From: Candidatus Babeliales bacterium
GTDB taxonomy: Bacteria; Babelota; Babeliae; Babelales; JANWKD01
DNA: 64,000 nucleotides
NCBI GenBank assembly: GCA_963722255.1
Contig: CAVRJO010000001.1
Coordinates: 768,001-832,000, forward strand
Reading direction: 5' to 3'
Part shown: positions 1 to 64,000 of the stretch, piece by piece
How positions within the stretch are numbered: position 1 is the first letter of the stretch
Layout: the number at the start of each line of letters is the position of its first letter
Notes under the pieces: model-generated
The model's database searches: none
What the model was told of the DNA's origin: nothing
What the model saw: only the letters and a program-made list of their open reading frames with translations
Program-made: the position numbers and the translations under genes

Positions 1-1317
1 AGCTTCAGCACTATGATTGATGCGTGCAAATATCGTTCCTCCGTGAGATTTTACGGTTTGTTCAACTCTGTCGATACTCTTTTCAACTGAGTAAGGGCTT
101 TGCATCGTTACAGACCATGCTGATCCACGAGGCACTGCAAGATGTGATTCAAAGGCTGCAGCAATTTTGCGCGCTAAAATATCTAAATCAGGCAGATTAT
201 CCTTATTTGCAAGTAACGTAACACATAAGAGATCTTTTGGGTCAGTAAATCTACTTAAAAATGATGAAAATCCGGGCAAGAAACCTTTTATTTCCATTAA
301 GCCTTTATGTCCTGGAAAAAACCATCCAGCATTTGCCGGAACAAGATTTCCATTTTTTAAACGAACAGCATTATATAAAAATGCGCGATCATTAGGATCT
401 TTAACTAAAATATCACCGGCAAGGGCAATATCCCATTGACTAATATTTTGGCTTGAAGCAATAATACCGCTATCGGCAAACGTTGCAGACCAACTACTTT
501 TTTTGCTTGGTTTAATTTGTCCTTCATCCTCAGAATAGCCTGCTGCTCGTTCGATTGGATTAATCAAAATTGGTTTATGTAAAAATTCGCTATGCTTAAA
601 AGGAACCGTGCCATTTGCAACTTCATTAGGCAAAGAATCTTGATCAGAGATAAAAAATGTTTGTTGTAGGCCAACTCGTGCAATCTGATTTTGAGTTACA
701 TAGTCCCGATAGGACATGCCGCTTACTTTTTCAATAATAAGACCAAGAAGATAATAGTCCGTTGCACTTGCAAATGCATTAGTTCCCGGCTCAAATAATA
801 AATCTCGATCTTTAACCAATGCTACAATCTCTTCTGCTTTATACTCTTTAGCATAATCAAATCCTTGAACATCAGTATAACTTGGCAATCCTGAACTATG
901 CGTAATTAGATCTCGAATAGTAATGGCTTCCCATTTTTTTGGAACTTCTACATAATTTGCAACTGAATCTTCTAATCTCAATTTAGCTTCTTCTTTTAAT
1001 TGCATAATTGCTACCGCAGTAAATGCTTGCGTTATTTGACCAATAGGAAAAACCGTATGCGTTGATGCTAGCCTTTTAGTTTGCTTATCAGCAATACCAT
1101 AGCTCACAACACGCGGAATATAGGGCGCCTGTACAATAGCCAAGGTCATACCGGGAATATTATTTTGTTGCATATAGTTTATAACTAAATCATCTACCGC
1201 CTTGCCATAATAAAGGCTTGCAATATCTCCACGTACAGTTTTTTTACCTTCAACTATTTGCATAGATACTCCGGTTACCAACATACTAACGACAACTATT
1301 TTTTTAGTGTAAGACAT
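1..1317 (-). CDS. Beta-lactamase/serine hydrolase-family protein with C-terminal DUF302-like domain; runs off the window start; catalytic motifs degenerate
   Basis: Hand translation from ATG at 1317 (not in ORF track): IPGMTLAIVQ, FPIGQITQAFTAVAIMQL, ITIRDLITHSSGLP, FEPGT..ASATDYYLLG; near the window edge SPYSVEKSIDRVEQTVKSHGGTIFARINHS (DUF302-like). Confidence 0.85.
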   Translation of the reverse strand, partial: MSYTKKIVVVSMLVTGVSMQIVEGKKTVRGDIASLYYGKAVDDLVINYMQQNNIPGMTLAIVQAPYIPRVVSYGIADKQTKRLASTHTVFPIGQITQAFTAVAIMQLKEEAKLRLEDSVANYVEVPKKWEAITIRDLITHSSGLPSYTDVQGFDYAKEYKAEEIVALVKDRDLLFEPGTNAFASATDYYLLGLIIEKVSGMSYRDYVTQNQIARVGLQQTFFISDQDSLPNEVANGTVPFKHSEFLHKPILINPIERAAGYSEDEGQIKPSKKSSWSATFADSGIIASSQNISQWDIALAGDILVKDPNDRAFLYNAVRLKNGNLVPANAGWFFPGHKGLMEIKGFLPGFSSFLSRFTDPKDLLCVTLLANKDNLPDLDILARKIAAAFESHLAVPRGSAWSVTMQSPYSVEKSIDRVEQTVKSHGGTIFARINHSAEA

Positions 1318-1499
1318 ATCAAACCATCCGTTTTTTTAACCATCATGAACTATTCATCATGCATGCATAGTAATCATTTTTGATAAGTTATAGCAAGAAT
1401 TTTATAGTAAAAAAATAGCGCACATCTTTATTATCTTTTATTGCAAATCATACTGCTTTTTACTATTCTTTACTTGATAATCTAAACGAAGGGGTCTTT

Positions 1500-1916
1500 A
1501 TGAAACTGCATCCTTTAACAAAAAATATTTTAAAGATATTTATAATAGTTGTATTTATTATGACCAGCAAAACAAGTTTAAGTATGCATTTAAATAAAAA
1601 AGATTTAAAAATGCTTCTTGCTCCCTGGAAGGGGAAAACAGAAACAGTTGATATTATGCTCGAAATAGCCGAATCATCAACCAATAAATTTAGATTCAAG
1701 CTTAATCCTATGGTAATCGATGGTATACATTATATCGATACTCATGCTCTATTTGATGTAGATGCTGGTGTTGTTCTACTTTCAACCAATCATCTAAAAG
1801 AAGAAAAAATAGACATTAAATTTTTTTTAGAATCTATTAAGCCCGTAGCGTCTGATCTTTCACCACAAGAATTACAGCAAAGAAAAGTTCTTAAAAAAAA
1901 ATGCTCCATTCAATAA
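1500..1916 (+). CDS. Secreted hypothetical protein with polybasic C-terminal CaaX motif (KKKCSIQ)
   Basis: N-terminal hydrophobic segment, GAAGGGG RBS-like sequence, C-terminus RKVLKKKCSIQ. Confidence 0.7.
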   Translation: MKLHPLTKNILKIFIIVVFIMTSKTSLSMHLNKKDLKMLLAPWKGKTETVDIMLEIAESSTNKFRFKLNPMVIDGIHYIDTHALFDVDAGVVLLSTNHLKEEKIDIKFFLESIKPVASDLSPQELQQRKVLKKKCSIQ

Positions 1917-1942
1917 TTTCAGAAAATTCATAACAAAAAAAT

Positions 1943-2569
1943 TTATACAATATTTTCAATTAAAATAGCTCGTGCAGGTGCAGCATCGGCCCCGGGAAGC
2001 AACAGTGGCATGCAGCAAAAGAAGTAGGCTCCCTGCTTCACTTGCATTAAACGCAACCCTTCAATAATAGGAATATTTGCAAACATAAAAGCTTTATGGC
2101 TTGGATGATCAGGCTGATTGCGCTCAATGCCCAAATAATCAAAACCGAAGGCCTTAATTTTTTTTGCTACTAAAAATTGAGCAGCATCGTGAGTAAGATA
2201 TACAAATGCAGGGTTAAAACGATCTAAAGGATTAATAAAACTGTTAGTTGTTTTAAAGAGAATAATTTCATCTTCTTTAATAACAAACTGTTCTAAATCT
2301 TTATAAGTGATTTTTTCTTGAACATGCGTTACATCAAAAACAGTGCATGCGCCCAAAAGTTTTTCCAACGAAATTTGATCAATAGTCTTTCCATCAGCAA
2401 TAAAATGAGCAGGAGCATCAACATGTGTACCGGTGTGAGAACATAAAGCAATATGTGTTTCCATCGCTCCACTTTGAGGAGTTGTAATATGTGTCGCAGA
2501 AAAAAGTTCTACATCTTTATATTGCGTCATATTTTCAGTCAGAGGCCAACTTATATCAATAATCTTCAT
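1943..2569 (-). CDS. Cyclase/kynurenine formamidase-family metal hydrolase
   Basis: MKIIDIS, HTGTHVDAPAHF, IIEGL, GADAAPARA motifs; ATGA overlap with gnd stop. Confidence 0.9.
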   Translation of the reverse strand: MKIIDISWPLTENMTQYKDVELFSATHITTPQSGAMETHIALCSHTGTHVDAPAHFIADGKTIDQISLEKLLGACTVFDVTHVQEKITYKDLEQFVIKEDEIILFKTTNSFINPLDRFNPAFVYLTHDAAQFLVAKKIKAFGFDYLGIERNQPDHPSHKAFMFANIPIIEGLRLMQVKQGAYFFCCMPLLLPGADAAPARAILIENIV

Positions 2570-3513
2570 CGAGTTCTCTTTTTTGTCTTTGATTTTATTA
2601 AATTTTTATTTGATTTTGTTATAGAATGACCACCAAATTCATGCCGCAATAATGCTACAAGCTTTGTTGCATAATTACCACCAGATTGACGAGACCACGC
2701 ACGAATTTCAAGCGCATCTTCAATTAATAGCGCAGGAATTTTTTGTGCATACGCTTCTTGAATCGTCCAAGCACCCATACCACTTTCTTGAATAGCACCA
2801 TCAACATTGTCAAAATTTTGATCTCGCTTAAACACTGCATGAGCAAGATCTAGAATCCATGAACGAATAATAGAACCATGAGACCAAACTCGTGTAATGG
2901 TTTCAAGATCAAGATTTTTGTAAGAACCAGAATGCAAAAGATGAAAGCCTTCAGCATATGCTTCTAATAATGCATATTCAATGCCATTGTGCACCATCTT
3001 AACATAATGGCCTGCCCCAGCAGGACCCATATATGCATATCCTTTTGATGTTGCAAGAGCTTTAAAAAGTGGCTCAATGCTTGCAATAATTTTTTTATCA
3101 CCACCAAGCATAAGCGAAAAGCCTTTTCTTTTGCCTGCAAGGCCACCTGACGTTCCGCAATCAATAAAATGTATACCATGCGATTTTAATCTTTTAGCGC
3201 GTCGCACCGAATCAGAAAAATGGCTATTGCCCCCATCAATGATGATGCTCTCTTTTTGTAGATATGGTTTTAACTGCTCAAGAACATTATCAACCAATTC
3301 ACCCGCAGGAATCATAAGCCAAATCACCGTAGCTTGTTGTGCGCAATGTTCCAAAGAATCAGTTACATGTGCGCCATACACAGCAGCTTTTCGTCGTGCT
3401 TTAACATCGGGATCAAATCCAATAACTTGAAATCCGGCATTCGTTAGACGATACACAAGTGCATTTCCCATCTTTCCTAAACCGACAACTGCAATTTTCA
3501 TATCTTTTACCAT
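2566..3513 (-). CDS. gnd: 6-phosphogluconate dehydrogenase (short, YqeC-type); true start may be ATG at 3501
   Basis: GLGKMG, IDGGNS, DCGTSGG, GHYVKMVHNGIEY, LRHEFGGH. Confidence 0.95.
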   Translation of the reverse strand: MVKDMKIAVVGLGKMGNALVYRLTNAGFQVIGFDPDVKARRKAAVYGAHVTDSLEHCAQQATVIWLMIPAGELVDNVLEQLKPYLQKESIIIDGGNSHFSDSVRRAKRLKSHGIHFIDCGTSGGLAGKRKGFSLMLGGDKKIIASIEPLFKALATSKGYAYMGPAGAGHYVKMVHNGIEYALLEAYAEGFHLLHSGSYKNLDLETITRVWSHGSIIRSWILDLAHAVFKRDQNFDNVDGAIQESGMGAWTIQEAYAQKIPALLIEDALEIRAWSRQSGGNYATKLVALLRHEFGGHSITKSNKNLIKSKTKKRTR

Positions 3514-3911
3514 TCCTCTTCATCATCAGTGATAATAAGTTCATAATTTTCATACTCAGGAAATTTTGACTTAAAATATGAAATAATTTCATCTCTTGTT
3601 GGCATTGATTTGTCCAGAGGATTATAAAACTGCGCAACAACATAGGGAATAGCTCCTGCATCAGATGGTATAAAAGGATTAGCGTTTCGCTCATTTACCA
3701 ACTTTTCGATTTTTTCAAAATCTCCATTTTCAATAGCTTTCACTAATTTGGCTGATAAAATCTTTTGATATTCAACAGTTTGAGATGATCCGCTTACAGA
3801 TGTATTACTTTGAAGTGTATATATTACAACAGAAGTTTTTCCTTGCTCCATGCAATGGATTAAGTTAGATGCACAGATAACAAATAATGCAATAGTTTTC
3901 CATAACTTCAT
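3507..3911 (-). CDS. Secreted hypothetical protein, possibly one ankyrin-like motif
   Basis: Signal peptide ending IHC-ME; LVKAIENGDFEKIEKLVNERNANP; AAGGA RBS. Confidence 0.7.
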   Translation of the reverse strand: MKLWKTIALFVICASNLIHCMEQGKTSVVIYTLQSNTSVSGSSQTVEYQKILSAKLVKAIENGDFEKIEKLVNERNANPFIPSDAGAIPYVVAQFYNPLDKSMPTRDEIISYFKSKFPEYENYELIITDDEEEW

Positions 3912-3938
3912 GCTCTATCCTTTATATTTATTTTAAAA

Positions 3939-5337
3939 TTATACTCTCCAATGCATTCTATGTTTACGAGCAAATTCTTGCAACTCTTGAGGCCCCAAAG
4001 ATCCTTTTTGATAAGGAAACAAAGGTAATGATAATTCCTTTATATGGTCAATAACTTTCCATGCATATTCAATCTCATCAAAGCGAACGGATATCGATTG
4101 TTCACCATTCAGCACTTCTTGTACAACAAACTCATATACATTTTCAATAATGGTACCAAATTTGCATTCATAACAAAAATCCATAGCAACCGGCATAACT
4201 TCAATGCGAGGACCTGGTTTTTTAACATTAAGCGTAATTGCAAATCCCGGTTCCGGCATAACACGAATAGTCAAACTATTCGATTCACTGGGACAACTGG
4301 TTGTTAACAAACAAACAACAGATTTAAATTTAACGGTAATAATGGTCTCTTTTTTTGCAAGGCTCTTTCCTGTTTTAATATACCATGGTACCTCTCTCCA
4401 GCGATCAGTATCAATAAAAAGTTGCAATGCTGCAAATGTTTCAGTTGTCGAATTAGGTTGCACATCTTTTTCGTTTTTATAACCGACGTATTGCCCCAAT
4501 AATCCATCGGAGCACCGAATTTTTTGTAATATTTCAGCTTTCTTATCTCTCATAAAATCACCCGATAGTGATTGCGGTGCTTCCATAGCAAGAAGTGCGA
4601 CAATTTGCAAAATATGGTTTTGCACAACATCTTTGAGTGCGCCATAGGCATCATAATAGTAGCCTCGACTACCTATATCAGATGTTTCACTCAGCACTAT
4701 TTCGATCCAATCAATATTATCTGCATTCCACAATGGCTCAAAAATTCTATTGGTAAAACGCAATAATGCTAAAGTTCCCACGATATCTTTTGCCAAATAA
4801 TGATCGACGCGAAATATCTGAAACTCGGCAAGATAGTTCGATATTTTTTTATTTATTAAACATGCAGATGCATAATCTGATCCAAAAGGCTTTTCGTATA
4901 CAATACGATGCCATGGAAAAACTGATGCGTCGGTCATTTTAGTAACAATTCCCGCTTGTGCACAATGTTCTGTAACGGTAACAAAAAACTGAGGAGGAAG
5001 CGCTAGATAAAGTAAACGATTATCTATTCTTTGATTTTTTTGTTCAAGAGCTACAACAAATTCAGAAAGCTTTTGAAAATCAGAAGGTACCGTAACATCA
5101 ACTTTTTGATAATAAAAGTTAGAACAAAAAAGATTCCATAATGCATCATTATAATACTCAATATATGGTTTGCTCGCATTCAAAACATCATCTTTTGTTA
5201 CATCTTCTCGTGCAACACCAATACATTGAAAATTTCCAATTTTTTTATCACGATACTGTGCATAGAGCGCGGGTATAATACGTCGTTTTGACAAATCACC
5301 CGTCGCCCCAAAAAAGAATACACGTGCCTTCTATCAC
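3939..5337 (-). CDS. zwf: Glucose-6-phosphate 1-dehydrogenase; 5' end frameshifted at the T6 run 5310-5315
   Basis: YLALPP, EKPFG, RVDHYLAK, DVVQNH, YIKTGK; GATGDL lies upstream of the track start (5294) and joins GTG at 5337 only if one T is removed. Confidence 0.93.
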
Positions 5338-5425
5338 AAGATTAATCTTTCCAATTTTTTTGCTTCACTCATAAATTTCTGTTTACAATAAACACAAATT
5401 AGTTATTTTTGCAACAGTTAGATGA

Positions 5426-6382
5426 TTAATAATTTACTAACCTGTACTGAATTTTCCTGGTCGTTGCTTTTCTTACCATTGTAATAATTTTTTCAACTAT
5501 CTGTGTTTGCTGTTCTTCAGGCAAAGCGTTCACAAGCTCAGAATCGGAGAGCTTTAACACATTGTAATCAAAATGTCGCCTATATTTTGAAAGTGCAATG
5601 TACACAAGAATTAGTTCAAGTGATGGATGCAATTCTAATTCAATAGAATCATCACCTTTACATCGACTCATAATACGATCAGTAGCTAAATCATAACATA
5701 CTGTTTTGTACTTAGAAAAGCCTTCTTTAATATTTCTTCTTATCATAAGCATACCGTCTTCAAAAGATGCTATAGAAACTTGATCAACAACTGATTTAGC
5801 TGGATTAGGATTTTGTATTTCCTTTACATAATCCCATAATTCATTTCCAGTATCATGTAAAATATGTATAGTGTTGTTCCTTACTATTAATGCGCAAGAT
5901 CGGCCATCTTTTGATGGGACAAGTGCGAAATTATCCTCACGAGAAATCTGTTTTATTAGATCAAAAGTCCAGATATCTTTATTTTTTCTACACGCATAGA
6001 TTTGTCCCTGATACGTCGTTATAAAAAAACAGTTTTCATCAACACAACAAACATCTTTTATAAGAGATTCAAATTTTTTTGTTACTATTTCATCATCTCC
6101 TGGCAAACAATTTACAACTGTTATAGTCTTGTTATAACAAGATACACATGTTTTATCACCTATGAAATGAACTCTATGAAGGAGATTATCATACATTTCT
6201 TCACATAGATTTTTTTCTTCTTTAATTGGAACCCATTCATCATTCCTGTTTTCCAAAATTACAATAGTTTTATTATGTAAACCAACTGCAAAAAAATGAC
6301 CATTTGGTGAAAAATTAGATTTATCTACTTGAACTATTGTAGTTTCACTTTTTTCTTCAGACCTTTTTCGTATTGTAAGCAT
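5426..6382 (-). CDS. WD40/beta-propeller-like protein, C-terminal part of a probably frameshifted gene
   Basis: NFSPNGHFFAVG, PSKDGRSCAL; overlaps the upstream signal-peptide ORF in another frame. Confidence 0.6.
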   Translation of the reverse strand: MLTIRKRSEEKSETTIVQVDKSNFSPNGHFFAVGLHNKTIVILENRNDEWVPIKEEKNLCEEMYDNLLHRVHFIGDKTCVSCYNKTITVVNCLPGDDEIVTKKFESLIKDVCCVDENCFFITTYQGQIYACRKNKDIWTFDLIKQISREDNFALVPSKDGRSCALIVRNNTIHILHDTGNELWDYVKEIQNPNPAKSVVDQVSIASFEDGMLMIRRNIKEGFSKYKTVCYDLATDRIMSRCKGDDSIELELHPSLELILVYIALSKYRRHFDYNVLKLSDSELVNALPEEQQTQIVEKIITMVRKATTRKIQYRLVNY

Positions 6383-6819
6383 ATTGCTGGGTATGTACCA
6401 AACGTGAAAAGTTCCTCGCCCTCAGATTCAAATAGATCAACTGAATAGGGATGGCTTTTATCTGATTTTCTTTTTCTACAATCAACCTTCCAACGATGCA
6501 TAAAACAATTATAAAAAAATTGTTGTGTCACAAATGCCCTTAGCTCTTCGGGGAAAATAGAAAGGCAACTTTGGACTTCTTTTAATTTAGCATCGACAGT
6601 GGTTGCTTGTGCTTTTTCACAAATAGGGACAATCCGTGTTTCAACAAAAACGTTACTCGCTATTTCCTTTAAAGAAGGAGCTCCAAAACTATTAGTCACT
6701 CTATTAAATTTTAATTGTAATGCTTCTTCATCTTTTGCAATCGGCTCTTGTTGCTTTTCCATTGCGGTACTTGAACAGAAAAATAAAAAAATCGAAAAAA
6801 AATAAGTAGAGTTTTTCAT
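6334..6819 (-). CDS. Secreted protein, N-terminal part (signal peptide-AME) of a probably frameshifted gene
   Basis: MKNSTYFFSIFLFFCSSTA-MEK; APSLKEIA motif. Confidence 0.65.
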   Translation of the reverse strand: MKNSTYFFSIFLFFCSSTAMEKQQEPIAKDEEALQLKFNRVTNSFGAPSLKEIASNVFVETRIVPICEKAQATTVDAKLKEVQSCLSIFPEELRAFVTQQFFYNCFMHRWKVDCRKRKSDKSHPYSVDLFESEGEELFTFGTYPAICLQYEKGLKKKVKLQ

Positions 6820-6917
6820 GAAGCTAGAATCCTTGAGTTATAAATAAAATTTTATACTAGAAAAAGTTTAAACAATTTATGTGAATTGTAAAATGAATTA
6901 ATTAGAGAAAAAATTGC

Positions 6918-8084
6918 TTAAAAAATATCTTCTATATTTTGCCAACTAACAATAGTACCTTGTGAACGTTCTTGGTTTTTTGAACCCGCATAAACAATGT
7001 ACCCGTTTGGTTTCTCTTCGATTAGCTCAGCCCAATAAGTTAATCCCTTAAAGAAATCGGGAACTATCGTTTTTGCTGCTTTAATTTCAATAGGTACTAA
7101 TAGATTGTTTTTTTGAATAATACAATCAATTTCATTACCGGTAATATCGCGCCAGAAATATACATTATGCGGCCGATCGCCCTTATTATAATAATGTTTA
7201 AAAATCTCTGAAATTATTAATGACTCAATAAGATGTCCTCTCATATAATTTAAATCAAGCTGTGATGATGAATGTATATCAAGAAGAGCACAGGCCAAGC
7301 CGGTATCATAAAAATATAATTTTGGTGATTTTATTAACCGTTTATTAAAATTTTGGTGATGGGGTTGTAAAAGAAAAATAACATAGCTTGCTTCTAAAAT
7401 CGAAAGCCAAGATTTTGCTGTCCTTTGGTCAATTCCACAATCGATTGCCAATGATGCAATATTTAGTAATTGCCCAACGCGCCCGGCACATAAACGAATA
7501 AACCGTCGAAACGTACTTAAATCTACAATGTTAGCAATTTGTCGAACATCTCGTTCAACATAGGTCTCAATATAATCTAAATACCAAGAAGTAGGTTCAA
7601 GATCAAAAGCAAAAATACGTGGATACCCACCTTTAACGGTAACTTGTTCAATTGAATCAGAGAGTAAAGCATTTGTCGAAAGTTCTTTAATGCTTAAAGG
7701 AAGTAAGGTAAAAATAGCTATTCTGCCCGCAAGAGTTTGTGAAATAGCTTGATTTACCAAAATATTCTGCGAACCGGTTAGAATAAAATATCCCGGCATA
7801 TGTTCTTCATCCACAATCGTTTGAATCAACGATAAGAGCTTTGGAACATGCTGTATCTCATCTAGAATTATCCCAAATGGATTCTTATTTATTTCTAAAA
7901 ACCTTTGTGGATCTGTAGAAGCAAGTTCGCGTTCTTCATAACTTTCTAAAGAAACATACCTGTGGTTTTTAAAGACAGCTCTTGAAAGCGTCGTTTTTCC
8001 TGATTGACGGGGACCAAGAATCGCTATAACCGGCATTTTTTGAGCACGTTCTAAAATTTTAGGCTCTATAGTTCTTTTAAACAT
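6918..8084 (-). CDS. AAA+ ATPase, AAA_14 + DUF4143 family
   Basis: GPRQSGKTT, DEIQ, LTGSQ, LAGR, KSPKLYFYDTGL, EIDC..PIEIK. Confidence 0.93.
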   Translation of the reverse strand: MFKRTIEPKILERAQKMPVIAILGPRQSGKTTLSRAVFKNHRYVSLESYEERELASTDPQRFLEINKNPFGIILDEIQHVPKLLSLIQTIVDEEHMPGYFILTGSQNILVNQAISQTLAGRIAIFTLLPLSIKELSTNALLSDSIEQVTVKGGYPRIFAFDLEPTSWYLDYIETYVERDVRQIANIVDLSTFRRFIRLCAGRVGQLLNIASLAIDCGIDQRTAKSWLSILEASYVIFLLQPHHQNFNKRLIKSPKLYFYDTGLACALLDIHSSSQLDLNYMRGHLIESLIISEIFKHYYNKGDRPHNVYFWRDITGNEIDCIIQKNNLLVPIEIKAAKTIVPDFFKGLTYWAELIEEKPNGYIVYAGSKNQERSQGTIVSWQNIEDIF

Positions 8085-8114
8085 TGGTTGGATCCTCCTT
8101 ATTGATGGTATACT

Positions 8115-8144
8115 ACTAATATGACATAGCTACGTCATATTAGT
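8115..8144. promoter_or_regulatory. 30-bp near-perfect palindrome upstream of the DUF4143 ATPase gene (operator-like)
   Basis: ACTAATATGAC-ATAGCTAC-GTCATATTAGT. Confidence 0.55.
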
Positions 8145-8180
8145 CAAGAATTTATCTAAAATATGATCCAATCAGCTAAT

Positions 8181-9500
8181 TCAATGCAATGATAAAATTT
8201 TACGCGTTTCTTGCTTATATGATTCCACATTAGGTTGATCAAACGGATTAACACCTAATAGATAACCCAAATATACTATTTCAACCATTTTGTATTGTAA
8301 TAATTGCCCAATATAATATTCCGTGCATTCAGGCAATTCTACTGCAACAAAGGGCCGCTTATTTTTTACGTATGCCGCCTGCACACCTTGCAAAACAGCT
8401 TGCATTATTGACGCCATAGATTTGCCTTGGATTTTTTCAACCGCCGGTTCAAACTGTTGCATCTCTGGAACAACTAGTTTTTGGCTTTGATCTTTCACTG
8501 AAATAAATGTTGTCGATTTATCACGAGGCCCACCCAAATAAAGTTGTCCTACAGAATGAAGATCGATCGTTCCGATAGATACCGTTGGGGTTATACCAAT
8601 TTCAACTTTAGCACCTTGAATATTAAACTCCTTGCCTAGGCTTTCTCCCACAAGTTGGCGATACCATTTACCAATGCCTTCAAGCTGCATCGAAAATAAA
8701 AACAGATCTTGAATATGTATACTTTGTTTATATTGTGCATACATGATACATGCAGATTGGGCGGCATAATTTTCATCTAAAAGCAATGAGCTGCATATTT
8801 TAAGCATATCTGTAGCACCACGAAGTAAGGAAAATATATCACATCCCAATAAACCCAAAGGAAATAAACCTACTGCTGAAAAAACCGAGTAGCGACCGCC
8901 AACATTTTTAGGAATCTCCAGAAGAGAAAATTTTTCTTCGTGTGCTATGTTCCAAAGCACAGAATCGCGATCAGTTGTCACCACGACATACTGAGCATAC
9001 TCATCAGGATAGTAGCGCATAAGAAGCTGTAAAAAAATCTCAAAATTAGCAATTGTTTCAGTGGTTGTTCCTGATTTAGTTACCACATTAAGAATGATTC
9101 TATTTCCATTTTTTAACTCTTGTGTTACAAGCTTCAGGATTTCTGAAATATAGGCTGAATCAACCGTATCGGCATAATAGATTTTTAAATCTGGATTTTT
9201 TTCATTATAAAGTTTTCCAAACAAGGCTTCTTGTACTGCAAAAGTTCCTAAGTTAGAACCACCAATACCTATAACAACCAAAACTGTTGGTTTTAAATTT
9301 TTTTTATCATCAACAAGAGTTTTAATTTTTTGAATAGAGGAATCATCAAAAGGTAAATTCAATGAAGCATACAATGAATTATACGTATGGTCCTCTAAAG
9401 CTTGATTCACTCGTATAATTTCAGATTTTAACGTATCAAAATGCTGGATATTCTCTTTCAAAGAAACACCTGCATTATCAAAACGAATGGCAATATTCAT
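8181..9500 (-). CDS. pgi: Glucose-6-phosphate isomerase
   Basis: IGIGGSNLG, TKSGTTTET, VGGRYSV, QLVGESLGKE, NPFDQPNVESYK. Confidence 0.95.
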   Translation of the reverse strand: MNIAIRFDNAGVSLKENIQHFDTLKSEIIRVNQALEDHTYNSLYASLNLPFDDSSIQKIKTLVDDKKNLKPTVLVVIGIGGSNLGTFAVQEALFGKLYNEKNPDLKIYYADTVDSAYISEILKLVTQELKNGNRIILNVVTKSGTTTETIANFEIFLQLLMRYYPDEYAQYVVVTTDRDSVLWNIAHEEKFSLLEIPKNVGGRYSVFSAVGLFPLGLLGCDIFSLLRGATDMLKICSSLLLDENYAAQSACIMYAQYKQSIHIQDLFLFSMQLEGIGKWYRQLVGESLGKEFNIQGAKVEIGITPTVSIGTIDLHSVGQLYLGGPRDKSTTFISVKDQSQKLVVPEMQQFEPAVEKIQGKSMASIMQAVLQGVQAAYVKNKRPFVAVELPECTEYYIGQLLQYKMVEIVYLGYLLGVNPFDQPNVESYKQETRKILSLH

Positions 9501-9707
9501 CCTTATTTCCTTTAATAATTCTTTAAATTCATGCTATATTGTTGATAACATCCTCAAAATTAAAAAGCAAATTAAGCAAGATAATAACTACAACAACGCT
9601 ACATTTTCTTGATTATTTAAATAAAATTTTCTAGCTAAACAAAGCGGCGCCCGAAGCAATTTCTGCAATTTTTTTCAAAATGATTTACAGCGCATTTTTT
9701 CATTCCT

Positions 9708-10190
9708 ATGCTCATACAAGAGTTTACAAAACTTCATAGGAAGGAAAAAATTATGAACAGTGTTTATAAAAAATTTATAGTTTTCTTTTCTCTTACTGCA
9801 GTATCTACATCATTCGGTATGACTAGTGACAAAACCTTTGATATTGAATCAGGAAGCGATACAACAATTTCATACCAATCTTTACCGCAAGCATTAGAAT
9901 CCACCAATCCTATAAACAGAAAACGATCGCCTTGGACAAATTTTTATACAGTTGCTGGAGGCCTCATGGGAACCGGAATTACTGCAACAGTCACATGGCA
10001 TTTGGCAACAAGCCATACGCCAGATCAAATTGATGATGCAAGTCCCTGGGTATATGGGGCTGGTACCGTAGTTGCAACTTTTGGAGTCTGTTGTTATTTT
10101 GCAACCTATGGAGCGAATATTTTTCATACAACCTATAAAAAAATGGCTAAAAAATTACAATCTATTGGAAACTCTCAAGGAGACCTATGA
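9708..10190 (+). CDS. Secreted/membrane hypothetical protein with two TM helices (likely start 9753)
   Basis: Signal peptide plus two Gly-rich hydrophobic segments. Confidence 0.65.
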   Translation: MLIQEFTKLHRKEKIMNSVYKKFIVFFSLTAVSTSFGMTSDKTFDIESGSDTTISYQSLPQALESTNPINRKRSPWTNFYTVAGGLMGTGITATVTWHLATSHTPDQIDDASPWVYGAGTVVATFGVCCYFATYGANIFHTTYKKMAKKLQSIGNSQGDL

Positions 10191-10615
10191 AAAAAAAATT
10201 ATTACTTTTTTTAGGAACCATTTCTTTTTTTCTTTCAAATTATACTATGAATAGAAATGAAAAATTCGAAGTTGCAATTACCGTAAACAGTGTTGGAGGA
10301 ACCGCACACTATTACACACCACTACCACCACTTAACAATGATGCACCATTATCATCCTGTGGAAAAATTATTGCAGGAATCTACACAACCGGATGCGGTG
10401 TTGCAACAACAGCTAGTATAGCTGCCGTAGACTATTTTGTTATAAATTTTGCAGCTACTGAAGGATTGGAACCATCAGGCGCTATAGCTCTTGGAATTTG
10501 CTCAGGACTTGCAACTGCGATCGGTGGATTAATAGTATGGTATGGCGGATATCGTTATGTGCGTTCTTGCTTACCGCGTGCAACAAATATCAATAACATC
10601 ATTGTTGAAGAATGA
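10187..10615 (+). CDS. Secreted/membrane hypothetical protein with two TM helices
   Basis: GGAG RBS, ATGA overlap, signal peptide, two hydrophobic segments. Confidence 0.7.
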   Translation: MKKKLLLFLGTISFFLSNYTMNRNEKFEVAITVNSVGGTAHYYTPLPPLNNDAPLSSCGKIIAGIYTTGCGVATTASIAAVDYFVINFAATEGLEPSGAIALGICSGLATAIGGLIVWYGGYRYVRSCLPRATNINNIIVEE

Positions 10616-11000
10616 TACGCAAATAAAATTCTATACAAGAAGCTTTATGAAACAGTTGTTGATTTTCTTGCTTTTGCTTACAAGCACCATTGCTTTGCCG
10701 ATGAATATCCTTGAAGATATTGAGTCGGGCATTCAACCATATCCGTGTCATCTTGCATTAACCATGAAAAAAGGCTTTTATGCTTTTAGCTCATGGTTTG
10801 GAACTGCCGCAGGAGCATTTGTAGTAGAAATTCTTGCACTCAATGCAATAAATAAAGCATTCCAAGAGGTTATTGATCCTTTACCGGAATCATGCTATGT
10901 CGTTGCAGCATGCACATCATCATTAGTAGGTTGTTTACTTGGCCCAAGAGTCTATAGAGTTTTACAAGCACCTTCCCAAGAAGAAGATTCAGACTTATAA
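10542..11000 (+). CDS. Secreted/membrane hypothetical protein with two TM helices (likely start 10647, MKQLL)
   Basis: Signal peptide; DIESG motif shared with 9708..10190. Confidence 0.6.
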   Translation: MADIVMCVLAYRVQQISITSLLKNDTQIKFYTRSFMKQLLIFLLLLTSTIALPMNILEDIESGIQPYPCHLALTMKKGFYAFSSWFGTAAGAFVVEILALNAINKAFQEVIDPLPESCYVVAACTSSLVGCLLGPRVYRVLQAPSQEEDSDL

Positions 11001-12295
11001 CACAAAACATTTGGATTTCGTAGCGTTAAGATAATGAGCCCGATAAGATTTGGTAATGCAACCAGCGGTAATACCAGATCCATAATTGCCCATACAAGAG
11101 GCACTTCAACTAATGAACTAATAAAAATAATCAATGCTGCAAAAGCATAGTAAGTGCGAATCCAGCGATATTGAGTAAATGTTGCAAAGCTTTGGCCACC
11201 ATTAAAACTATTGCCAAGAGCCGTTGTAGAAATAAAAAGAACAACACTGGTTATAAAAAAGAAGGGCCCAATAACCGGCAACTTATTTTCAAAAACTTGA
11301 AGAATGAGCGTATTACTAAAAATACCTTGTTTCCAAACACCGCTTGTTAAAACAAGCAGACCCGACAACAAACAAAGAAAGCCATCAGCAGCAACAGAAT
11401 ACATTGCTAAAATACCCTGATCAATTGGATTCTTAACATCCGACATTGAATGTGCTATTGATGCTGTTCCCATGCCCGATTCAGTTATAAATACTGCTTT
11501 AAAGGTTCCTTCTTTAATAGCGGCATAGACGGTGGCTCCTAAAAATCCACCAACGGCTGCCGCTGGAGAAAAGATCGAATTAAATACAAGTTTAAAAGCT
11601 TGCATAACTGCCGAGGGATCACCGGATAAAATTATAAGACTAAAGGTAACATACATGCCAAACATTAAGGGCACTAATTTACTTGCAAAAGCGCTAACGC
11701 GCTGTGCTCCACCAAGTAATACAAAAAAAATTGCCGATGCAAGAAGAAGTCCGACAATCCATTCAGGAACACCACGCTGAGCACCAATCTCTGCAAGAGC
11801 TTTTGACTGAATTCCCGACCAACCGGCAAATAAAAAAAGCGTCGTTAAGCCATACCAATAGGCCAAAAAGGGATGTACCGCTTTTAAATATTCAGCGGGA
11901 CCACCTAAAATTCTTCCATCGCTTGTTTTCTTTCTATAAGCAAGAGCAAAGGTAACTTCTACTAATTTTGTAACTGAACCAAAAAATGCATAGGCAAGCA
12001 ACCAAAAAAGTGCCCCCGGTCCTCCTGCAACAATTGCAAGCGATGGACCAACGATTGTTCCAATACCAATTGATGTCGCCATTGATGTAAATAATGCATG
12101 AAAGGCATTGATCGTTTTTGTTGTATCAATTTGCCGCTTTAAGCCTGAGGTAACAAACGTAATAAATCTTTTAAAAGCAAAGATCTGCGGAATACGCAGC
12201 TTCAGTGTTAAAAAAATACTGACTCCAAGAAATAAAAATGCAAAAGGAATACCGATGAGAATATTCAACTGGTTCAAAAACAGCAAAAGATTCAT
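10952..12295 (-). CDS. Alanine/glycine:cation symporter (AGCS/AlsT family)
   Basis: IGIGTIVG, GGPGALFW, GGPAEY, ESGMGT, LPNLIGL; multiple TM helices. Confidence 0.9.
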   Translation of the reverse strand: MNLLLFLNQLNILIGIPFAFLFLGVSIFLTLKLRIPQIFAFKRFITFVTSGLKRQIDTTKTINAFHALFTSMATSIGIGTIVGPSLAIVAGGPGALFWLLAYAFFGSVTKLVEVTFALAYRKKTSDGRILGGPAEYLKAVHPFLAYWYGLTTLFLFAGWSGIQSKALAEIGAQRGVPEWIVGLLLASAIFFVLLGGAQRVSAFASKLVPLMFGMYVTFSLIILSGDPSAVMQAFKLVFNSIFSPAAAVGGFLGATVYAAIKEGTFKAVFITESGMGTASIAHSMSDVKNPIDQGILAMYSVAADGFLCLLSGLLVLTSGVWKQGIFSNTLILQVFENKLPVIGPFFFITSVVLFISTTALGNSFNGGQSFATFTQYRWIRTYYAFAALIIFISSLVEVPLVWAIMDLVLPLVALPNLIGLIILTLRNPNVLCYKSESSSWEGACKTL

Positions 12296-12340
12296 TAATA
12301 AAACCTATACTAATGTGTAAATAATTTTTCTAGACTTACC

Positions 12341-12934
12341 TTATACTCTTTTTGATAAATAAGAAAGCGCCTTACGCATCATGAGATCAAAAGGAGCATT
12401 TGGTTCAACCGATTCTTTTACATGCTGCAATGCCTGCGAAATTTCAGTACGAGAATAGCTTAGAGAAGTAAGCACCTCGGAAATATTTTTAAAATCATGA
12501 AATTCTGTATCATCAACGGAACTAATACCCGATTCAATAAGCTTTGTCGCTTTATGGCGCAATTGCACAATCATTTGTTCTGCTTTTTTTGCACCAATGC
12601 CATTGATTGAACTCAATGCCTTTTCATCACTTGTTTGGATAACTTTTAAAAACGTAGCAGGTTTCATGCCTGATAAAATTGCTAATGCAATCTTGGGCCC
12701 AATACCCGAACAACTAATAATCATCAAAAAAATCGATTTTTCAAGCTCCGTTTGAAAACCATATAAAACAGGACCATTTTCTTGATGCCACTGTAAGTAG
12801 ATATGAAGTTCTACTTTTTGTCCTAAGGTAAAAGATGACTCGGCAACAAATAGTTGAAATCCAATGCTACCCACCCCCAATGTCATAATCTGATCTTTAT
12901 AAGCTATTACGCTTCCTTGTAAAAAATTTATCAT
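12341..12934 (-). CDS. ruvA: Holliday junction branch migration protein RuvA
   Basis: LYGF, SGIGPKIALAIL, GIGAKKAEQM. Confidence 0.95.
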   Translation of the reverse strand: MINFLQGSVIAYKDQIMTLGVGSIGFQLFVAESSFTLGQKVELHIYLQWHQENGPVLYGFQTELEKSIFLMIISCSGIGPKIALAILSGMKPATFLKVIQTSDEKALSSINGIGAKKAEQMIVQLRHKATKLIESGISSVDDTEFHDFKNISEVLTSLSYSRTEISQALQHVKESVEPNAPFDLMMRKALSYLSKRV

Positions 12935-13131
12935 ACAATATCCCTATTTTTTGATAGTGGTACTATCTATCTGTAGTGTACTTTAGCAAGAGTCATAAAA
13001 ATAAGCAAAAACCATTGATTTTCTTAGAGTTTTTTTGCCATAATGTAATTATATATACATTAAATTTAACATTAATAACAAATTATATTAGCTGTTTATT
13101 TTCAAATATAAAACATACAAAGGGGTTTGCA

Positions 13132-13833
13132 ATGAACTATTATGCTCTAACTTTACTATTTTTTGCTTTTTTTGGAACTATTCATGGTAAAACAGTTACT
13201 CTAAAAGAAGCTAATCCAACAATAGCCACAAGGCTTTTTGGCCATCAAGAACAGCAAGACAGTGAATTAAAAGGGCGTACTAATTATGTATGGCCCATTT
13301 TTGTTTCACCCCTTTCCTTAGCAACAAAAGATGAGTTTTTTACGCTTGTAAAAAAAACTGAATCCACTGACAATCCTGGCCACTTTATCCTTAACCCTGT
13401 ATTTGAAGTTTCTGATGCCATATTGTCAAATAAAAAAGAAGTAGAAAACTATTTTTCCCAGTTAATTCCTGAGGCTAATCCAGAAACATTAAAAGTTGCA
13501 TTAAATGGATTAAAACGAATTGAAATAGAAGGTTCTACAAGTAATCACTACATAGTTCCTATAATCAAACTAGATGATTTACGAAAGCTCACAAATCACA
13601 CCATAATTCTTTTTAAGATACCCGAATCTGAGGCCGAACTCACTCTTGCTCAAGAAAAATTGGAGTATGAACAGACCACAATGAGCGATCCACTCTATGA
13701 ATTAGTTAACGAATTATCAGGATACTCTGATTTTTTAAACTTTGTCCGCGTTGAAGAGGTTAAAGATTATATAAGAAAATTTGAAAAAATTGGTAATCCT
13801 TGGGCTGGTGAATTTTATAGCATTACTGAATAA
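13132..13833 (+). CDS. Secreted hypothetical protein
   Basis: AAGGGG RBS before ATG 13132; signal peptide MNYYALTLLFFAFFGTIHG. Confidence 0.65.
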   Translation: MNYYALTLLFFAFFGTIHGKTVTLKEANPTIATRLFGHQEQQDSELKGRTNYVWPIFVSPLSLATKDEFFTLVKKTESTDNPGHFILNPVFEVSDAILSNKKEVENYFSQLIPEANPETLKVALNGLKRIEIEGSTSNHYIVPIIKLDDLRKLTNHTIILFKIPESEAELTLAQEKLEYEQTTMSDPLYELVNELSGYSDFLNFVRVEEVKDYIRKFEKIGNPWAGEFYSITE

Positions 13834-13887
13834 CACCAAAAAAATTATTGAATCAACAAATTTTTAAATGGCATAAAAACTAAAAAA

Positions 13888-13977
13888 TGTCATTGCGAGC
13901 TTGCGCGGCAACCCAGTATTAAAGACTTTTCATTTTATCCACTGGGTCACCACGTCGTAAAACTCCTCGTGATGACA
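13888..13977. repeat. REP/RPE-like palindromic element
   Basis: TGTCATTGCGAG...ACCCAGT...ACTGGGT...CTCGTGATGACA nested inverted repeats. Confidence 0.75.
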
Positions 13978-14069
13978 TGGTGTTTAAATTGTAATTTTGA
14001 TTTCATAAATTAATATTGATTAGCCAAATGCATGCTTACTAACGTCAAAAAAACCAAGGAGACTCTCTT

Positions 14070-14423
14070 ATGAAAAAGATAACTCTCGCTTTTCTCATAA
14101 TTTTTTATGCTATCATGCCCTACGTTCTGCAAAGTGCAAATAATAAATACATTGTTAATATTCAAGCTAATTCTTATGGTATAGACCCCAATTACTATGA
14201 AGCATCATATGATAGTAATAATCAACAAGTTGTAATAACTCCTATAAACAAAGATGATCGAGACAAAAAGATCATTCCCCGCGTATATGCACGCCAATTA
14301 CAATCAGATCCCCCAGGACATAATTTTATAGGTACCGTTCCCAATCCTCGTTTTAATCCCGGATTCATTGTAGAATACACCAGTTATCGGCCAATTTTTG
14401 AGCTCTATGCAACTAAATATTAA
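14070..14423 (+). CDS. Secreted hypothetical protein
   Basis: AGGAG RBS, signal peptide. Confidence 0.7.
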   Translation: MKKITLAFLIIFYAIMPYVLQSANNKYIVNIQANSYGIDPNYYEASYDSNNQQVVITPINKDDRDKKIIPRVYARQLQSDPPGHNFIGTVPNPRFNPGFIVEYTSYRPIFELYATKY

Positions 14424-14482
14424 GAATGTATCAAATCATTGACAATACTCATTGATTTGATACATTCTTAATATCTTATTCT

Positions 14483-14557
14483 GCGGGAATAGCTCAGTGG
14501 TAGAGCGTTGCCTTGCCAAGGCAAAGGTCGCGGGTTCGACCCCCGTTTCCCGCTCCA
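14483..14557 (+). tRNA. tRNA-Gly (GCC)
   Basis: GCGGGAA/TTCCCGC acceptor stem, TTGCC-TT GCC AA-GGCAA anticodon arm, GGTTCGA T arm, encoded CCA. Confidence 0.98.
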
Positions 14558-14741
14558 TCTTTATCTAGTTCCTACTATCTGAATTTTGATTTCTAGAAAG
14601 CATTACCCCAAATCTATAAAAAAACATGCAAAGCAGACAAAAAGATTAAAATTTGATATCATAGAGGTTGTTCTATGGTGATAGTGCCATACAATGATAT
14701 TTTCCACATAAGTTACATAATTTTTTTTAAAGGACCACTTC

Positions 14742-15377
14742 ATGAAATCAATCATGCAAGAAGCCTCTTCTGTTATTAAGGCTATTGAAAAAGGCTGGGA
14801 AACCGCCGGCAAGCCTAAACAGTTTTCAATTACCGTCTTTGAAGAACCAAAAAAGAATTTTATTGGAATGACCGTACAATCTGCAAAAGTCGGCATCTTT
14901 TTTGATGAAGCTAAAGCCGTAGAAAGAGAGCTACCAAAAACCACGCACATAAAGAAAAAAGAGCCTTTTGTAAAACCTCAGCCCAAAAAAGAGTTTGTCC
15001 AGCAACAAGAAAAAGAAGAAAAACCGGAAGTGGTTGAAAAGAGTAGTGTAAAAGCTCAGGCAAGACCAGTGCAAAAAGCTCAACCACGTGAACTCCCAAC
15101 TGCCCAACCAAAGCTAGTTTGGACTCCTGAAATGATTAGTTTTGTTCAGCAATGGTTAACACAAACACTTGCTGCCTTAAATCTTTCTCATATCAGCTTT
15201 ACGACCGAGCCATCGAACTATCAATTAGTTATTAATTTTAATAAGCCTTTACTTGCTCAAGCAGGTAAGGAACAACAGCTTATGAAAAGCTTTTCACTCT
15301 TATTAATACAAACCTTGCGCCATACGTTTAAGAGACCATTGCGCGGATTTAAAATTATGATGACGCATACTTCATGA
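14742..15377 (+). CDS. Jag/EloR N-terminal-domain protein, apparently lacking a complete KH-R3H region
   Basis: QEASSVIKAIEKG..ITVFEEPKKNFIG (Jag_N-like); directly upstream of mnmE. Confidence 0.65.
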   Translation: MKSIMQEASSVIKAIEKGWETAGKPKQFSITVFEEPKKNFIGMTVQSAKVGIFFDEAKAVERELPKTTHIKKKEPFVKPQPKKEFVQQQEKEEKPEVVEKSSVKAQARPVQKAQPRELPTAQPKLVWTPEMISFVQQWLTQTLAALNLSHISFTTEPSNYQLVINFNKPLLAQAGKEQQLMKSFSLLLIQTLRHTFKRPLRGFKIMMTHTS

Positions 15378-16753
15378 TGTCGACAACGAGTGAATCAACG
15401 ATTATTGCACAATGCACTCCCCGTGGAAATGGGGCAATTGCTCTCGTGCGCATGTCAGGCGCATCAGCGCTTTCTATAGCTGATGCTATTGCACGGCTTG
15501 CTTCAAAGCAACGTGTAAGCGACGTGGCCAGCCATACCGTCCATTATGGATCAATTGTAAGCCAAGAAGGTTCTATTATTGATCAGGTTATGCTTATAAT
15601 AATGCATGCTCCCAAAACCTTTACAGGCGAAAATGTTGTCGAAATAACCTGCCACAATAATCCCTTCTTAATTGATGCAATTATAGAACGTGCATTAGAA
15701 TGCGGCGCACGCTTAGCACAAGAAGGCGAATTCTCTAAGCGTGCTTTTATGAATAACAAGATTGACTTAATTCAAGCAGAGTCGATTAATGAACTTATTC
15801 ATGCTTCAACGCAAATGGCACTTAAACAGTCGCTTTCGCAAGTCACCGGAAGCTTGTCTGCGTGGCTTACCTCTCTTGAAAAAGAAGTTGTTACCATGAG
15901 TGCCTTATCAGAGGCAAGCTTTGAATTTATTGACGAAGAAATGTCATTTGGCACTCAAATACAGGAAAGACTCACTGCTCTCTTGCAAAAAATAGGAACT
16001 ATTAAAAAGACATTTAATCAGCAGCAACATATTCGCCAAGGTATTCGTATTGCTCTTATTGGCTCAGTGAATGCCGGAAAATCATCCTTGTTTAATGCTT
16101 TGCTTAATAAAAATAGATCTATTGTCACTGATATTGCAGGGACAACGCGCGATGTTGTTGAAGCGGGTGTCTATAAAAATAGTAGTTATTGGACCTTACT
16201 TGATACTGCAGGATTACGCCAAACGGCCGATTTTGTAGAACAAGAAGGAATTACTCGATCATATCAAGAAGCTGAGCAGGCTGACTGCATTGTGCTGGTC
16301 TTTGATGGTTCACGAGCGCTTACACATCAAGAGAAAATTATTTATGATGATCTTAAAGCACGGTATAGCCACAAGATGCTTATTGTCTATACCAAATCAG
16401 ATTTGCCTCAGTATCATTATGAGACTATAAAAGAGGTTCCTTTTACTCAAGTTTCTGTACACAATAAAGATTCAGTCGCTCATCTTGAACAGATGCTTGA
16501 AGAGAAAATTCAACAAGATTTCTTTAATCACATAGAATCTCCCTTTTTACTTAACCAACGCCATTATACGTTATTGCTTTCTTTGGAAAAAGATCTCAAA
16601 GCCATTCAACCACTCTTGGTTGAACCAATAGCGTATGAACTTGTTTCATATCATCTTAAGGAAGCGCTTGAAAAGGTCTCTGAACTTTCAGGAAAAACCA
16701 TTACAGAACAATCTATGAATGCTGTTTTTAGAGAGTTTTGCGTAGGTAAATAA
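15374..16753 (+). CDS. mnmE: tRNA modification GTPase MnmE
   Basis: TIIAQCTPRG, FTGENVVE, GSVNAGKSS, AGTTRD, DTAG, C-terminal FCVGK. Confidence 0.97.
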   Translation: MMSTTSESTIIAQCTPRGNGAIALVRMSGASALSIADAIARLASKQRVSDVASHTVHYGSIVSQEGSIIDQVMLIIMHAPKTFTGENVVEITCHNNPFLIDAIIERALECGARLAQEGEFSKRAFMNNKIDLIQAESINELIHASTQMALKQSLSQVTGSLSAWLTSLEKEVVTMSALSEASFEFIDEEMSFGTQIQERLTALLQKIGTIKKTFNQQQHIRQGIRIALIGSVNAGKSSLFNALLNKNRSIVTDIAGTTRDVVEAGVYKNSSYWTLLDTAGLRQTADFVEQEGITRSYQEAEQADCIVLVFDGSRALTHQEKIIYDDLKARYSHKMLIVYTKSDLPQYHYETIKEVPFTQVSVHNKDSVAHLEQMLEEKIQQDFFNHIESPFLLNQRHYTLLLSLEKDLKAIQPLLVEPIAYELVSYHLKEALEKVSELSGKTITEQSMNAVFREFCVGK

Positions 16754-16789
16754 AAAAGGGCAGATCAGATTGAAGATCTACCCTTTTTT
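16752..16789. terminator. Bidirectional intrinsic terminator
   Basis: AAAAAAGGGCAGATC...GATCTACCCTTTTTT between convergent genes. Confidence 0.65.
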
Positions 16790-16832
16790 ATTTTATTTGC
16801 AATTCAATGCTCGTTATTTATTGATAATTAAA

Positions 16833-17453
16833 TTATCCAACTTTTTCCAAAATCCTCTGCCCCACATACTCAACAATGTCTTCTTCAAGTTCTTTTACAA
16901 TGTTTGGATTTAGATCACTTATAATAAACTCTTTGAATTGAGAATCCGTAGCATAAACTTTTTTATCAATGAAATTTTTAAATTCTCTATCCCTTAAATA
17001 AATTCCATTTGCTGAAGCAAGGGGATAAGTAGTATGCTTATCATCTTGCTTAAAATAACTCATTAAAAGGTCCACAAACTGTTTATAAACCTCAAAAGGC
17101 TTCTCCGCCTTCATAACGCCCCCATTTTTTATTCGTAAAGCATCAAATGCATCCATTTGATTCATGCCTCGAAAAATGGGACTCAAGCCTTGCTTTAATA
17201 AAAATTGAGTAAATTCATAATCACCCTTATATACAGCTGAAATAAGGGGATTATGGTAATGGTGCTGCTTCCCTTCAACTACTGGAATAGCCCTCATCAT
17301 ATTTGCCTTATACGACTCATAGTCAAGATTACCTTGATCATAGGCTGGACCACTTTCCCAATACAGATCTCCAGCCTCTTCTTTAGTAAACTCCATTGCA
17401 TAGTGAATATGTGGTATAAGTGCAAGCGCTGCTACTATACATAATCTTTTCAT
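16833..17453 (-). CDS. Secreted protein with a single ankyrin-like repeat
   Basis: Signal peptide HYA-MEF; HNPLISAVYKGDYEFTQFLLKQGLSP. Confidence 0.8.
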   Translation of the reverse strand: MKRLCIVAALALIPHIHYAMEFTKEEAGDLYWESGPAYDQGNLDYESYKANMMRAIPVVEGKQHHYHNPLISAVYKGDYEFTQFLLKQGLSPIFRGMNQMDAFDALRIKNGGVMKAEKPFEVYKQFVDLLMSYFKQDDKHTTYPLASANGIYLRDREFKNFIDKKVYATDSQFKEFIISDLNPNIVKELEEDIVEYVGQRILEKVG

Positions 17454-17557
17454 ACAAAACTCCTTTTCATGTAATAAAATAACATTGTTTAACTACTAAA
17501 ACCTACTGCCTAAGATAGTTGTTCACATTTTTCTGTGCCATCTCACGATTAATCCTC

Positions 17558-18154
17558 TCATGTACTATGTAATCTAAACCATTCTTGAATATTAATTTTT
17601 TCTTTATACCAAGGATTAATGCTTTTCGCAGGAAAAGGTGTATACACTTCACCAGCAGGTATATACTTCTTTAAAAGCAAAAAAATCTCAGAAAGCGAAG
17701 CCGTCTTTTGCACTGAACTGAAATCTTCACTAGTGCATATATTAGCTGCATCAAAGGCATTAACAAAATCAGTTCCCCGAAAAAGAGGATTAGCCCCGTG
17801 CTTTAAAAGAAATTCTATAAATTCAACATCCTGTGCTTGAACGGCTCTGATGAGTGGATTATGTTGTTGATTTTGCGTATATCTCAATTCTGGAACAATC
17901 TTTTGTAAAATTTTTTTGAAATCACTATAGGGTTGATCTTTGCAATCAAAAAAATGCTGCACGGGATTGTCATTATCATTAAGAGAAGTCTTTTTTATAC
18001 TATCTTCAAGATTGCCTTCATAAGCCTTAAGAAGGGCCAATTTGTTCTCATCCATAGAATCGCGTGCAGTCGAATCCCACTGTTCTTCTTGCATAGCGCA
18101 TACATTCAAGAAAATAGCTAATGCCATAAATAAATATCGTGCTTCATTCCTCAT
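17558..18154 (-). CDS. Secreted ankyrin-like protein, paralog of 16833..17453
   Basis: HNPLIRAVQAQDVEFIEFLLKHGANPLFRG..AFDA shared with neighbour. Confidence 0.8.
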   Translation of the reverse strand: MRNEARYLFMALAIFLNVCAMQEEQWDSTARDSMDENKLALLKAYEGNLEDSIKKTSLNDNDNPVQHFFDCKDQPYSDFKKILQKIVPELRYTQNQQHNPLIRAVQAQDVEFIEFLLKHGANPLFRGTDFVNAFDAANICTSEDFSSVQKTASLSEIFLLLKKYIPAGEVYTPFPAKSINPWYKEKINIQEWFRLHST

Positions 18155-18179
18155 AACGCTCCTTTAATTAAATCTTATA

Positions 18180-18851
18180 TTATGCAGCTAATGCATACAC
18201 TTCAACACGACGATTTGGTGCTTGTCCTTCGATGCTATCTTCAAAAGCAACCGGTTCTTCAGTACCAACCCCAAATATCTTAATTTTATCTCTAGGAATG
18301 CCTGCTTCTTTTTCTAAATAATGTGCGATAGTATTAGCGCGGTTGTTTGAAAGCGCTAAATTATATGCTCGTGTACCATATTTACCAACCCATAGACATG
18401 AGTGGCCTTTACAGCAGATTGTTTTACCTTCTTTTACAAGCTCTTTGGCTTTTTTTGCTGTTAGCTTTAACAGCGCCTGCTGATTGGCTGCCGGCTCCTT
18501 TGAATCATAGGGAAAATAAACAACATGAACTTCGTCTTTTGTATCAAGCTGCTCTAAACTATAGTCTTGTATCGATGGTTCATCGTGATTATAAGCAAGA
18601 TGCGCTCCATCAAATGGGGTCGTAAATTGCTCTTCCTCAAGCACAAATGCCTCAACATCTTCATTAAAACAGAAGGAGGAGCCATCCTGAGGGTCTAAAG
18701 GCATATCTAAATAGTCATTATTATTATGATAGGTAGCAGGGGTTAAACTATTTTTTTGATCTTTTCTACAACCGGCTAAGCTCATGGCTATAAGCAAAAC
18801 AAGTATGAATTTTTGAGTTAAAAATTGATTTTTCACCATTGATTTCTCCAA
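18180..18851 (-). CDS. OmpA/Pal-like peptidoglycan-binding lipoprotein
   Basis: Lipobox LAGC, VYFPYDS, YNLALSNNRA, NRRVE. Confidence 0.88.
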   Translation of the reverse strand: MEKSMVKNQFLTQKFILVLLIAMSLAGCRKDQKNSLTPATYHNNNDYLDMPLDPQDGSSFCFNEDVEAFVLEEEQFTTPFDGAHLAYNHDEPSIQDYSLEQLDTKDEVHVVYFPYDSKEPAANQQALLKLTAKKAKELVKEGKTICCKGHSCLWVGKYGTRAYNLALSNNRANTIAHYLEKEAGIPRDKIKIFGVGTEEPVAFEDSIEGQAPNRRVEVYALAA

Positions 18852-19055
18852 GAGATATATTTTTCAATGAGTATACATAGTGAGAGCAAACTAGCATATT
18901 TTTTATCAATTTTCCACCAAACTCTTTTAAATTAATACTATTTTCTACTCTTTAATGATTGGATCAGGTATACTAGTAGTATATAAAAAATTATACAAAA
19001 AAGGTCATTGTCAAAAAATATATACAATGCACTAATAAAAAATTAATGGAACTCT

Positions 19056-20570
19056 ATGAAAAAAATCTTAATTAGCGCCAACCCATGGCAAACAAAAATT
19101 GCCGTAACACGCGATGGGAACCTTCAAAACATCTATTTTGCTTCGCATGCAAAACAGTCGCTTGAGCGTTCATTTTTTAAAGGCTCCATCATAAAGGTAT
19201 TACCTGGCATTCAAACTGCTTTCGTTGATATTGGTCAAGAAAAGGCTGGATTTTTGCATATTTCCGAAATTGATCGGGAACTTGCACTTGATCGTATGAG
19301 CTCAACGGTGGAAATCGAAGAAAGCGGCTCATCAGCAAAAGACTCACCTGCCTCTTATGTTCCCCATCAACCTCCTGATATTAGTAAAATCTTAAAAGAG
19401 GGCGAATCAATTCTTGTCCAGGTCAGCAAAGAACCCGTTTACGAAAAGGGCGCAAAGCTTACAACCTGTTTTACCCTTCCTGGCCGTTTTATTGTTTTAA
19501 TGCCTAATATTCCTCGAATCGCTATTTCAAAGAAAATTGAAAATAGAGAAGAACGTATCAGGCTCAAAGAGATCGTTTCAAAGAATCTTCCTGAAGGAAT
19601 GGGTGCAATTATTAGAACCACTTCTGAAGATCGTCAAGAAAAGGAGATCGCACAGGATATTCAGTTTTTAGTAACAACATGGGATCTTATCATAAAACGC
19701 TACAACGAAGCAGAAGTCCAAGAAAAAATTTATGAAGATTTGCCACTTTCCTTACAAATTGTTCGCGACCATTTAGATAATGATGTTGAGTCGGTTATTA
19801 GCGATAACCAACAAAACCAACAAGATATTTATAAATTTGTAAAAAAGATTGCGCCTGAGTATTCCCATAAAATTCATTATTATACCGGCCAGCAAGATCT
19901 TTTTGAAAAATACGATATTGAAAGCCAAGTGCAACAAGCGCTTTCAGAAAAGGTACACCTCAAATCGGGCGGTTCAATAATTATTGAAACAACCCAAGCA
20001 ATGACCGTTATTGACGTTAACACGGGAAGATATACGGGTAAATCTGACCTTGAAGAGACCATTTTAAAAACAAATCTCGAGGCTGCTGAAGAAGTAACGA
20101 GACAACTGCGCTTACGTAACATCGGTGGACTTATTGTTATCGACTTTATCGATATGGCCTCACCGGCAAACCGTCAAAAGCTTTTTAAATTCTTTGAACG
20201 CATGCTCAAAGAGCGGGATAAGTTCCAATCGGTTGTTTTAAAAATTACTGAATTTGGCCTTGTACAAATGACTCGTAAACGTTCAGGCAAGACGCTCTTA
20301 CAAGAGTTGACGCAAGCATGCCCAACCTGCAAAGGACTCGGGTATATAAAAACAACGCAAACTATTGCGTATACGCTTCTGCCTAAAATCAAACAAGAAT
20401 TACATCATTATAAGAATAAAAATATTACCATTGCCTGCAATATGCACGTTTTTGATTATATTGCGCATACCGAATACAATACGATTTTACAATTTGAACG
20501 TGATTTTAAATGTAAAATTATTTTAGAAGGTAAAGATGATCTTCCGCTTACTGAATATGTAATTAGCTAA
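19056..20570 (+). CDS. rng: Ribonuclease G/E family endoribonuclease
   Basis: AFVDIG, IDVNTG, LRNIGGLIVIDFIDM, CPTCKG. Confidence 0.95.
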   Translation: MKKILISANPWQTKIAVTRDGNLQNIYFASHAKQSLERSFFKGSIIKVLPGIQTAFVDIGQEKAGFLHISEIDRELALDRMSSTVEIEESGSSAKDSPASYVPHQPPDISKILKEGESILVQVSKEPVYEKGAKLTTCFTLPGRFIVLMPNIPRIAISKKIENREERIRLKEIVSKNLPEGMGAIIRTTSEDRQEKEIAQDIQFLVTTWDLIIKRYNEAEVQEKIYEDLPLSLQIVRDHLDNDVESVISDNQQNQQDIYKFVKKIAPEYSHKIHYYTGQQDLFEKYDIESQVQQALSEKVHLKSGGSIIIETTQAMTVIDVNTGRYTGKSDLEETILKTNLEAAEEVTRQLRLRNIGGLIVIDFIDMASPANRQKLFKFFERMLKERDKFQSVVLKITEFGLVQMTRKRSGKTLLQELTQACPTCKGLGYIKTTQTIAYTLLPKIKQELHHYKNKNITIACNMHVFDYIAHTEYNTILQFERDFKCKIILEGKDDLPLTEYVIS

Positions 20571-20606
20571 AAAAAGAGGAGTCCCAAAGGACTCCCTTTA
20601 TTTTTT
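20569..20606. terminator. Intrinsic terminator
   Basis: AAAAAAAGAGGAGTCC-CAAA-GGACTCCCTTTATTTTTT. Confidence 0.65.
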
Positions 20607-20625
20607 AATCAATGGTTCTAAAGTG

Positions 20626-21237
20626 TTAGCTTCCTTTTGCAGCAAAAGGTATCTTTGAAGCAGCTAACGTTACGAGTGGCATTAAGCGTGCATTAAAAAG
20701 AGATGCTACTTCATTGCGGAAGAAGTATGATGCTATACTGGCAGCACTAAGTCCTAATCCGATAGCACCGAAAATTCTTTTGTAATCGTAGATAGTATAA
20801 TGATATCCTCTAATATCTTTATAAGAAAGATCACTATCATTAAGATAAATGTTTTTCCATACAGTATTACCTTCTGTTCTCCAAATAAGCTTAGTGAAAA
20901 AGCCGTTTCTTCTCACGGACAAATCATCATAATAGTATGTACCTTGTCTCTTCGCCTTGTTCAATAGCATTATTTTTTCTGAAATTCTATCACAACAATC
21001 CTTTCTTGTTGAATTAGATGGATTTTCAGCCAAAACTTTATTTACTTGCTCTTGAGAAGATATCCATGGTTTAACAGACATAGCTATACAATCTTGTGTA
21101 TATTGTTTGAATAATTCTTTAGAATCATGATAGCTATATCCTTCTTTAGTTAGCTTTTTCATTGCAAATGATTGCTGCACTGTAGTTCCCACGAGAATTA
21201 TAGTTGCAGCAATATATAATTTTAATACTATTTTCAT
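20626..21237 (-). CDS. Secreted protein with C-terminal TM segment; paralog of 22404..22949; separated from its RBS by an IS
   Basis: Signal peptide and C-terminal ~45 aa nearly identical to 22404..22949. Confidence 0.75.
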   Translation of the reverse strand: MKIVLKLYIAATIILVGTTVQQSFAMKKLTKEGYSYHDSKELFKQYTQDCIAMSVKPWISSQEQVNKVLAENPSNSTRKDCCDRISEKIMLLNKAKRQGTYYYDDLSVRRNGFFTKLIWRTEGNTVWKNIYLNDSDLSYKDIRGYHYTIYDYKRIFGAIGLGLSAASIASYFFRNEVASLFNARLMPLVTLAASKIPFAAKGS

Positions 21238-21242
21238 AAATA

Positions 21243-22381
21243 CAGGACTTCCGCAGAGTATTTAAAGATTTGATCTAGACGTATTTTTAAAAAATAATAG
21301 ACTCTCCCAAAAAGCCTAATTCAAGGGAGAGCCTAAAATGATCATCGTTAATACTATAGCAACTTATCCATTTCTTACAATTCTTACAAATATTGGCAAA
21401 CGAAGTTTTGAGAATATGGGTAGGGTAATCAAAAAAAGCGGAGATACCATTAGCCGAATGTTACGGCCAGGTCATGAAAGCCTTGAACAATCAAAAAAAA
21501 TTGCACAACAAATTTTCGCTGATAAAAAAGAATTATTAGCAGTTATAGATGAAACGGCTATCAAAAAAATTCATTCTCAAATGATGGAAGGTACGGGATG
21601 GCTTTTTGATACTAAGATAGGCAGGTCGATTAATGCATACAAATTGATTATTGGTGCTATTTCTGATCGTAAGTTTGTTGTGCCTATAAATGCTGCTTTT
21701 ACTTTTGGTAAGGAATTTTATACAAATCCAAGCGAAGCTTTAAGAATTACTGTACAACATTTCATTAATACCGCTCAAAAACTTTTCCCTAATACACGAA
21801 TTATTGCTGTTTTAGATGGTGCATATGCTACTGTAAAGTATCTACAATGGGCTATTGAAAATAACATTGAAACTGAAGTGCGCATGCATAGTAATCGTGT
21901 TGTTGAGTACAAAGGAAAAAAGAAAAAGCTGCGTGAAATTAAAGAAATACGTCCAAAAGGCCGCCAAATGGCTCGAACTGTACAAGTTATTTGGCGCGGC
22001 CTTTCTTTATATATTACCGCTGTAAGGCGCATTGATAAGCATGGCAATGAAACAATTGTTTACCAAGCAGCAACCTATAAAGCTACTCCAAAACAACATG
22101 CTATGAATTATAAAAAGCGATGGGGCATAGAGAAATTAAATAGAACTACTAAGCAAAGTTTAGGTTTACAGGAATGTTTTTCTCGAAAAATAGTTACACA
22201 ATATGACCATATTTGTGCCGTGCTTTTAGCATATTCTCTCGTTCAATTGGAAATGAAAAAAAATGGTTATAAAAACGCAGAAACCGCTATCAGAGCTCTT
22301 AAGAAAAAAAATCCTGCTTTTTTAAATCGATGCATTACGGCTCTAGATCAAAACAATGCTAGTGTTTATGCGTAATTCCTG
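21243..22381 (+). mobile_element. Insertion sequence (IS701-like / IS4-superfamily DDE), 1139 bp
   Basis: Terminal IRs CAGGACTTCCGCA / TGCGTAATTCCTG (11/13); 6-bp direct repeat TAAATA at 21237-21242 and 22382-22387. Confidence 0.9.
21338..22375 (+). CDS. DDE transposase
   Basis: AVIDET, VLDGAY, YKKRWGIEKLNRTTKQSLGL. Confidence 0.92.
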   Translation: MIIVNTIATYPFLTILTNIGKRSFENMGRVIKKSGDTISRMLRPGHESLEQSKKIAQQIFADKKELLAVIDETAIKKIHSQMMEGTGWLFDTKIGRSINAYKLIIGAISDRKFVVPINAAFTFGKEFYTNPSEALRITVQHFINTAQKLFPNTRIIAVLDGAYATVKYLQWAIENNIETEVRMHSNRVVEYKGKKKKLREIKEIRPKGRQMARTVQVIWRGLSLYITAVRRIDKHGNETIVYQAATYKATPKQHAMNYKKRWGIEKLNRTTKQSLGLQECFSRKIVTQYDHICAVLLAYSLVQLEMKKNGYKNAETAIRALKKKNPAFLNRCITALDQNNASVYA

Positions 22382-22403
22382 TAAATACCTCATATTTTTA
22401 GTG

Positions 22404-22949
22404 TTAGCTTCTTTGAGCTAAAAATGGAACTTTCGAAATAGCTGAAGTTAGCAACGGCATTAAGCGTGCATTAAAAAGCGATGCTACTTCATTGCGGAAG
22501 AAATATGACGCTATACCGGCGGCACTAAGTCCTAATCCGATGGCACCATAGATTCGTTTGTAATCATAGGTATCAATATACATTGTATTAAAACAATGCG
22601 AAACGTTGTGCTCTTCTATACCTACTTGCTGCGTAAACCAACCAGTTCGAACACATGAAATACGCTTTGTTTTGTATACTTTAAATTCTTGTGCCCTTGT
22701 TCTCTTTCCTGAAACATAATCTAAATACTTTTTAGCTCCAGTTAAAAGCTCAAGCGCTGTAGCATCATTTTCGAACTTAGCTTTTTTTGCTTCAAATGCT
22801 TTCAAGATCTCTTGATCTGTTGCTCCTTGTCTTGCACCAAGTTGTTTACATGCAAGTGGATATGTCCACATATTCATTGCAAATGATTGTTGTACCATTC
22901 CAACAAGAATGATAGTTGCAGCAATATATAATTTTGTACTTATTTTCAT
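22404..22949 (-). CDS. Secreted protein with a degenerate J-like segment and C-terminal TM
   Basis: ACKQLGARQGATDQEILKAF, no HPD; GAIGLGLSAAGIASYFF. Confidence 0.75.
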   Translation of the reverse strand: MKISTKLYIAATIILVGMVQQSFAMNMWTYPLACKQLGARQGATDQEILKAFEAKKAKFENDATALELLTGAKKYLDYVSGKRTRAQEFKVYKTKRISCVRTGWFTQQVGIEEHNVSHCFNTMYIDTYDYKRIYGAIGLGLSAAGIASYFFRNEVASLFNARLMPLLTSAISKVPFLAQRS

Positions 22950-22987
22950 AAATTTTCCTTTTGTTTAAAAAATTAATTTTTTCGTTT

Positions 22988-23680
22988 CTAAGCTGCAACA
23001 GCAGCTTTTCTATAGTTATACCATACTACCGCTAATCCTAGCCCAATCGTGGCAACAATACCGATTCCTAAAGCCCATTTAAAACGTTGATTTCGAGGTG
23101 CCTCATGCGTCTCTCCATCTTCACGTTCTTGAATCTGTGAGAGTGCTTCCACAAGGTCTAGATCTTCCATTGAAGTAACAACTTTCTTGGCTGTCTCAAA
23201 TTCTTTCTCTCTATTATCTTGCTTTTTAATATGATTGGCAGCTTTAATACGATTTTTACGGCGCGCATTTCTTCGCTCAAGTCGCCTCGCACATCTTTCT
23301 TCAAAAAGCTTTTTTGCTGTGTATAAACTTTCACACTCTTCAGACATCAACAAAAGCTTTGAAAATTCCATTTTATTATCGTATGTTTTCAATGTATAAC
23401 ACAAATTCAATTGATCTTTATCGCCATTAGGCAAATATATCCAATATTTACCATCGATCCTAAAACCATTTTCTTTGATAAATTCATCATCAAAACTGAA
23501 TTCATTTTCATTGTCAAAGCACTGACCTTTTGAACTAGGGACTAAACCATTGGCAATACCATCTTCATCAATTTCTACTTCAGGAGTAGGTTGTTCCATG
23601 CTTATTACTTGGCCCATGCCAAACAAAAACATAAGGCCTAAAAAGATAATTGTTTTATTCATTTTCATATATAACCCCAT
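22988..23680 (-). CDS. Secreted protein with a basic patch and C-terminal tail anchor
   Basis: Signal peptide VIS-MEQ; RRLERRNARRKNR; WALGIGIVATIGLGLAVVWYNYRK. Confidence 0.75.
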   Translation of the reverse strand: MGLYMKMNKTIIFLGLMFLFGMGQVISMEQPTPEVEIDEDGIANGLVPSSKGQCFDNENEFSFDDEFIKENGFRIDGKYWIYLPNGDKDQLNLCYTLKTYDNKMEFSKLLLMSEECESLYTAKKLFEERCARRLERRNARRKNRIKAANHIKKQDNREKEFETAKKVVTSMEDLDLVEALSQIQEREDGETHEAPRNQRFKWALGIGIVATIGLGLAVVWYNYRKAAVAA

Positions 23681-23707
23681 TTTTTTCTTTTAATTATTTT
23701 AGGGAGC

Positions 23708-24361
23708 TTAAACTGTAATAAAAAGTTTAAATTTCTTGCCAGTCAACAAATAATAAGCATTATTTATTTCAATTAATTGCCCAGGAGTTCTTGCTAAATC
23801 ATAATCCCATATACGCTGTGCCGTCTCTTCAATCTCTTGCACTGTTGCATCTGGACCAACGCCCAATATTCTACGTGCTTCTTTATCAGTCATTATCGTT
23901 TTGAGCTTTGGAACTTCGAATCTAAATTTTTTACCAGTCAATAGCTCAAATGCATTATTAATTTTTTTTATCTGCTTTTTAACAGCAATTTCAATCTCTT
24001 GCTCAGTTGCTCCATATCGAACTCCTAGTACTTTAAAAGCTTGTTCAGTTCCAGTAGTCTCGAGCTCTAAATCAAACGTTATACCTGCTGCATCATTAAT
24101 TCCAAAAAGCTTAAATTTCTCGCCCGTTAAGGCCTCATATGCCTTGACCACTCTGTTCCAAAAGCCAGGCAGCCTGATTACTTTTTGTGAGCGCAAAAGG
24201 TTAATTCTTGCTTCAATCTCTTCTTGTGTTGCATTTTCATTAACCTCTAAAAATTCACACGCATATGCTTTAGACATAATAACTTTTGCTGAAACAGTAG
24301 TGCCCATAACCATAAAAGTTAAAACCATAAGAACAACTATTTTATTTATTTTCATTTTCAT
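23708..24361 (-). CDS. Secreted protein with three tandem J-like repeats lacking HPD
   Basis: Three units of A..L(G/E)V...AT..EIE...(K/N)A(Y/F)..LTG.KF. Confidence 0.8.
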   Translation of the reverse strand: MKMKINKIVVLMVLTFMVMGTTVSAKVIMSKAYACEFLEVNENATQEEIEARINLLRSQKVIRLPGFWNRVVKAYEALTGEKFKLFGINDAAGITFDLELETTGTEQAFKVLGVRYGATEQEIEIAVKKQIKKINNAFELLTGKKFRFEVPKLKTIMTDKEARRILGVGPDATVQEIEETAQRIWDYDLARTPGQLIEINNAYYLLTGKKFKLFITV

Positions 24362-24391
24362 AAAAACTCCATTAAGTTTGAAGCATAAAAA

Positions 24392-25132
24392 TTATGCTTT
24401 TTTTGTATACAAATTTTTTACAAAGTTAGATATTTTAACCAATCCGGGAACCACAAAAGAATCTTTCAATGCAATAACTTTAGCCGGGTGGTAAATCCAC
24501 ATACATGTTCCAAAACCTATACCTACAAAACCAAGACCAACTGACCATTTAAAAATAGTATTTTTTAACTGAACTCTCTTCTTTTCATTATAAATTTTTC
24601 TTACATTTTCCTCATCAGCTTTTGGAACTTTAACAAAACCATCTGTAGTTTTTATCGTAACTAATTCTTCTTCACCGTTTTGGTCAGTTCCAAAAAAATT
24701 GTCAAATAATTTCTGGGTAGATGCGCCAGCAAAAAATTGATGCATAGGGCTATCTTGAGGAAACATTTCTTGAATTTGTTTATTTAAGTTTTGATCATTC
24801 TTAAAGATTTCACAAAAAAATTGATTTGCAGCTTCTAGGCTTGGCTGATATGCCTTTTCTTTGCCAGTTATAATCGCATAGGCGCGTACGACTCTTTTAA
24901 AATTTTCCTCAGCATCGTTATCAGGATTTTTATCTGGGTGATATAGTAAAGCTAATTTTTTGAATGCAGCCTTAATTTCATCAGCATTAGCACCTTCATC
25001 AACACCAAGCAACGCATATGCTTCACTTCTGGCCATTTCTTCTAAAGGCTTTGTAAATTCCATACCTCTTGAATGACCAATACCACCTAAAAGCATAAGG
25101 CCTACAAGGGCAACTATTCTATTAATTTTCAT
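24392..25132 (-). CDS. Secreted J-domain (DnaJ-type) protein with C-terminal TM
   Basis: AYALLGV..EIKAAFKKLALLYHPDKNP..FKRVVRAYAII. Confidence 0.9.
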   Translation of the reverse strand: MKINRIVALVGLMLLGGIGHSRGMEFTKPLEEMARSEAYALLGVDEGANADEIKAAFKKLALLYHPDKNPDNDAEENFKRVVRAYAIITGKEKAYQPSLEAANQFFCEIFKNDQNLNKQIQEMFPQDSPMHQFFAGASTQKLFDNFFGTDQNGEEELVTIKTTDGFVKVPKADEENVRKIYNEKKRVQLKNTIFKWSVGLGFVGIGFGTCMWIYHPAKVIALKDSFVVPGLVKISNFVKNLYTKKA

Positions 25133-25363
25133 AAAAACTCCATTATTTACAGGGTAAAATTACTAATTACTATGATTATAGTTTATCGTATAGGGTAAAA
25201 ATGTCAACAAATTATTCTATTTGAATATTTTTATTTAGAATTATGCTATGAAAACAGTAAAAAATCAAAAAAAAGACGCCCTTTTTTGGCGTCTTTAGTA
25301 AAAAAGGGGGAGAAGCTTTTGGCCTATTCCCCCTTTACCTATAATGCAAATTTTTAGATCTGA

Positions 25364-25741
25364 TTATTTTCCGCTAATGTTCGCACTTGTCACTGAAGGC
25401 TCAATAACATTAGAACTCAAAGCTGAACCATTTGTTTTAGTAACAGCAGCAGATTCTGCACCTACTGATGGCTCTATAACCGCTGGATTTTCAGCAACTA
25501 CCGGTGCTTTTTCAACAACGGGCGCTTCTGTTATAACTTCTTCCTCGGTATATACTCTTTCAGGATATGTTCTTGCAGTTCCTGTTACATCACGAACGAC
25601 ATTAGTCGCTCCTTGAACAGCACTAGTTGCAACGTCTACAGCACCGCCTACAATATCACGCGCTGCATCAAATAAGGCATATGCTTGAGTTGATAACAAG
25701 AAAATTGCGATATATATACTAGTTTTTAAATTTATCTTCAT
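25364..25741 (-). CDS. Secreted low-complexity hypothetical protein
   Basis: GGAGG RBS before ATG 25741; signal peptide ending AYA; VIEPSV repeats. Confidence 0.65.
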   Translation of the reverse strand: MKINLKTSIYIAIFLLSTQAYALFDAARDIVGGAVDVATSAVQGATNVVRDVTGTARTYPERVYTEEEVITEAPVVEKAPVVAENPAVIEPSVGAESAAVTKTNGSALSSNVIEPSVTSANISGK

Positions 25742-25842
25742 AAAAAAGCCTCCTTTTAATGGTTTTTTTAATATTATTACTAATTGTAACAAAATATAGG
25801 CCTTGAATGCAATAAATCTATTAAAACCTAGCTTTTTCGTGA

Positions 25843-25885
25843 TTTTTTGTATAATCTGCAATTGAATTGCAGATTATACAAAAAA
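25843..25885. promoter_or_regulatory. 43-bp perfect palindrome upstream of the second DUF4143 ATPase gene
   Basis: TTTTTTGTATAATCTGCAATT-G-AATTGCAGATTATACAAAAAA; contains TATAAT on both strands. Confidence 0.65.
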
Positions 25886-25894
25886 GGTAAAAAA

Positions 25895-27073
25895 ATGATC
25901 ATACAAAGAGAAATCACTCCTCATCTTATTGAAATGGCTAATCAATTTCCAGTCGTTGCACTTATGGGGCCTCGTCAATCGGGAAAAACAACACTTGTTA
26001 AAGAAACATTTCCAGGATATGCCTATGTTACCCTAGAAGATCTTGATACTCGAAGTGGTGCTAGCGAAGATCCAAGAAAGTTCTTTGCGTCCTACGCCAA
26101 TCAAAAAGGCCTTATAATTGATGAGATTCAAGAAGTTCCCGAGCTTTTTTCCTACATGCAAGGAATCGTCGATCAATTAAATAAGCCCGGTTTTTTTATC
26201 ATAACGGGTTCGCAAAATTTTTTAATGTACGAAAAAATTACGCAAACTTTAGCAGGACGCATTGCTCTTTTGACCTTATTACCTTTGTCAATTGATGAAC
26301 TACAACAAGCGAAGAAACTTCCTGCAACGCTTGAGCAAACATTGCTTAAAGGATTTTATCCTCGGCTTTATATGCATGCAATAAATCCATCTGTTTGGTA
26401 TTCAAATTATATTGCAACATATGTAGAACGTGATGTGCGGCAAATATTAGCAATTGGCAATCTTATATCATTTCAAAAATTTTTAAAACTGTGCGCAGCA
26501 CGTATTGGAAATGTTGTTAACTTTGCAGAATTAGCACGAGATGCTGATATTAGCCCAAATACTGCAAAATCTTGGCTTTCTGTTTTAGAAACAAGTTATA
26601 TCATTAAACTGCTTCACCCTTATTATCAAAACTTTAGTAAACGAATTATTAAAAGTCCTAAATTATATTTTTATGACACAGGTCTTGCCTGCTTTCTTTT
26701 AGGTATTCAAAATTCAGACGATCTTTTTAATCATCCATTACGTGGCGCTTTATTCGAATCATTCGTTATTAGCGAACTTTTTAAATATCAATATAATCAA
26801 ATTAAAACACCCAATATTTACTTTTGGCGCGATATTCAAGGACATGAAGTTGATTGCATTATCGAAAAGAGTTATAAAGATTTGATTCCTGTTGAAATTA
26901 AAGCAGGCATGACAGTAATTCCAAGTTTTTTTAAGGGCATTCTTCAATGGCAAGAGATCCTCAACCGCAAAGACCTCAGTGGGTTTATTGTTTATGCAGG
27001 ACCTGATGATTTCCAAAGATCTCACGGAACTATCATTTCTTGGAAAAATATAAAGAAACTTATGAAAGCATAA
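25895..27073 (+). CDS. AAA+ ATPase, AAA_14 + DUF4143 family (paralog of 6918..8084)
   Basis: GPRQSGKTT, DEIQ, ITGSQ, KSPKLYFYDTGL, EVDC..PVEIK; start placed at MIIQRE. Confidence 0.92.
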   Translation: MIIQREITPHLIEMANQFPVVALMGPRQSGKTTLVKETFPGYAYVTLEDLDTRSGASEDPRKFFASYANQKGLIIDEIQEVPELFSYMQGIVDQLNKPGFFIITGSQNFLMYEKITQTLAGRIALLTLLPLSIDELQQAKKLPATLEQTLLKGFYPRLYMHAINPSVWYSNYIATYVERDVRQILAIGNLISFQKFLKLCAARIGNVVNFAELARDADISPNTAKSWLSVLETSYIIKLLHPYYQNFSKRIIKSPKLYFYDTGLACFLLGIQNSDDLFNHPLRGALFESFVISELFKYQYNQIKTPNIYFWRDIQGHEVDCIIEKSYKDLIPVEIKAGMTVIPSFFKGILQWQEILNRKDLSGFIVYAGPDDFQRSHGTIISWKNIKKLMKA

Positions 27074-27087
27074 ATAGCTATAAGAAC

Positions 27088-27231
27088 CGCGAAGCCTGGC
27101 GAAGCCAGACGTAGTTTGCCGAGCCGGAAGGCCCCTCCGTCGCTCAAGGAGCTATGGCGGGCTTTCGCCGGATAATGTAGGGCGAAGCCAGTCGAAGCTT
27201 GCCAAGCAGGAAGGCGTGGATAAGCGTAGAC
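27088..27231. repeat. GC-rich modular palindromic repeat tract at the 3' end of tmRNA-1
   Basis: Recurrent GCGAAGCC units; 27097-27134 is identical to 29331-29368. Confidence 0.7.
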
Positions 27232-27599
27232 TGGTGGAGGCGATGGGAATCGAACCCATGTCCGCATTATGTTAAGCCCAAAGCAGCTACATGTTTAGTT
27301 TTTGAATATACCTTCGTTCAACCTCAAAAACACAGATTCCGAACAAAGGTTAGTTTGGTGCTTTTTTCAGGCTACTCAACTAAAAAACCTTGCCTAAAAG
27401 TCTTATCTTGTATTATACGAGTCAGTAAAGCTGATAAGCACGCTGCACTGACAAGAACTTCTGCAATTAACTTAAAGCTAATGCAGGAGCTGCTAAACCG
27501 AAGTTTGCATTTATGTTTTGACTGCTTTTTCCAAGTTCTCAGCCGAAACTCGACATGCTCTTTGCGCTCTCTATAACGCGTCGAAGCCTGTACGCCCCC
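27232..27599 (-). ncRNA. ssrA: tmRNA copy 1 (368 nt), tag ANFGLAAPALALS*
   Basis: 5' GGGGGCGUACAGGCUUCGAC; 3' GGGUUCGAUUCCCAUCGCCUCCACCA; G3.U70 pair; AUAAAU-GCA resume context at 27508; stop 27469-27467; pseudoknot stems. Confidence 0.95.
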
Positions 27600-27629
27600 A
27601 GAAATTTCAAAGAATATATAACTATTCTA

Positions 27630-27659
27630 ATTGTATTTTTTATTGTATAAATAAGTCAA
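27630..27659 (-). promoter_or_regulatory. Sigma70-like promoter of tmRNA-1
   Basis: TTGACT-N18-TACAAT. Confidence 0.55.
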
Positions 27660-27707
27660 TAATTGAATATTTTTTTAAAGAGATTTATTGTTTGATAATA
27701 AAAAAAG

Positions 27708-28313
27708 TTATTTGGAACTAGCACGTAAATTAAGTTTGTAAAAGCCCCACAAGCTCGCTACGCATATTCCTATCAAGAGACCGGCTATGGCTTTTTGAGC
27801 ATGATAATAGATGGGCAAATATTCTGTTCTATAACTTTCCCGTGCCATTTGGTATGAATCTACATTTTCATAGATACTAACTTTATATGCTTTTGCGTAA
27901 GGAATTCCAATAAATAAGAACGTATCGAGCTCCTCTTTTATCGAACCCGATTGCCCATTAAATTTTATCTCAAATTGTTTTAAAAAATTTGATACATACG
28001 ATTGAGGATGCTTATTCAATAAAATTTCAACAGCAGATTTTAATGATTCAAATTTTTGCCTAGCCTCATGAGGCGTTAATTTATTATATTGCGCACGATC
28101 TGGATGAAATCTTAAAGCTAACAGCTTAAATTGATTCTTTATATTTTCGTCAGTCAAGCTATCTTGACTAAGCTCTAATATTTCACAAGCCTCTTTCCAG
28201 GTTAATTTTGAATTCATTGCCTGCATAGAACTAATGCTGAAAACAAGTATTAATATGGCAAATAGATTTGTTTTTTTCATATATTTTTCCCTTTTTATAT
28301 ATTTCTTTTTCAT
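27708..28313 (-). CDS. Secreted J-domain protein with C-terminal tail anchor (likely start 28280, MKKTN)
   Basis: EACEILEL..IKNQFKLLALRFHPDR; AIAGLLIGICVASLWGFYK. Confidence 0.85.
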   Translation of the reverse strand: MKKKYIKREKYMKKTNLFAILILVFSISSMQAMNSKLTWKEACEILELSQDSLTDENIKNQFKLLALRFHPDRAQYNKLTPHEARQKFESLKSAVEILLNKHPQSYVSNFLKQFEIKFNGQSGSIKEELDTFLFIGIPYAKAYKVSIYENVDSYQMARESYRTEYLPIYYHAQKAIAGLLIGICVASLWGFYKLNLRASSK

Positions 28314-28432
28314 AACTATAGATTATCAAATTAACCAAAAAAGTCAATATTCAATTTGTAATTAACTATAATCAATTGAGAAAATCAGAACTATTGCAGA
28401 AAAATAATTTGACTGTTCTTTTTTTTTGAAAA

Positions 28433-29029
28433 TTATCTGCTCCAGAGTGAACTGAAACAGGTAGGGCAATGATAATGCCATAAGGCACCAAAGCCTATAA
28501 TGAAAGGAATTGAAAAGAGAAACTTTGCTTTAAGGCAATATACAGATTTTGTTTTAATATAAACATTCCAGCCTTCTTCTGTTTTGGCGAGCGCTTCAAG
28601 AAGCGATTGGTCTTCGTCCTCAGGACTGTCTTCAACTACACCAATTACTTTTTTACAGGCAAAAAGATTTGCTTTTAAATTGTGTATCCCATAAACAAAT
28701 TCAAACGTATTAACATTCTTTGATAACCAATAACCCAAAAAACTATATCGTTTAGTCTCTTGTAAAAAAACTCTTTTCTCAGAATTATATTCAATTATAG
28801 AAATATTATTTCTTTTTCGCTCTGCTGCAAGAGATCGTAAAGCCTCCTTGTTTTCAGAAGATTGCGGAAAATAACCACTCAGCTGATGTGTTTTTTGAGC
28901 GTTCTCAAATAATTCACTCAAAAACATCCATTGTCGCTCTTGACGCTTTTTCTCTTCCATAGCCTCTAACAATGAATAAGACAAAATAAAAAATAAGGCA
29001 CAAATAAAGGATAGAATGTATTTTTTCAT
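28433..29029 (-). CDS. Secreted protein with C-terminal TM
   Basis: Signal peptide LEA-MEE; FLFSIPFIIGFGALW. Confidence 0.75.
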   Translation of the reverse strand: MKKYILSFICALFFILSYSLLEAMEEKKRQERQWMFLSELFENAQKTHQLSGYFPQSSENKEALRSLAAERKRNNISIIEYNSEKRVFLQETKRYSFLGYWLSKNVNTFEFVYGIHNLKANLFACKKVIGVVEDSPEDEDQSLLEALAKTEEGWNVYIKTKSVYCLKAKFLFSIPFIIGFGALWHYHCPTCFSSLWSR

Positions 29030-29059
29030 GGTATTTAAAATTTTTGAATTTTTGTTAAT

Positions 29060-29382
29060 GCGCGAATAGTCGATCCTTCGCTTTTAGGGTAAAACCTCGA
29101 AGTATTATAAAGCTTCCGCCTACGCTTATCCATGCTTTCCAGCTTGGCAAGCTACGTCGGACAAGTCTTTGGACAATCTTCGCCTCATCTTGCTGGCGGC
29201 AGCCAATCGTAGCCGTAGGTCAACTTCGTAGTAGTCCAGTCTTCGCTTGCAGTGGAATAACTTCGAAGTAAAATTGAGCTTCGACGGACAGACTTCGTTT
29301 ATATAACCAAATTACAGCTCATTAAAAGATTGGCGAAGCCAGACGTAGTTTGCCGAGCCGGAAGGCCCGGATAAACGAAGTC
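29060..29382. repeat. GC-rich modular palindromic repeat tract at the 3' end of tmRNA-2
   Basis: CTTCG/CGAAG units; shares a 38-bp block with the tract at 27088 and an inverted ~34-bp block (29120-29153 vs 27196-27229). Confidence 0.7.
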
Positions 29383-29822
29383 TGGTGGAGGCGATGGGAA
29401 TCGAACCCATGTCCGCAACATATCAAGCTCAAAGCACGCTACATGTTTAGTTTTCGAATATACTGTGCCAAACCTCGAAAACAGAATATTTAAGCACAGC
29501 CCAGTTCAGTATTTTTTCTAGTTACACTCCTGGAAGAATTCTTACTAGAAAGTCTTATCTTGTATTATACGTGTCAGCGCAACTGATAAGCACGCCTTGC
29601 TGACAAGTTTTCAAATAGCTTTAAGCTTATTACGCTGCAGCTGCGGCACTCCAAGTGCCGAATGCATTTGCGCTAACATAGCCTAAATGTGCTAATGAAG
29701 AATCGCCTTTTACAGCGTTTGCATTTTTTGCATTTATAGTTTGACCGCTTTTTCCAAGTTCTCAGCCGAAACTCGACATGCTCTTTGACCCATCAATACC
29801 ACGTCGAAGCCTGTACGCCCCC
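29383..29822 (-). ncRNA. ssrA: tmRNA copy 2 (440 nt), tag AKNANAVKGDSSLAHLGYVSANAFGTWSAAAAA**
   Basis: Same termini as copy 1; resume codon GCA at 29731; 33 codons, then TAA TAA (29632-29627); pseudoknot stems intact. Confidence 0.95.
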
Positions 29823-29851
29823 AAAATTTCAAAGAAATATACTTTATTTTT

Positions 29852-29880
29852 AGAATAACAATGCATTGACAAAATGTCAA
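29852..29880 (-). promoter_or_regulatory. Sigma70-like promoter of tmRNA-2
   Basis: TTGACA-N17-TATTCT with TGn extension. Confidence 0.6.
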
Positions 29881-29897
29881 AAATACCTGTTATTTTC

Positions 29898-31081
29898 CTT
29901 AACACCTGACAAAATTTAACACTCATCAAAGACTCTGTTTTGCAAAAAGTGTATACTTTGTGAAAAACAAAGGAGTAAATAAGGTGAGAATGATGGGTGG
30001 ATCAATAATACACTTGGCAAAAGTTATCGAAGAAGATTTAGCAGAGAGAGATATACGTTTAAGCAAGCCACAAAGGATAGGTTTGGCAGATTTGCATCAG
30101 CAGCATCAGTAATAACATGTCGCAATGTTAACACATCAGAATTAGCAACAGTGCTGCCAAGAAAAGTCAAAAGTGATGAGGAGCGTTATCGCTATATTAA
30201 TCGTTGGCTTGCCAATGATAAAATTGATTGTGATACGTTACTAGAAGGCTTTATCCCTGAATTAATAGAACTTATACATGCAAATGGCCAGATCATTGTT
30301 TTATCAATGGATCAAAGTCAAATCAATAAAGAATTTGAATGTCTTATGGTTTCATTGCGAATTGGAGAACGTGCTATTCCTGTTGCATGGCGAGTAATTA
30401 AAACGCAAGGAGAAATTGGCTTTACCATTCAAAAACAACTGCTTGAGGCGGTGTTTGCTAACATACCAAGCTATGCAAAAATTATTTTAATGGCGGATAG
30501 ATTCTATGGGAATCCTGCGCTTATCCAATTATGTCAAAGTTTCAAATGGCGATACCGCATTCGCTTGAAAGGTAATCTTATTCTTTTTCATCATGGTGGG
30601 GAATTGAGTTCTGGCGAGCTTATCAGATTAAAACAAACATCGTTGTGCAATGTTCAGTTGACATTATAATTCTGGCGTTACAACTAACATTGGTGCACTA
30701 CAAGATGAAGGCAAAGATGAACCTTGGATCATTGCTATGGATTGTGTTCCTACCGAATATAAAGTTCTTGATTATGGCATGCGATGGTCTATTGAGCCTA
30801 TGTTCTCAGACTTTAAATCAAGAGGCTTTGATATCACTACTACTCAGTTACGCCATGCAGAACGAATAGAACGTCTTATTCTTGTTTTAAGTGTTGCTTA
30901 TTATTGGGCTGTTTCCACCGGCATGCAGCCAGATCTTGAGCGTGCAAAACGTTCTAAAAAAAAACTGCGCGCAGTTTAACTTCCTTTTTCAAAAAAGGTA
31001 TTCGCTTTCTTCTGAAAGCCGCACTGTCATTGCTGGAAATTCCCCCTTTATGGCTTACTTTTAAAATTGTCAGGTGTTAAG
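29898..31081 (+). mobile_element. IS4-family insertion sequence, 1184 bp
   Basis: Perfect 15-bp IRs CTTAACACCTGACAA / TTGTCAGGTGTTAAG; 9-bp direct repeat GTTATTTTC at 29889-29897 and 31082-31090. Confidence 0.92.
29989..31080 (+). pseudogene. IS4-family transposase, frameshifted near 30095, near 30663 and at the A9 run 30956-30964
   Basis: Fragments LSMDQS, LMADRFYG, YGMRWSIEPMFSDFKSRGF, RSLTSFFKKG in different frames; final stop lies inside the right IR. Confidence 0.85.
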
Positions 31082-31330
31082 GTTATTTTCCTCTAGATCT
31101 GCGTATGGCTGCATACTATAATATCTTAAATAACTCCATTTATCTTGATTTGCTGTGAAGCAATTTTGCAGGCCAGGTCAATCGATCGTCCTGCTTCTCT
31201 TATACTTTTGTTAGGAGCCCATTCCTTTTAAGTATTTAAATTTCAATTAGAAATAAAGATTGACTTTTAATATAATTCGTATATTCTTAAAATTAAAGTA
31301 AAAAAGATGTGTAAGAAATCATAAGGGCTT

Positions 31331-32674
31331 ATGGAGGATTTTATGGAAAGAAAAATGAATTTATTAAAACTATTTTTTACCGTTCAATTATTTACTCTTC
31401 CTTTCTATCTTCTATGCATGAAAGAGTCCGATATTAACGAAATTCTTTTTCCTGAAGGTAAAAACTTTAATTTTTATATCACTCATGATGATCAAAATCT
31501 TCAGTCAGAAAAAGTAGAGCTTTCACAAAATGAAGTAAAACTTCTGATAAAAGCTACATCAATAAGAAATCTAGTCTTAGATACTTATGATTGTACAAAT
31601 TTTAGTGAACAATCTGATTATTATTTCGTAATACAATCCATTGTCGATCTGAATCAATTGAAAAAATTTTTAGAGCAAGTTTCATCAAGCTTATGTAGTG
31701 ATGAAATTATGCTTGATCAGTATGATCAAATATCATTAAACAATATACTAAATAGTTTAAATTTAGAGCCTCATGATGTCGCCAGTTGGGCACAGATTTA
31801 TCAAATTTTAGGTTTTGAAAATGAATATTTAAAATCAATAATTAATCATCATGCTCTTCAAATAGATTTGTATAACCTCGAGAATAATTTACCACAGTTG
31901 CAAGACTTTATAGGGGTAACAAAATTACAAAATCAAAGAGAATTTGATCTATTTCAATTTTTGATTAAGAATCATCCACAAACTTGCATTCGACAACAAA
32001 AGCTGCGACCATTTGCAGAACATGAAGAACAGGCAATACCTTATTATGTAAAACTAAGTAATGACGGCAAAACACTCCTCTATGTTGTTAGAAAGCGCCA
32101 TATATATAATACTATAACACCTTTATTAACAGCTATTATTTATAAAAAGAATCAATGCACTAATAAATTTGAAGAAAATTTACGCGTCGAAGATGTAATT
32201 TGTGCTGGTCTTGATCCTAAAAGCTCATCTTTTGCAGTAATTAGGGAAGACTATGAAAAACTTCTCACCTTAAATCTTCATATGTGTCAAGATTCTGATC
32301 AATATGAATTAACGCATTCCGTGAAACTAATTATACCAGCATATTATTATAATCGCCAAGTTGAATTTTTTGATTCACAAAATCAAAAAATTGGATGCAC
32401 CAAATACCAACTACCTTCAATTTTTTTCACTGCAAGAAACGAGCTTTACTTTAAAATAGAATCCTTCGAGCCCGTCTTGCTTACTCTAAAAGACTTAACA
32501 AAGGAAAGCGATTTAAAGTTAAAATCGAATCCGCGACTTGATAAATATTACCAGGAAATGATTACTGTTAATAATAACGGATCTTGTGTCTACCTAAGAA
32601 AAAAAAGACAGAATATAATCAAACCGAAGGATATCATATTGCTTCTAAAAACCTTGATGAAGGAAAAGAAATAA
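31331..32674 (+). CDS. Secreted WD40/beta-propeller-like protein, N-terminal part
   Basis: GGAGG RBS; signal peptide LLC-MKE; LSNDGKTLL; frame changes at the A8 run 32599-32606. Confidence 0.7.
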   Translation: MEDFMERKMNLLKLFFTVQLFTLPFYLLCMKESDINEILFPEGKNFNFYITHDDQNLQSEKVELSQNEVKLLIKATSIRNLVLDTYDCTNFSEQSDYYFVIQSIVDLNQLKKFLEQVSSSLCSDEIMLDQYDQISLNNILNSLNLEPHDVASWAQIYQILGFENEYLKSIINHHALQIDLYNLENNLPQLQDFIGVTKLQNQREFDLFQFLIKNHPQTCIRQQKLRPFAEHEEQAIPYYVKLSNDGKTLLYVVRKRHIYNTITPLLTAIIYKKNQCTNKFEENLRVEDVICAGLDPKSSSFAVIREDYEKLLTLNLHMCQDSDQYELTHSVKLIIPAYYYNRQVEFFDSQNQKIGCTKYQLPSIFFTARNELYFKIESFEPVLLTLKDLTKESDLKLKSNPRLDKYYQEMITVNNNGSCVYLRKKRQNIIKPKDIILLLKTLMKEKK

Positions 32675-33441
32675 TACACATCAAAAAACTTTACAATGCA
32701 GCAACAATACCATATTTAGGCCTCTCTGATAATAATATTGTTTTACAACTAATATCCGATAGAATATTTGATGAAGAAACCGACAACTATTTAGGACCTC
32801 TTGATACTGAACAAAATCTACTTCCCGATCAATTTGCAAGAAATCCGATAAATGCAGGAGCAATAAGCTCAGATGGCTCTATCGCATTATTATGTCAAGA
32901 CGAAGGGAATATTTATCTTTATGATATTGACCACGACATTATATCAAAAATAGTTCATCATTCTAAAAAGAAGAATATAATCAACTATGGAGCTCAATAT
33001 TCACATAAAATTGAAGCTTTCGATCTATCAGCAATTCGTGCTCTTGAAACCAATCAAAACGGAACCGAATTTGTAGCTGCCCGCGCAACCGGCGTCTTAG
33101 AATTTTACACATCTGACTATGCCAAATTAAAAGATGAATTTATTCGAAATGAAGAAAATCTTATTGCTTTAAAAAAAGTCTTTTATCTCCAAAATATGAA
33201 AATATCTCGTCGCCCAATCAATATTTCAAGTTTTTACCATCAATTACCACGATGGATACAATCAACAGTTAAAAAAAAGCTTAATGTCCGTACCGGTTGG
33301 GGCCTTCAAAGTACCATTGATCTCATGCGAAACAATGCTATACCTTTTCGCTACAAACTTGAAGCAGCTTTTCCATACGTAGTTGGCGCTTCAACAATTG
33401 TCGTTGGTGGCTATTTTGCAGCAAAAAAACTTCTTTCTTAA
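32584..33441 (+). CDS. C-terminal part of the same protein (WD40-like plus tail anchor)
   Basis: AISSDGSIALL..GNIYLYDI; ends YVVGASTIVVGGYFAAKKLLS. Confidence 0.65.
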   Translation: MCLPKKKKTEYNQTEGYHIASKNLDEGKEIIHIKKLYNAATIPYLGLSDNNIVLQLISDRIFDEETDNYLGPLDTEQNLLPDQFARNPINAGAISSDGSIALLCQDEGNIYLYDIDHDIISKIVHHSKKKNIINYGAQYSHKIEAFDLSAIRALETNQNGTEFVAARATGVLEFYTSDYAKLKDEFIRNEENLIALKKVFYLQNMKISRRPINISSFYHQLPRWIQSTVKKKLNVRTGWGLQSTIDLMRNNAIPFRYKLEAAFPYVVGASTIVVGGYFAAKKLLS

Positions 33442-33466
33442 GAAAATTATAGGACTTTTACTTATA

Positions 33467-34837
33467 TCAGCATATTTGAGTATACAAAAGTTTAGACTTT
33501 TTGCTTTCAATGCCGTGATCAACCATCGGTAACGGATAACCGTTAATCTTCGTTTTTTGTTTAAACCAGGTATGAATAACCGACTGAGGTACATTTTTGA
33601 GCTCTGGAATCCATCGCTTAATATAAATACACTGATTATCAAATTTTTTTTGCTGTAACCAAGGATTGAAAACTCTAAAATAGGGTTGTGAATCAGATCC
33701 GGTTGAAGCTACCCATTGCCAATTTCCATTATTAACACATGGATCATAATCAACAAGATTTTGTGCAAAATAACGCTCTCCCCATTGCCAATCAATATGT
33801 AAATCTTTTACTAAAAATGAACCAACTATTAAACGCAACCTATTATGCATAAATCCCGTAGCATTAAGTTCTCGCATGCCTGCATCAACAAGAGGAAATC
33901 CAGTACTACCTTGGCACCAACGCTTAAATAATTTTGTATTCTGTGACCATGCAATATTGGCATATTTTGCACGAAAGGGCTGACCAAAAACAAAGGGAGA
34001 AAAGTAGGCTGCAGAATAAAAAAAATCCCGCCAATAGAGCTGCCGCAACAAAGGATGGTTAATGCCTAATACTTTTTTTATTGTATGATAAACTTGCCTA
34101 ATAGAAACAGTCCCAAACTTATTATGTGCTGATAGATGCGTGGTTGCGATCGCAGGAAAATCATGTTCCTGAGTATAGTTTTTAAATGTATGAATATTTT
34201 TTAAAATTTTTTCCGCTTGTACAGTTCCGCCGAGAATAGTACACTGCTCATTTTTTGATTCAATACAGTCGTATACCGTATATTTTTTGTGTCCTGCTAT
34301 GGGTTGCTTATAAAAATTGTCACCCACCAATTTTTCAGACAAAGTCACCGGCAATTGGCGAGATCGTTTATAAAAAGGGGTAAATACACTATATGGTTCA
34401 CCATTGTTAGTTGCAACCTCTTCAGGCTCATGCAACAGTGCATCATTAATTTGATAAAAATCTACCCCATAATGAACTGCTTTTTTATGCAGAGCTTCAT
34501 CACGATGCAAGCTAAAGGGAGTATAATCACGACACACATACACAGCGTTAATTTTTTCTTGAGCAATAAGTTTTTCAACAACTTCATCAGCTTTTCCAAA
34601 AAAAGTATACAAACGAGCACCATGTTTTTTTAGCTGCTGCCTAAGATCTTCTATTGATTCAAACATAAATTGCAACGCATTTTCTGAACGATATTTGTTT
34701 TTTTCTGTAATTTGACGTGGATCAAAAATAAAGCAGGGAACTACTTTTTCAGAACTTCTGAGCGCTTCATTAAGCCCTTTATTATCATGCAAACGAAGGT
34801 CTCGCCTAAATATAAATAAACTTTTTTTATAGCTCAT
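33467..34837 (-). CDS. phr: DNA photolyase / cryptochrome-family protein
   Basis: FRRDLRLHDN, RQLYWRDF, TGFPLVDAGMREL, GFMHNRLR, DYDPCVNNGNWQW. Confidence 0.93.
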   Translation of the reverse strand: MSYKKSLFIFRRDLRLHDNKGLNEALRSSEKVVPCFIFDPRQITEKNKYRSENALQFMFESIEDLRQQLKKHGARLYTFFGKADEVVEKLIAQEKINAVYVCRDYTPFSLHRDEALHKKAVHYGVDFYQINDALLHEPEEVATNNGEPYSVFTPFYKRSRQLPVTLSEKLVGDNFYKQPIAGHKKYTVYDCIESKNEQCTILGGTVQAEKILKNIHTFKNYTQEHDFPAIATTHLSAHNKFGTVSIRQVYHTIKKVLGINHPLLRQLYWRDFFYSAAYFSPFVFGQPFRAKYANIAWSQNTKLFKRWCQGSTGFPLVDAGMRELNATGFMHNRLRLIVGSFLVKDLHIDWQWGERYFAQNLVDYDPCVNNGNWQWVASTGSDSQPYFRVFNPWLQQKKFDNQCIYIKRWIPELKNVPQSVIHTWFKQKTKINGYPLPMVDHGIESKKSKLLYTQIC

Positions 34838-34951
34838 ACTTAACTCTTTTTTACTGAAAGACCCCTATACATATTTTTTTACTAACTTACGTATCTAAGT
34901 ATAAAGAAAGGGGATATTTAAAAAGAACAGTTTTATAAACATTAATCTGTG

Positions 34952-36307
34952 TTAGTTGTTTTTTGATTTTTCATGCTCATTAAATAAGCCAACGAGCTCG
35001 GGAAACCTATCCTTATTCAATTCTGCGAATTGACGAGGAGTTTGATATCCGCCTTCCGTATATATATAATATTCTTTATCTATATCAGCCTCATGGTCTA
35101 ATAAAAATTTAATTAGCTCGATTTCTTTCTCTTCCAGTTCTTCTATTGAGATTCCAGATTGTACCAATTTTTCAGATAACATTAATAATACACAGCCGAA
35201 TAATGAAGTCGAAAGACTACTAACGCCATATACCCCATAATTTGGGCTAATATCTTTACTTACTAACTCCCTAATTATATCGTAATATACAGCTTTATAA
35301 ATGCTCGGAATATAAAAGCCTAGGCAAAAGCATTCTTTTAATTTTTCTTTAATTAGATCAATATCGAGATTTTTATTACGCAATAAAGCCAGTGCAGTAT
35401 AAGGTGATGTAGCAAAAGCTAACACGAATGGAATCTGATTATAGTTTGCATTTAATAAATATGGGTGTTGTTTTTTTTCTTCAGTATAGTTTTGAGTTCG
35501 CATGTTACTATCTGCTCCACTTTGTAGTAAATAATTAGCTAGGCAGGGCAATCCATTGTTAATTGCTATGTGAAATAAGTTGTGGCTGCAAATAAATAAA
35601 TTAGGACTAATACCTAGAGCAATGAGATATCGTAGAGATTCATCAATTGGGCTATTTGTTTCATTGTAATGGTTTTTTTCCAGAACAGGCAGGCCAGGAG
35701 GTGTTCTATATTTTCGTAATTGAATTATTTTCAAAAAAATATTCTTAATGGTGCCGCAAATAGTTTGATCTTTTGTGTTACCAGTTAAGCTCTCGAAGTT
35801 TAATTCTTTAATTACTCCTGGATGCAATGAATTAAATAATTTAGGTATTGTTGCTCTCTTAAAGACATCAGTGAATAAATGGTCATTAAATTTTTTAACT
35901 CTCGCTATCGATGCTAGATCCATTAATGCAGCTTTAAAATCTTTTTTTGTTGTTATCGATTCAGATATTGTTTGCAACAAAATTGACATCCATATTTCGG
36001 ATGGAATGAAAAATTCCCCATCTTCACTTTGAACTAATGAAATATCTTTTCTACCGGTATATGCTTGCTCTTGCGATTCTCTTTCAGATTCTATGTTAGT
36101 GCCCCATGCTTTTGAGTATATTACTAAAGGAGCATAAGCTTCTCTTATTTCAATATTTTTTTTAATTTCATTGAATAGAGAAGGCATCTGCGCTCCATCT
36201 TTATCACAACAGTACATTAAAGATGATGCAAATAGGCTTATACAAGGTATCAAAAAAGCAAAAAAAATTTGTTGTTTAGCAAATAGAGAATTAAAATATT
36301 TTATCAT
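34952..36307 (-). CDS. Secreted F-box-like + ankyrin-repeat protein
   Basis: IPSEIWMSILL..LASIARVKKF; NLFHIAINNG..YLLQSGADSN. Confidence 0.75.
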   Translation of the reverse strand: MIKYFNSLFAKQQIFFAFLIPCISLFASSLMYCCDKDGAQMPSLFNEIKKNIEIREAYAPLVIYSKAWGTNIESERESQEQAYTGRKDISLVQSEDGEFFIPSEIWMSILLQTISESITTKKDFKAALMDLASIARVKKFNDHLFTDVFKRATIPKLFNSLHPGVIKELNFESLTGNTKDQTICGTIKNIFLKIIQLRKYRTPPGLPVLEKNHYNETNSPIDESLRYLIALGISPNLFICSHNLFHIAINNGLPCLANYLLQSGADSNMRTQNYTEEKKQHPYLLNANYNQIPFVLAFATSPYTALALLRNKNLDIDLIKEKLKECFCLGFYIPSIYKAVYYDIIRELVSKDISPNYGVYGVSSLSTSLFGCVLLMLSEKLVQSGISIEELEEKEIELIKFLLDHEADIDKEYYIYTEGGYQTPRQFAELNKDRFPELVGLFNEHEKSKNN

Positions 36308-36442
36308 AATTATAATTTATTCTTTTCATATATGTTAAATAGGATTAATTTATAATACCTTGTATAAACGATTCACGCTAGTAAAAATCAGTTAATCCAA
36401 CCAAATCAGTAGGCCTTAAAAAAGATTTTAAAATCTTTTTAC

Positions 36443-38071
36443 TTAACTGTTTTTTGATTTTTCGTGCTCATTAAATAAATTAATAAGTCCAGGAAGATTA
36501 GTTCTATTTGATTCTGCAAATTGACGAGGAGTTTGCTCATCACGCACAAAATTTTTAAAAGATTTATTAAGATTTGCCCCTTTTATAAGTAAAAATTTAA
36601 TTAACTCTGGCTTTACCGCTGTTAATCCTTTACGAGCCGCTTCTTCCAAAACGTATCCAAACAACGTACCACTATCATTGATATCAGCATTGGGATCAAT
36701 ACCCTTCTTTACCAATTTTTTTATTACCTTACAAAACTTACTACGCTTATCATAATAATCACGTGAACTATGATACATGTCACGCCCGTCAAAACATCTT
36801 CTCAGGTTCTCTTTAATCAAATTTATATCAGCACCTTTTTGTAACAAAATAATTGCTGAGCGTGCTGAAAATTTACAAGCAAAAACAAAAGGAATGGAAT
36901 CTTCGTATAATTTTCGCTGATTAACTTCTTCGATAGGCTTTGCAAGGTTTCTACTTTTCATATTACAATCAGCCCCTTTTTCTAATAATTCTATTATAGC
37001 TTCACGGGCATCATTTATAATTGCGGCATGCAATAAATTATTATGGTTAACAAAAAAGTTTGGTGAAATACTAAAACCCAAAAGCCTCGTTATGGATTTA
37101 TTTAACCTCACATCTGTGTCCACACAACGATCACTTATTGAGAAAAAGCGGCACTCATTAATATCATGTAATACTTCTTTAAATGCCAGCATAAACTTTG
37201 ATGGATATGTTAACTCAATGCTACAAGATGACGACATCTTCTTATAAATTAACGGCCTATATTTCCAAACTTTATTTTTCACATGAAAATGAGGATTGTT
37301 CATAAAAATAGAATCAATTACTTCTGGAGTAACACAAAGAAGAAATCTTTCAACTATTCTTTGTGTTAACCATTCACCGCTAAGATAAGCATTGAATCGT
37401 TTGTTTACTCTTGTTAAATTAGCAAAAGAGTTCAGTATTACTTTAAATTCATTTAATGAAATATTTGTTTCCGGGACTATTTGCAAAAAAATCAACTCCC
37501 ACATTTCTTTATCCAAATATTCAATATGAACTAATGACGAATTTTTACCATTGGACACTTGCCCTTGCGATTCTCTTTCAGATTCTTTGTTAACAACCCA
37601 CGGTTTTGAATGCATTACTAAAGGGGTAGACACCATTCTTATTTTAATATTTTCTCGAATTTCTCTAAATATGCTCTTAGATGAATTAAAAGCTGTACTC
37701 TTAGTAGAATGAACAAGGCTTTCATTATCATGATAAAACTTTGAAAAAAACCCTAGTAAATTTGAAGGTACAATCTTTTTTGTGTTTATATAAGGATTCG
37801 CCCAAGGCTTAGGGACCTCTGCTGCGACCAGAAACGCTTTTCTTATTTCAATATTTTTTTTAATTTCATTGAATAGAGAAAGTTCCTGCGCACCTCTATT
37901 ACAACAGTAATTTAAAGATGATGTAAATAGGCTTATACAAGCTATCAAAAAAACAAAAAAAATCTGCTTTTTAAAAAATAGAGAATGAAAAGGCATCATT
38001 ATCGTAAAAATTTTCAGATATGCTATTATTATTATTTTAAAATACATTTCATATACAATGATAATATACAA
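36443..38071 (-). CDS. Secreted F-box-like + ankyrin-repeat protein, paralog of 34952..36307 (likely start 37999)
   Basis: LDKEMWELIFL..LTRVNKRF; NLLHAAII..LLEKGADCN; shared ending TPRQFAE..LFNEHEKSKN. Confidence 0.75.
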   Translation of the reverse strand: MYIIIVYEMYFKIIIIAYLKIFTIMMPFHSLFFKKQIFFVFLIACISLFTSSLNYCCNRGAQELSLFNEIKKNIEIRKAFLVAAEVPKPWANPYINTKKIVPSNLLGFFSKFYHDNESLVHSTKSTAFNSSKSIFREIRENIKIRMVSTPLVMHSKPWVVNKESERESQGQVSNGKNSSLVHIEYLDKEMWELIFLQIVPETNISLNEFKVILNSFANLTRVNKRFNAYLSGEWLTQRIVERFLLCVTPEVIDSIFMNNPHFHVKNKVWKYRPLIYKKMSSSCSIELTYPSKFMLAFKEVLHDINECRFFSISDRCVDTDVRLNKSITRLLGFSISPNFFVNHNNLLHAAIINDAREAIIELLEKGADCNMKSRNLAKPIEEVNQRKLYEDSIPFVFACKFSARSAIILLQKGADINLIKENLRRCFDGRDMYHSSRDYYDKRSKFCKVIKKLVKKGIDPNADINDSGTLFGYVLEEAARKGLTAVKPELIKFLLIKGANLNKSFKNFVRDEQTPRQFAESNRTNLPGLINLFNEHEKSKNS

Positions 38072-38103
38072 TCAGTAAAAATGCAATTGACTAATAATCC
38101 CTA

Positions 38104-38142
38104 TAAAAAAAGGCCTTTCCATTTGAGTTTAGAAAGGCCTTT
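38104..38142 (-). terminator. Intrinsic terminator
   Basis: AAAAAAAGGCCTTTC...GAAAGGCCTTT. Confidence 0.6.
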
Positions 38143-38183
38143 AATCATGTAAAATCAAATAAAAAATTATACGTTACTCAAAA

Positions 38184-38768
38184 TTAGCCTATTTGAAGTA
38201 TAACAATCGATGCATTAACGCTTAAAGGCTTTCCAAGCTTTCCAGCCGCTTTAAGATATGCAGGACCTTGGCCATTAGCAGGGCTATAATTTCTAAGCGT
38301 AATGACATCTCCCGCTTTAGCATTAATTATTAATTGGCCATACTCTTTTCCTAGCTTATCAGCAACATCCGGTATCGATTCGTATGATCCCCCAGGAACT
38401 GCTACATTATTTACAAAAAGCACAAATGATGAAGCAAAAAGACCTTGCGTTAAAAAATTAATCAAGTAAACACCATCATTATTTATTACAATATCACTCG
38501 TGCCCGTTGTATGCGTAATAGATAAAGACATAGGACCATTAGAATCAAAAAGAATGGCATTACCAGGATTTATAGTTTGATCATTTAAATTATAGATATA
38601 AGCATAGCTGAATGACGCGAGCAGACCCTCACGGGATCCTATTTTACGCTGCTGAGCAGCCTGAATACCAATACTAATACAAAACAAAACGGCTAAACTA
38701 GATCTTTTTAACATACTAACCCCTTTACAGAAAAAAACATTTAAATATATTATATTTGAATTTAACAA
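38184..38768 (-). CDS. Secreted BclA C-terminal (C1q/TNF-like) domain protein (likely start 38714)
   Basis: YAYIYN..QTINPGNAILFDSNG..GVYLINF..GDVITLRN..VNASIVILQI. Confidence 0.75.
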   Translation of the reverse strand: MLNSNIIYLNVFFCKGVSMLKRSSLAVLFCISIGIQAAQQRKIGSREGLLASFSYAYIYNLNDQTINPGNAILFDSNGPMSLSITHTTGTSDIVINNDGVYLINFLTQGLFASSFVLFVNNVAVPGGSYESIPDVADKLGKEYGQLIINAKAGDVITLRNYSPANGQGPAYLKAAGKLGKPLSVNASIVILQIG

Positions 38769-38972
38769 AAATAGTTTATACTTTTCAATAGTTTTACAAA
38801 AAGTACAAAAAGGTTCACTCTGTAATTACGAACAAATTTTCTAATATCAGTCCTTCCACAAACATCCTCTACGCAGGTTGTCTTTAGGCGATAAAAATCA
38901 ACTAAGCATTCAACACTCTTGTTTTTTTTGTTCCAAAAAGTCTATAATGAGTGAAAGAAAAAAAAATAACAG

Positions 38973-39473
38973 ATGAAGAAAGGGTCTACAATGAAAAGAA
39001 TAGTAACCGTTGTAGGAATCTTTATGAGTTTTATAGCAGCTTCTCATGCTATGGAAGAAGGAACAGGAAACTCTTTAACCGCATCTACCGATTGGGAAAT
39101 AGTTGGACAAAAAAATCAACCGTTACCGGAAATCTTTGAGCAAATCCCTCCAACCATTATTGTCAGTCATGGTCTTACAACTGATACAGCACCACAAAAT
39201 GAAGGTGAGAATGGACCCCAGAAAGAAGAAAAAGCCGATCATCAACAATTAATTCAAGAACCACAAATAGCTGATATTCATAGTGAACTATCTGTACCCA
39301 AATCTCACTATCGCATTCCTCCTTTAAAAGACCTTTATCAAAGCATCTTAGCAACTATCACCGGTAATCCATGGTATCAGAATAGGACAGCTCGCTATTC
39401 ATTGCTTGCCGGAACTGGAACCATTACCATTACCATTGGTGCTTTGGGATATTTTTATCTTTATAAGAAGTAA
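38973..39473 (+). CDS. Secreted protein with C-terminal tail anchor
   Basis: SHA-MEE; ends LLAGTGTITITIGALGYFYLYKK. Confidence 0.75.
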   Translation: MKKGSTMKRIVTVVGIFMSFIAASHAMEEGTGNSLTASTDWEIVGQKNQPLPEIFEQIPPTIIVSHGLTTDTAPQNEGENGPQKEEKADHQQLIQEPQIADIHSELSVPKSHYRIPPLKDLYQSILATITGNPWYQNRTARYSLLAGTGTITITIGALGYFYLYKK

Positions 39474-39595
39474 CACAATACAATTAATTTAAATAGAATA
39501 TAAATATAGGCGCTTGAACTTATTTTTATGTATGATATACTTAATTTTACTAGCATAGTATCTAATTTATAAACTAGTAATTAAATGGGGTTATC

Positions 39596-40312
39596 GTGGT
39601 TATTAAAAATATTCAAAAAGCTTTGCTTATCTCTTCTTTTTTTATAGGCATTAATGCATTTTCTTCATCACAAGCATTAGATCTAAATTCATTTAAAAAC
39701 CAGCCTACTTATACAGCAACTCAAATAACTGCTTGTTCTATTGGCATCTTCCTTGCATGCGAATTCATGCTATTTTCCTATAACAAAATTTCCGAATATA
39801 TTGAAAACAAAATCGTCAATGCCATTGCAGATTCAATTATTTTAGCTGTTACACCACCTTCGCATCTTTCAACAAGATTAACAGAAGTTGATTACGCAAA
39901 AGCTTTACAAAAAAAAGCACGTTTGATTGTACTACGCAATAAGGTGCTTAAGGATCTAGTAATAGCCCTTAAAGATACTCATAATTTTTCTGTTGACCAC
40001 AAAAATGCTCTGCAAGGACAACTAAGAGCAGCGATAACATTCTTTTCAAGCATTGACCGTATACGCCAACAAAATCCCTATGAAAAAGAGTATAGTTTAT
40101 CGTTCTTAGATAGATATATAGCTAATCAAATTGTTTCTTCTTGCATTCTTTTGGCAAAACCAGATGCTGAATGTACCTCTAAAGAGCTTCAAGAAAAAAA
40201 GTCAAAAGTTACTCGAAGGAATAAAGTCATCGAAGAATTAAAGCTTAGAGCTTGTGAACATATTTTTTTTAGCACAATTAACATGATAGATCTATTTATA
40301 GCGCCATTATAA
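39596..40312 (+). CDS. Secreted/membrane hypothetical protein with an internal duplication
   Basis: Signal peptide; IENKIVNA..LQKKARLIVLRNKVL vs IANQIVSS..LQEKKSKVTRRNKVI. Confidence 0.65.
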   Translation: MVIKNIQKALLISSFFIGINAFSSSQALDLNSFKNQPTYTATQITACSIGIFLACEFMLFSYNKISEYIENKIVNAIADSIILAVTPPSHLSTRLTEVDYAKALQKKARLIVLRNKVLKDLVIALKDTHNFSVDHKNALQGQLRAAITFFSSIDRIRQQNPYEKEYSLSFLDRYIANQIVSSCILLAKPDAECTSKELQEKKSKVTRRNKVIEELKLRACEHIFFSTINMIDLFIAPL

Positions 40313-42517
40313 TGTCTCAACCAAATTCTTTGTCGGCCGCAATTCTTTACTTTGTGCATGTTCTTCAAAACCAAGCTTAATAATAAGATCAATAAAATCC
40401 ATTGGCTTAATACCAACTTCAGCAGCCTGATGAAAAATGCAGGTAGCAGGGGTCATGCCGGGCAGCGTATTAATTTCTAAGGTAACAACTCGTTGACGAC
40501 CGGTAGGGCTTTGCTGTTCATTTTGGTAAAAACAGTCAATGCGTGCATAACCTTTTGCTCCAACTGCTTTATAAATCTTTTCCATTGTTGTTTGTACAAA
40601 TCGCAAAGCTTCTGAGGGAAGATTGGCAGGGGTTTGGTTTTCACCGGCTCCGGGTAAAAACTTTTCCTCAATTGATAAAATATCGTGCTGGGCAATGGCT
40701 TGACTTGGTGGTAATGCACGGACTTCATGGTTACCAATAACACCAACAGTTAACTCAGTTCCTTTAATAAGTTCTTCAACTAAAAGATGCGATTTTTTTG
40801 TTGTTGCAAAAGTTGTCGTAACAAACTCAGCAAGCTCTTCAAGAGATTCTGCTTTAGCAACCAAAACACTACACCCATCATCATGAGGTTTTATAATACA
40901 GGGGAATATAATCTTTGCTGCAATCTGATCGAGAATTTCTTGTTTGGCAACAAACCAATCTTGTGCAGAAATAAATACCGAATCGGGAACATCAAAGCCT
41001 TCTGAGCGCAAAAAAGCATTTGTTTCATATTTATTCATACATAATGCGCTCGCGAGCACCCCTGAACCATTATAGGCAATCCCAAGCATTTCTAGTGTAC
41101 CCTGAATGCAGCCATTTTCTCCTTCTCCACCATGTAAACCGATAAATGCAAAATCGATAAGCTGTGGTAAGTCATTCCATGGCACCAACGTTGCTTGACT
41201 CAAATCATTTTCAATCTCTTTAGTTGAATTGCGCACTAAAATCTTTTCATCAATCTGATAAAGTTCTAATGAACTTGTTACAAAAAGCGCAATGGGTTCA
41301 TACGATTCGGGTGATAATTTATACAGAATATTACGACCCGATTCTAACGAAATCTCCTTTTCATTGGAACGTCCGCCAAGCAGAACACCGATTCGTTTTT
41401 TTTGCACATTACTTTGCATAGTTTTACCTTGTTGTAAAGGAAGCATAAAATCTGAATGTGTATGTCGTAACTCATTTTCTATCAAATAATTAATAACCTG
41501 CGTATGATTCATATTTATTTCAGCAGCTTGACGAAATAAAAAACTTGAAGGACTCATACCTGAAAGACTATTGGGATCAATAATAACAACATCGCCAGTG
41601 GGCGTTAAAAAACCGTCAATACGCGCCATGGTTAAATGCAATGCACGCATAACTTCTAAACAGGTCTGTTGTATTTTTGTAATTGATTCATTGCTACACC
41701 GCGCCGGTGTAAATTTTGTTGCTCTTCCCGGCATATATTTTTGATCATAATCGAATATATCTGATTCAGGAATAACTTCTGTTGGCGGTAAAACTAGATA
41801 ATCATTATGCTCTAAATTGCCAAGTATAATACACGCAAACTCCATGCCTTCTATTTTTTGCTCGATTACGACATCTTGCATACGTCGCTCATCAATGATT
41901 GCCGCTTTATGAACTGCAGATAGGAGTTCATCCAATGTTTGTACAAGTGATACGCCAAGACTTGAGCCTTCAAGCGCCGGTTTTACAACAAGAGGAAAAT
42001 GAAGTGAATATTCATCAAGTCGCTTTTTAAGAAATTCCCTTGAAAGTTTAGTAGATTCTGATGAAGCAATGGTCAAACCAGAAGCAACTTGAATACCACG
42101 ATGCTCTAAAAACTTTTTTTGCATCACTTTATTCATCGAAAGAGAGCTACCAAAAACCTTTGAGCCCAAATAGGGAATTTGCAATACCTCTAAAAATCCC
42201 TGCAATGTGCCATCTTCAGCGTAAGCACCATGCAATGCAATATAAACAAAATCAACGATTTTTTTTAAATCATCCCATCGTAATTTCTGCGCTTCTGTTG
42301 CTAAGCGATGCTCAAAATCAGTAATTTTACCGCGATATAAAAATCTCCATGGTAGCTCATATAAAATTCCATTGTGCGTTTGAAAGATGGGAATAATCTC
42401 ATAACGCGATGTATCAAGATGATCACAAATTGTTCTGCCGGAATTAAATGAAACTTCTCGCTCTATAGATTTACCACCCATTAAAACGCCAACACGAATT
42501 TTTTGCATAGATACCAC
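40307..42517 (-). CDS. ddl: Tandem double-domain D-alanine--D-alanine ligase
   Basis: Two ATP-grasp units: GGKSIEREVS/LHGAYAEDG/KPALEGSS and GGRSNEKEIS/LHGGEGENG/EINTLPGM. Confidence 0.92.
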   Translation of the reverse strand: MVSMQKIRVGVLMGGKSIEREVSFNSGRTICDHLDTSRYEIIPIFQTHNGILYELPWRFLYRGKITDFEHRLATEAQKLRWDDLKKIVDFVYIALHGAYAEDGTLQGFLEVLQIPYLGSKVFGSSLSMNKVMQKKFLEHRGIQVASGLTIASSESTKLSREFLKKRLDEYSLHFPLVVKPALEGSSLGVSLVQTLDELLSAVHKAAIIDERRMQDVVIEQKIEGMEFACIILGNLEHNDYLVLPPTEVIPESDIFDYDQKYMPGRATKFTPARCSNESITKIQQTCLEVMRALHLTMARIDGFLTPTGDVVIIDPNSLSGMSPSSFLFRQAAEINMNHTQVINYLIENELRHTHSDFMLPLQQGKTMQSNVQKKRIGVLLGGRSNEKEISLESGRNILYKLSPESYEPIALFVTSSLELYQIDEKILVRNSTKEIENDLSQATLVPWNDLPQLIDFAFIGLHGGEGENGCIQGTLEMLGIAYNGSGVLASALCMNKYETNAFLRSEGFDVPDSVFISAQDWFVAKQEILDQIAAKIIFPCIIKPHDDGCSVLVAKAESLEELAEFVTTTFATTKKSHLLVEELIKGTELTVGVIGNHEVRALPPSQAIAQHDILSIEEKFLPGAGENQTPANLPSEALRFVQTTMEKIYKAVGAKGYARIDCFYQNEQQSPTGRQRVVTLEINTLPGMTPATCIFHQAAEVGIKPMDFIDLIIKLGFEEHAQSKELRPTKNLVETL

Positions 42518-42602
42518 GTTAGTTATTTCAGTTTTTTTGTTAAAATCATTGGCTTCAGTGTATAACTTTTTTTACGGTGTATCAAAAATCAAATCCTTGT
42601 TA

Positions 42603-43298
42603 CTAATTACTATTTTTACTATTTTTAATTTCGTTCTGATATTCACTATAGGCTTCTACCGCTAGTCGATTAAGCTCTATCATATGAACCTTTTTTCTTT
42701 TTAATATTTCTTTAACTTTTTCATTTGATTCCAACTTAATCGAATTATCAATAATTTTTATCATTACATTATTTGTATTGTTGTTTATATATAAATGATG
42801 CCTTAGAAATGGCCAAGCAAAACTAGGAAGCTCTGTTATAAACTCAATAGTGTAAATAATTGTAGTCAAATCTATTGCGACTTGTTTTAAATTTTCTTGG
42901 CATTTTTTTGAATATAGCAATGCTTCAAATGTAAGAAGCAGCACTTCCCGTACATTATTTTCACAAGACTTTGCATATTTTTCACCAAGTTTGGCACCAA
43001 TCTCATCAACATGCCTTGTAACGCTCGACCAAGCATTAAACAGTTCCTTTAAATCGTCAGTTTTCAATATCTCCACAAACTTGCTTGTGTCTTGATACAA
43101 TTGCTCTTTATTTTCCATTGCCTGTAACAAACTGAAAAAATTCAAAATAAAAACGGCAGATACCAAAATTCGTTTCATAAATTTCCTTTGTAAAATAGTT
43201 TTACAATATAAACATATATAGTATAGCATGCAGAATTCGTTATGATAATTATTTTTTAATAAAATATGATTTTTTGGGAAAATAGCTTTTTTATTCAC
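42603..43298 (-). CDS. Secreted hypothetical protein (likely start MKRILV, 43178)
   Basis: Signal peptide LQA-MEN. Confidence 0.7.
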   Translation of the reverse strand: MNKKAIFPKNHILLKNNYHNEFCMLYYICLYCKTILQRKFMKRILVSAVFILNFFSLLQAMENKEQLYQDTSKFVEILKTDDLKELFNAWSSVTRHVDEIGAKLGEKYAKSCENNVREVLLLTFEALLYSKKCQENLKQVAIDLTTIIYTIEFITELPSFAWPFLRHHLYINNNTNNVMIKIIDNSIKLESNEKVKEILKRKKVHMIELNRLAVEAYSEYQNEIKNSKNSN

Positions 43299-43442
43299 TT
43301 ATTAAAAATAACACACTTTTTTTATGCATAATATCTCAGTCTTTTTCGGTCTATCAAAAATTCTCATAATTTTTTATACTAGCCATCAACAGTTGAATTC
43401 ATATCAGTTTAATGATTTAATGCACATTCAAGGAAAAATAGT

Positions 43443-44675
43443 ATGAAGTTATCATTTATAATATCTCTTTACTCATTAATCTTCATTTTTTCTTCACTAT
43501 TCTGTATGAAAAAAGAAGATCCAAAAATTCCAAAGGTTACCGCGAGCATGCATCTTTCATTTATTGAAGCATTGCTGGCAGGAGGAAATTTTTGTGTTCA
43601 TACCGATTCTGATATGCTGGAATTCAAACATTTTAAAAAAGAAAAACATTTTTTGTTTCCCATCGATGAACTTGAAGCCTTAACAGGAACTGATGATATT
43701 TTTTCTGTAAAAGATCCAACAGCAGGCTCTATTCATCCAAAATTCATCAAACCATATAACGTCATTAAAAAGCTAATGCTTGAAGTGCAGCATAAACGAT
43801 TGTGTGACTTTAATGCAATACAAGATTATTCTTTGCTTGCAGACGATGAAATCAATGTTGTAAGACAACAAAATCGTAAACGATTACAAAAAGCATTATC
43901 GGAAAAAAATAGTGCAAAAATCGCAGAAGCATGTCCTACATTCCTCTGTGAAGGCTATGATTGTTTAATTCAAGAACCAAGACTTAACGGGCATCTTGAA
44001 AAAATTAAAGAACCTTGCTTGATTAGGGAAAAATTTGCAATAAAAATCCCTCATCTTAAATATTTTATATCTTTTTTTGATGCTGCAATTAATAGCCAAA
44101 ATTTCCATATCGATTCTGAAAAACAGACCATACAGTTTAAGCATTTCAAAAAAGATAAACTTCTTATTGCCACCTTATTTGTACATATCGATACTATTCA
44201 TCAACTTTTTGCTGAGAGCATTATTCTTAATGATATTGCTCACTATCTTGAAGCCAACATTTCTTGCAAAAAAGATATCATTCAAAAGTTATCACTTTTA
44301 AAGAAAAGACAAAGAAAAATGTTTATTGCAGTCCTAAGATTGACTCGCTACTTTGAAAAACCTTTTGCCTTTTCTGATAAGCGATCGGAATTAAAAAGAA
44401 AGCTTAAAACCATGACTCCTGAACAACGAGAACTTTTAGATGGATTTAGTAATATCACAAGGAAACAACCCAAAGGTAGTGAAAATAGAAAATTACACGT
44501 ATACGCAGGCGAAGTTGTCAAAAAAATACAAAATCAAGACAAATTCCGCATGGTAATGGATGAAAGAAAAGTTGATCATCTTGCAGAATTAAAACTACCC
44601 CTTGCAATAGAATTCATTCCTTTTCAAGAAGAGTTTGAAGCATTAGAAGCTGAAGTTGAAAAAATTATGCAATAA
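43443..44675 (+). CDS. Secreted hypothetical protein
   Basis: AAGGA RBS; signal peptide LFC-MKK; internal repeat NF.(V/I)....(L/I).FKHFKK(E/D)K. Confidence 0.7.
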   Translation: MKLSFIISLYSLIFIFSSLFCMKKEDPKIPKVTASMHLSFIEALLAGGNFCVHTDSDMLEFKHFKKEKHFLFPIDELEALTGTDDIFSVKDPTAGSIHPKFIKPYNVIKKLMLEVQHKRLCDFNAIQDYSLLADDEINVVRQQNRKRLQKALSEKNSAKIAEACPTFLCEGYDCLIQEPRLNGHLEKIKEPCLIREKFAIKIPHLKYFISFFDAAINSQNFHIDSEKQTIQFKHFKKDKLLIATLFVHIDTIHQLFAESIILNDIAHYLEANISCKKDIIQKLSLLKKRQRKMFIAVLRLTRYFEKPFAFSDKRSELKRKLKTMTPEQRELLDGFSNITRKQPKGSENRKLHVYAGEVVKKIQNQDKFRMVMDERKVDHLAELKLPLAIEFIPFQEEFEALEAEVEKIMQ

Positions 44676-44715
44676 TTTAAATCCAAAATGATTTTGTTTT
44701 AACTCTTCTATCTAT

Positions 44716-46035
44716 TTAATGAAATAATGAATCTTGCAAAGGCTTTGATTCAAAATATTCATGAAAACAAGATGGTAAATCTTTGTAAGAAACTCTTGAT
44801 GTTGCAGAGGTATAGTCATCAGCACAAAAGGTATTCCAAAATAAAATTGTATCATGCTGAGAGCCATTTCTAGAAACATCAGATAATAATCCTGCAAAAG
44901 CCTTACCAGAATAAACACCATCTAAAAGATCTGATTCTTTCTCTCTAAGGAGCTTTATTGCTTCAATGCCTTCTTGTGTAAACAATGCATATCCGTTACC
45001 GGTAAAATCATGCAAAATATTGAGCTCATTTTCATCAAAAGGGAATAAAGCGAACGAAGAATCGGCATTATGCAACAACTCATTTGTTTCTTCAAACAGC
45101 CTCTTTATTTTATCAAGCTGCGCTCTTTGATCTTCAGGCTCCACTGAAATTCCAATTAATTTACTTTTTATGCCTGCAGCTTTTAATCCGAGCAATAAGC
45201 CTACATAGGTGCCACAGCTACCAACAGGAATATAGATTGTAGTGGGCTCTTTGAGCTCATGGTTATCAATCTGCTCTTTAAGTTCAAATGCAGCATTAAC
45301 ATATCCTAAAATTCCCAAAGCGCATGATCCACCTGTAGGAATAACATAAGGAAATTTTCCATGCTCAAGTTTGTGCGCTAAAAAATGATGCGTTGCTGAA
45401 ATAGCTCGTAATTTATTGGTTGGTGCAAAAATCATCGTAGCTTCTGCATCTGCATCCAATAATAAATTTCGCTGCACTACTAATGAGTTTGCTTGAGGCA
45501 AAAGCATCAAAATAGACTGTAATCCAACTTCTTTGGCATACACCGCTGTTGCTAATGCATGATTTGAACCAACGCAGCCAAACGTCATAACTGCATCAGC
45601 CTTTTTTGCAACTGCATTAGCAAGCAAAAATTCCAGTTTGCGTACTTTATTGCCACCAAACAATATTGTCTCTTCGTTTATTTTTTTTCCAGTCAAATCA
45701 TCTCGCTTCATTAAAAGCTCCGCAACTCCCAATTTATTAGCTATGTTTGGATATTGAGTAATTGGCGTCGGTAATGTTGCCAAAGAAGCATATGAAATCG
45801 ATTGAGAAAGTAATGGAAAGTTTTTAAACAAGGGGATAGTTGTTTTCTCTTTCTGATCAAAAATAGGTAATTCTTCATTGTCGGTGGATGCAAGCTTGCT
45901 AAGATCTGCAAAAATTGCTTCAGGTAAAATTGGTAGTAATGCACGTTTCAAATCAGCAATTGCCTGCTGATCATGATTCATGCAGTTTAATGGCATTAAA
46001 AAGAACAATAAAAATCCATATAATAAAGTAAACAT
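44716..46035 (-). CDS. D-cysteine desulfhydrase / ACC deaminase-family PLP enzyme with an N-terminal signal peptide
   Basis: LPTPI, KRDDL, GGNKVRKLEF, SNHA, IPTGGS, LDGVYSGKAF. Confidence 0.88.
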   Translation of the reverse strand: MFTLLYGFLLFFLMPLNCMNHDQQAIADLKRALLPILPEAIFADLSKLASTDNEELPIFDQKEKTTIPLFKNFPLLSQSISYASLATLPTPITQYPNIANKLGVAELLMKRDDLTGKKINEETILFGGNKVRKLEFLLANAVAKKADAVMTFGCVGSNHALATAVYAKEVGLQSILMLLPQANSLVVQRNLLLDADAEATMIFAPTNKLRAISATHHFLAHKLEHGKFPYVIPTGGSCALGILGYVNAAFELKEQIDNHELKEPTTIYIPVGSCGTYVGLLLGLKAAGIKSKLIGISVEPEDQRAQLDKIKRLFEETNELLHNADSSFALFPFDENELNILHDFTGNGYALFTQEGIEAIKLLREKESDLLDGVYSGKAFAGLLSDVSRNGSQHDTILFWNTFCADDYTSATSRVSYKDLPSCFHEYFESKPLQDSLFH

Positions 46036-46197
46036 TTCTTACCTTTCAACAACTCAACAAAAAACCAGACTTACCGTAGTAAACTAAAACAAATATGTCA
46101 ATCAAAAAAAATCTCATCTCTTTATCTTTAGATACTAAATTTGTCACACTATGTGTAATAAACGAAGCGCTACAAATAAAAGGCAAAGGATAAAAAA

Positions 46198-46659
46198 ATG
46201 ATTAGTATGAAAAAAATAATGAGCGTTATTCTTATTATGTTCTTATGTTTTATTCAATTTTCACTACATGCAATGAATGATGAAGCAAAAAAAAGACGTC
46301 GAGAAAACAGGAGAATTAGAAAAATTATACGAGAAAAAAATAAAGAGACTCGTGTCCTAGAGCTTCTTGATCAATGCAAACAGGGCAATAAAAATATACG
46401 AAGCTATAGAGTCAATGAACAGACTCTTGTAAGTTATGATGGTAAAAGCACTCTTATCACAGTCTATGATAAAAAGGGCCAAGCATTACATCGAAGCTTC
46501 AAAGATTATATTAAACTTATGCAAGAAGAAAGCAGCGATGAGGATGAACCTACTATTGACCTTGAATATTCAAATCGTGAAGATGGCCCTACAAGCGAAA
46601 AAGAACAGTGCCTTAAGAAAGACGAGAAATCAAAAAGATGTTGTTGCGTTCTTATTTAA
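46198..46659 (+). CDS. Secreted protein with an NLS-like basic stretch and C-terminal CaaX (KSKRCCCVLI)
   Basis: LHA-MND; KKRRRENRRIRK; terminal CCCVLI. Confidence 0.75.
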   Translation: MISMKKIMSVILIMFLCFIQFSLHAMNDEAKKRRRENRRIRKIIREKNKETRVLELLDQCKQGNKNIRSYRVNEQTLVSYDGKSTLITVYDKKGQALHRSFKDYIKLMQEESSDEDEPTIDLEYSNREDGPTSEKEQCLKKDEKSKRCCCVLI

Positions 46660-46687
46660 GGATTAGAAAAATAATTATAATGGATTA

Positions 46688-47869
46688 TTAATCTTTTATT
46701 ATTCTAGGTAATAAAGGATTGATGCGTGTTACAAATTCATAGTTAATGGTATTGCATTGAGCAGCAAGAGTATCTGCCGTTAATCCATCATAATTTCCCA
46801 GCAAAATAACTTCGTCATTTAGATTGACATTCAATCCAGTTACATCAACCATCATAAGGTTCATAGCAATAGTACCTACCAAAGGTGCACGTTGATTATT
46901 AATGAGAACGAATCCTTTATTTGAAAGCTTTCTATCATAACCATCCCAATAACCGACCGGCAGTGTTGCAATTCGTGATATTTTGGTAACACAATGGGTT
47001 CTATTATATCCAACATAACTTCCTGCAGGAATTTCTTTAAGATGAATAATCTTTGTTTTCCAACTCATAACGGGCTTTAATGAAAAATAATTACCATCAG
47101 CTTGCACTGTTTTTTTATTATCATATGACGGCCATAACCCATACACACCTATTCCAGCACGTGCTAGGGTAAAATAACTTTTGTGATTTACTGTTATTGC
47201 TGCAGAACATGAAGCATGCTTTAAAGGAATTTTGATATTTATTTGTTCTAAAGAATCAACAATTTGTTTAAATCTATCTATTTGCAGATCAGTAAATGTC
47301 TGATCCATCTTTTCAGATTCAGCAAAATGCGTAAAAATTCCTTGTATAGTGATATACTGCAATTGGTGCAGTTCTTGTATAAATGATAGTGCATCATTAT
47401 ACATAACGCCCAATCGCGAAAGCCCAGTATCAACCTTTATATGTATTTTAATTTTTTGCTGTAACTGAGCTCCCATTCTATGTAAAACTATTGCTTGGCA
47501 CCTATCAAAAACAACCAAATCAATATCATGAATAAATGCCTGTTCTAACGCATCATCAATAATGCTTAATACCAGCAAAGGTTTTGTTATACCATATTTT
47601 CGCAATGAAACTGCTTCAGATAAACTTACAGTACAGATATAATCCACATTGCTATTTTTTTGAGCAAGTGCAGCAATGTGATGCATGCCATGTCCGTAGG
47701 CATTACTTTTTATTACAACAGCAAAGAGAGAAGGAGAAACTATTTTTTTATATTGATGAACATTATGATCAAATGCATCTTTATCAATCTCAATCCAGGT
47801 GAGTGGTGATGTTTGCACTTCAAGAACATAAAGTTTTGTAGGTTGTTTTATTATTATTTCGTTGTGCAT
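46688..47869 (-). CDS. alr: Alanine racemase
   Basis: AVVIKSNAYGHG, HIKVDTGLSRLG, GIFTHFA, VGYWDGY, TINYE. Confidence 0.96.
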   Translation of the reverse strand: MHNEIIIKQPTKLYVLEVQTSPLTWIEIDKDAFDHNVHQYKKIVSPSLFAVVIKSNAYGHGMHHIAALAQKNSNVDYICTVSLSEAVSLRKYGITKPLLVLSIIDDALEQAFIHDIDLVVFDRCQAIVLHRMGAQLQQKIKIHIKVDTGLSRLGVMYNDALSFIQELHQLQYITIQGIFTHFAESEKMDQTFTDLQIDRFKQIVDSLEQINIKIPLKHASCSAAITVNHKSYFTLARAGIGVYGLWPSYDNKKTVQADGNYFSLKPVMSWKTKIIHLKEIPAGSYVGYNRTHCVTKISRIATLPVGYWDGYDRKLSNKGFVLINNQRAPLVGTIAMNLMMVDVTGLNVNLNDEVILLGNYDGLTADTLAAQCNTINYEFVTRINPLLPRIIKD

Positions 47870-47909
47870 GGTACTTTTATCTTTTGTTAGGCAATATAAT
47901 CAGAAAAAC

Positions 47910-48026
47910 TGTCATCCTGAGGAACGAAACGAAGTGAAGTGACGTAGAGATCCAGGATCAAACAATAAATCAAATCGGATAACTAATAAACTATTTCTGG
48001 ATTCCTGCGCTTCGCTCAGAATGACA
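47910..48026. repeat. REP/RPE-like palindromic element
   Basis: TGTCATCCTGAG...GATCCAG...CTGGATTC...CTCAGAATGACA. Confidence 0.75.
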
Positions 48027-48064
48027 ACTGTATTTATCGTTTATCACAAGAATAACATCATTGC

Positions 48065-49903
48065 TTATTCTTCGCCATGATTTTGCGTAGCCTGCTTTCT
48101 CCATAAGCGGGCATATAATCCATCCTTTTGTAATAATTCTTGATGAGAGCCTTGTTCAACAATCGAACCATGCTCAACTACAATTATATTATCAGCATGT
48201 GTAACGGTCGAAAGGCGATGTGCAATAATAAGTGTCGTTGATCCTGTGGAAATCTCTTCAAGGTTTTTTTGAATTTCTCGTTCGGTACGCGTATCTAATG
48301 CAGAAGTCGCCTCATCAAATAAATACATAAGTGGTCGCTTCAGGAGAACTCGAGCAATCGCGACGCGTTGTTTTTCTCCTCCTGAAAGTTTAAGACCCCG
48401 TTCTCCCACCATAGTCAACAATCCCTCGGGAAGTTGTTCAATAAAAAGATCTAAATGAGCAAGACGAGCCGCTTCTTCAACTTCTTCTACGGTTGCATCT
48501 GGTCTTCCATATGCAATATTGTAAAATAAACTATTATTAAATAAAACTGTATCTTGAGGAACAATGCCAATCAATTTTTGCAATGATTCTTGGGTCACTA
48601 ACCGAATGTCATGGTTATTAACTAAGATTGCACCTCCTGTTATATCATAAAAACGAAACAAAAGACGCGCTATCGTTGATTTTCCTGAACCACTTGGTCC
48701 TACAATAGCAACACTGGTTCCACGAGGAACTTTAAAAGAAACGTCATTCAAAATCAGTCTATTGGATTCATAACCAAACACAACATGTTTAAATTCTATT
48801 TCTGCATAATCAGAGCGAAGTACAATTGCACCGGGAATATCCTTAATTTCCGGTTTTATATCCAAAAGGCTAAGAACATTCTCCATGTCTGTTAGCCCTT
48901 TACGAATTTTACGCAAAAAATAACCAAACCAACTCAAAGGCTGAACAAATTGTAAAAGATAACTATTGATCAAAATAAAATCACCAACATTCATGGTTCC
49001 TTGTAAAACATTATTACCCGTGATCCAGGTCAAAAGTATAAGTCCTAAACCAATAACGACCCCTTGACCTAAATGAACAGATTCTGAAGTGATATGTTTT
49101 TTGGTTGCGGCATCTTCCGATTCTTGCAATAGTTTATCAGTTTCTTTTACTTCAAACTTTTGATTGCAAAAATATTTGACCGTTTCAAAATTTAACAAAC
49201 TATCAACAATTCGTGCTTGTGCATTAAAATGTTTTTCATTATTGATTCGTTGAGCCAATGCTGACCATTCAGTACCAATTATGCTAAACAGGGTGTAGCA
49301 GACTAAAATTGCAAATAAAATAAGCCCATAGATGCTTCCATAGAGGCTCCATAAGATGGATATTGCAATAAGAACTTCTATAATCGTTGGACCAAGCGAA
49401 AGAAAAATTCCCCAAAATATGTCGGGAAATGAGTCTTGTGCCTTTTCAATAGCACTTGTTATTGCTCCGGTGCGACGATTTAAATGAAATCGCAATGATA
49501 AGGTATGAAAATGCGAAAATATATTAATACTTAATAAATGAATACCATGCTCCATAACCCGAAAAAGAACAATTTCACGTAACTGACTTGTAACTTGCCC
49601 AATTAACCATAAACACCCATAAGAAAGTAACAACATTTGTACATAGTGAACAGGCGCTACCGGAAGAGCAAATAATGAAATTATTTTTTTTAATATGAGA
49701 GGAACGCTTACATTGACAAGCATCGTTACAATAATAAAAAATCCTGATGCAAAAACACGTAAACGAAGCTTCCAGTCTTTAATCCATAAGTAGGGTAACA
49801 AATAGGCAATAATCTCTGATGGACGTCTCGTAACTTTTTGACTTGAATCCTTCATGCAGTTTAAATCCTTATTGGGCAACGATAGTTTTGTTAAGAGTAA
49901 CAA
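48065..49903 (-). CDS. ABC transporter, fused permease/ATPase, ATM1/HMT1 type
   Basis: LSLRFHLNRRTG, DSLLNFETVKYF, GPSGSGKST, LSGGEKQRVAIAR, DEATSALD. Confidence 0.93.
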   Translation of the reverse strand: MLLLTKLSLPNKDLNCMKDSSQKVTRRPSEIIAYLLPYLWIKDWKLRLRVFASGFFIIVTMLVNVSVPLILKKIISLFALPVAPVHYVQMLLLSYGCLWLIGQVTSQLREIVLFRVMEHGIHLLSINIFSHFHTLSLRFHLNRRTGAITSAIEKAQDSFPDIFWGIFLSLGPTIIEVLIAISILWSLYGSIYGLILFAILVCYTLFSIIGTEWSALAQRINNEKHFNAQARIVDSLLNFETVKYFCNQKFEVKETDKLLQESEDAATKKHITSESVHLGQGVVIGLGLILLTWITGNNVLQGTMNVGDFILINSYLLQFVQPLSWFGYFLRKIRKGLTDMENVLSLLDIKPEIKDIPGAIVLRSDYAEIEFKHVVFGYESNRLILNDVSFKVPRGTSVAIVGPSGSGKSTIARLLFRFYDITGGAILVNNHDIRLVTQESLQKLIGIVPQDTVLFNNSLFYNIAYGRPDATVEEVEEAARLAHLDLFIEQLPEGLLTMVGERGLKLSGGEKQRVAIARVLLKRPLMYLFDEATSALDTRTEREIQKNLEEISTGSTTLIIAHRLSTVTHADNIIVVEHGSIVEQGSHQELLQKDGLYARLWRKQATQNHGEE

Positions 49904-49930
49904 AGAAAAAATAAAAAATAATAGACTTTT

Positions 49931-50215
49931 TCAATAGGTTCGAGTAATTGTTGTTTTTCTATTTTCTTGATACGGTTCACGTCCTTCTAATTCCAACATT
50001 TTGATGCGAGCAAATTGTTCTTGAGCTAAAACTTGTTCATCAATAACTTCTATTTGAGGCTCATTAGGATTTTGTAAGTTCCTCTTATCAGCAATAGGTG
50101 CTGCCGCTCCGGGCTGTTTTATTACATAGTTATTAACAGTTCTTGCATAACTTATCCTAATCCCAAATATCAAACTTGAAAAAATGAAAAGCAGACAGCA
50201 AAAACGATTGACCAT
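49931..50215 (-). CDS. Small secreted hypothetical protein
   Basis: GAGG RBS; signal peptide ending SYA. Confidence 0.6.
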   Translation of the reverse strand: MVNRFCCLLFIFSSLIFGIRISYARTVNNYVIKQPGAAAPIADKRNLQNPNEPQIEVIDEQVLAQEQFARIKMLELEGREPYQENRKTTITRTY

Positions 50216-50234
50216 TGTAATAATACCTCAAAAA

Positions 50235-50819
50235 TTAGTATGAAGGAGTTGATTTCTTGTCTATATTTTTTGCAGCAAAAGATAACATGATCAATGTCCA
50301 ACCAGTAAAAATTGCATCTATTCCAATAAGCATCCCAATAACCCAAAGCCCTGAAAGCGGCCATTGTTGCCAAATAAGAACCCCGAGAATAAAGGTAACA
50401 ACGCCATTAAATGCAAGCCATCCTTTATGCGGAACATTTTTTGCTAAAGCAAAAATTACCTTCAAAACACCGGTAACTATAAAAAATATAGCCAGTAATA
50501 ACGTCAATGAAATAGCATTTTCGGCTGGATGCATAACAATAAAAAAGCCGCCAATAGTATACAAAACGCCTAAAAAAAGATGTAAAAAAAAGTTACTCCA
50601 ACGGCTCAAAGTAAATGATTGAATTCCTTCAAAAACACCAAGAATAATCAAAAAGATTCCTAAATAAATTACTGAAAAAATAGTGCTTGTATAAGCAAAA
50701 ATGGTAGCCAGAGTTCCAAAAACAACCAAACTTATTCCAAGAAATAAAAATGATTTTCTATGTTCTTGAATTTGTTGAATCGTTTTTTCATTTAATTCAT
50801 TATCAAACATATAGTTCAT
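50235..50819 (-). CDS. HdeD/DUF308-family membrane protein
   Basis: Six TM helices; WPLSGLWVIGMLIGIDAIFTGW. Confidence 0.88.
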   Translation of the reverse strand: MNYMFDNELNEKTIQQIQEHRKSFLFLGISLVVFGTLATIFAYTSTIFSVIYLGIFLIILGVFEGIQSFTLSRWSNFFLHLFLGVLYTIGGFFIVMHPAENAISLTLLLAIFFIVTGVLKVIFALAKNVPHKGWLAFNGVVTFILGVLIWQQWPLSGLWVIGMLIGIDAIFTGWTLIMLSFAAKNIDKKSTPSY

Positions 50820-50991
50820 GAGTTATTATCCTTTCTTTTAGATAATTGTACTGAGATTGAATACAAAAAAGCAATAGATTTTATTTTTTAATTGAAATAT
50901 AAAAATAAAACTCTTCCATTATTCTTTTTGTTTTACTAGAGTAAAACTTAGTTCTCATATTAACCACTTTTACTCTATAGGGAGTATTCTT

Positions 50992-51546
50992 ATGAAGAAA
51001 TTCATGTATCTGAGCTTAACTGGATTAATGGTATTGAGCCCAACAACCAACTGCATGGAACAGATCATAACAGCAGATAAAGAAGCAGAAATACCCTCAA
51101 AAGGGGAATTAATTAATCAATTCATGGAAGCAGCTCTTGCAGTATCGACTCTCAACCGTTATGCTGTTGCGGAATCTGCAGAATTTAGTTCCATGCAAGA
51201 AATATATGGAACCATTAAAAAAGTTAACAACGGAAATAAAGAACAAACCCAAGCAGAGCTGTTAGATGGATATCACAGCGGAGATGAAGATTATTACAAA
51301 AAGGAAATCGAAAATGCCGACAAAACGTTGCAAAAAATTAGATCCATTGATGCAATTTTAGCCTTCAGAACCCAACCAAAATTGGCAGATAATCAAAAAA
51401 AATTTGAAAAATTAACACGACAACAAAATGAATTAAATGAGTCTTATAAAGATATATTGAACAAAAGAGCTAATAACAAAGCAGAATTAGCTAAAATAGC
51501 AACAGAAAAGGAAGTTCTTGAACAAGCCCGCACAATTCTTTACTAA
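50992..51546 (+). CDS. Secreted coiled-coil protein, N-terminal part
   Basis: GGGAG RBS; TNC-MEQ; heptad-rich; frame changes near 51540. Confidence 0.7.
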   Translation: MKKFMYLSLTGLMVLSPTTNCMEQIITADKEAEIPSKGELINQFMEAALAVSTLNRYAVAESAEFSSMQEIYGTIKKVNNGNKEQTQAELLDGYHSGDEDYYKKEIENADKTLQKIRSIDAILAFRTQPKLADNQKKFEKLTRQQNELNESYKDILNKRANNKAELAKIATEKEVLEQARTILY

Positions 51547-51823
51547 TAACAGAGAGCAAGAAAATTCATTACTGCACGCACGCAAAGAAAAAATAACCGC
51601 AGACATAGCAGCAGTTGATGAACGTATTGCAAAACACAAAAATGCAACTTACGCTTTACTCGATGCACCAGTAAGCGAAAGCGTTAAGGAAGCTGGAATT
51701 GAAGATAGTATAGAGATTGAAAAAAGTTTAGCTGAAGAAAAAATGCAATTACAGGAAAAACTCAATAAAGTTGAAGCTGTAATTGAAAACTTAAAACCTA
51801 AACAAGGTTGGTTTGGTTGGTAA
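51518..51823 (+). CDS. Coiled-coil C-terminal part of the same gene, ending GWFGW
   Basis: Overlapping frame with the same composition; followed by a terminator. Confidence 0.55.
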   Translation: MNKPAQFFTNNREQENSLLHARKEKITADIAAVDERIAKHKNATYALLDAPVSESVKEAGIEDSIEIEKSLAEEKMQLQEKLNKVEAVIENLKPKQGWFGW

Positions 51824-51844
51824 TTTAAACCATATTTAAAAGCT

Positions 51845-51878
51845 AAAAAAAGCCCATCAATTGCGATGGGCTTTTTTT
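51845..51878. terminator. Bidirectional intrinsic terminator
   Basis: AAAAAAAGCCCATC-AATTGC-GATGGGCTTTTTTT. Confidence 0.75.
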
Positions 51879-51942
51879 ATAGCAACCTTCATTAAGATAA
51901 GCATATTTTTTGCAATGATAAAAATGATACTAATCGAAAGAA

Positions 51943-52116
51943 TGTCATCCAGAGAATTTTCTCGAAGTGAAATTCGTGGGATCCAGTAATTAAAATTGAA
52001 AATCCTAATAAATTTTTCAAGACTTTAAAACATCAAAAAAATTAATTTTTTCATAGGTTTTTATTATTTAACTGGATCCCACGTCACTACACTATGTTTC
52101 GTTCCTCTGGATGACA
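51943..52116. repeat. REP/RPE-like palindromic element, same family as 47910-48026 in opposite orientation
   Basis: TGTCATCCAGAG..GTGGGATCCAGT...ACTGGATCCCAC..CTCTGGATGACA. Confidence 0.8.
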
Positions 52117-52246
52117 GTTTTGCCTTTATTGTTTTTTTTAAATTCAAATTGCGCGGTTTAGCGCGGGGCGCTATACAAAACCATACAAAAATATGTTGCA
52201 TCTGATAAAATGCCTATTTTTTTTCACTCCATAAACTTATTATACT

Positions 52247-53256
52247 TTAAATATTCATTCCTTTAGGTTTTGGATGATCTTTTTTATGATGCTGTTTCAA
52301 AGCTCCCTGTGAACCGTTTGATTTTCCGCATAATTTACAGATATATGCTTTAGAATGATCTACTTTAGTATGCCGACGCAAAAGTGATGCATCCCGTGCG
52401 TTATAACCACATAAACGACAAATTAATTTATTCCCTTGAGCCGGATGTTCAGCCTTATAATGCTGCTGCAAAGCTCCCTTAGAACCTATCGATTTTCCGC
52501 ATAATAGACAGGTATATGCTTTCACATGATCTGCTTTGCTATGCTGTTGCAAAAACGAAAGATTGAATGCTTCATAACCACATAAACCACAAATTAATCT
52601 ATTCCCTTGGGCAGAATGTTCAGCCCTATAATGCTGCAGTGTAGCTCCCTGGGAATGAAGAACTTTGTTACATGTTCTACAAGTAAATTGCTTATGGAGA
52701 GCTTTTATATGTAATTCAAACGTATACTTAAATGGAGAAACATATTCACAGCGATCGCAACTATATAATGTACCAATACTAGTTTTTCTCTTTTTTTTAC
52801 ACCTTCTTGATCATCACAATAAAGTTGTAAGTCCTTTGTCGCTTCAAAAATATCTGTACTGTTTTCTCCAGGCTCTACTAAATTATCAACTTCATCAAAA
52901 ACGGATATTTTTCTTTTAACCCTTAATCTAATATCATTGGATTCAAAATCAGCAGCAAAAGCATCAGATTTAGGATCATACAGCAGATAATTTATTGCAT
53001 CATTAGACATTTCAGCGTCAATACCAATTCCAGTTAGTTCGCAACATTCTTGGATTGACTGCGGCCAATAAGAAACATCATCCTTACCTGGTCCAAGCAA
53101 AAGCTCAGCCACTTCATGAATTGACATCTTGCCCAAATCATTATTAATCTGAAATCTTTCTGAAGAACTGGTATCTAAAAAACTTTTTGGAACATTTTCC
53201 ATACATACAATTCCATAGTTGATTAAAAATAGCACTATTACCTTATATTTATTCAT
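52247..53256 (-). pseudogene. Secreted C2H2 zinc-finger protein (6 fingers), split by one frameshift in an A8 run (52791-52798)
   Basis: Adding one A joins ORF 52705..53286 to VKKKRKTSIGTLYSCDRC... and on into ORF 52247..52552. Confidence 0.8.
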
Positions 53257-53417
53257 AATAAATCCTAAATAATGTACAAAAAACAAAGCTTTATGAAGAA
53301 AATTTAATAAATAAACTTCAAAGTATTAAAGAATATAATTCAAAATCATATGCAATTTATCATGACTTCTCAATCTTAATGCATAAGTTGCTTAAAAAAA
53401 TAACATATAATCTAAAC

Positions 53418-54758
53418 TTATGTTCTTGGATGATCTTTTTTGTGATGCTGCCGCAAAGCTCCATTAGAACCGTTCGGCTTTCCGCATAATTGACAAGCAT
53501 ATAATTTCGTATGGTCTGCTTTATTATGTCGTCTCAACATTGCCGGATTGGCTGCTTTATAACCGCATATACTACAAATTGACTTATTCCCTTGAGTTGG
53601 ATGTTCAGCCTTATAGTGTTGCTTCAAAGCACCTTCGGAATAACATATTTTATTGCATACCTTACAAGTGTATAATTTATGAGGAGCTTTTATATGTTCA
53701 TTAAAAGCTCCTTTGGTTTTAGTAACATATTCACACCTATCACAACTATATAATGCATTTGAACCAACATTAATATTTTTTTTTATAAGAGAAGCATGTT
53801 CTTGAGGAGTCACAGCTTTTCTTTTCTTTTCTATATAATCTTGTTTTAATGCAAGTTTACCATCATGCCATCGTAATTCTTTAGCAATCAAAGCATTTTT
53901 TGCTCTACGTTCAGTGGATTCATACTCTATATTACAAGCATCATGCCCACACTCAGGCTTATCAATCCATATATCATCACGAGTTATCATTTCTGTGTTT
54001 AACCCATATTCTTCAATAGTAGATTTTTTAAAATGGCTCGTTAAATGCTGCAATAAAGCCTCAAAAGAATAGCATTTTTTACTACAAACCCTACAATCAT
54101 ATACATTTTTATAATTTGCGTTATCATTTTTTTTCGATTCTGTAGTCGCAGTTTTAACGTAACCAAGTATAGCAGTGTCTTTTGGAATAAAATGTTTATT
54201 CTTATAATGATTTATAAGAAACTTTTCAGAACTACATACTTTCTTGCATAGGTTACATTCATATGGTTTAAGATGCGTATACTTATGACGCTTGAAAAAC
54301 CCTTCAAAAACAGTGTAATATTCGCAATGTTCACAGGGATAAAAGGAACCTGCACCGACACCACTATTTTGTACAAGATCATGAGTAGCACGTTCATCAA
54401 TAATTTTTCTTTTCTTTTTTACACTTTCATGATCATCAGTATAATGCTGTAAATTAAGTGCAGATTCAGAACTATCAATTTTATCAAAATCAGGTGCCTC
54501 TCTTGTAGCTCCGTGCCTGAGTTCAAGAGATGCAAAGCCGGTAGCAAAAATAGTTTTAGGCTCACTTGTATCAAACGGAGTTGTTACTCCTACATCAATT
54601 CCACAAAATAACTCATAGGATTCTTGAATTGATTGTTGCCATGAATCTTCATCGACAAATTCATCGAGAAAAGATTCCATACAGAGCATTTCACACGAAA
54701 AAAATAAAAGCAGTAAAAATCGTTTTTTGATTATCCCAACGGAACCTTTGCATTCCAT
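53418..54758 (-). CDS. Secreted C2H2 zinc-finger protein (about 7 fingers) with NLS-like motifs
   Basis: Repeated CxxC-x12-Hxxx(x)H; KKKRK and KKRK; hydrophobic signal ending MLC-MES. Confidence 0.85.
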   Translation of the reverse strand: MECKGSVGIIKKRFLLLLFFSCEMLCMESFLDEFVDEDSWQQSIQESYELFCGIDVGVTTPFDTSEPKTIFATGFASLELRHGATREAPDFDKIDSSESALNLQHYTDDHESVKKKRKIIDERATHDLVQNSGVGAGSFYPCEHCEYYTVFEGFFKRHKYTHLKPYECNLCKKVCSSEKFLINHYKNKHFIPKDTAILGYVKTATTESKKNDNANYKNVYDCRVCSKKCYSFEALLQHLTSHFKKSTIEEYGLNTEMITRDDIWIDKPECGHDACNIEYESTERRAKNALIAKELRWHDGKLALKQDYIEKKRKAVTPQEHASLIKKNINVGSNALYSCDRCEYVTKTKGAFNEHIKAPHKLYTCKVCNKICYSEGALKQHYKAEHPTQGNKSICSICGYKAANPAMLRRHNKADHTKLYACQLCGKPNGSNGALRQHHKKDHPRT

Positions 54759-57193
54759 ATGTCCTGTTCCCCAATAAGCTCGGCACTTTCAATTGTTTCC
54801 CGAGAATAGATAATGGAAGCTGCATGAGTTACCCCCTTAATTATTTGCTCAAGCGGCATTAAAGCGTCCAAAATTTGCTTTTCATTGCAATGGATTTCAA
54901 GGTTTTGCAAAGGAACCTTGAGTGAAAGTTGACGTGCAGTTTTTAGGCTTCTAATGTGGGTAGTTAGAATAATAAGATGCTGTGTTATTGCTGCACTTTG
55001 TTCAAAAATAAACTTTCGAGAATCATAGTGTGTGCTGTGTACTGAAATTGTTTTTTCTTTTTGGCCATAGAGCTCTTTATAGAGTGTCTCAGTTATATAG
55101 GGTAAATAAGGAGCAAATAATTGTAAGATATGTAACCCTGCGGTATAGAGCGTCCAACGAGTTCCCGCAACTGCATCTGATGAATACAATTCTGGTTTAA
55201 AAAGCTGCTCTTTAACTAATTCTATATAATTATCACAAAAATCATGCCAAAAAAATTTTTCAATAGCATCAAGCGCTAAACTAAATTCACCTTCTTCAAA
55301 ATATTTTTTATACAATACAAAACAAGCGCTGCTTTGATGAAGCAGCCATTCATTAATGGTTCCAACAGGATCAGTTTGATGCATTGGAGCATCATTCATA
55401 TGTTCATGAATAAATCTAAAAGCATTCCACAATTTAGTTACAAGCCTTTGGCCAATCTTCAATTGATTTTCTGAAAATGCAACATCCTGACCTAATCTTC
55501 CAGAAGCTGTCCAATAGCGAATAACATCAGCTGAATATGTTTGTAATAAAAATTCCGGAGAAATTTTAGTATTCTCTTTTGATTTTGATAATTTTTCTTT
55601 GGTATCGCTTAATACATGCCCTGAAATTATAATATTTTTCCATGGTAATCTTCCATAATGCATCCATGATTTTACTATAGTATAAAATGCCCATGTTCTA
55701 ATAATATCATGAGCCTGCGGTCGCATGCTCATAGGTATAAATTCGTGAGCCGCCGATTCAAAAGGATTTTTATCAGGATATAATAAAGCAAAGCAAATCT
55801 GAGGTGTTAATGATGAAGTATTCCAAGTGTCCATTACGTCTTTATCAGGTTCTATAACTGCCGAATCGCATTCAGGACAATGCCCTTTATATGCTTGTTC
55901 TTGTGGATCAATAGGCAATTGATCCAGTGAAGCTACAATAACATGTCCATTTATGCAATGCCATGCTGGAAAAGGAATACCGTAAAATCTTTGACGGGAA
56001 AGGCACCAATCCCAACTAATTGCCTCAACCCAATTTATATAGCGAGATTTCATAAAAGAGGGGAACCAGTCAAGCTCATCTGCAAGCTCCAAAAACTTCT
56101 GCTTATGAGGCAAAATAGAAAGAAACCATTGCGTAAGCGCCAAATATTCTATCTCTTTCTTGCAACGTTCATGAACATTTACCATATGCACAATTGCTTT
56201 TTGATTACGTAAAAAGCCTTGTTTTGACAATTCTGCTAATATTGCTTCTCGTGCTTGAGTTACTTTTAAACCGCCTATAATATCAATACTTTCATCAAAA
56301 CGACCATCAAATTTTAAAGATGTTTTATAGGGCAAATTATATTTTTTAAACCAACCAATGTCTGTTTTATCGCCAAAAGTGCAACACATGACAAGGCCTG
56401 TACCCTTTTCTATAACAACAGCCTCATCAGCTATAATTGGAACAGTATAATTGAAAAGAGGAACAACTGCCTGCTTGCCCTGTAATTGCGTATAACGCCG
56501 ATCATTGGGATTATAAAAAATTGCCACACACGAAGCGAGAAACTCAGGCCGTGTCGTTCCGACAATTAGTTCAGAGCCGTCTTCTGATTTGAAAACAATA
56601 TCATTAAATAATGAAGATTTTTCTACATCATCAAGTTCAGCTTGGGCAACAGTTGTACGACATGTTGTACAATAAAGAGCCGGCTCATGCTTGCGATATA
56701 TAAAACCTTTCTGAAAAAGCCTTATAAACGATTCTTGAGATATTTTTCGAGATGTTTCTGAGATAGTTGAATAGCACTTATCCCAATCTACAGAAAGCCC
56801 CATATCTTGCCATAATTCTTTAAATTTTGTTTCAACTTCAGCAGTCTCTTGAAGACAAAGCTCAATAAATTCCGAACGTTTCATGCTATGAGCATTAATC
56901 TCACGCTTTTTTTCAACAAATCGTTCTGTCGGCAAGCCATTATCATCAAATCCAAATGGATAAAAAACAGAGAGGCCGCTCATTCTTTTATAGCGAGCTA
57001 TAATATCTGTTTGCGTATATGAAAAAATATGACCTATGTGCAATGACCCGGAAACAGTAGGCGGTGGCGTATCGATGCTATACATTTGGGCACTATACAT
57101 CTGAGCTTCAGGAGAAACCTTATAAATACCTTGGTCTTGCCATTCCTGCTTAAGCATCAATTCATGTTTTTTATGGTCGTAATTTTTTTCCAT
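54731..57193 (-). CDS. valS: Valine--tRNA ligase (short, archaeal-like type)
   Basis: IDTPPPTVSGSLHIGH, FDDNGLPTE, WCLSRQRFYG, RPQAHDIIRTW, KLSKS. Confidence 0.95.
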   Translation of the reverse strand: MEKNYDHKKHELMLKQEWQDQGIYKVSPEAQMYSAQMYSIDTPPPTVSGSLHIGHIFSYTQTDIIARYKRMSGLSVFYPFGFDDNGLPTERFVEKKREINAHSMKRSEFIELCLQETAEVETKFKELWQDMGLSVDWDKCYSTISETSRKISQESFIRLFQKGFIYRKHEPALYCTTCRTTVAQAELDDVEKSSLFNDIVFKSEDGSELIVGTTRPEFLASCVAIFYNPNDRRYTQLQGKQAVVPLFNYTVPIIADEAVVIEKGTGLVMCCTFGDKTDIGWFKKYNLPYKTSLKFDGRFDESIDIIGGLKVTQAREAILAELSKQGFLRNQKAIVHMVNVHERCKKEIEYLALTQWFLSILPHKQKFLELADELDWFPSFMKSRYINWVEAISWDWCLSRQRFYGIPFPAWHCINGHVIVASLDQLPIDPQEQAYKGHCPECDSAVIEPDKDVMDTWNTSSLTPQICFALLYPDKNPFESAAHEFIPMSMRPQAHDIIRTWAFYTIVKSWMHYGRLPWKNIIISGHVLSDTKEKLSKSKENTKISPEFLLQTYSADVIRYWTASGRLGQDVAFSENQLKIGQRLVTKLWNAFRFIHEHMNDAPMHQTDPVGTINEWLLHQSSACFVLYKKYFEEGEFSLALDAIEKFFWHDFCDNYIELVKEQLFKPELYSSDAVAGTRWTLYTAGLHILQLFAPYLPYITETLYKELYGQKEKTISVHSTHYDSRKFIFEQSAAITQHLIILTTHIRSLKTARQLSLKVPLQNLEIHCNEKQILDALMPLEQIIKGVTHAASIIYSRETIESAELIGEQDIWNAKVPLG

Positions 57194-57208
57194 ACTCTTT
57201 TTACCAAA

Positions 57209-57409
57209 TTAGATCGATTTAGACCTTTTTCGCTTTTCTATTTTTTGAGTAACTGCTTTATCTGTACGTTGATTATATTTTTTTTCAATTTCACTCATCA
57301 TTCTAATTATAGGATTAGTTTCAGCGATAAGCTCAAAACTATGCAACAGGCCTAAAAAAAGTCCTATTGCAAATAGATGTAATAAATTTTTTTTAGTAAA
57401 TTTAACCAT
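57209..57409 (-). CDS. Small membrane/secreted hypothetical protein
   Basis: GAGGA RBS, hydrophobic N-terminus, basic tail. Confidence 0.55.
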   Translation of the reverse strand: MVKFTKKNLLHLFAIGLFLGLLHSFELIAETNPIIRMMSEIEKKYNQRTDKAVTQKIEKRKRSKSI

Positions 57410-57572
57410 GTTGATTCCTCAAAACTATACATTATTCACACTTTGAGTTTAGCGTTCAATCTAATATTGTAAAGATTAATCTTGATCTTCCCTATACTCC
57501 AAATGGCTACTGGACTCTACTAATGATCAGTTAGGTCACGTGGTATCCAAAGGAGTTCATGAACTTTTTTGA

Positions 57573-59831
57573 TTAAGCTTTATTTGACTTAATCCGGTTT
57601 TTCATGAGAGAAAGTTCATTTTGAGCTACAAGTTTAAACTGTTCAGGTATAGAAGGTTGTTGCATTACGTCTCGTAATATTGCTTCACTCTCAGAAACAT
57701 TATTAAGAAGTTTATGGCAAAAGGCCATTCTCAACGGCAAATTTGGCAATGTGTGTCCCAAAGATTTAGCCTTTTGAAATGCATTAAGTGCTTGTTGAGG
57801 ATTATTGGTTTTCAAGTAGGCCTCACCCAAATTATACCAAGCATTTTTCTCTTCTGGATGTGCATTGAGAAGTTTCTTATACGCAAGAACCGATTGATCA
57901 AAATTTTCATTCAAATATAAGGCATGTGCACAATTAAAAATATTTTCTTTGGTTGGCTGAATTTCAACCATTTTGCTATAAGCAAAGGCTGCATCAGAAT
58001 ACTTTTTTAGTTTCATAGACATATGCGCGTATAATTGAAAGCCTGTCTCATTATCCAAATCGGCTTTTGTACACGCACTTTTAAAACATTCAAAAGCCTT
58101 TTCTTCTTCATTTCTAAAAAGATGCACTTTCCCTAAGTTAAAAAATGCCTTACCATAATACGGCCTTAATTGTAGCGCATAGTGTAATGCTTTTTCAGCT
58201 TGATCATAATCTTTTTTGGTAATTAAAAATGAGGCAAGATTATTATATGCTTCTGGATACATTGGTTGAATCATTATACTGCGTCTTAATGCATCAATTG
58301 CTTTATCAAGATCTCCTAGAAAAGAAAATGCTACGGCAATATTATTAAGCGGATCGGGGTATGAGCCATCCATTTCAATTGCCTTTTGATAATAAGGAAT
58401 AGATTCTTTGTAAAGTCCCTTTTCAGATAAAGCTACGGCGTAATTATTATATGCACGGGCTTTGCCCGGTGCATTTTGAATAATATTTGCCCAAAAATTT
58501 TCTCCGCTACTCCACACTTTATTTCGCTGATAGGTAAAAAATCCCAAAGGGAAAGCAAGCAGAATTACAAAAATACTCTCAAGCTCTTTCTTACAATAAA
58601 AAAGCTTATGCTGTTTTGCATACTCAAAAGCCATTTTACAAAGTTTAACAACAAAAAGAGCCAACATAAAAGTAAGACCTATTGAACCTGTATAGGTTTT
58701 ATAATCGGTAAGCAACTCAGAAGAAGGTATAAATGAAGAGCGAGGGGCAATACTTACAAGAAACCAGATAATACCAAAGACCCCAATATGTGATCTATTT
58801 TTATGTAAAACTCTTATGATTGACCCTAACATTGCACAAAGAATAACAAAAGGTACAAAGCAATCAAAAGAGAAAAAGCTTTTTACTAACTTCCAATCAT
58901 ATTCAACACTAATATTAAAAGGCCAAATAAACATAAAAAGATAATGTAAAATGACTTTAAATTGCGATATAAAAAAGTGTAACGGTAAAATTTTCTCATT
59001 AGCTTTTTCGGTTAAAATATTTCCTATATTATTGCGAGCCTCTAGTTTAAAACCAAATAAATTTATAAAAAAAGTTGGCTTCAAAAAATAGAGATACACA
59101 GAAAATATCATTGCTGTATACAAGCCATAGAAAATTTTTCTTCTTTTTATTGATTCAAAATCTCCTTGAGCAATAAAAAACCAATCAAAAGTCATAAGTA
59201 AAAATGGTGACATGATTGCAATTTCTTTAGTCCCGCATGAAAGAATACCTAGGATAAAAACCAGAGTCAGTAGATATGTTTTTACAAAAAAATCTTTTGT
59301 GCGTGATGCCAAAAGAAAACAAAAAGCAATACTGACAATAAAAAATCCCGCTAATCCTTCCAATTGCCCTTGAATAACATAGGAAACTGTTTGAGTTTGA
59401 ACAGGATGCAGTAAGAATACAAGTGCTGAACAGAGTGAGATTAAAAAAGCATTTTCAGAAAAAAAAGTTCTTTTTTTTAGCCCAGAAAGAGCTAGATAGA
59501 AAAGATAAAAAATTATGATACTTGTTATGGTATGGCTCATTACATTGAATAATCTGTAGCCGAATGGATTAAATTTACCAATTTTATAATGAATCGTATT
59601 AAGCCAATAACTTATCCAACGAGAACTTTGAAAAAAAAGCTGAGAAAAAGTTGAATTACGTATACTATAAAGTTTTGTTATATTTGCTAAATCATCAAAT
59701 TGAAAACTATAATTCAAAGAAGGTGTGTAAAAAATAGCTGCCAAGATTGATAAAATAAAAGGTGGAAGATAAAGATAAAGAAAATGAGTTGAGGCTTCGT
59801 TTCTTACAACACCACTTTTTACTTTTTTCAT
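57573..59831 (-). CDS. TMTC-like GT-C membrane glycosyltransferase with C-terminal TPR repeats
   Basis: FQFDD, YRLFNVMSH, LLHPVQTQTVSY, TKE; multiple TMs; TPRs (AYNNYA, AYNNLA, AWYNLG). Confidence 0.85.
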   Translation of the reverse strand: MKKVKSGVVRNEASTHFLYLYLPPFILSILAAIFYTPSLNYSFQFDDLANITKLYSIRNSTFSQLFFQSSRWISYWLNTIHYKIGKFNPFGYRLFNVMSHTITSIIIFYLFYLALSGLKKRTFFSENAFLISLCSALVFLLHPVQTQTVSYVIQGQLEGLAGFFIVSIAFCFLLASRTKDFFVKTYLLTLVFILGILSCGTKEIAIMSPFLLMTFDWFFIAQGDFESIKRRKIFYGLYTAMIFSVYLYFLKPTFFINLFGFKLEARNNIGNILTEKANEKILPLHFFISQFKVILHYLFMFIWPFNISVEYDWKLVKSFFSFDCFVPFVILCAMLGSIIRVLHKNRSHIGVFGIIWFLVSIAPRSSFIPSSELLTDYKTYTGSIGLTFMLALFVVKLCKMAFEYAKQHKLFYCKKELESIFVILLAFPLGFFTYQRNKVWSSGENFWANIIQNAPGKARAYNNYAVALSEKGLYKESIPYYQKAIEMDGSYPDPLNNIAVAFSFLGDLDKAIDALRRSIMIQPMYPEAYNNLASFLITKKDYDQAEKALHYALQLRPYYGKAFFNLGKVHLFRNEEEKAFECFKSACTKADLDNETGFQLYAHMSMKLKKYSDAAFAYSKMVEIQPTKENIFNCAHALYLNENFDQSVLAYKKLLNAHPEEKNAWYNLGEAYLKTNNPQQALNAFQKAKSLGHTLPNLPLRMAFCHKLLNNVSESEAILRDVMQQPSIPEQFKLVAQNELSLMKNRIKSNKA

Positions 59832-60046
59832 ATAATTTCCTTTTTTTGCTAATCACTTTTTCACTTTTTTGATCATTCTACTCAATAAAGAATTTTTGTC
59901 GAGGGCGTAGACAAATTTATTAGTATCTCTTTTTTAGAGCTTTTTACCTCTATAGATCATAAAGTCATTAATAAACAAATAACTCTTTCTAACTAACTAT
60001 TTTTTATACTATACTTAAGAAGAATAATTATATTTTTAGAATAAAA

Positions 60047-60325
60047 ATGAGTTCATTCATGAAACAATCGCCATTTATGTTGTTCGTTATTGGCATTAAT
60101 ATTTTTATCGTCTTTTTTTTGGTGTATAAAAATAGCCGCATTGTTGAATTATCTTTTCAGAAGCAAAATCATGAAAAAGCTAGAGCAATGCTTCTCAAAG
60201 AAAAAGATAGATTACAACAACAATTGTGTGTTGCTCAAAGCAAATCAATGGTTAAACATTTTGCGAAAAATGAACTCAAAATGGAAAAAATTAAAGCTCA
60301 CAATATAAAATCTGTTTCCTCATGA
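60047..60325 (+). CDS. ftsL: Cell division protein FtsL-like
   Basis: Single TM plus coiled coil ending FAKNELKM; ATGA overlap with ftsI. Confidence 0.7.
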   Translation: MSSFMKQSPFMLFVIGINIFIVFFLVYKNSRIVELSFQKQNHEKARAMLLKEKDRLQQQLCVAQSKSMVKHFAKNELKMEKIKAHNIKSVSS

Positions 60326-61977
60326 TAAATAGTAGCTATAAAATACGATCCTCATTCATTTTTATACTTTTTTGTTTTGGTTACGCAATTATTATAGGCG
60401 CGCTTTATACCATTCAGATAAGGAAAAGAAATTTCTTTATCAATTTAGGCAAACAACAATACCAAATCACTATAAAAAAACATCCTCCCCGAGGGCTTAT
60501 TTATGATACGAACTTTAAATTTTTAGCGCTTAATAAAGATACATTATCTGCATTTATTTTACCCAATCAACTTGAAAATGTTGAACAACTTGAGCAGTTT
60601 TTGAGAAAACATTTTCCTCAAGCATTACAACGGCTACAGGCAAATCCACAAACACAATTTATGTATATTAAGCGAAAATTATCACCAAAAGAACTTCAAC
60701 TGCTCGAAGAATCTATGATACTCGATATAAAACTTGTTAAAGAACCAAGCAGGTTTTATCCTGATAAATGCATGAATCAGATTGTCGGTATAACCGATAT
60801 AGACAATAATGGACTCTTTGGGTTAGAACTTATATACAATAAAAAACTTGCCGGATCACCGGCGACCTATTGTCTTGAAAAAGATGCTCGCTCCGGCCAT
60901 TTTTATTTTAAAAAAGAAACAATGGTTGAAGGCATTGATGGCGAACCATTAGTATTAACCATAGACAGTGATTTACAATTTTTAGCATATCAGGCTTTAA
61001 AAAAAACAATCCAAACATATAATGCGCAAGAAGGGTCGGTGCTTATTCTTGATCCGACAAATAACCATATCTTAACAATGGTTAATTATCCAACGTTTAA
61101 TCACGATAATACCAATGACATTGATTTTGAAAAAACAAAAAATAAAATTGTAACAGAAGCCTATGAGCCCGGTTCTGTTATGAAAGTCTTTGCAGCGCTT
61201 GCTCTTCTTGAAGAGAATTTAGTAGATCCTGATGAGCTCGTCGATTGCGAAAACAGTGTTTTTGGTAAAGTTAATGGAGCCCGTTTCACTACAACAAAAG
61301 CTCATGGGATACTGCCGTTTACAGAAGTTATACAACATTCAAACAATATAGGCATTGCTAAAACTGCCTCACGCCTAGGACCTTTACTCTATGAACATTA
61401 TAGAAAATTAGGATTTGGCAAAAAGTTACAATTCGATTGGCCTGGACAACAAGCCGGATTTGTAAATCCCCCTCAAAAATGGTCTCGTTCATCTTTAGTT
61501 TCCTTATCGTTTGGTTATGAAATTCGAGCAACACTGTTGCACTTGGCTCAAGCATTTTCAATTATAGTTAATGATGGAAGACTTCTTCCTTGTACACTTA
61601 TTAAAAATCCAAATCAAAATAATGAACAACATGAATCACCAAGACTCTATGATCACAAATCAATACAGGATATAAAAAATATACTCTCAAAAACAAATGC
61701 AAAGCCTCTTAATGGTTATACCATTTGGGGTAAAACAGGAACAGCAAATTTGGTTATTGATGGTGAATATTCACACAATCATAATATTTATACGTTCATG
61801 GGAGTTATTGAACAGAATACTTTTAAAAGAATAATTGTTACCTTTATAAAAGACACACAACGCAAAGATTTGCGTGCTGCAACCGTGGCCGTTCCACTTT
61901 TTGATACGATTGCACATGACATAGTTGTACAGAATACAATGCATAACAAGGAAAACCATAATGGATCTGAACATTAA
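60322..61977 (+). CDS. ftsI: Class B penicillin-binding protein (FtsI/PBP3-like)
   Basis: PRGLIYD, RFYP, YEPGSVMK (SxxK), SNN (SxN), GKTGTA. Confidence 0.9.
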   Translation: MINSSYKIRSSFIFILFCFGYAIIIGALYTIQIRKRNFFINLGKQQYQITIKKHPPRGLIYDTNFKFLALNKDTLSAFILPNQLENVEQLEQFLRKHFPQALQRLQANPQTQFMYIKRKLSPKELQLLEESMILDIKLVKEPSRFYPDKCMNQIVGITDIDNNGLFGLELIYNKKLAGSPATYCLEKDARSGHFYFKKETMVEGIDGEPLVLTIDSDLQFLAYQALKKTIQTYNAQEGSVLILDPTNNHILTMVNYPTFNHDNTNDIDFEKTKNKIVTEAYEPGSVMKVFAALALLEENLVDPDELVDCENSVFGKVNGARFTTTKAHGILPFTEVIQHSNNIGIAKTASRLGPLLYEHYRKLGFGKKLQFDWPGQQAGFVNPPQKWSRSSLVSLSFGYEIRATLLHLAQAFSIIVNDGRLLPCTLIKNPNQNNEQHESPRLYDHKSIQDIKNILSKTNAKPLNGYTIWGKTGTANLVIDGEYSHNHNIYTFMGVIEQNTFKRIIVTFIKDTQRKDLRAATVAVPLFDTIAHDIVVQNTMHNKENHNGSEH

Positions 61978-62848
61978 TTCAAGTGTACAAATACCGGCAG
62001 ATGTAAAAAAGGAGCATATCGATGAATACAAGAAAAACTATTTGGCTATAACTCGTGGCTTCAACCGATTGTTTTTATTTTCATGTGATCAAAAGATAGA
62101 ACATCTCAATAAAGACTTTTACGGTCCCTCGATAGATCCTCAAGACAATGATCCTGAACATTTATTTAAAATTGCTCAACATGGAGATATTGGTGCATTT
62201 GCAACGCATTTAGGACTTATTGCTCATTATGGCAAACAATATCCCACAATCAACTATATTGTAAAGATGAATGGGAAAACTGATTTAGTTCCTTATAGTC
62301 AGCACGATCCTATGAGTTACACTTTATGGAGCATAGACCAAATTGTTGAATTTAAACAAAGATCACAACTTCAAATTGCCGGTGTTGGTTATACCGTATA
62401 TCTTGGCAGTGAATTTGAATCACAAATGCTTGCTCAAGCAGCTCAAATTATCTATCAAGCACATTGCTATGGTTTAGTAACAATTCTATGGATGTATCCG
62501 CGTGGTAAAAATGTAAAAAACGAACGATCCGGCGAAATCATAGCCGGAGCAGCCGGTGTCGCAGTTTCTCTTGGAGCCGATTTTGCAAAAATAAATACAC
62601 CAGATCCTTCTGATAATAAAACAACAAACGAATGGTTAGCTATAGCAGCTCAAGCAGCGGGCAAAACTAAACTAATTATCTCAGGAGGCAGCAAAGTAGA
62701 AGAACAAAGATTTTTATCTGAGCTTAATAACCATATACAATTGGGCTTTGTTTCAGGAACAGCTACCGGACGAAATATTCATCAAAGAAGTTTAACTGAT
62801 GCAGTAGCACTAACTCGTTCAATAAGCTCGCTTATTTATAAAAAATAA
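61961..62848 (+). CDS. Class I fructose-bisphosphate aldolase (DhnA/FbaB family)
   Basis: DQKIEH, VGYTVYLGSE, LWMYPRG, LGADFAK, TGRNIHQ; AAGGA RBS before 61961. Confidence 0.9.
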   Translation: MDLNINSSVQIPADVKKEHIDEYKKNYLAITRGFNRLFLFSCDQKIEHLNKDFYGPSIDPQDNDPEHLFKIAQHGDIGAFATHLGLIAHYGKQYPTINYIVKMNGKTDLVPYSQHDPMSYTLWSIDQIVEFKQRSQLQIAGVGYTVYLGSEFESQMLAQAAQIIYQAHCYGLVTILWMYPRGKNVKNERSGEIIAGAAGVAVSLGADFAKINTPDPSDNKTTNEWLAIAAQAAGKTKLIISGGSKVEEQRFLSELNNHIQLGFVSGTATGRNIHQRSLTDAVALTRSISSLIYKK

Positions 62849-62942
62849 ACCATTTTTTGTCTCAATAATTTAATAGTAGATACCTTGTTTTTCTTGCCAA
62901 CCTATCCTAAGCTAATGAACGAATAAATTAAAAAGGAAGACA

Positions 62943-64000
62943 ATGAGAAGACTATGGTTATTATTTTTTATTTTAATTCTCTATAACGTTTCAATAACGG
63001 CAATTGATTTTTTCGATTTTTCCGATCGATCTGACAGAACAACATCCTGCACTGAGGTTTTCGGATTTTGTCCAATAACCTGTCTTCCTAATAGATCTTT
63101 TATGTTTACACGGCCAATATATAGAGACATTGGTGTTCAAAAGCCAATATGGCAAGAATTTGTATTCAATCCATGCGAAACTTTTGCAGTTCAAGTTGCT
63201 CCAATCTATCAAAAATCATTTGGATCACGAAGTTTAGCAAAATATTTTTTATTTAATGAGCAATATGATTTGCTCATTAAAGGTGATAATGCCATTAATA
63301 ATAATCCAAATACACGTGACGTTAGAGCAGAGTGGATCGGTCTTCCGAGTAATTATATCGGAAGCTTTTCTGTTCATCCACATCAAAAACAGTTCGGAAT
63401 TTGGATTGAAGGAAAAATGCCTTTAAGCTTTTGCTTTGATCATGAATTTTTTGAATTTTTATGGGTAGGCTTGGCCGTACCTTATCAGATTGTAGAAAAC
63501 AATATTAGACCAACGCAAACACCACCCATAAATCCTGCGCCTTCTTTTCCACGTGATGCTCTTGAAGCACTTTCCAATCCAGCACTTCTTTTTGGCAAAT
63601 TTGGTGGCAAAAAAAAAGTGAGTGGATTTGCTGAAATTGATTTTAAATTAGGTTACAACCTTCTCAATCAAGATTATTTTCAAATAGGTCTTTACTCTAT
63701 GCTTGTTGTCCCTTTACACAAAGGCGTAAAGCAGCATTTTGTTTTTGAACCATTTATAGGCAACGATCGTCATTTTGGTTATGGTAATGGCGTTACCTTT
63801 AAATTACCACTTCTTTGCGATGCAGAATGCCAACTATTTTCATTTTTTGCCTATTTTGAAAACATATACTTTTTTCGGCATGTTGAACGTAGATGTTTTG
63901 ATTTGATTAGTAATCCATGGAGCCGCTATATGCTCCTCAACAGTAAAGAAGGTGCTGTAAATGTTCCCGCTATCAATATTTTTACAAGAAAGGTTCGAGC
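62943..64000 (+). CDS. Secreted protein, probably an outer-membrane beta-rich family; runs off the window end
   Basis: Hand translation: AAGGA RBS, signal MRRLWLLFFILILYNVSITA, then QVAPIYQKS..LAKYFLF.., GFAEIDFKLGY, FEPFIGNDRHFGYG. Confidence 0.7.
   Translation, partial: MRRLWLLFFILILYNVSITAIDFFDFSDRSDRTTSCTEVFGFCPITCLPNRSFMFTRPIYRDIGVQKPIWQEFVFNPCETFAVQVAPIYQKSFGSRSLAKYFLFNEQYDLLIKGDNAINNNPNTRDVRAEWIGLPSNYIGSFSVHPHQKQFGIWIEGKMPLSFCFDHEFFEFLWVGLAVPYQIVENNIRPTQTPPINPAPSFPRDALEALSNPALLFGKFGGKKKVSGFAEIDFKLGYNLLNQDYFQIGLYSMLVVPLHKGVKQHFVFEPFIGNDRHFGYGNGVTFKLPLLCDAECQLFSFFAYFENIYFFRHVERRCFDLISNPWSRYMLLNSKEGAVNVPAINIFTRKVR

Follow-up and report, generated by a model that had tools for sequence, protein, structure and literature searches.

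Trans-translation is usually pictured with one tmRNA, one SmpB and one tag, and the integration of islands or prophages duplicates only the 3' end of ssrA. The original prediction for a 64,000-nucleotide stretch of a Babeliales (Dependentiae) genome, hereafter called the window, was that it carries two full-length ssrA genes in tandem on the minus strand, with different tags. Are there indeed two working tmRNAs at this locus and, if so, where does the second one come from and what could it be for?

Results

According to both ARAGORN and the Rfam model RF00023, the minus strand of the window carries two complete tmRNA genes, in agreement with the predicted tandem:

27232-27599, minus strand: copy 1, the short-tag tmRNA paralog, 368 nt (RF00023 155.4 bits, E 2.7e-61)
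29383-29822, minus strand: copy 2, the long-tag tmRNA paralog, 440 nt (RF00023 147.8 bits, E 4.5e-58)

The gathering score of RF00023 is 47 bits, and the alignment covers the whole model (1-374 of 374) in both copies. The genes are 1783 nt apart and are the sole tmRNAs of the whole 1.62-Mb genome (G000), in which smpB is single (171 bits, 158-aa open frame, G000:C2:357004-357438). A 3'-end duplicate left by island integration was rejected, since both genes are complete and their homology extends from the 5' leader through the trailer. A two-piece (permuted) tmRNA was rejected as well, the matches of RF04321 in the window being sub-threshold (24.7 and 20.1 bits against 47). The same model gives a 73.5-bit match in L067, the metagenome contig described below; it straddles the junction of the tandem genes there and is a by-product of the tandem. 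ARAGORN is blind to the tmRNA of L032, L035 and L065, in each of which Infernal detects one.

The alignment of the two copies displays the identities originally described, namely those of the acceptor stem (with G3.U70), the T arm, the CCA end and the ATAAAT-GCA resume context. The acceptor pairs (7/7) and the five T-arm pairs are canonical in each copy, pair 3 being G-U. Of the 94 pairs in the model, copy 1 has 81 in canonical form, copy 2 has 76 and the single tmRNA of a congener (G001) has 72. The copies hardly differ in the tRNA-like domain and PK1 and differ most in the tag frame. PK2, PK3, PK4 and the tag hairpins adopt like folds in both, and the compensations between copies that had been quoted for the three pseudoknots are present, the second stems of the pseudoknots having been inspected by eye only. 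A plain count of pairs from a MAFFT alignment of one paralog against the other was dropped because indels displace the variable helices: they make 18 pairs of copy 2 seem broken in that alignment, while its own fold and a model-based alignment show pairing.

The tag frames are as follows:

27467-27508, minus strand: copy 1 tag frame, ANFGLAAPALALS (translation from GCA), 13 aa, one stop
29627-29731, minus strand: copy 2 tag frame, AKNANAVKGDSSLAHLGYVSANAFGTWSAAAAA (translation from GCA), 33 aa, two stops

The resume codon of copy 2 was placed by homology with copy 1, L067 and G001; ARAGORN begins this tag at the second GCA, which gives 30 aa. An Ala resume codon, an open tag frame and a stop in or beside a hairpin are present in both copies, and a hairpin (-12.6 kcal/mol, z -3.5) holds the stop of copy 1 in its loop. 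The copy 2 tag is similar to that of G001, and copy 2 appears to be the ortholog of the single G001 tmRNA. The two tags had been said to share little similarity, which has to be corrected: the short tag resembles the long one minus its middle, as it still has the opening codons (GCA AA.) and, at the C-terminus, the FG...Ala-rich part, and the two look as if they were related through an internal deletion. The short-copy ortholog in L067 encodes ANFGLAAA followed by two stops, and copy 1 lacks the Ala-Ala-Ala, double-stop ending that this ortholog retains. It ends with Ser, compared with Ala in 24 and Cys in one of the 25 called tags of relatives (27 loci given). The Ser end and the lost double stop could represent early decay of the message part of the short-tag RNA.

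Conservation of the pair can be assessed in L067, an independent 5.5-kb metagenome contig that carries the photolyase gene, the long-tag tmRNA and the short-tag tmRNA in the order and on the strand found in G000. Lying upstream of the long-tag copy in each of G000, L067 and G001, the photolyase gene serves as the synteny anchor:

33467-34837, minus strand: photolyase gene (amino acid identity 74% to L067:3273-4649 and 62.6% to L039)

Both L067 tmRNAs are full length (long 153.1 bits, short 160.4 bits) and lie head-to-tail with a spacer of 401 nt; the short copy scores higher than the long copy in both organisms. Copy 1 is 87.7% identical to the L067 short copy (L067:565-929) and copy 2 is 82.4% identical to the long one (L067:1331-1758), while copies 1 and 2 share 76.0% identity. 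As a neutral benchmark for the G000-L067 comparison, the four-fold sites of the photolyase gene are identical at 42 of 115 positions (36.5%), that is, saturated. Among 79 usable canonical pairs of copy 1 and its ortholog, seven are changed on both sides and still paired, six are changed on one side and still paired, and three are broken. Placing the 25 substitutions at random in 10,000 permutations gave means of 0.79 double, 7.8 single and 14.4 broken; none of the 10,000 reached at least seven doubly compensated pairs, and none had three broken pairs or fewer. Between copy 2 and its ortholog, three double and one single changes kept pairing, three broke it and seven fall in gaps of the tag hairpin. 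Because neutral sites are saturated and yet the orthologs are similar and their helices compensated, both paralogs are, on this comparative evidence, under purifying selection, which bears out the original claim: a second organism keeps the pair, with identity above neutral. Covariation support for the second copy, which had also been called for, takes the form of these compensated changes between orthologs, with two to three sequences per paralog.

A promoter-like site precedes each gene:

27630-27659, minus strand: copy 1 promoter-like site (TTGACT, 18 nt, TACAAT)
29852-29880, minus strand: copy 2 promoter-like site (TTGACA, 17 nt, TG-TATTCT)

The promoter scan is overall at chance (11 sites against 9.9 expected) and by itself lends the sites no credibility; this comes from their conservation in the orthologs, paralog by paralog. 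Both the L067 short copy and a tmRNA relic in G001 are preceded by the -35 of copy 1 and by the block TTACAATTAG[A/G]AT in conserved form, and a near-identical block, TTACAATTAGAA, precedes the single tmRNAs of G003, G004 and L065. For copy 2, TTTTTGACA and the -10 block TGTTA... recur in conserved form ahead of the L067 long copy.

The DNA around and between the genes contains the following elements:

29326-29382, minus strand: structured trailer element directly after copy 2, repeat family D3 (-20.5 kcal/mol, z -3.6)
27092-27231, minus strand: trailer region after copy 1, with a diverged trailer copy at 27175-27217
27092-27134, minus strand: second trailer copy after copy 1, 95% alike
27708-29029, minus strand: two ORFs between the copies, a 201-aa DnaJ-domain protein (Pfam DnaJ, E 5e-10) and a 198-aa protein of no known family
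29898-31081, no strand assigned: insertion-sequence-like repeat of 1184 bp, six genome copies, 98-99% identity

The proximal leader and the trailer are common to both tmRNA copies. The trailer element of copy 2 recurs 3-6 nt after two tRNA-Ser genes, as well as tRNA-Leu, tRNA-Asn and tRNA-Lys genes, and both L067 tmRNA copies carry it. The DnaJ-domain and 198-aa ORFs are absent from the 401-nt L067 spacer. The edge of the insertion-sequence-like repeat is 75 nt from copy 2, on the upstream side, and 18 nt from the -35 of that copy; homology with the L067 upstream region starts at this edge. Transposases also occur in the window.

A tree of 17 rows groups each copy with its counterpart of the same type in the other organism, the short pair at 98/97 and the long pair at 99/97. 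Forcing copies 1 and 2 together costs 80 lnL units (p-AU 9.2e-5), so that a within-genome clade is rejected. Both types fall inside the family clade (87/83), and G002 joins the short type weakly (73/86). How G001, G002 and the two tag types branch from one another at depth is not settled by the trees, which leaves some room for transfer, with a sister genus as donor, in place of duplication. G001 has, besides its single tmRNA, a decayed 5' relic of a second copy; the second copy can therefore be lost. Both copies occur in two lineages only, and a diverged tmRNA pair was found in none of 150 other genomes of the order. A second tmRNA match is absent from 149 of these 150. The exception, G040, was set aside, as its copies and tags are near-identical and located at contig ends in a 90-contig genome with 5% contamination. 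A weak 267-nt match in G003 (31.5 bits), for which ARAGORN gives no call, was also discarded.

Discussion

The reading that I consider likely is that these are two native paralogous tmRNA genes, born of an old tandem duplication in one Babeliales genus and both kept as working structured RNAs. The strain chimera that the original prediction had set against itself, two strains or organisms collapsed into one contig, is hardly conceivable, even for an assembly of 2 contigs with 2.55% estimated contamination: the copies are only 76% identical and lie 1.8 kb apart around unique ORFs, the same tandem is present in the independent assembly of L067, and a 246-nt contig of a public soil DNA run is identical to 27410-27655. 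That run (9% of sampled words) yields five short contigs on the stretch, pieces only, none of which bridges both copies. Acquisition of the second copy by horizontal transfer, out of a mobile element or a related lineage of Babeliales and with no tandem duplication, would recall the mycobacterial extra tmRNAs attributed to transfer in the part of Behra et al. that treats them (PMC9569102); a plastic locus with an insertion sequence, transposases and lineage-specific ORFs would suit it, as would the weak grouping of G002 with the short type. I nevertheless regard it as very unlikely, given that both types belong to the family clade, that leader and trailer are common to both copies, and that the L067 genes form a tight head-to-tail pair. 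Nor does the second copy cluster with phage tmRNAs inside a prophage remnant: the family motif has no match in 50,697 phage records or IMG/VR, one of seven neighbouring ORFs has a PHROG match (weak, function unknown, E 4.5e-4), and a Pfam scan of 13 ORFs showed no integrase.

Two other explanations concern the short-tag copy itself. It might be a redundant spare on its way out, intact by inertia, doing nothing distinct and perhaps silent, like the second copy that is reduced to a 5' relic in G001; the loss of the Ala-rich end and of both original stops in the G000 short tag, and the rarity of a second match in the order, with G040 a near-identical contig-end copy, go in the same direction. Inertia, however, accords poorly with short copies that remain 87.7% identical where four-fold sites are saturated, with seven double compensations against 0.79 expected and three broken pairs against 14.4, with a conserved promoter block and with a short copy that outscores the long one in Rfam in both organisms, and I hold this explanation to be rather improbable. 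Alternatively, the short-tag RNA might be kept for a job other than tagging, such as titration of SmpB or EF-Tu or a fast rescue with minimal translation, its tag being free to drift. The nearly unchanged tRNA-like domain and PK1, beside a much altered tag frame whose end differs between G000 and L067, are consistent with this, and the tmRNA Website survey mentions, in one of its passages, a phage tmRNA with little beyond the tRNA-like domain and inhibition by such molecules (PMC4131195). Yet the resume context, the open frame, the stop and the surrounding hairpin are retained in both short copies, and PK2-PK4, needless for a mere SmpB sponge, are kept by compensation; a non-tagging role is thus unlikely.

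The comparisons above show the two copies to be complete, to share an ancestor, to stem from an old duplication and to be under purifying selection. The duplicated pair might operate as follows. Each copy would be transcribed from its own promoter. Both RNAs, to judge from their tRNA-like domain, PK1 and resume context, would be charged with alanine and would share the single SmpB to enter stalled ribosomes, and the two tmRNAs would presumably compete for it. The upstream copy would have retained the long tag of the family (30-33 aa), and the downstream copy would have acquired a mini-tag by deletion of the middle of the tag frame, 8 aa long in the L067 relative and 13 aa here after the loss of the stop codons. 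As originally suggested, the tagged proteins may then meet different proteases or fates, perhaps at different life stages. ClpP, ClpX and SspB were not found in the genome, and the candidate proteases present are Lon, two FtsH and Tsp. With no ClpXP found, the leading guess would make the long tag a degron of the Lon type, and the short one a tail for quick release or of the FtsH/Tsp type. Matching two Lon genes to the two tags was rejected, the second Lon being split into three frames with a stop codon. A more ambitious and doubtful proposal is a vertically inherited two-tmRNA rescue system in which, with one SmpB, selection keeps apart a tag of about 30 aa read by Lon and a mini-tag of 8-13 aa giving quick ribosome release and another fate (FtsH, Tsp or no degradation).

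Lon-directed long ssrA tags were reportedly first worked out in Mesoplasma/Mycoplasma by Gur and Sauer in 2008. The likeness to these organisms lies in a small-genome bacterium where ClpP and ClpX were not found and in an unusually long tag; however, Mesoplasma and Mycoplasma have one tmRNA and there are two here, Lon being only a candidate reader of either tag. The relevant parts of two reports have mf-Lon working with its own ssrA tag (10.1101/2022.12.20.521030, PMC9097571). As to duplicates left by integration, the type of locus and the nearby mobile DNA (the insertion sequence 75 nt upstream of copy 2, the transposases) are alike, but each gene here runs in full from G1 to CCA, and the ORFs scanned include no integrase.

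A literature search by direct phrases for two or duplicated tmRNA genes returned none, and titles and abstract beginnings on tmRNA and Dependentiae include none about duplicate tmRNAs. Looser terms led to two papers. The tmRNA Website survey lists, in the passages on this subject, second and third ssrA alleles in one genome, some of them on plasmids (Hudson, Lau and Williams 2014, PMC4131195). These resemble the present case in that a genome has more than one complete ssrA; the passages contain no analysis of origin, conservation or tags, whereas the present tandem pair is chromosomal, has been inherited vertically and is also kept by a second organism. The relevant part of Behra et al. 2022 (PMC9569102) describes four mycobacteria with extra tmRNA genes and different tags, the source to which they are attributed being a phage (Nappy) or Tsukamurella. 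There, too, the second tmRNA has a tag unlike the regular one, and the question of differing degradation is raised; however, those copies are attributed to transfer, and here both belong to the clade of the organism's own family, each grouping with the copy of its type in the other organism. The alleles treated in these parts of the two papers (PMC4131195, PMC9569102) make the pair less unprecedented than the original prediction implied. Extra tmRNA alleles being known, what appears to be new is a natural pair for which comparison between organisms indicates that neither member is dispensed with.

Earlier reports explained extra tmRNA genes by transfer, contamination or decay and did not settle what they do. 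The present case also shows that a genome's second full tmRNA call deserves comparison before it is dismissed as an artefact. The present organism would offer a clean system, with tags that differ four-fold in length and with ClpXP and SspB not found. Does the length or sequence of a tag set the fate of a rescued protein, with Lon, FtsH and Tsp as candidate proteases, and can one SmpB be shared by two tmRNAs? If the two-tmRNA rescue system proves true, the parasite could use the separate conserved promoters to tip the balance of its tags from one growth stage to another.

Two full-length tmRNA genes with different tags

The two full-length tmRNA genes described in the original prediction were borne out by ARAGORN, by the Rfam model RF00023, by base pairing and by their tags:

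27232-27599, minus strand: copy 1, short-tag tmRNA, 368 nt (RF00023 155.4 bits, model positions 1-374 of 374; ARAGORN agrees)
29383-29822, minus strand: copy 2, long-tag tmRNA, 440 nt (RF00023 147.8 bits, model positions 1-374 of 374; ARAGORN agrees)

A search of the genome with both programs and a count of smpB had also been proposed. The 1,618,240-base, 2-contig assembly (G000) contains these two full copies, no further tmRNA above cut-off and a single smpB. Mean column identity between the copies is 82% in a pairwise alignment, and 76.0% of shared positions are identical in a nine-sequence alignment. The acceptor stem (G3.U70), D-loop region, PK1, resume context, T arm and CCA are identical or nearly so in both, while the differences cluster in helix 2, the tag frame and PK2-PK4. 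Canonical pairs on the Rfam model number 81 of 94 in copy 1, 76 of 94 in copy 2 and 72 of 94 in the single full tmRNA of a congener (G001); the PK2, PK3, PK4 and tag hairpins have like folds in the two copies, the second stems of the pseudoknots being judged by eye.

Read from the common ATAAAT-GCA context, the tag of copy 1 is ANFGLAAPALALS (13 aa) and that of copy 2 has 33 aa, with a C-terminal AAAAA and two stops. In L067, an independent 5.5-kb metagenome contig that also carries a pair, the long copy has a 30-aa tag and the short copy ANFGLAAA with two stops; the G001 tmRNA (425 nt) has a 29-aa tag similar to that of copy 2. Judged from sequence, the short tag is the long tag minus its middle, with the opening codons and the FG...Ala-rich C terminus retained. 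In the G000 short tag both stops have been lost and one codon gained, the end reading LALS as against AAA in the L067 ortholog, and the tag hairpin has re-formed about the new stop. An end in Ser is unusual, since 24 of the 25 relatives' tags called among 27 loci end in Ala (the other in Cys).

Among the first 40 relatives searched, 38 gave a tmRNA match, exactly one in 37 of these 38. Matches were found in 139 of 150 further genomes sampled from the order, none of which (0/150) carries two diverged full copies. Two apparent second cases were rejected: the two G040 copies, whose tags are nearly alike, lie at contig ends and are read as redundancy in a fragmented genome, and in G103 the second match covers 76 nt and scores under cut-off. 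The intact pair is known from two lineages only, with 2-3 sequences per paralog. The single tmRNAs of the family (f1; loci L033, L032, L065, L037 and L031) are unusually long (415-456 nt) and have long tags (frames of ~28-36 codons); tags of other Babeliales searched have 7-26 aa, and several family tmRNAs were missed or given a wrong start by ARAGORN. Since the family genes are long and the G001 tag resembles that of copy 2, copy 2 corresponds to the usual gene, and copy 1 is the unusual one.

The pair in a second species and its remains in a congener

On one strand of L067 lie, in order, a photolyase, a second photolyase-like ORF, the long-tag tmRNA, 401 nt and the short-tag tmRNA:

L067 1331-1758, same strand as the short copy: long-tag tmRNA, 153.1 bits
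L067 565-929, same strand as the long copy: short-tag tmRNA, 160.4 bits

The L067 organism is a different species from G000; the photolyase proteins of the two are 74% identical. Another metagenome record, L068, has the same short copy with the same start; it may be a sister sample and was therefore not counted separately. At L067:812-1394 the permuted (two-piece) tmRNA model matches with 73.5 bits; this match spans the junction of the tight tandem and could mislead annotation pipelines.

In G001 the order on one strand is photolyase, full tmRNA and, ~1.3 kb downstream, a decayed 5' tmRNA piece, which begins at L039:11744 (L039 being the locus sequence). A TTGAC...TTACAATTAGAAT block similar to that of copy 1 stands before it. 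The piece was unscored by Infernal, and no 3' remnant of a second tmRNA is left in G001. Island integration is not known to leave 5' tmRNA fragments, and the piece is therefore taken as the remains of a second gene. It is assigned to the short type chiefly because of its position and orientation; over its first 60 nt, 48-49 positions match the short type and 43-45 the long type, a small margin. A DDE transposase gene (345 aa; window 21338-22375 and L039:12362-13387; proteins 79% identical) lies beyond the short-type tmRNA or relic in both genomes, and has thus been at the locus since before they split.

The original prediction had named a chimeric assembly and a phage origin as readings that would undo it. 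A collapse of two strains is ruled out by L067, which carries the pair independently; a public soil run also contains a 246-nt contig identical to window 27410-27655. Three negatives speak against import from phage: copy 1 matches none of 50,697 phage records, the family motif has no match in IMG/VR, and no integrase occurs among 13 window ORFs scanned with Pfam. One of seven neighbouring ORFs gave a weak PHROG match, of unknown function.

Age of the probable duplication and constraint on both copies

Copy 1 is 87.7% identical to the L067 short copy and copy 2 82.4% identical to the long one, as against 74.5-76.5% between types. A maximum-likelihood tree of 17 rows supports the short pair at 98/97 and the long pair at 99/97. 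Both types fall within the family clade (87/83 in a separate tree). In the 17-row tree, constraining copies 1 and 2 together costs 80 log-likelihood units (p-AU 9.2e-5); uniting copy 2, L067 long and G001 is not rejected (p 0.38). Since the copies pair by type across organisms, the duplication is older than the G000/L067 split and, given the relic, probably also older than the split from G001. The pair would have originated by tandem duplication or by transfer from a sister genus, a matter resting on weakly supported deep branching.

The prediction that both copies are under selection is supported by the divergence of their surroundings and by compensated pairs. Four-fold degenerate sites of the adjoining photolyase are identical between G000 and L067 at 42 of 115 positions (36.5%), that is, at saturation, and the inter-copy spacers have nothing in common except trailer and promoter. 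With the neutral background saturated, an unconstrained tmRNA copy would be unrecognisable. Among 79 usable canonical pairs of the short type, 7 carry double changes and 6 single changes that keep pairing, and 3 are broken. Random placement of the same 25 substitutions gives means of 0.79, 7.8 and 14.4, and the double or broken count seen was reached in 0 of 10,000 trials. Four of the double changes lie in PK2-PK4, and three in the rebuilt tag hairpin, whose positions are of doubtful homology. In the long-type pair, 3 double changes and 1 single change are still paired, 3 pairs are broken and 7 are lost to tag-hairpin gaps. These comparisons lead me to conclude that in two lineages purifying selection has acted on the structure of both paralogs.

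Upstream blocks, trailers and neighbourhood

Each paralog has its own upstream block, kept between orthologs. The short-type block closely resembles that of the sister-genus single-copy genes and so looks ancestral; the long-type block is derived. Both copies are followed by the same structured trailer, which after copy 2 has a predicted fold of -20.5 kcal/mol (z -3.6).

Trailer elements in G000 (repeat copies at the tmRNAs, and elements elsewhere)
Window 29326-29382: at the tmRNAs
Window 27175-27217: at the tmRNAs
Window 27092-27134: at the tmRNAs
C1:244675-244724: elsewhere
C1:576002-576050: elsewhere
C1:185738-185768: elsewhere
C2:137102-137146: elsewhere
C2:568020-568069: elsewhere

The element also stands 3-6 nt past two tRNA-Ser genes and past tRNA-Leu, tRNA-Asn and tRNA-Lys genes. 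It is ~50 nt long in G000, ~80 nt are common to both L067 tmRNAs, and its copies are 84-98% alike, as against 76% for the two tmRNA bodies. It may be a shared terminator, a processing signal or a small element targeting the 3' flank of tRNA-like genes. Past the copy 2 trailer, window 29060-29320 holds further short dispersed repeats and inverted partial trailer copies; one 63-nt piece has two matches of 95% around C2:577538-577763.

The gains of G000 over L067 are two inter-copy ORFs, one for a DnaJ-domain protein and the other for a protein that belongs to no known family, and an IS-like repeat:

Window 29898-31081: IS-like repeat, 1184 bp, six genome copies at 98-99% identity

The repeat ends 75 nt upstream of copy 2, 18 nt short of its -35. 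It seems to have split reading frames (172, 74 and 80 aa); the 172-aa frame, the one scanned, matched neither Pfam nor PHROG. Window 20626-25132 and 27708-28313 encode a series of small paralogs that begin with a signal-like segment and end in a hydrophobic tail; one of them lies between the two tmRNAs. Three have a DnaJ (J) domain over the Pfam cut-off (E 6e-18, 9e-07 and 5e-10), and the paralogs resemble host-directed J proteins that are secreted or anchored in the membrane.

Known systems, proteases and possible roles of the tags

A second tmRNA carrying another tag is an already known kind of thing. Published accounts note second or third ssrA alleles in one genome and list tmRNA pseudogenes without one end (PMC4131195), leave a possible tmRNA double in Hydrogenivirga as possible contamination (PMC4227106), and describe extra tmRNAs with different tags in four mycobacteria, put down to phage or Tsukamurella transfer with their function left open (PMC9569102). 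The likeness to the mycobacterial case lies in the different tags; those genes are attributed to transfer, whereas the pair here is native. Relative to the main texts searched (supplements may list extra ssrA alleles), what is new is that the pair is native and tandem, that each of its types is kept across species, with compensatory changes, and that it sets a mini-tag against a long one in a lineage in which no ClpXP turned up.

Neither ClpP nor the ClpX zinc finger nor SspB was found in G000 (genome 93% complete), and among 30 relatives only weak partial ClpP matches (18-35 bits, in ORFs of ~270-330 aa) occur, in 6. The likely readers of the tags are thus few; present in G000 are one intact Lon (830 aa, around C1:251333-251944), two FtsH and one Tsp-type S41 protease; a second Lon, outside the window at G000:C2:421143-422754, is split into frames of 104, 235 and 205 aa and contains an in-frame TAA.

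From the shared recognition elements, both tmRNAs would be alanylated, bind the single SmpB and be in competition for stalled ribosomes; the two promoters would then set the proportions of the tags. That the mini-tag gives quicker ribosome release or a different protein fate is a speculative and rather unlikely reading. In Mesoplasma a long ssrA tag works with Lon (10.1101/2022.12.20.521030, PMC9097571); on that analogy the long tag here may serve as a Lon degron, and the group may run tmRNA-tag degradation without ClpXP.
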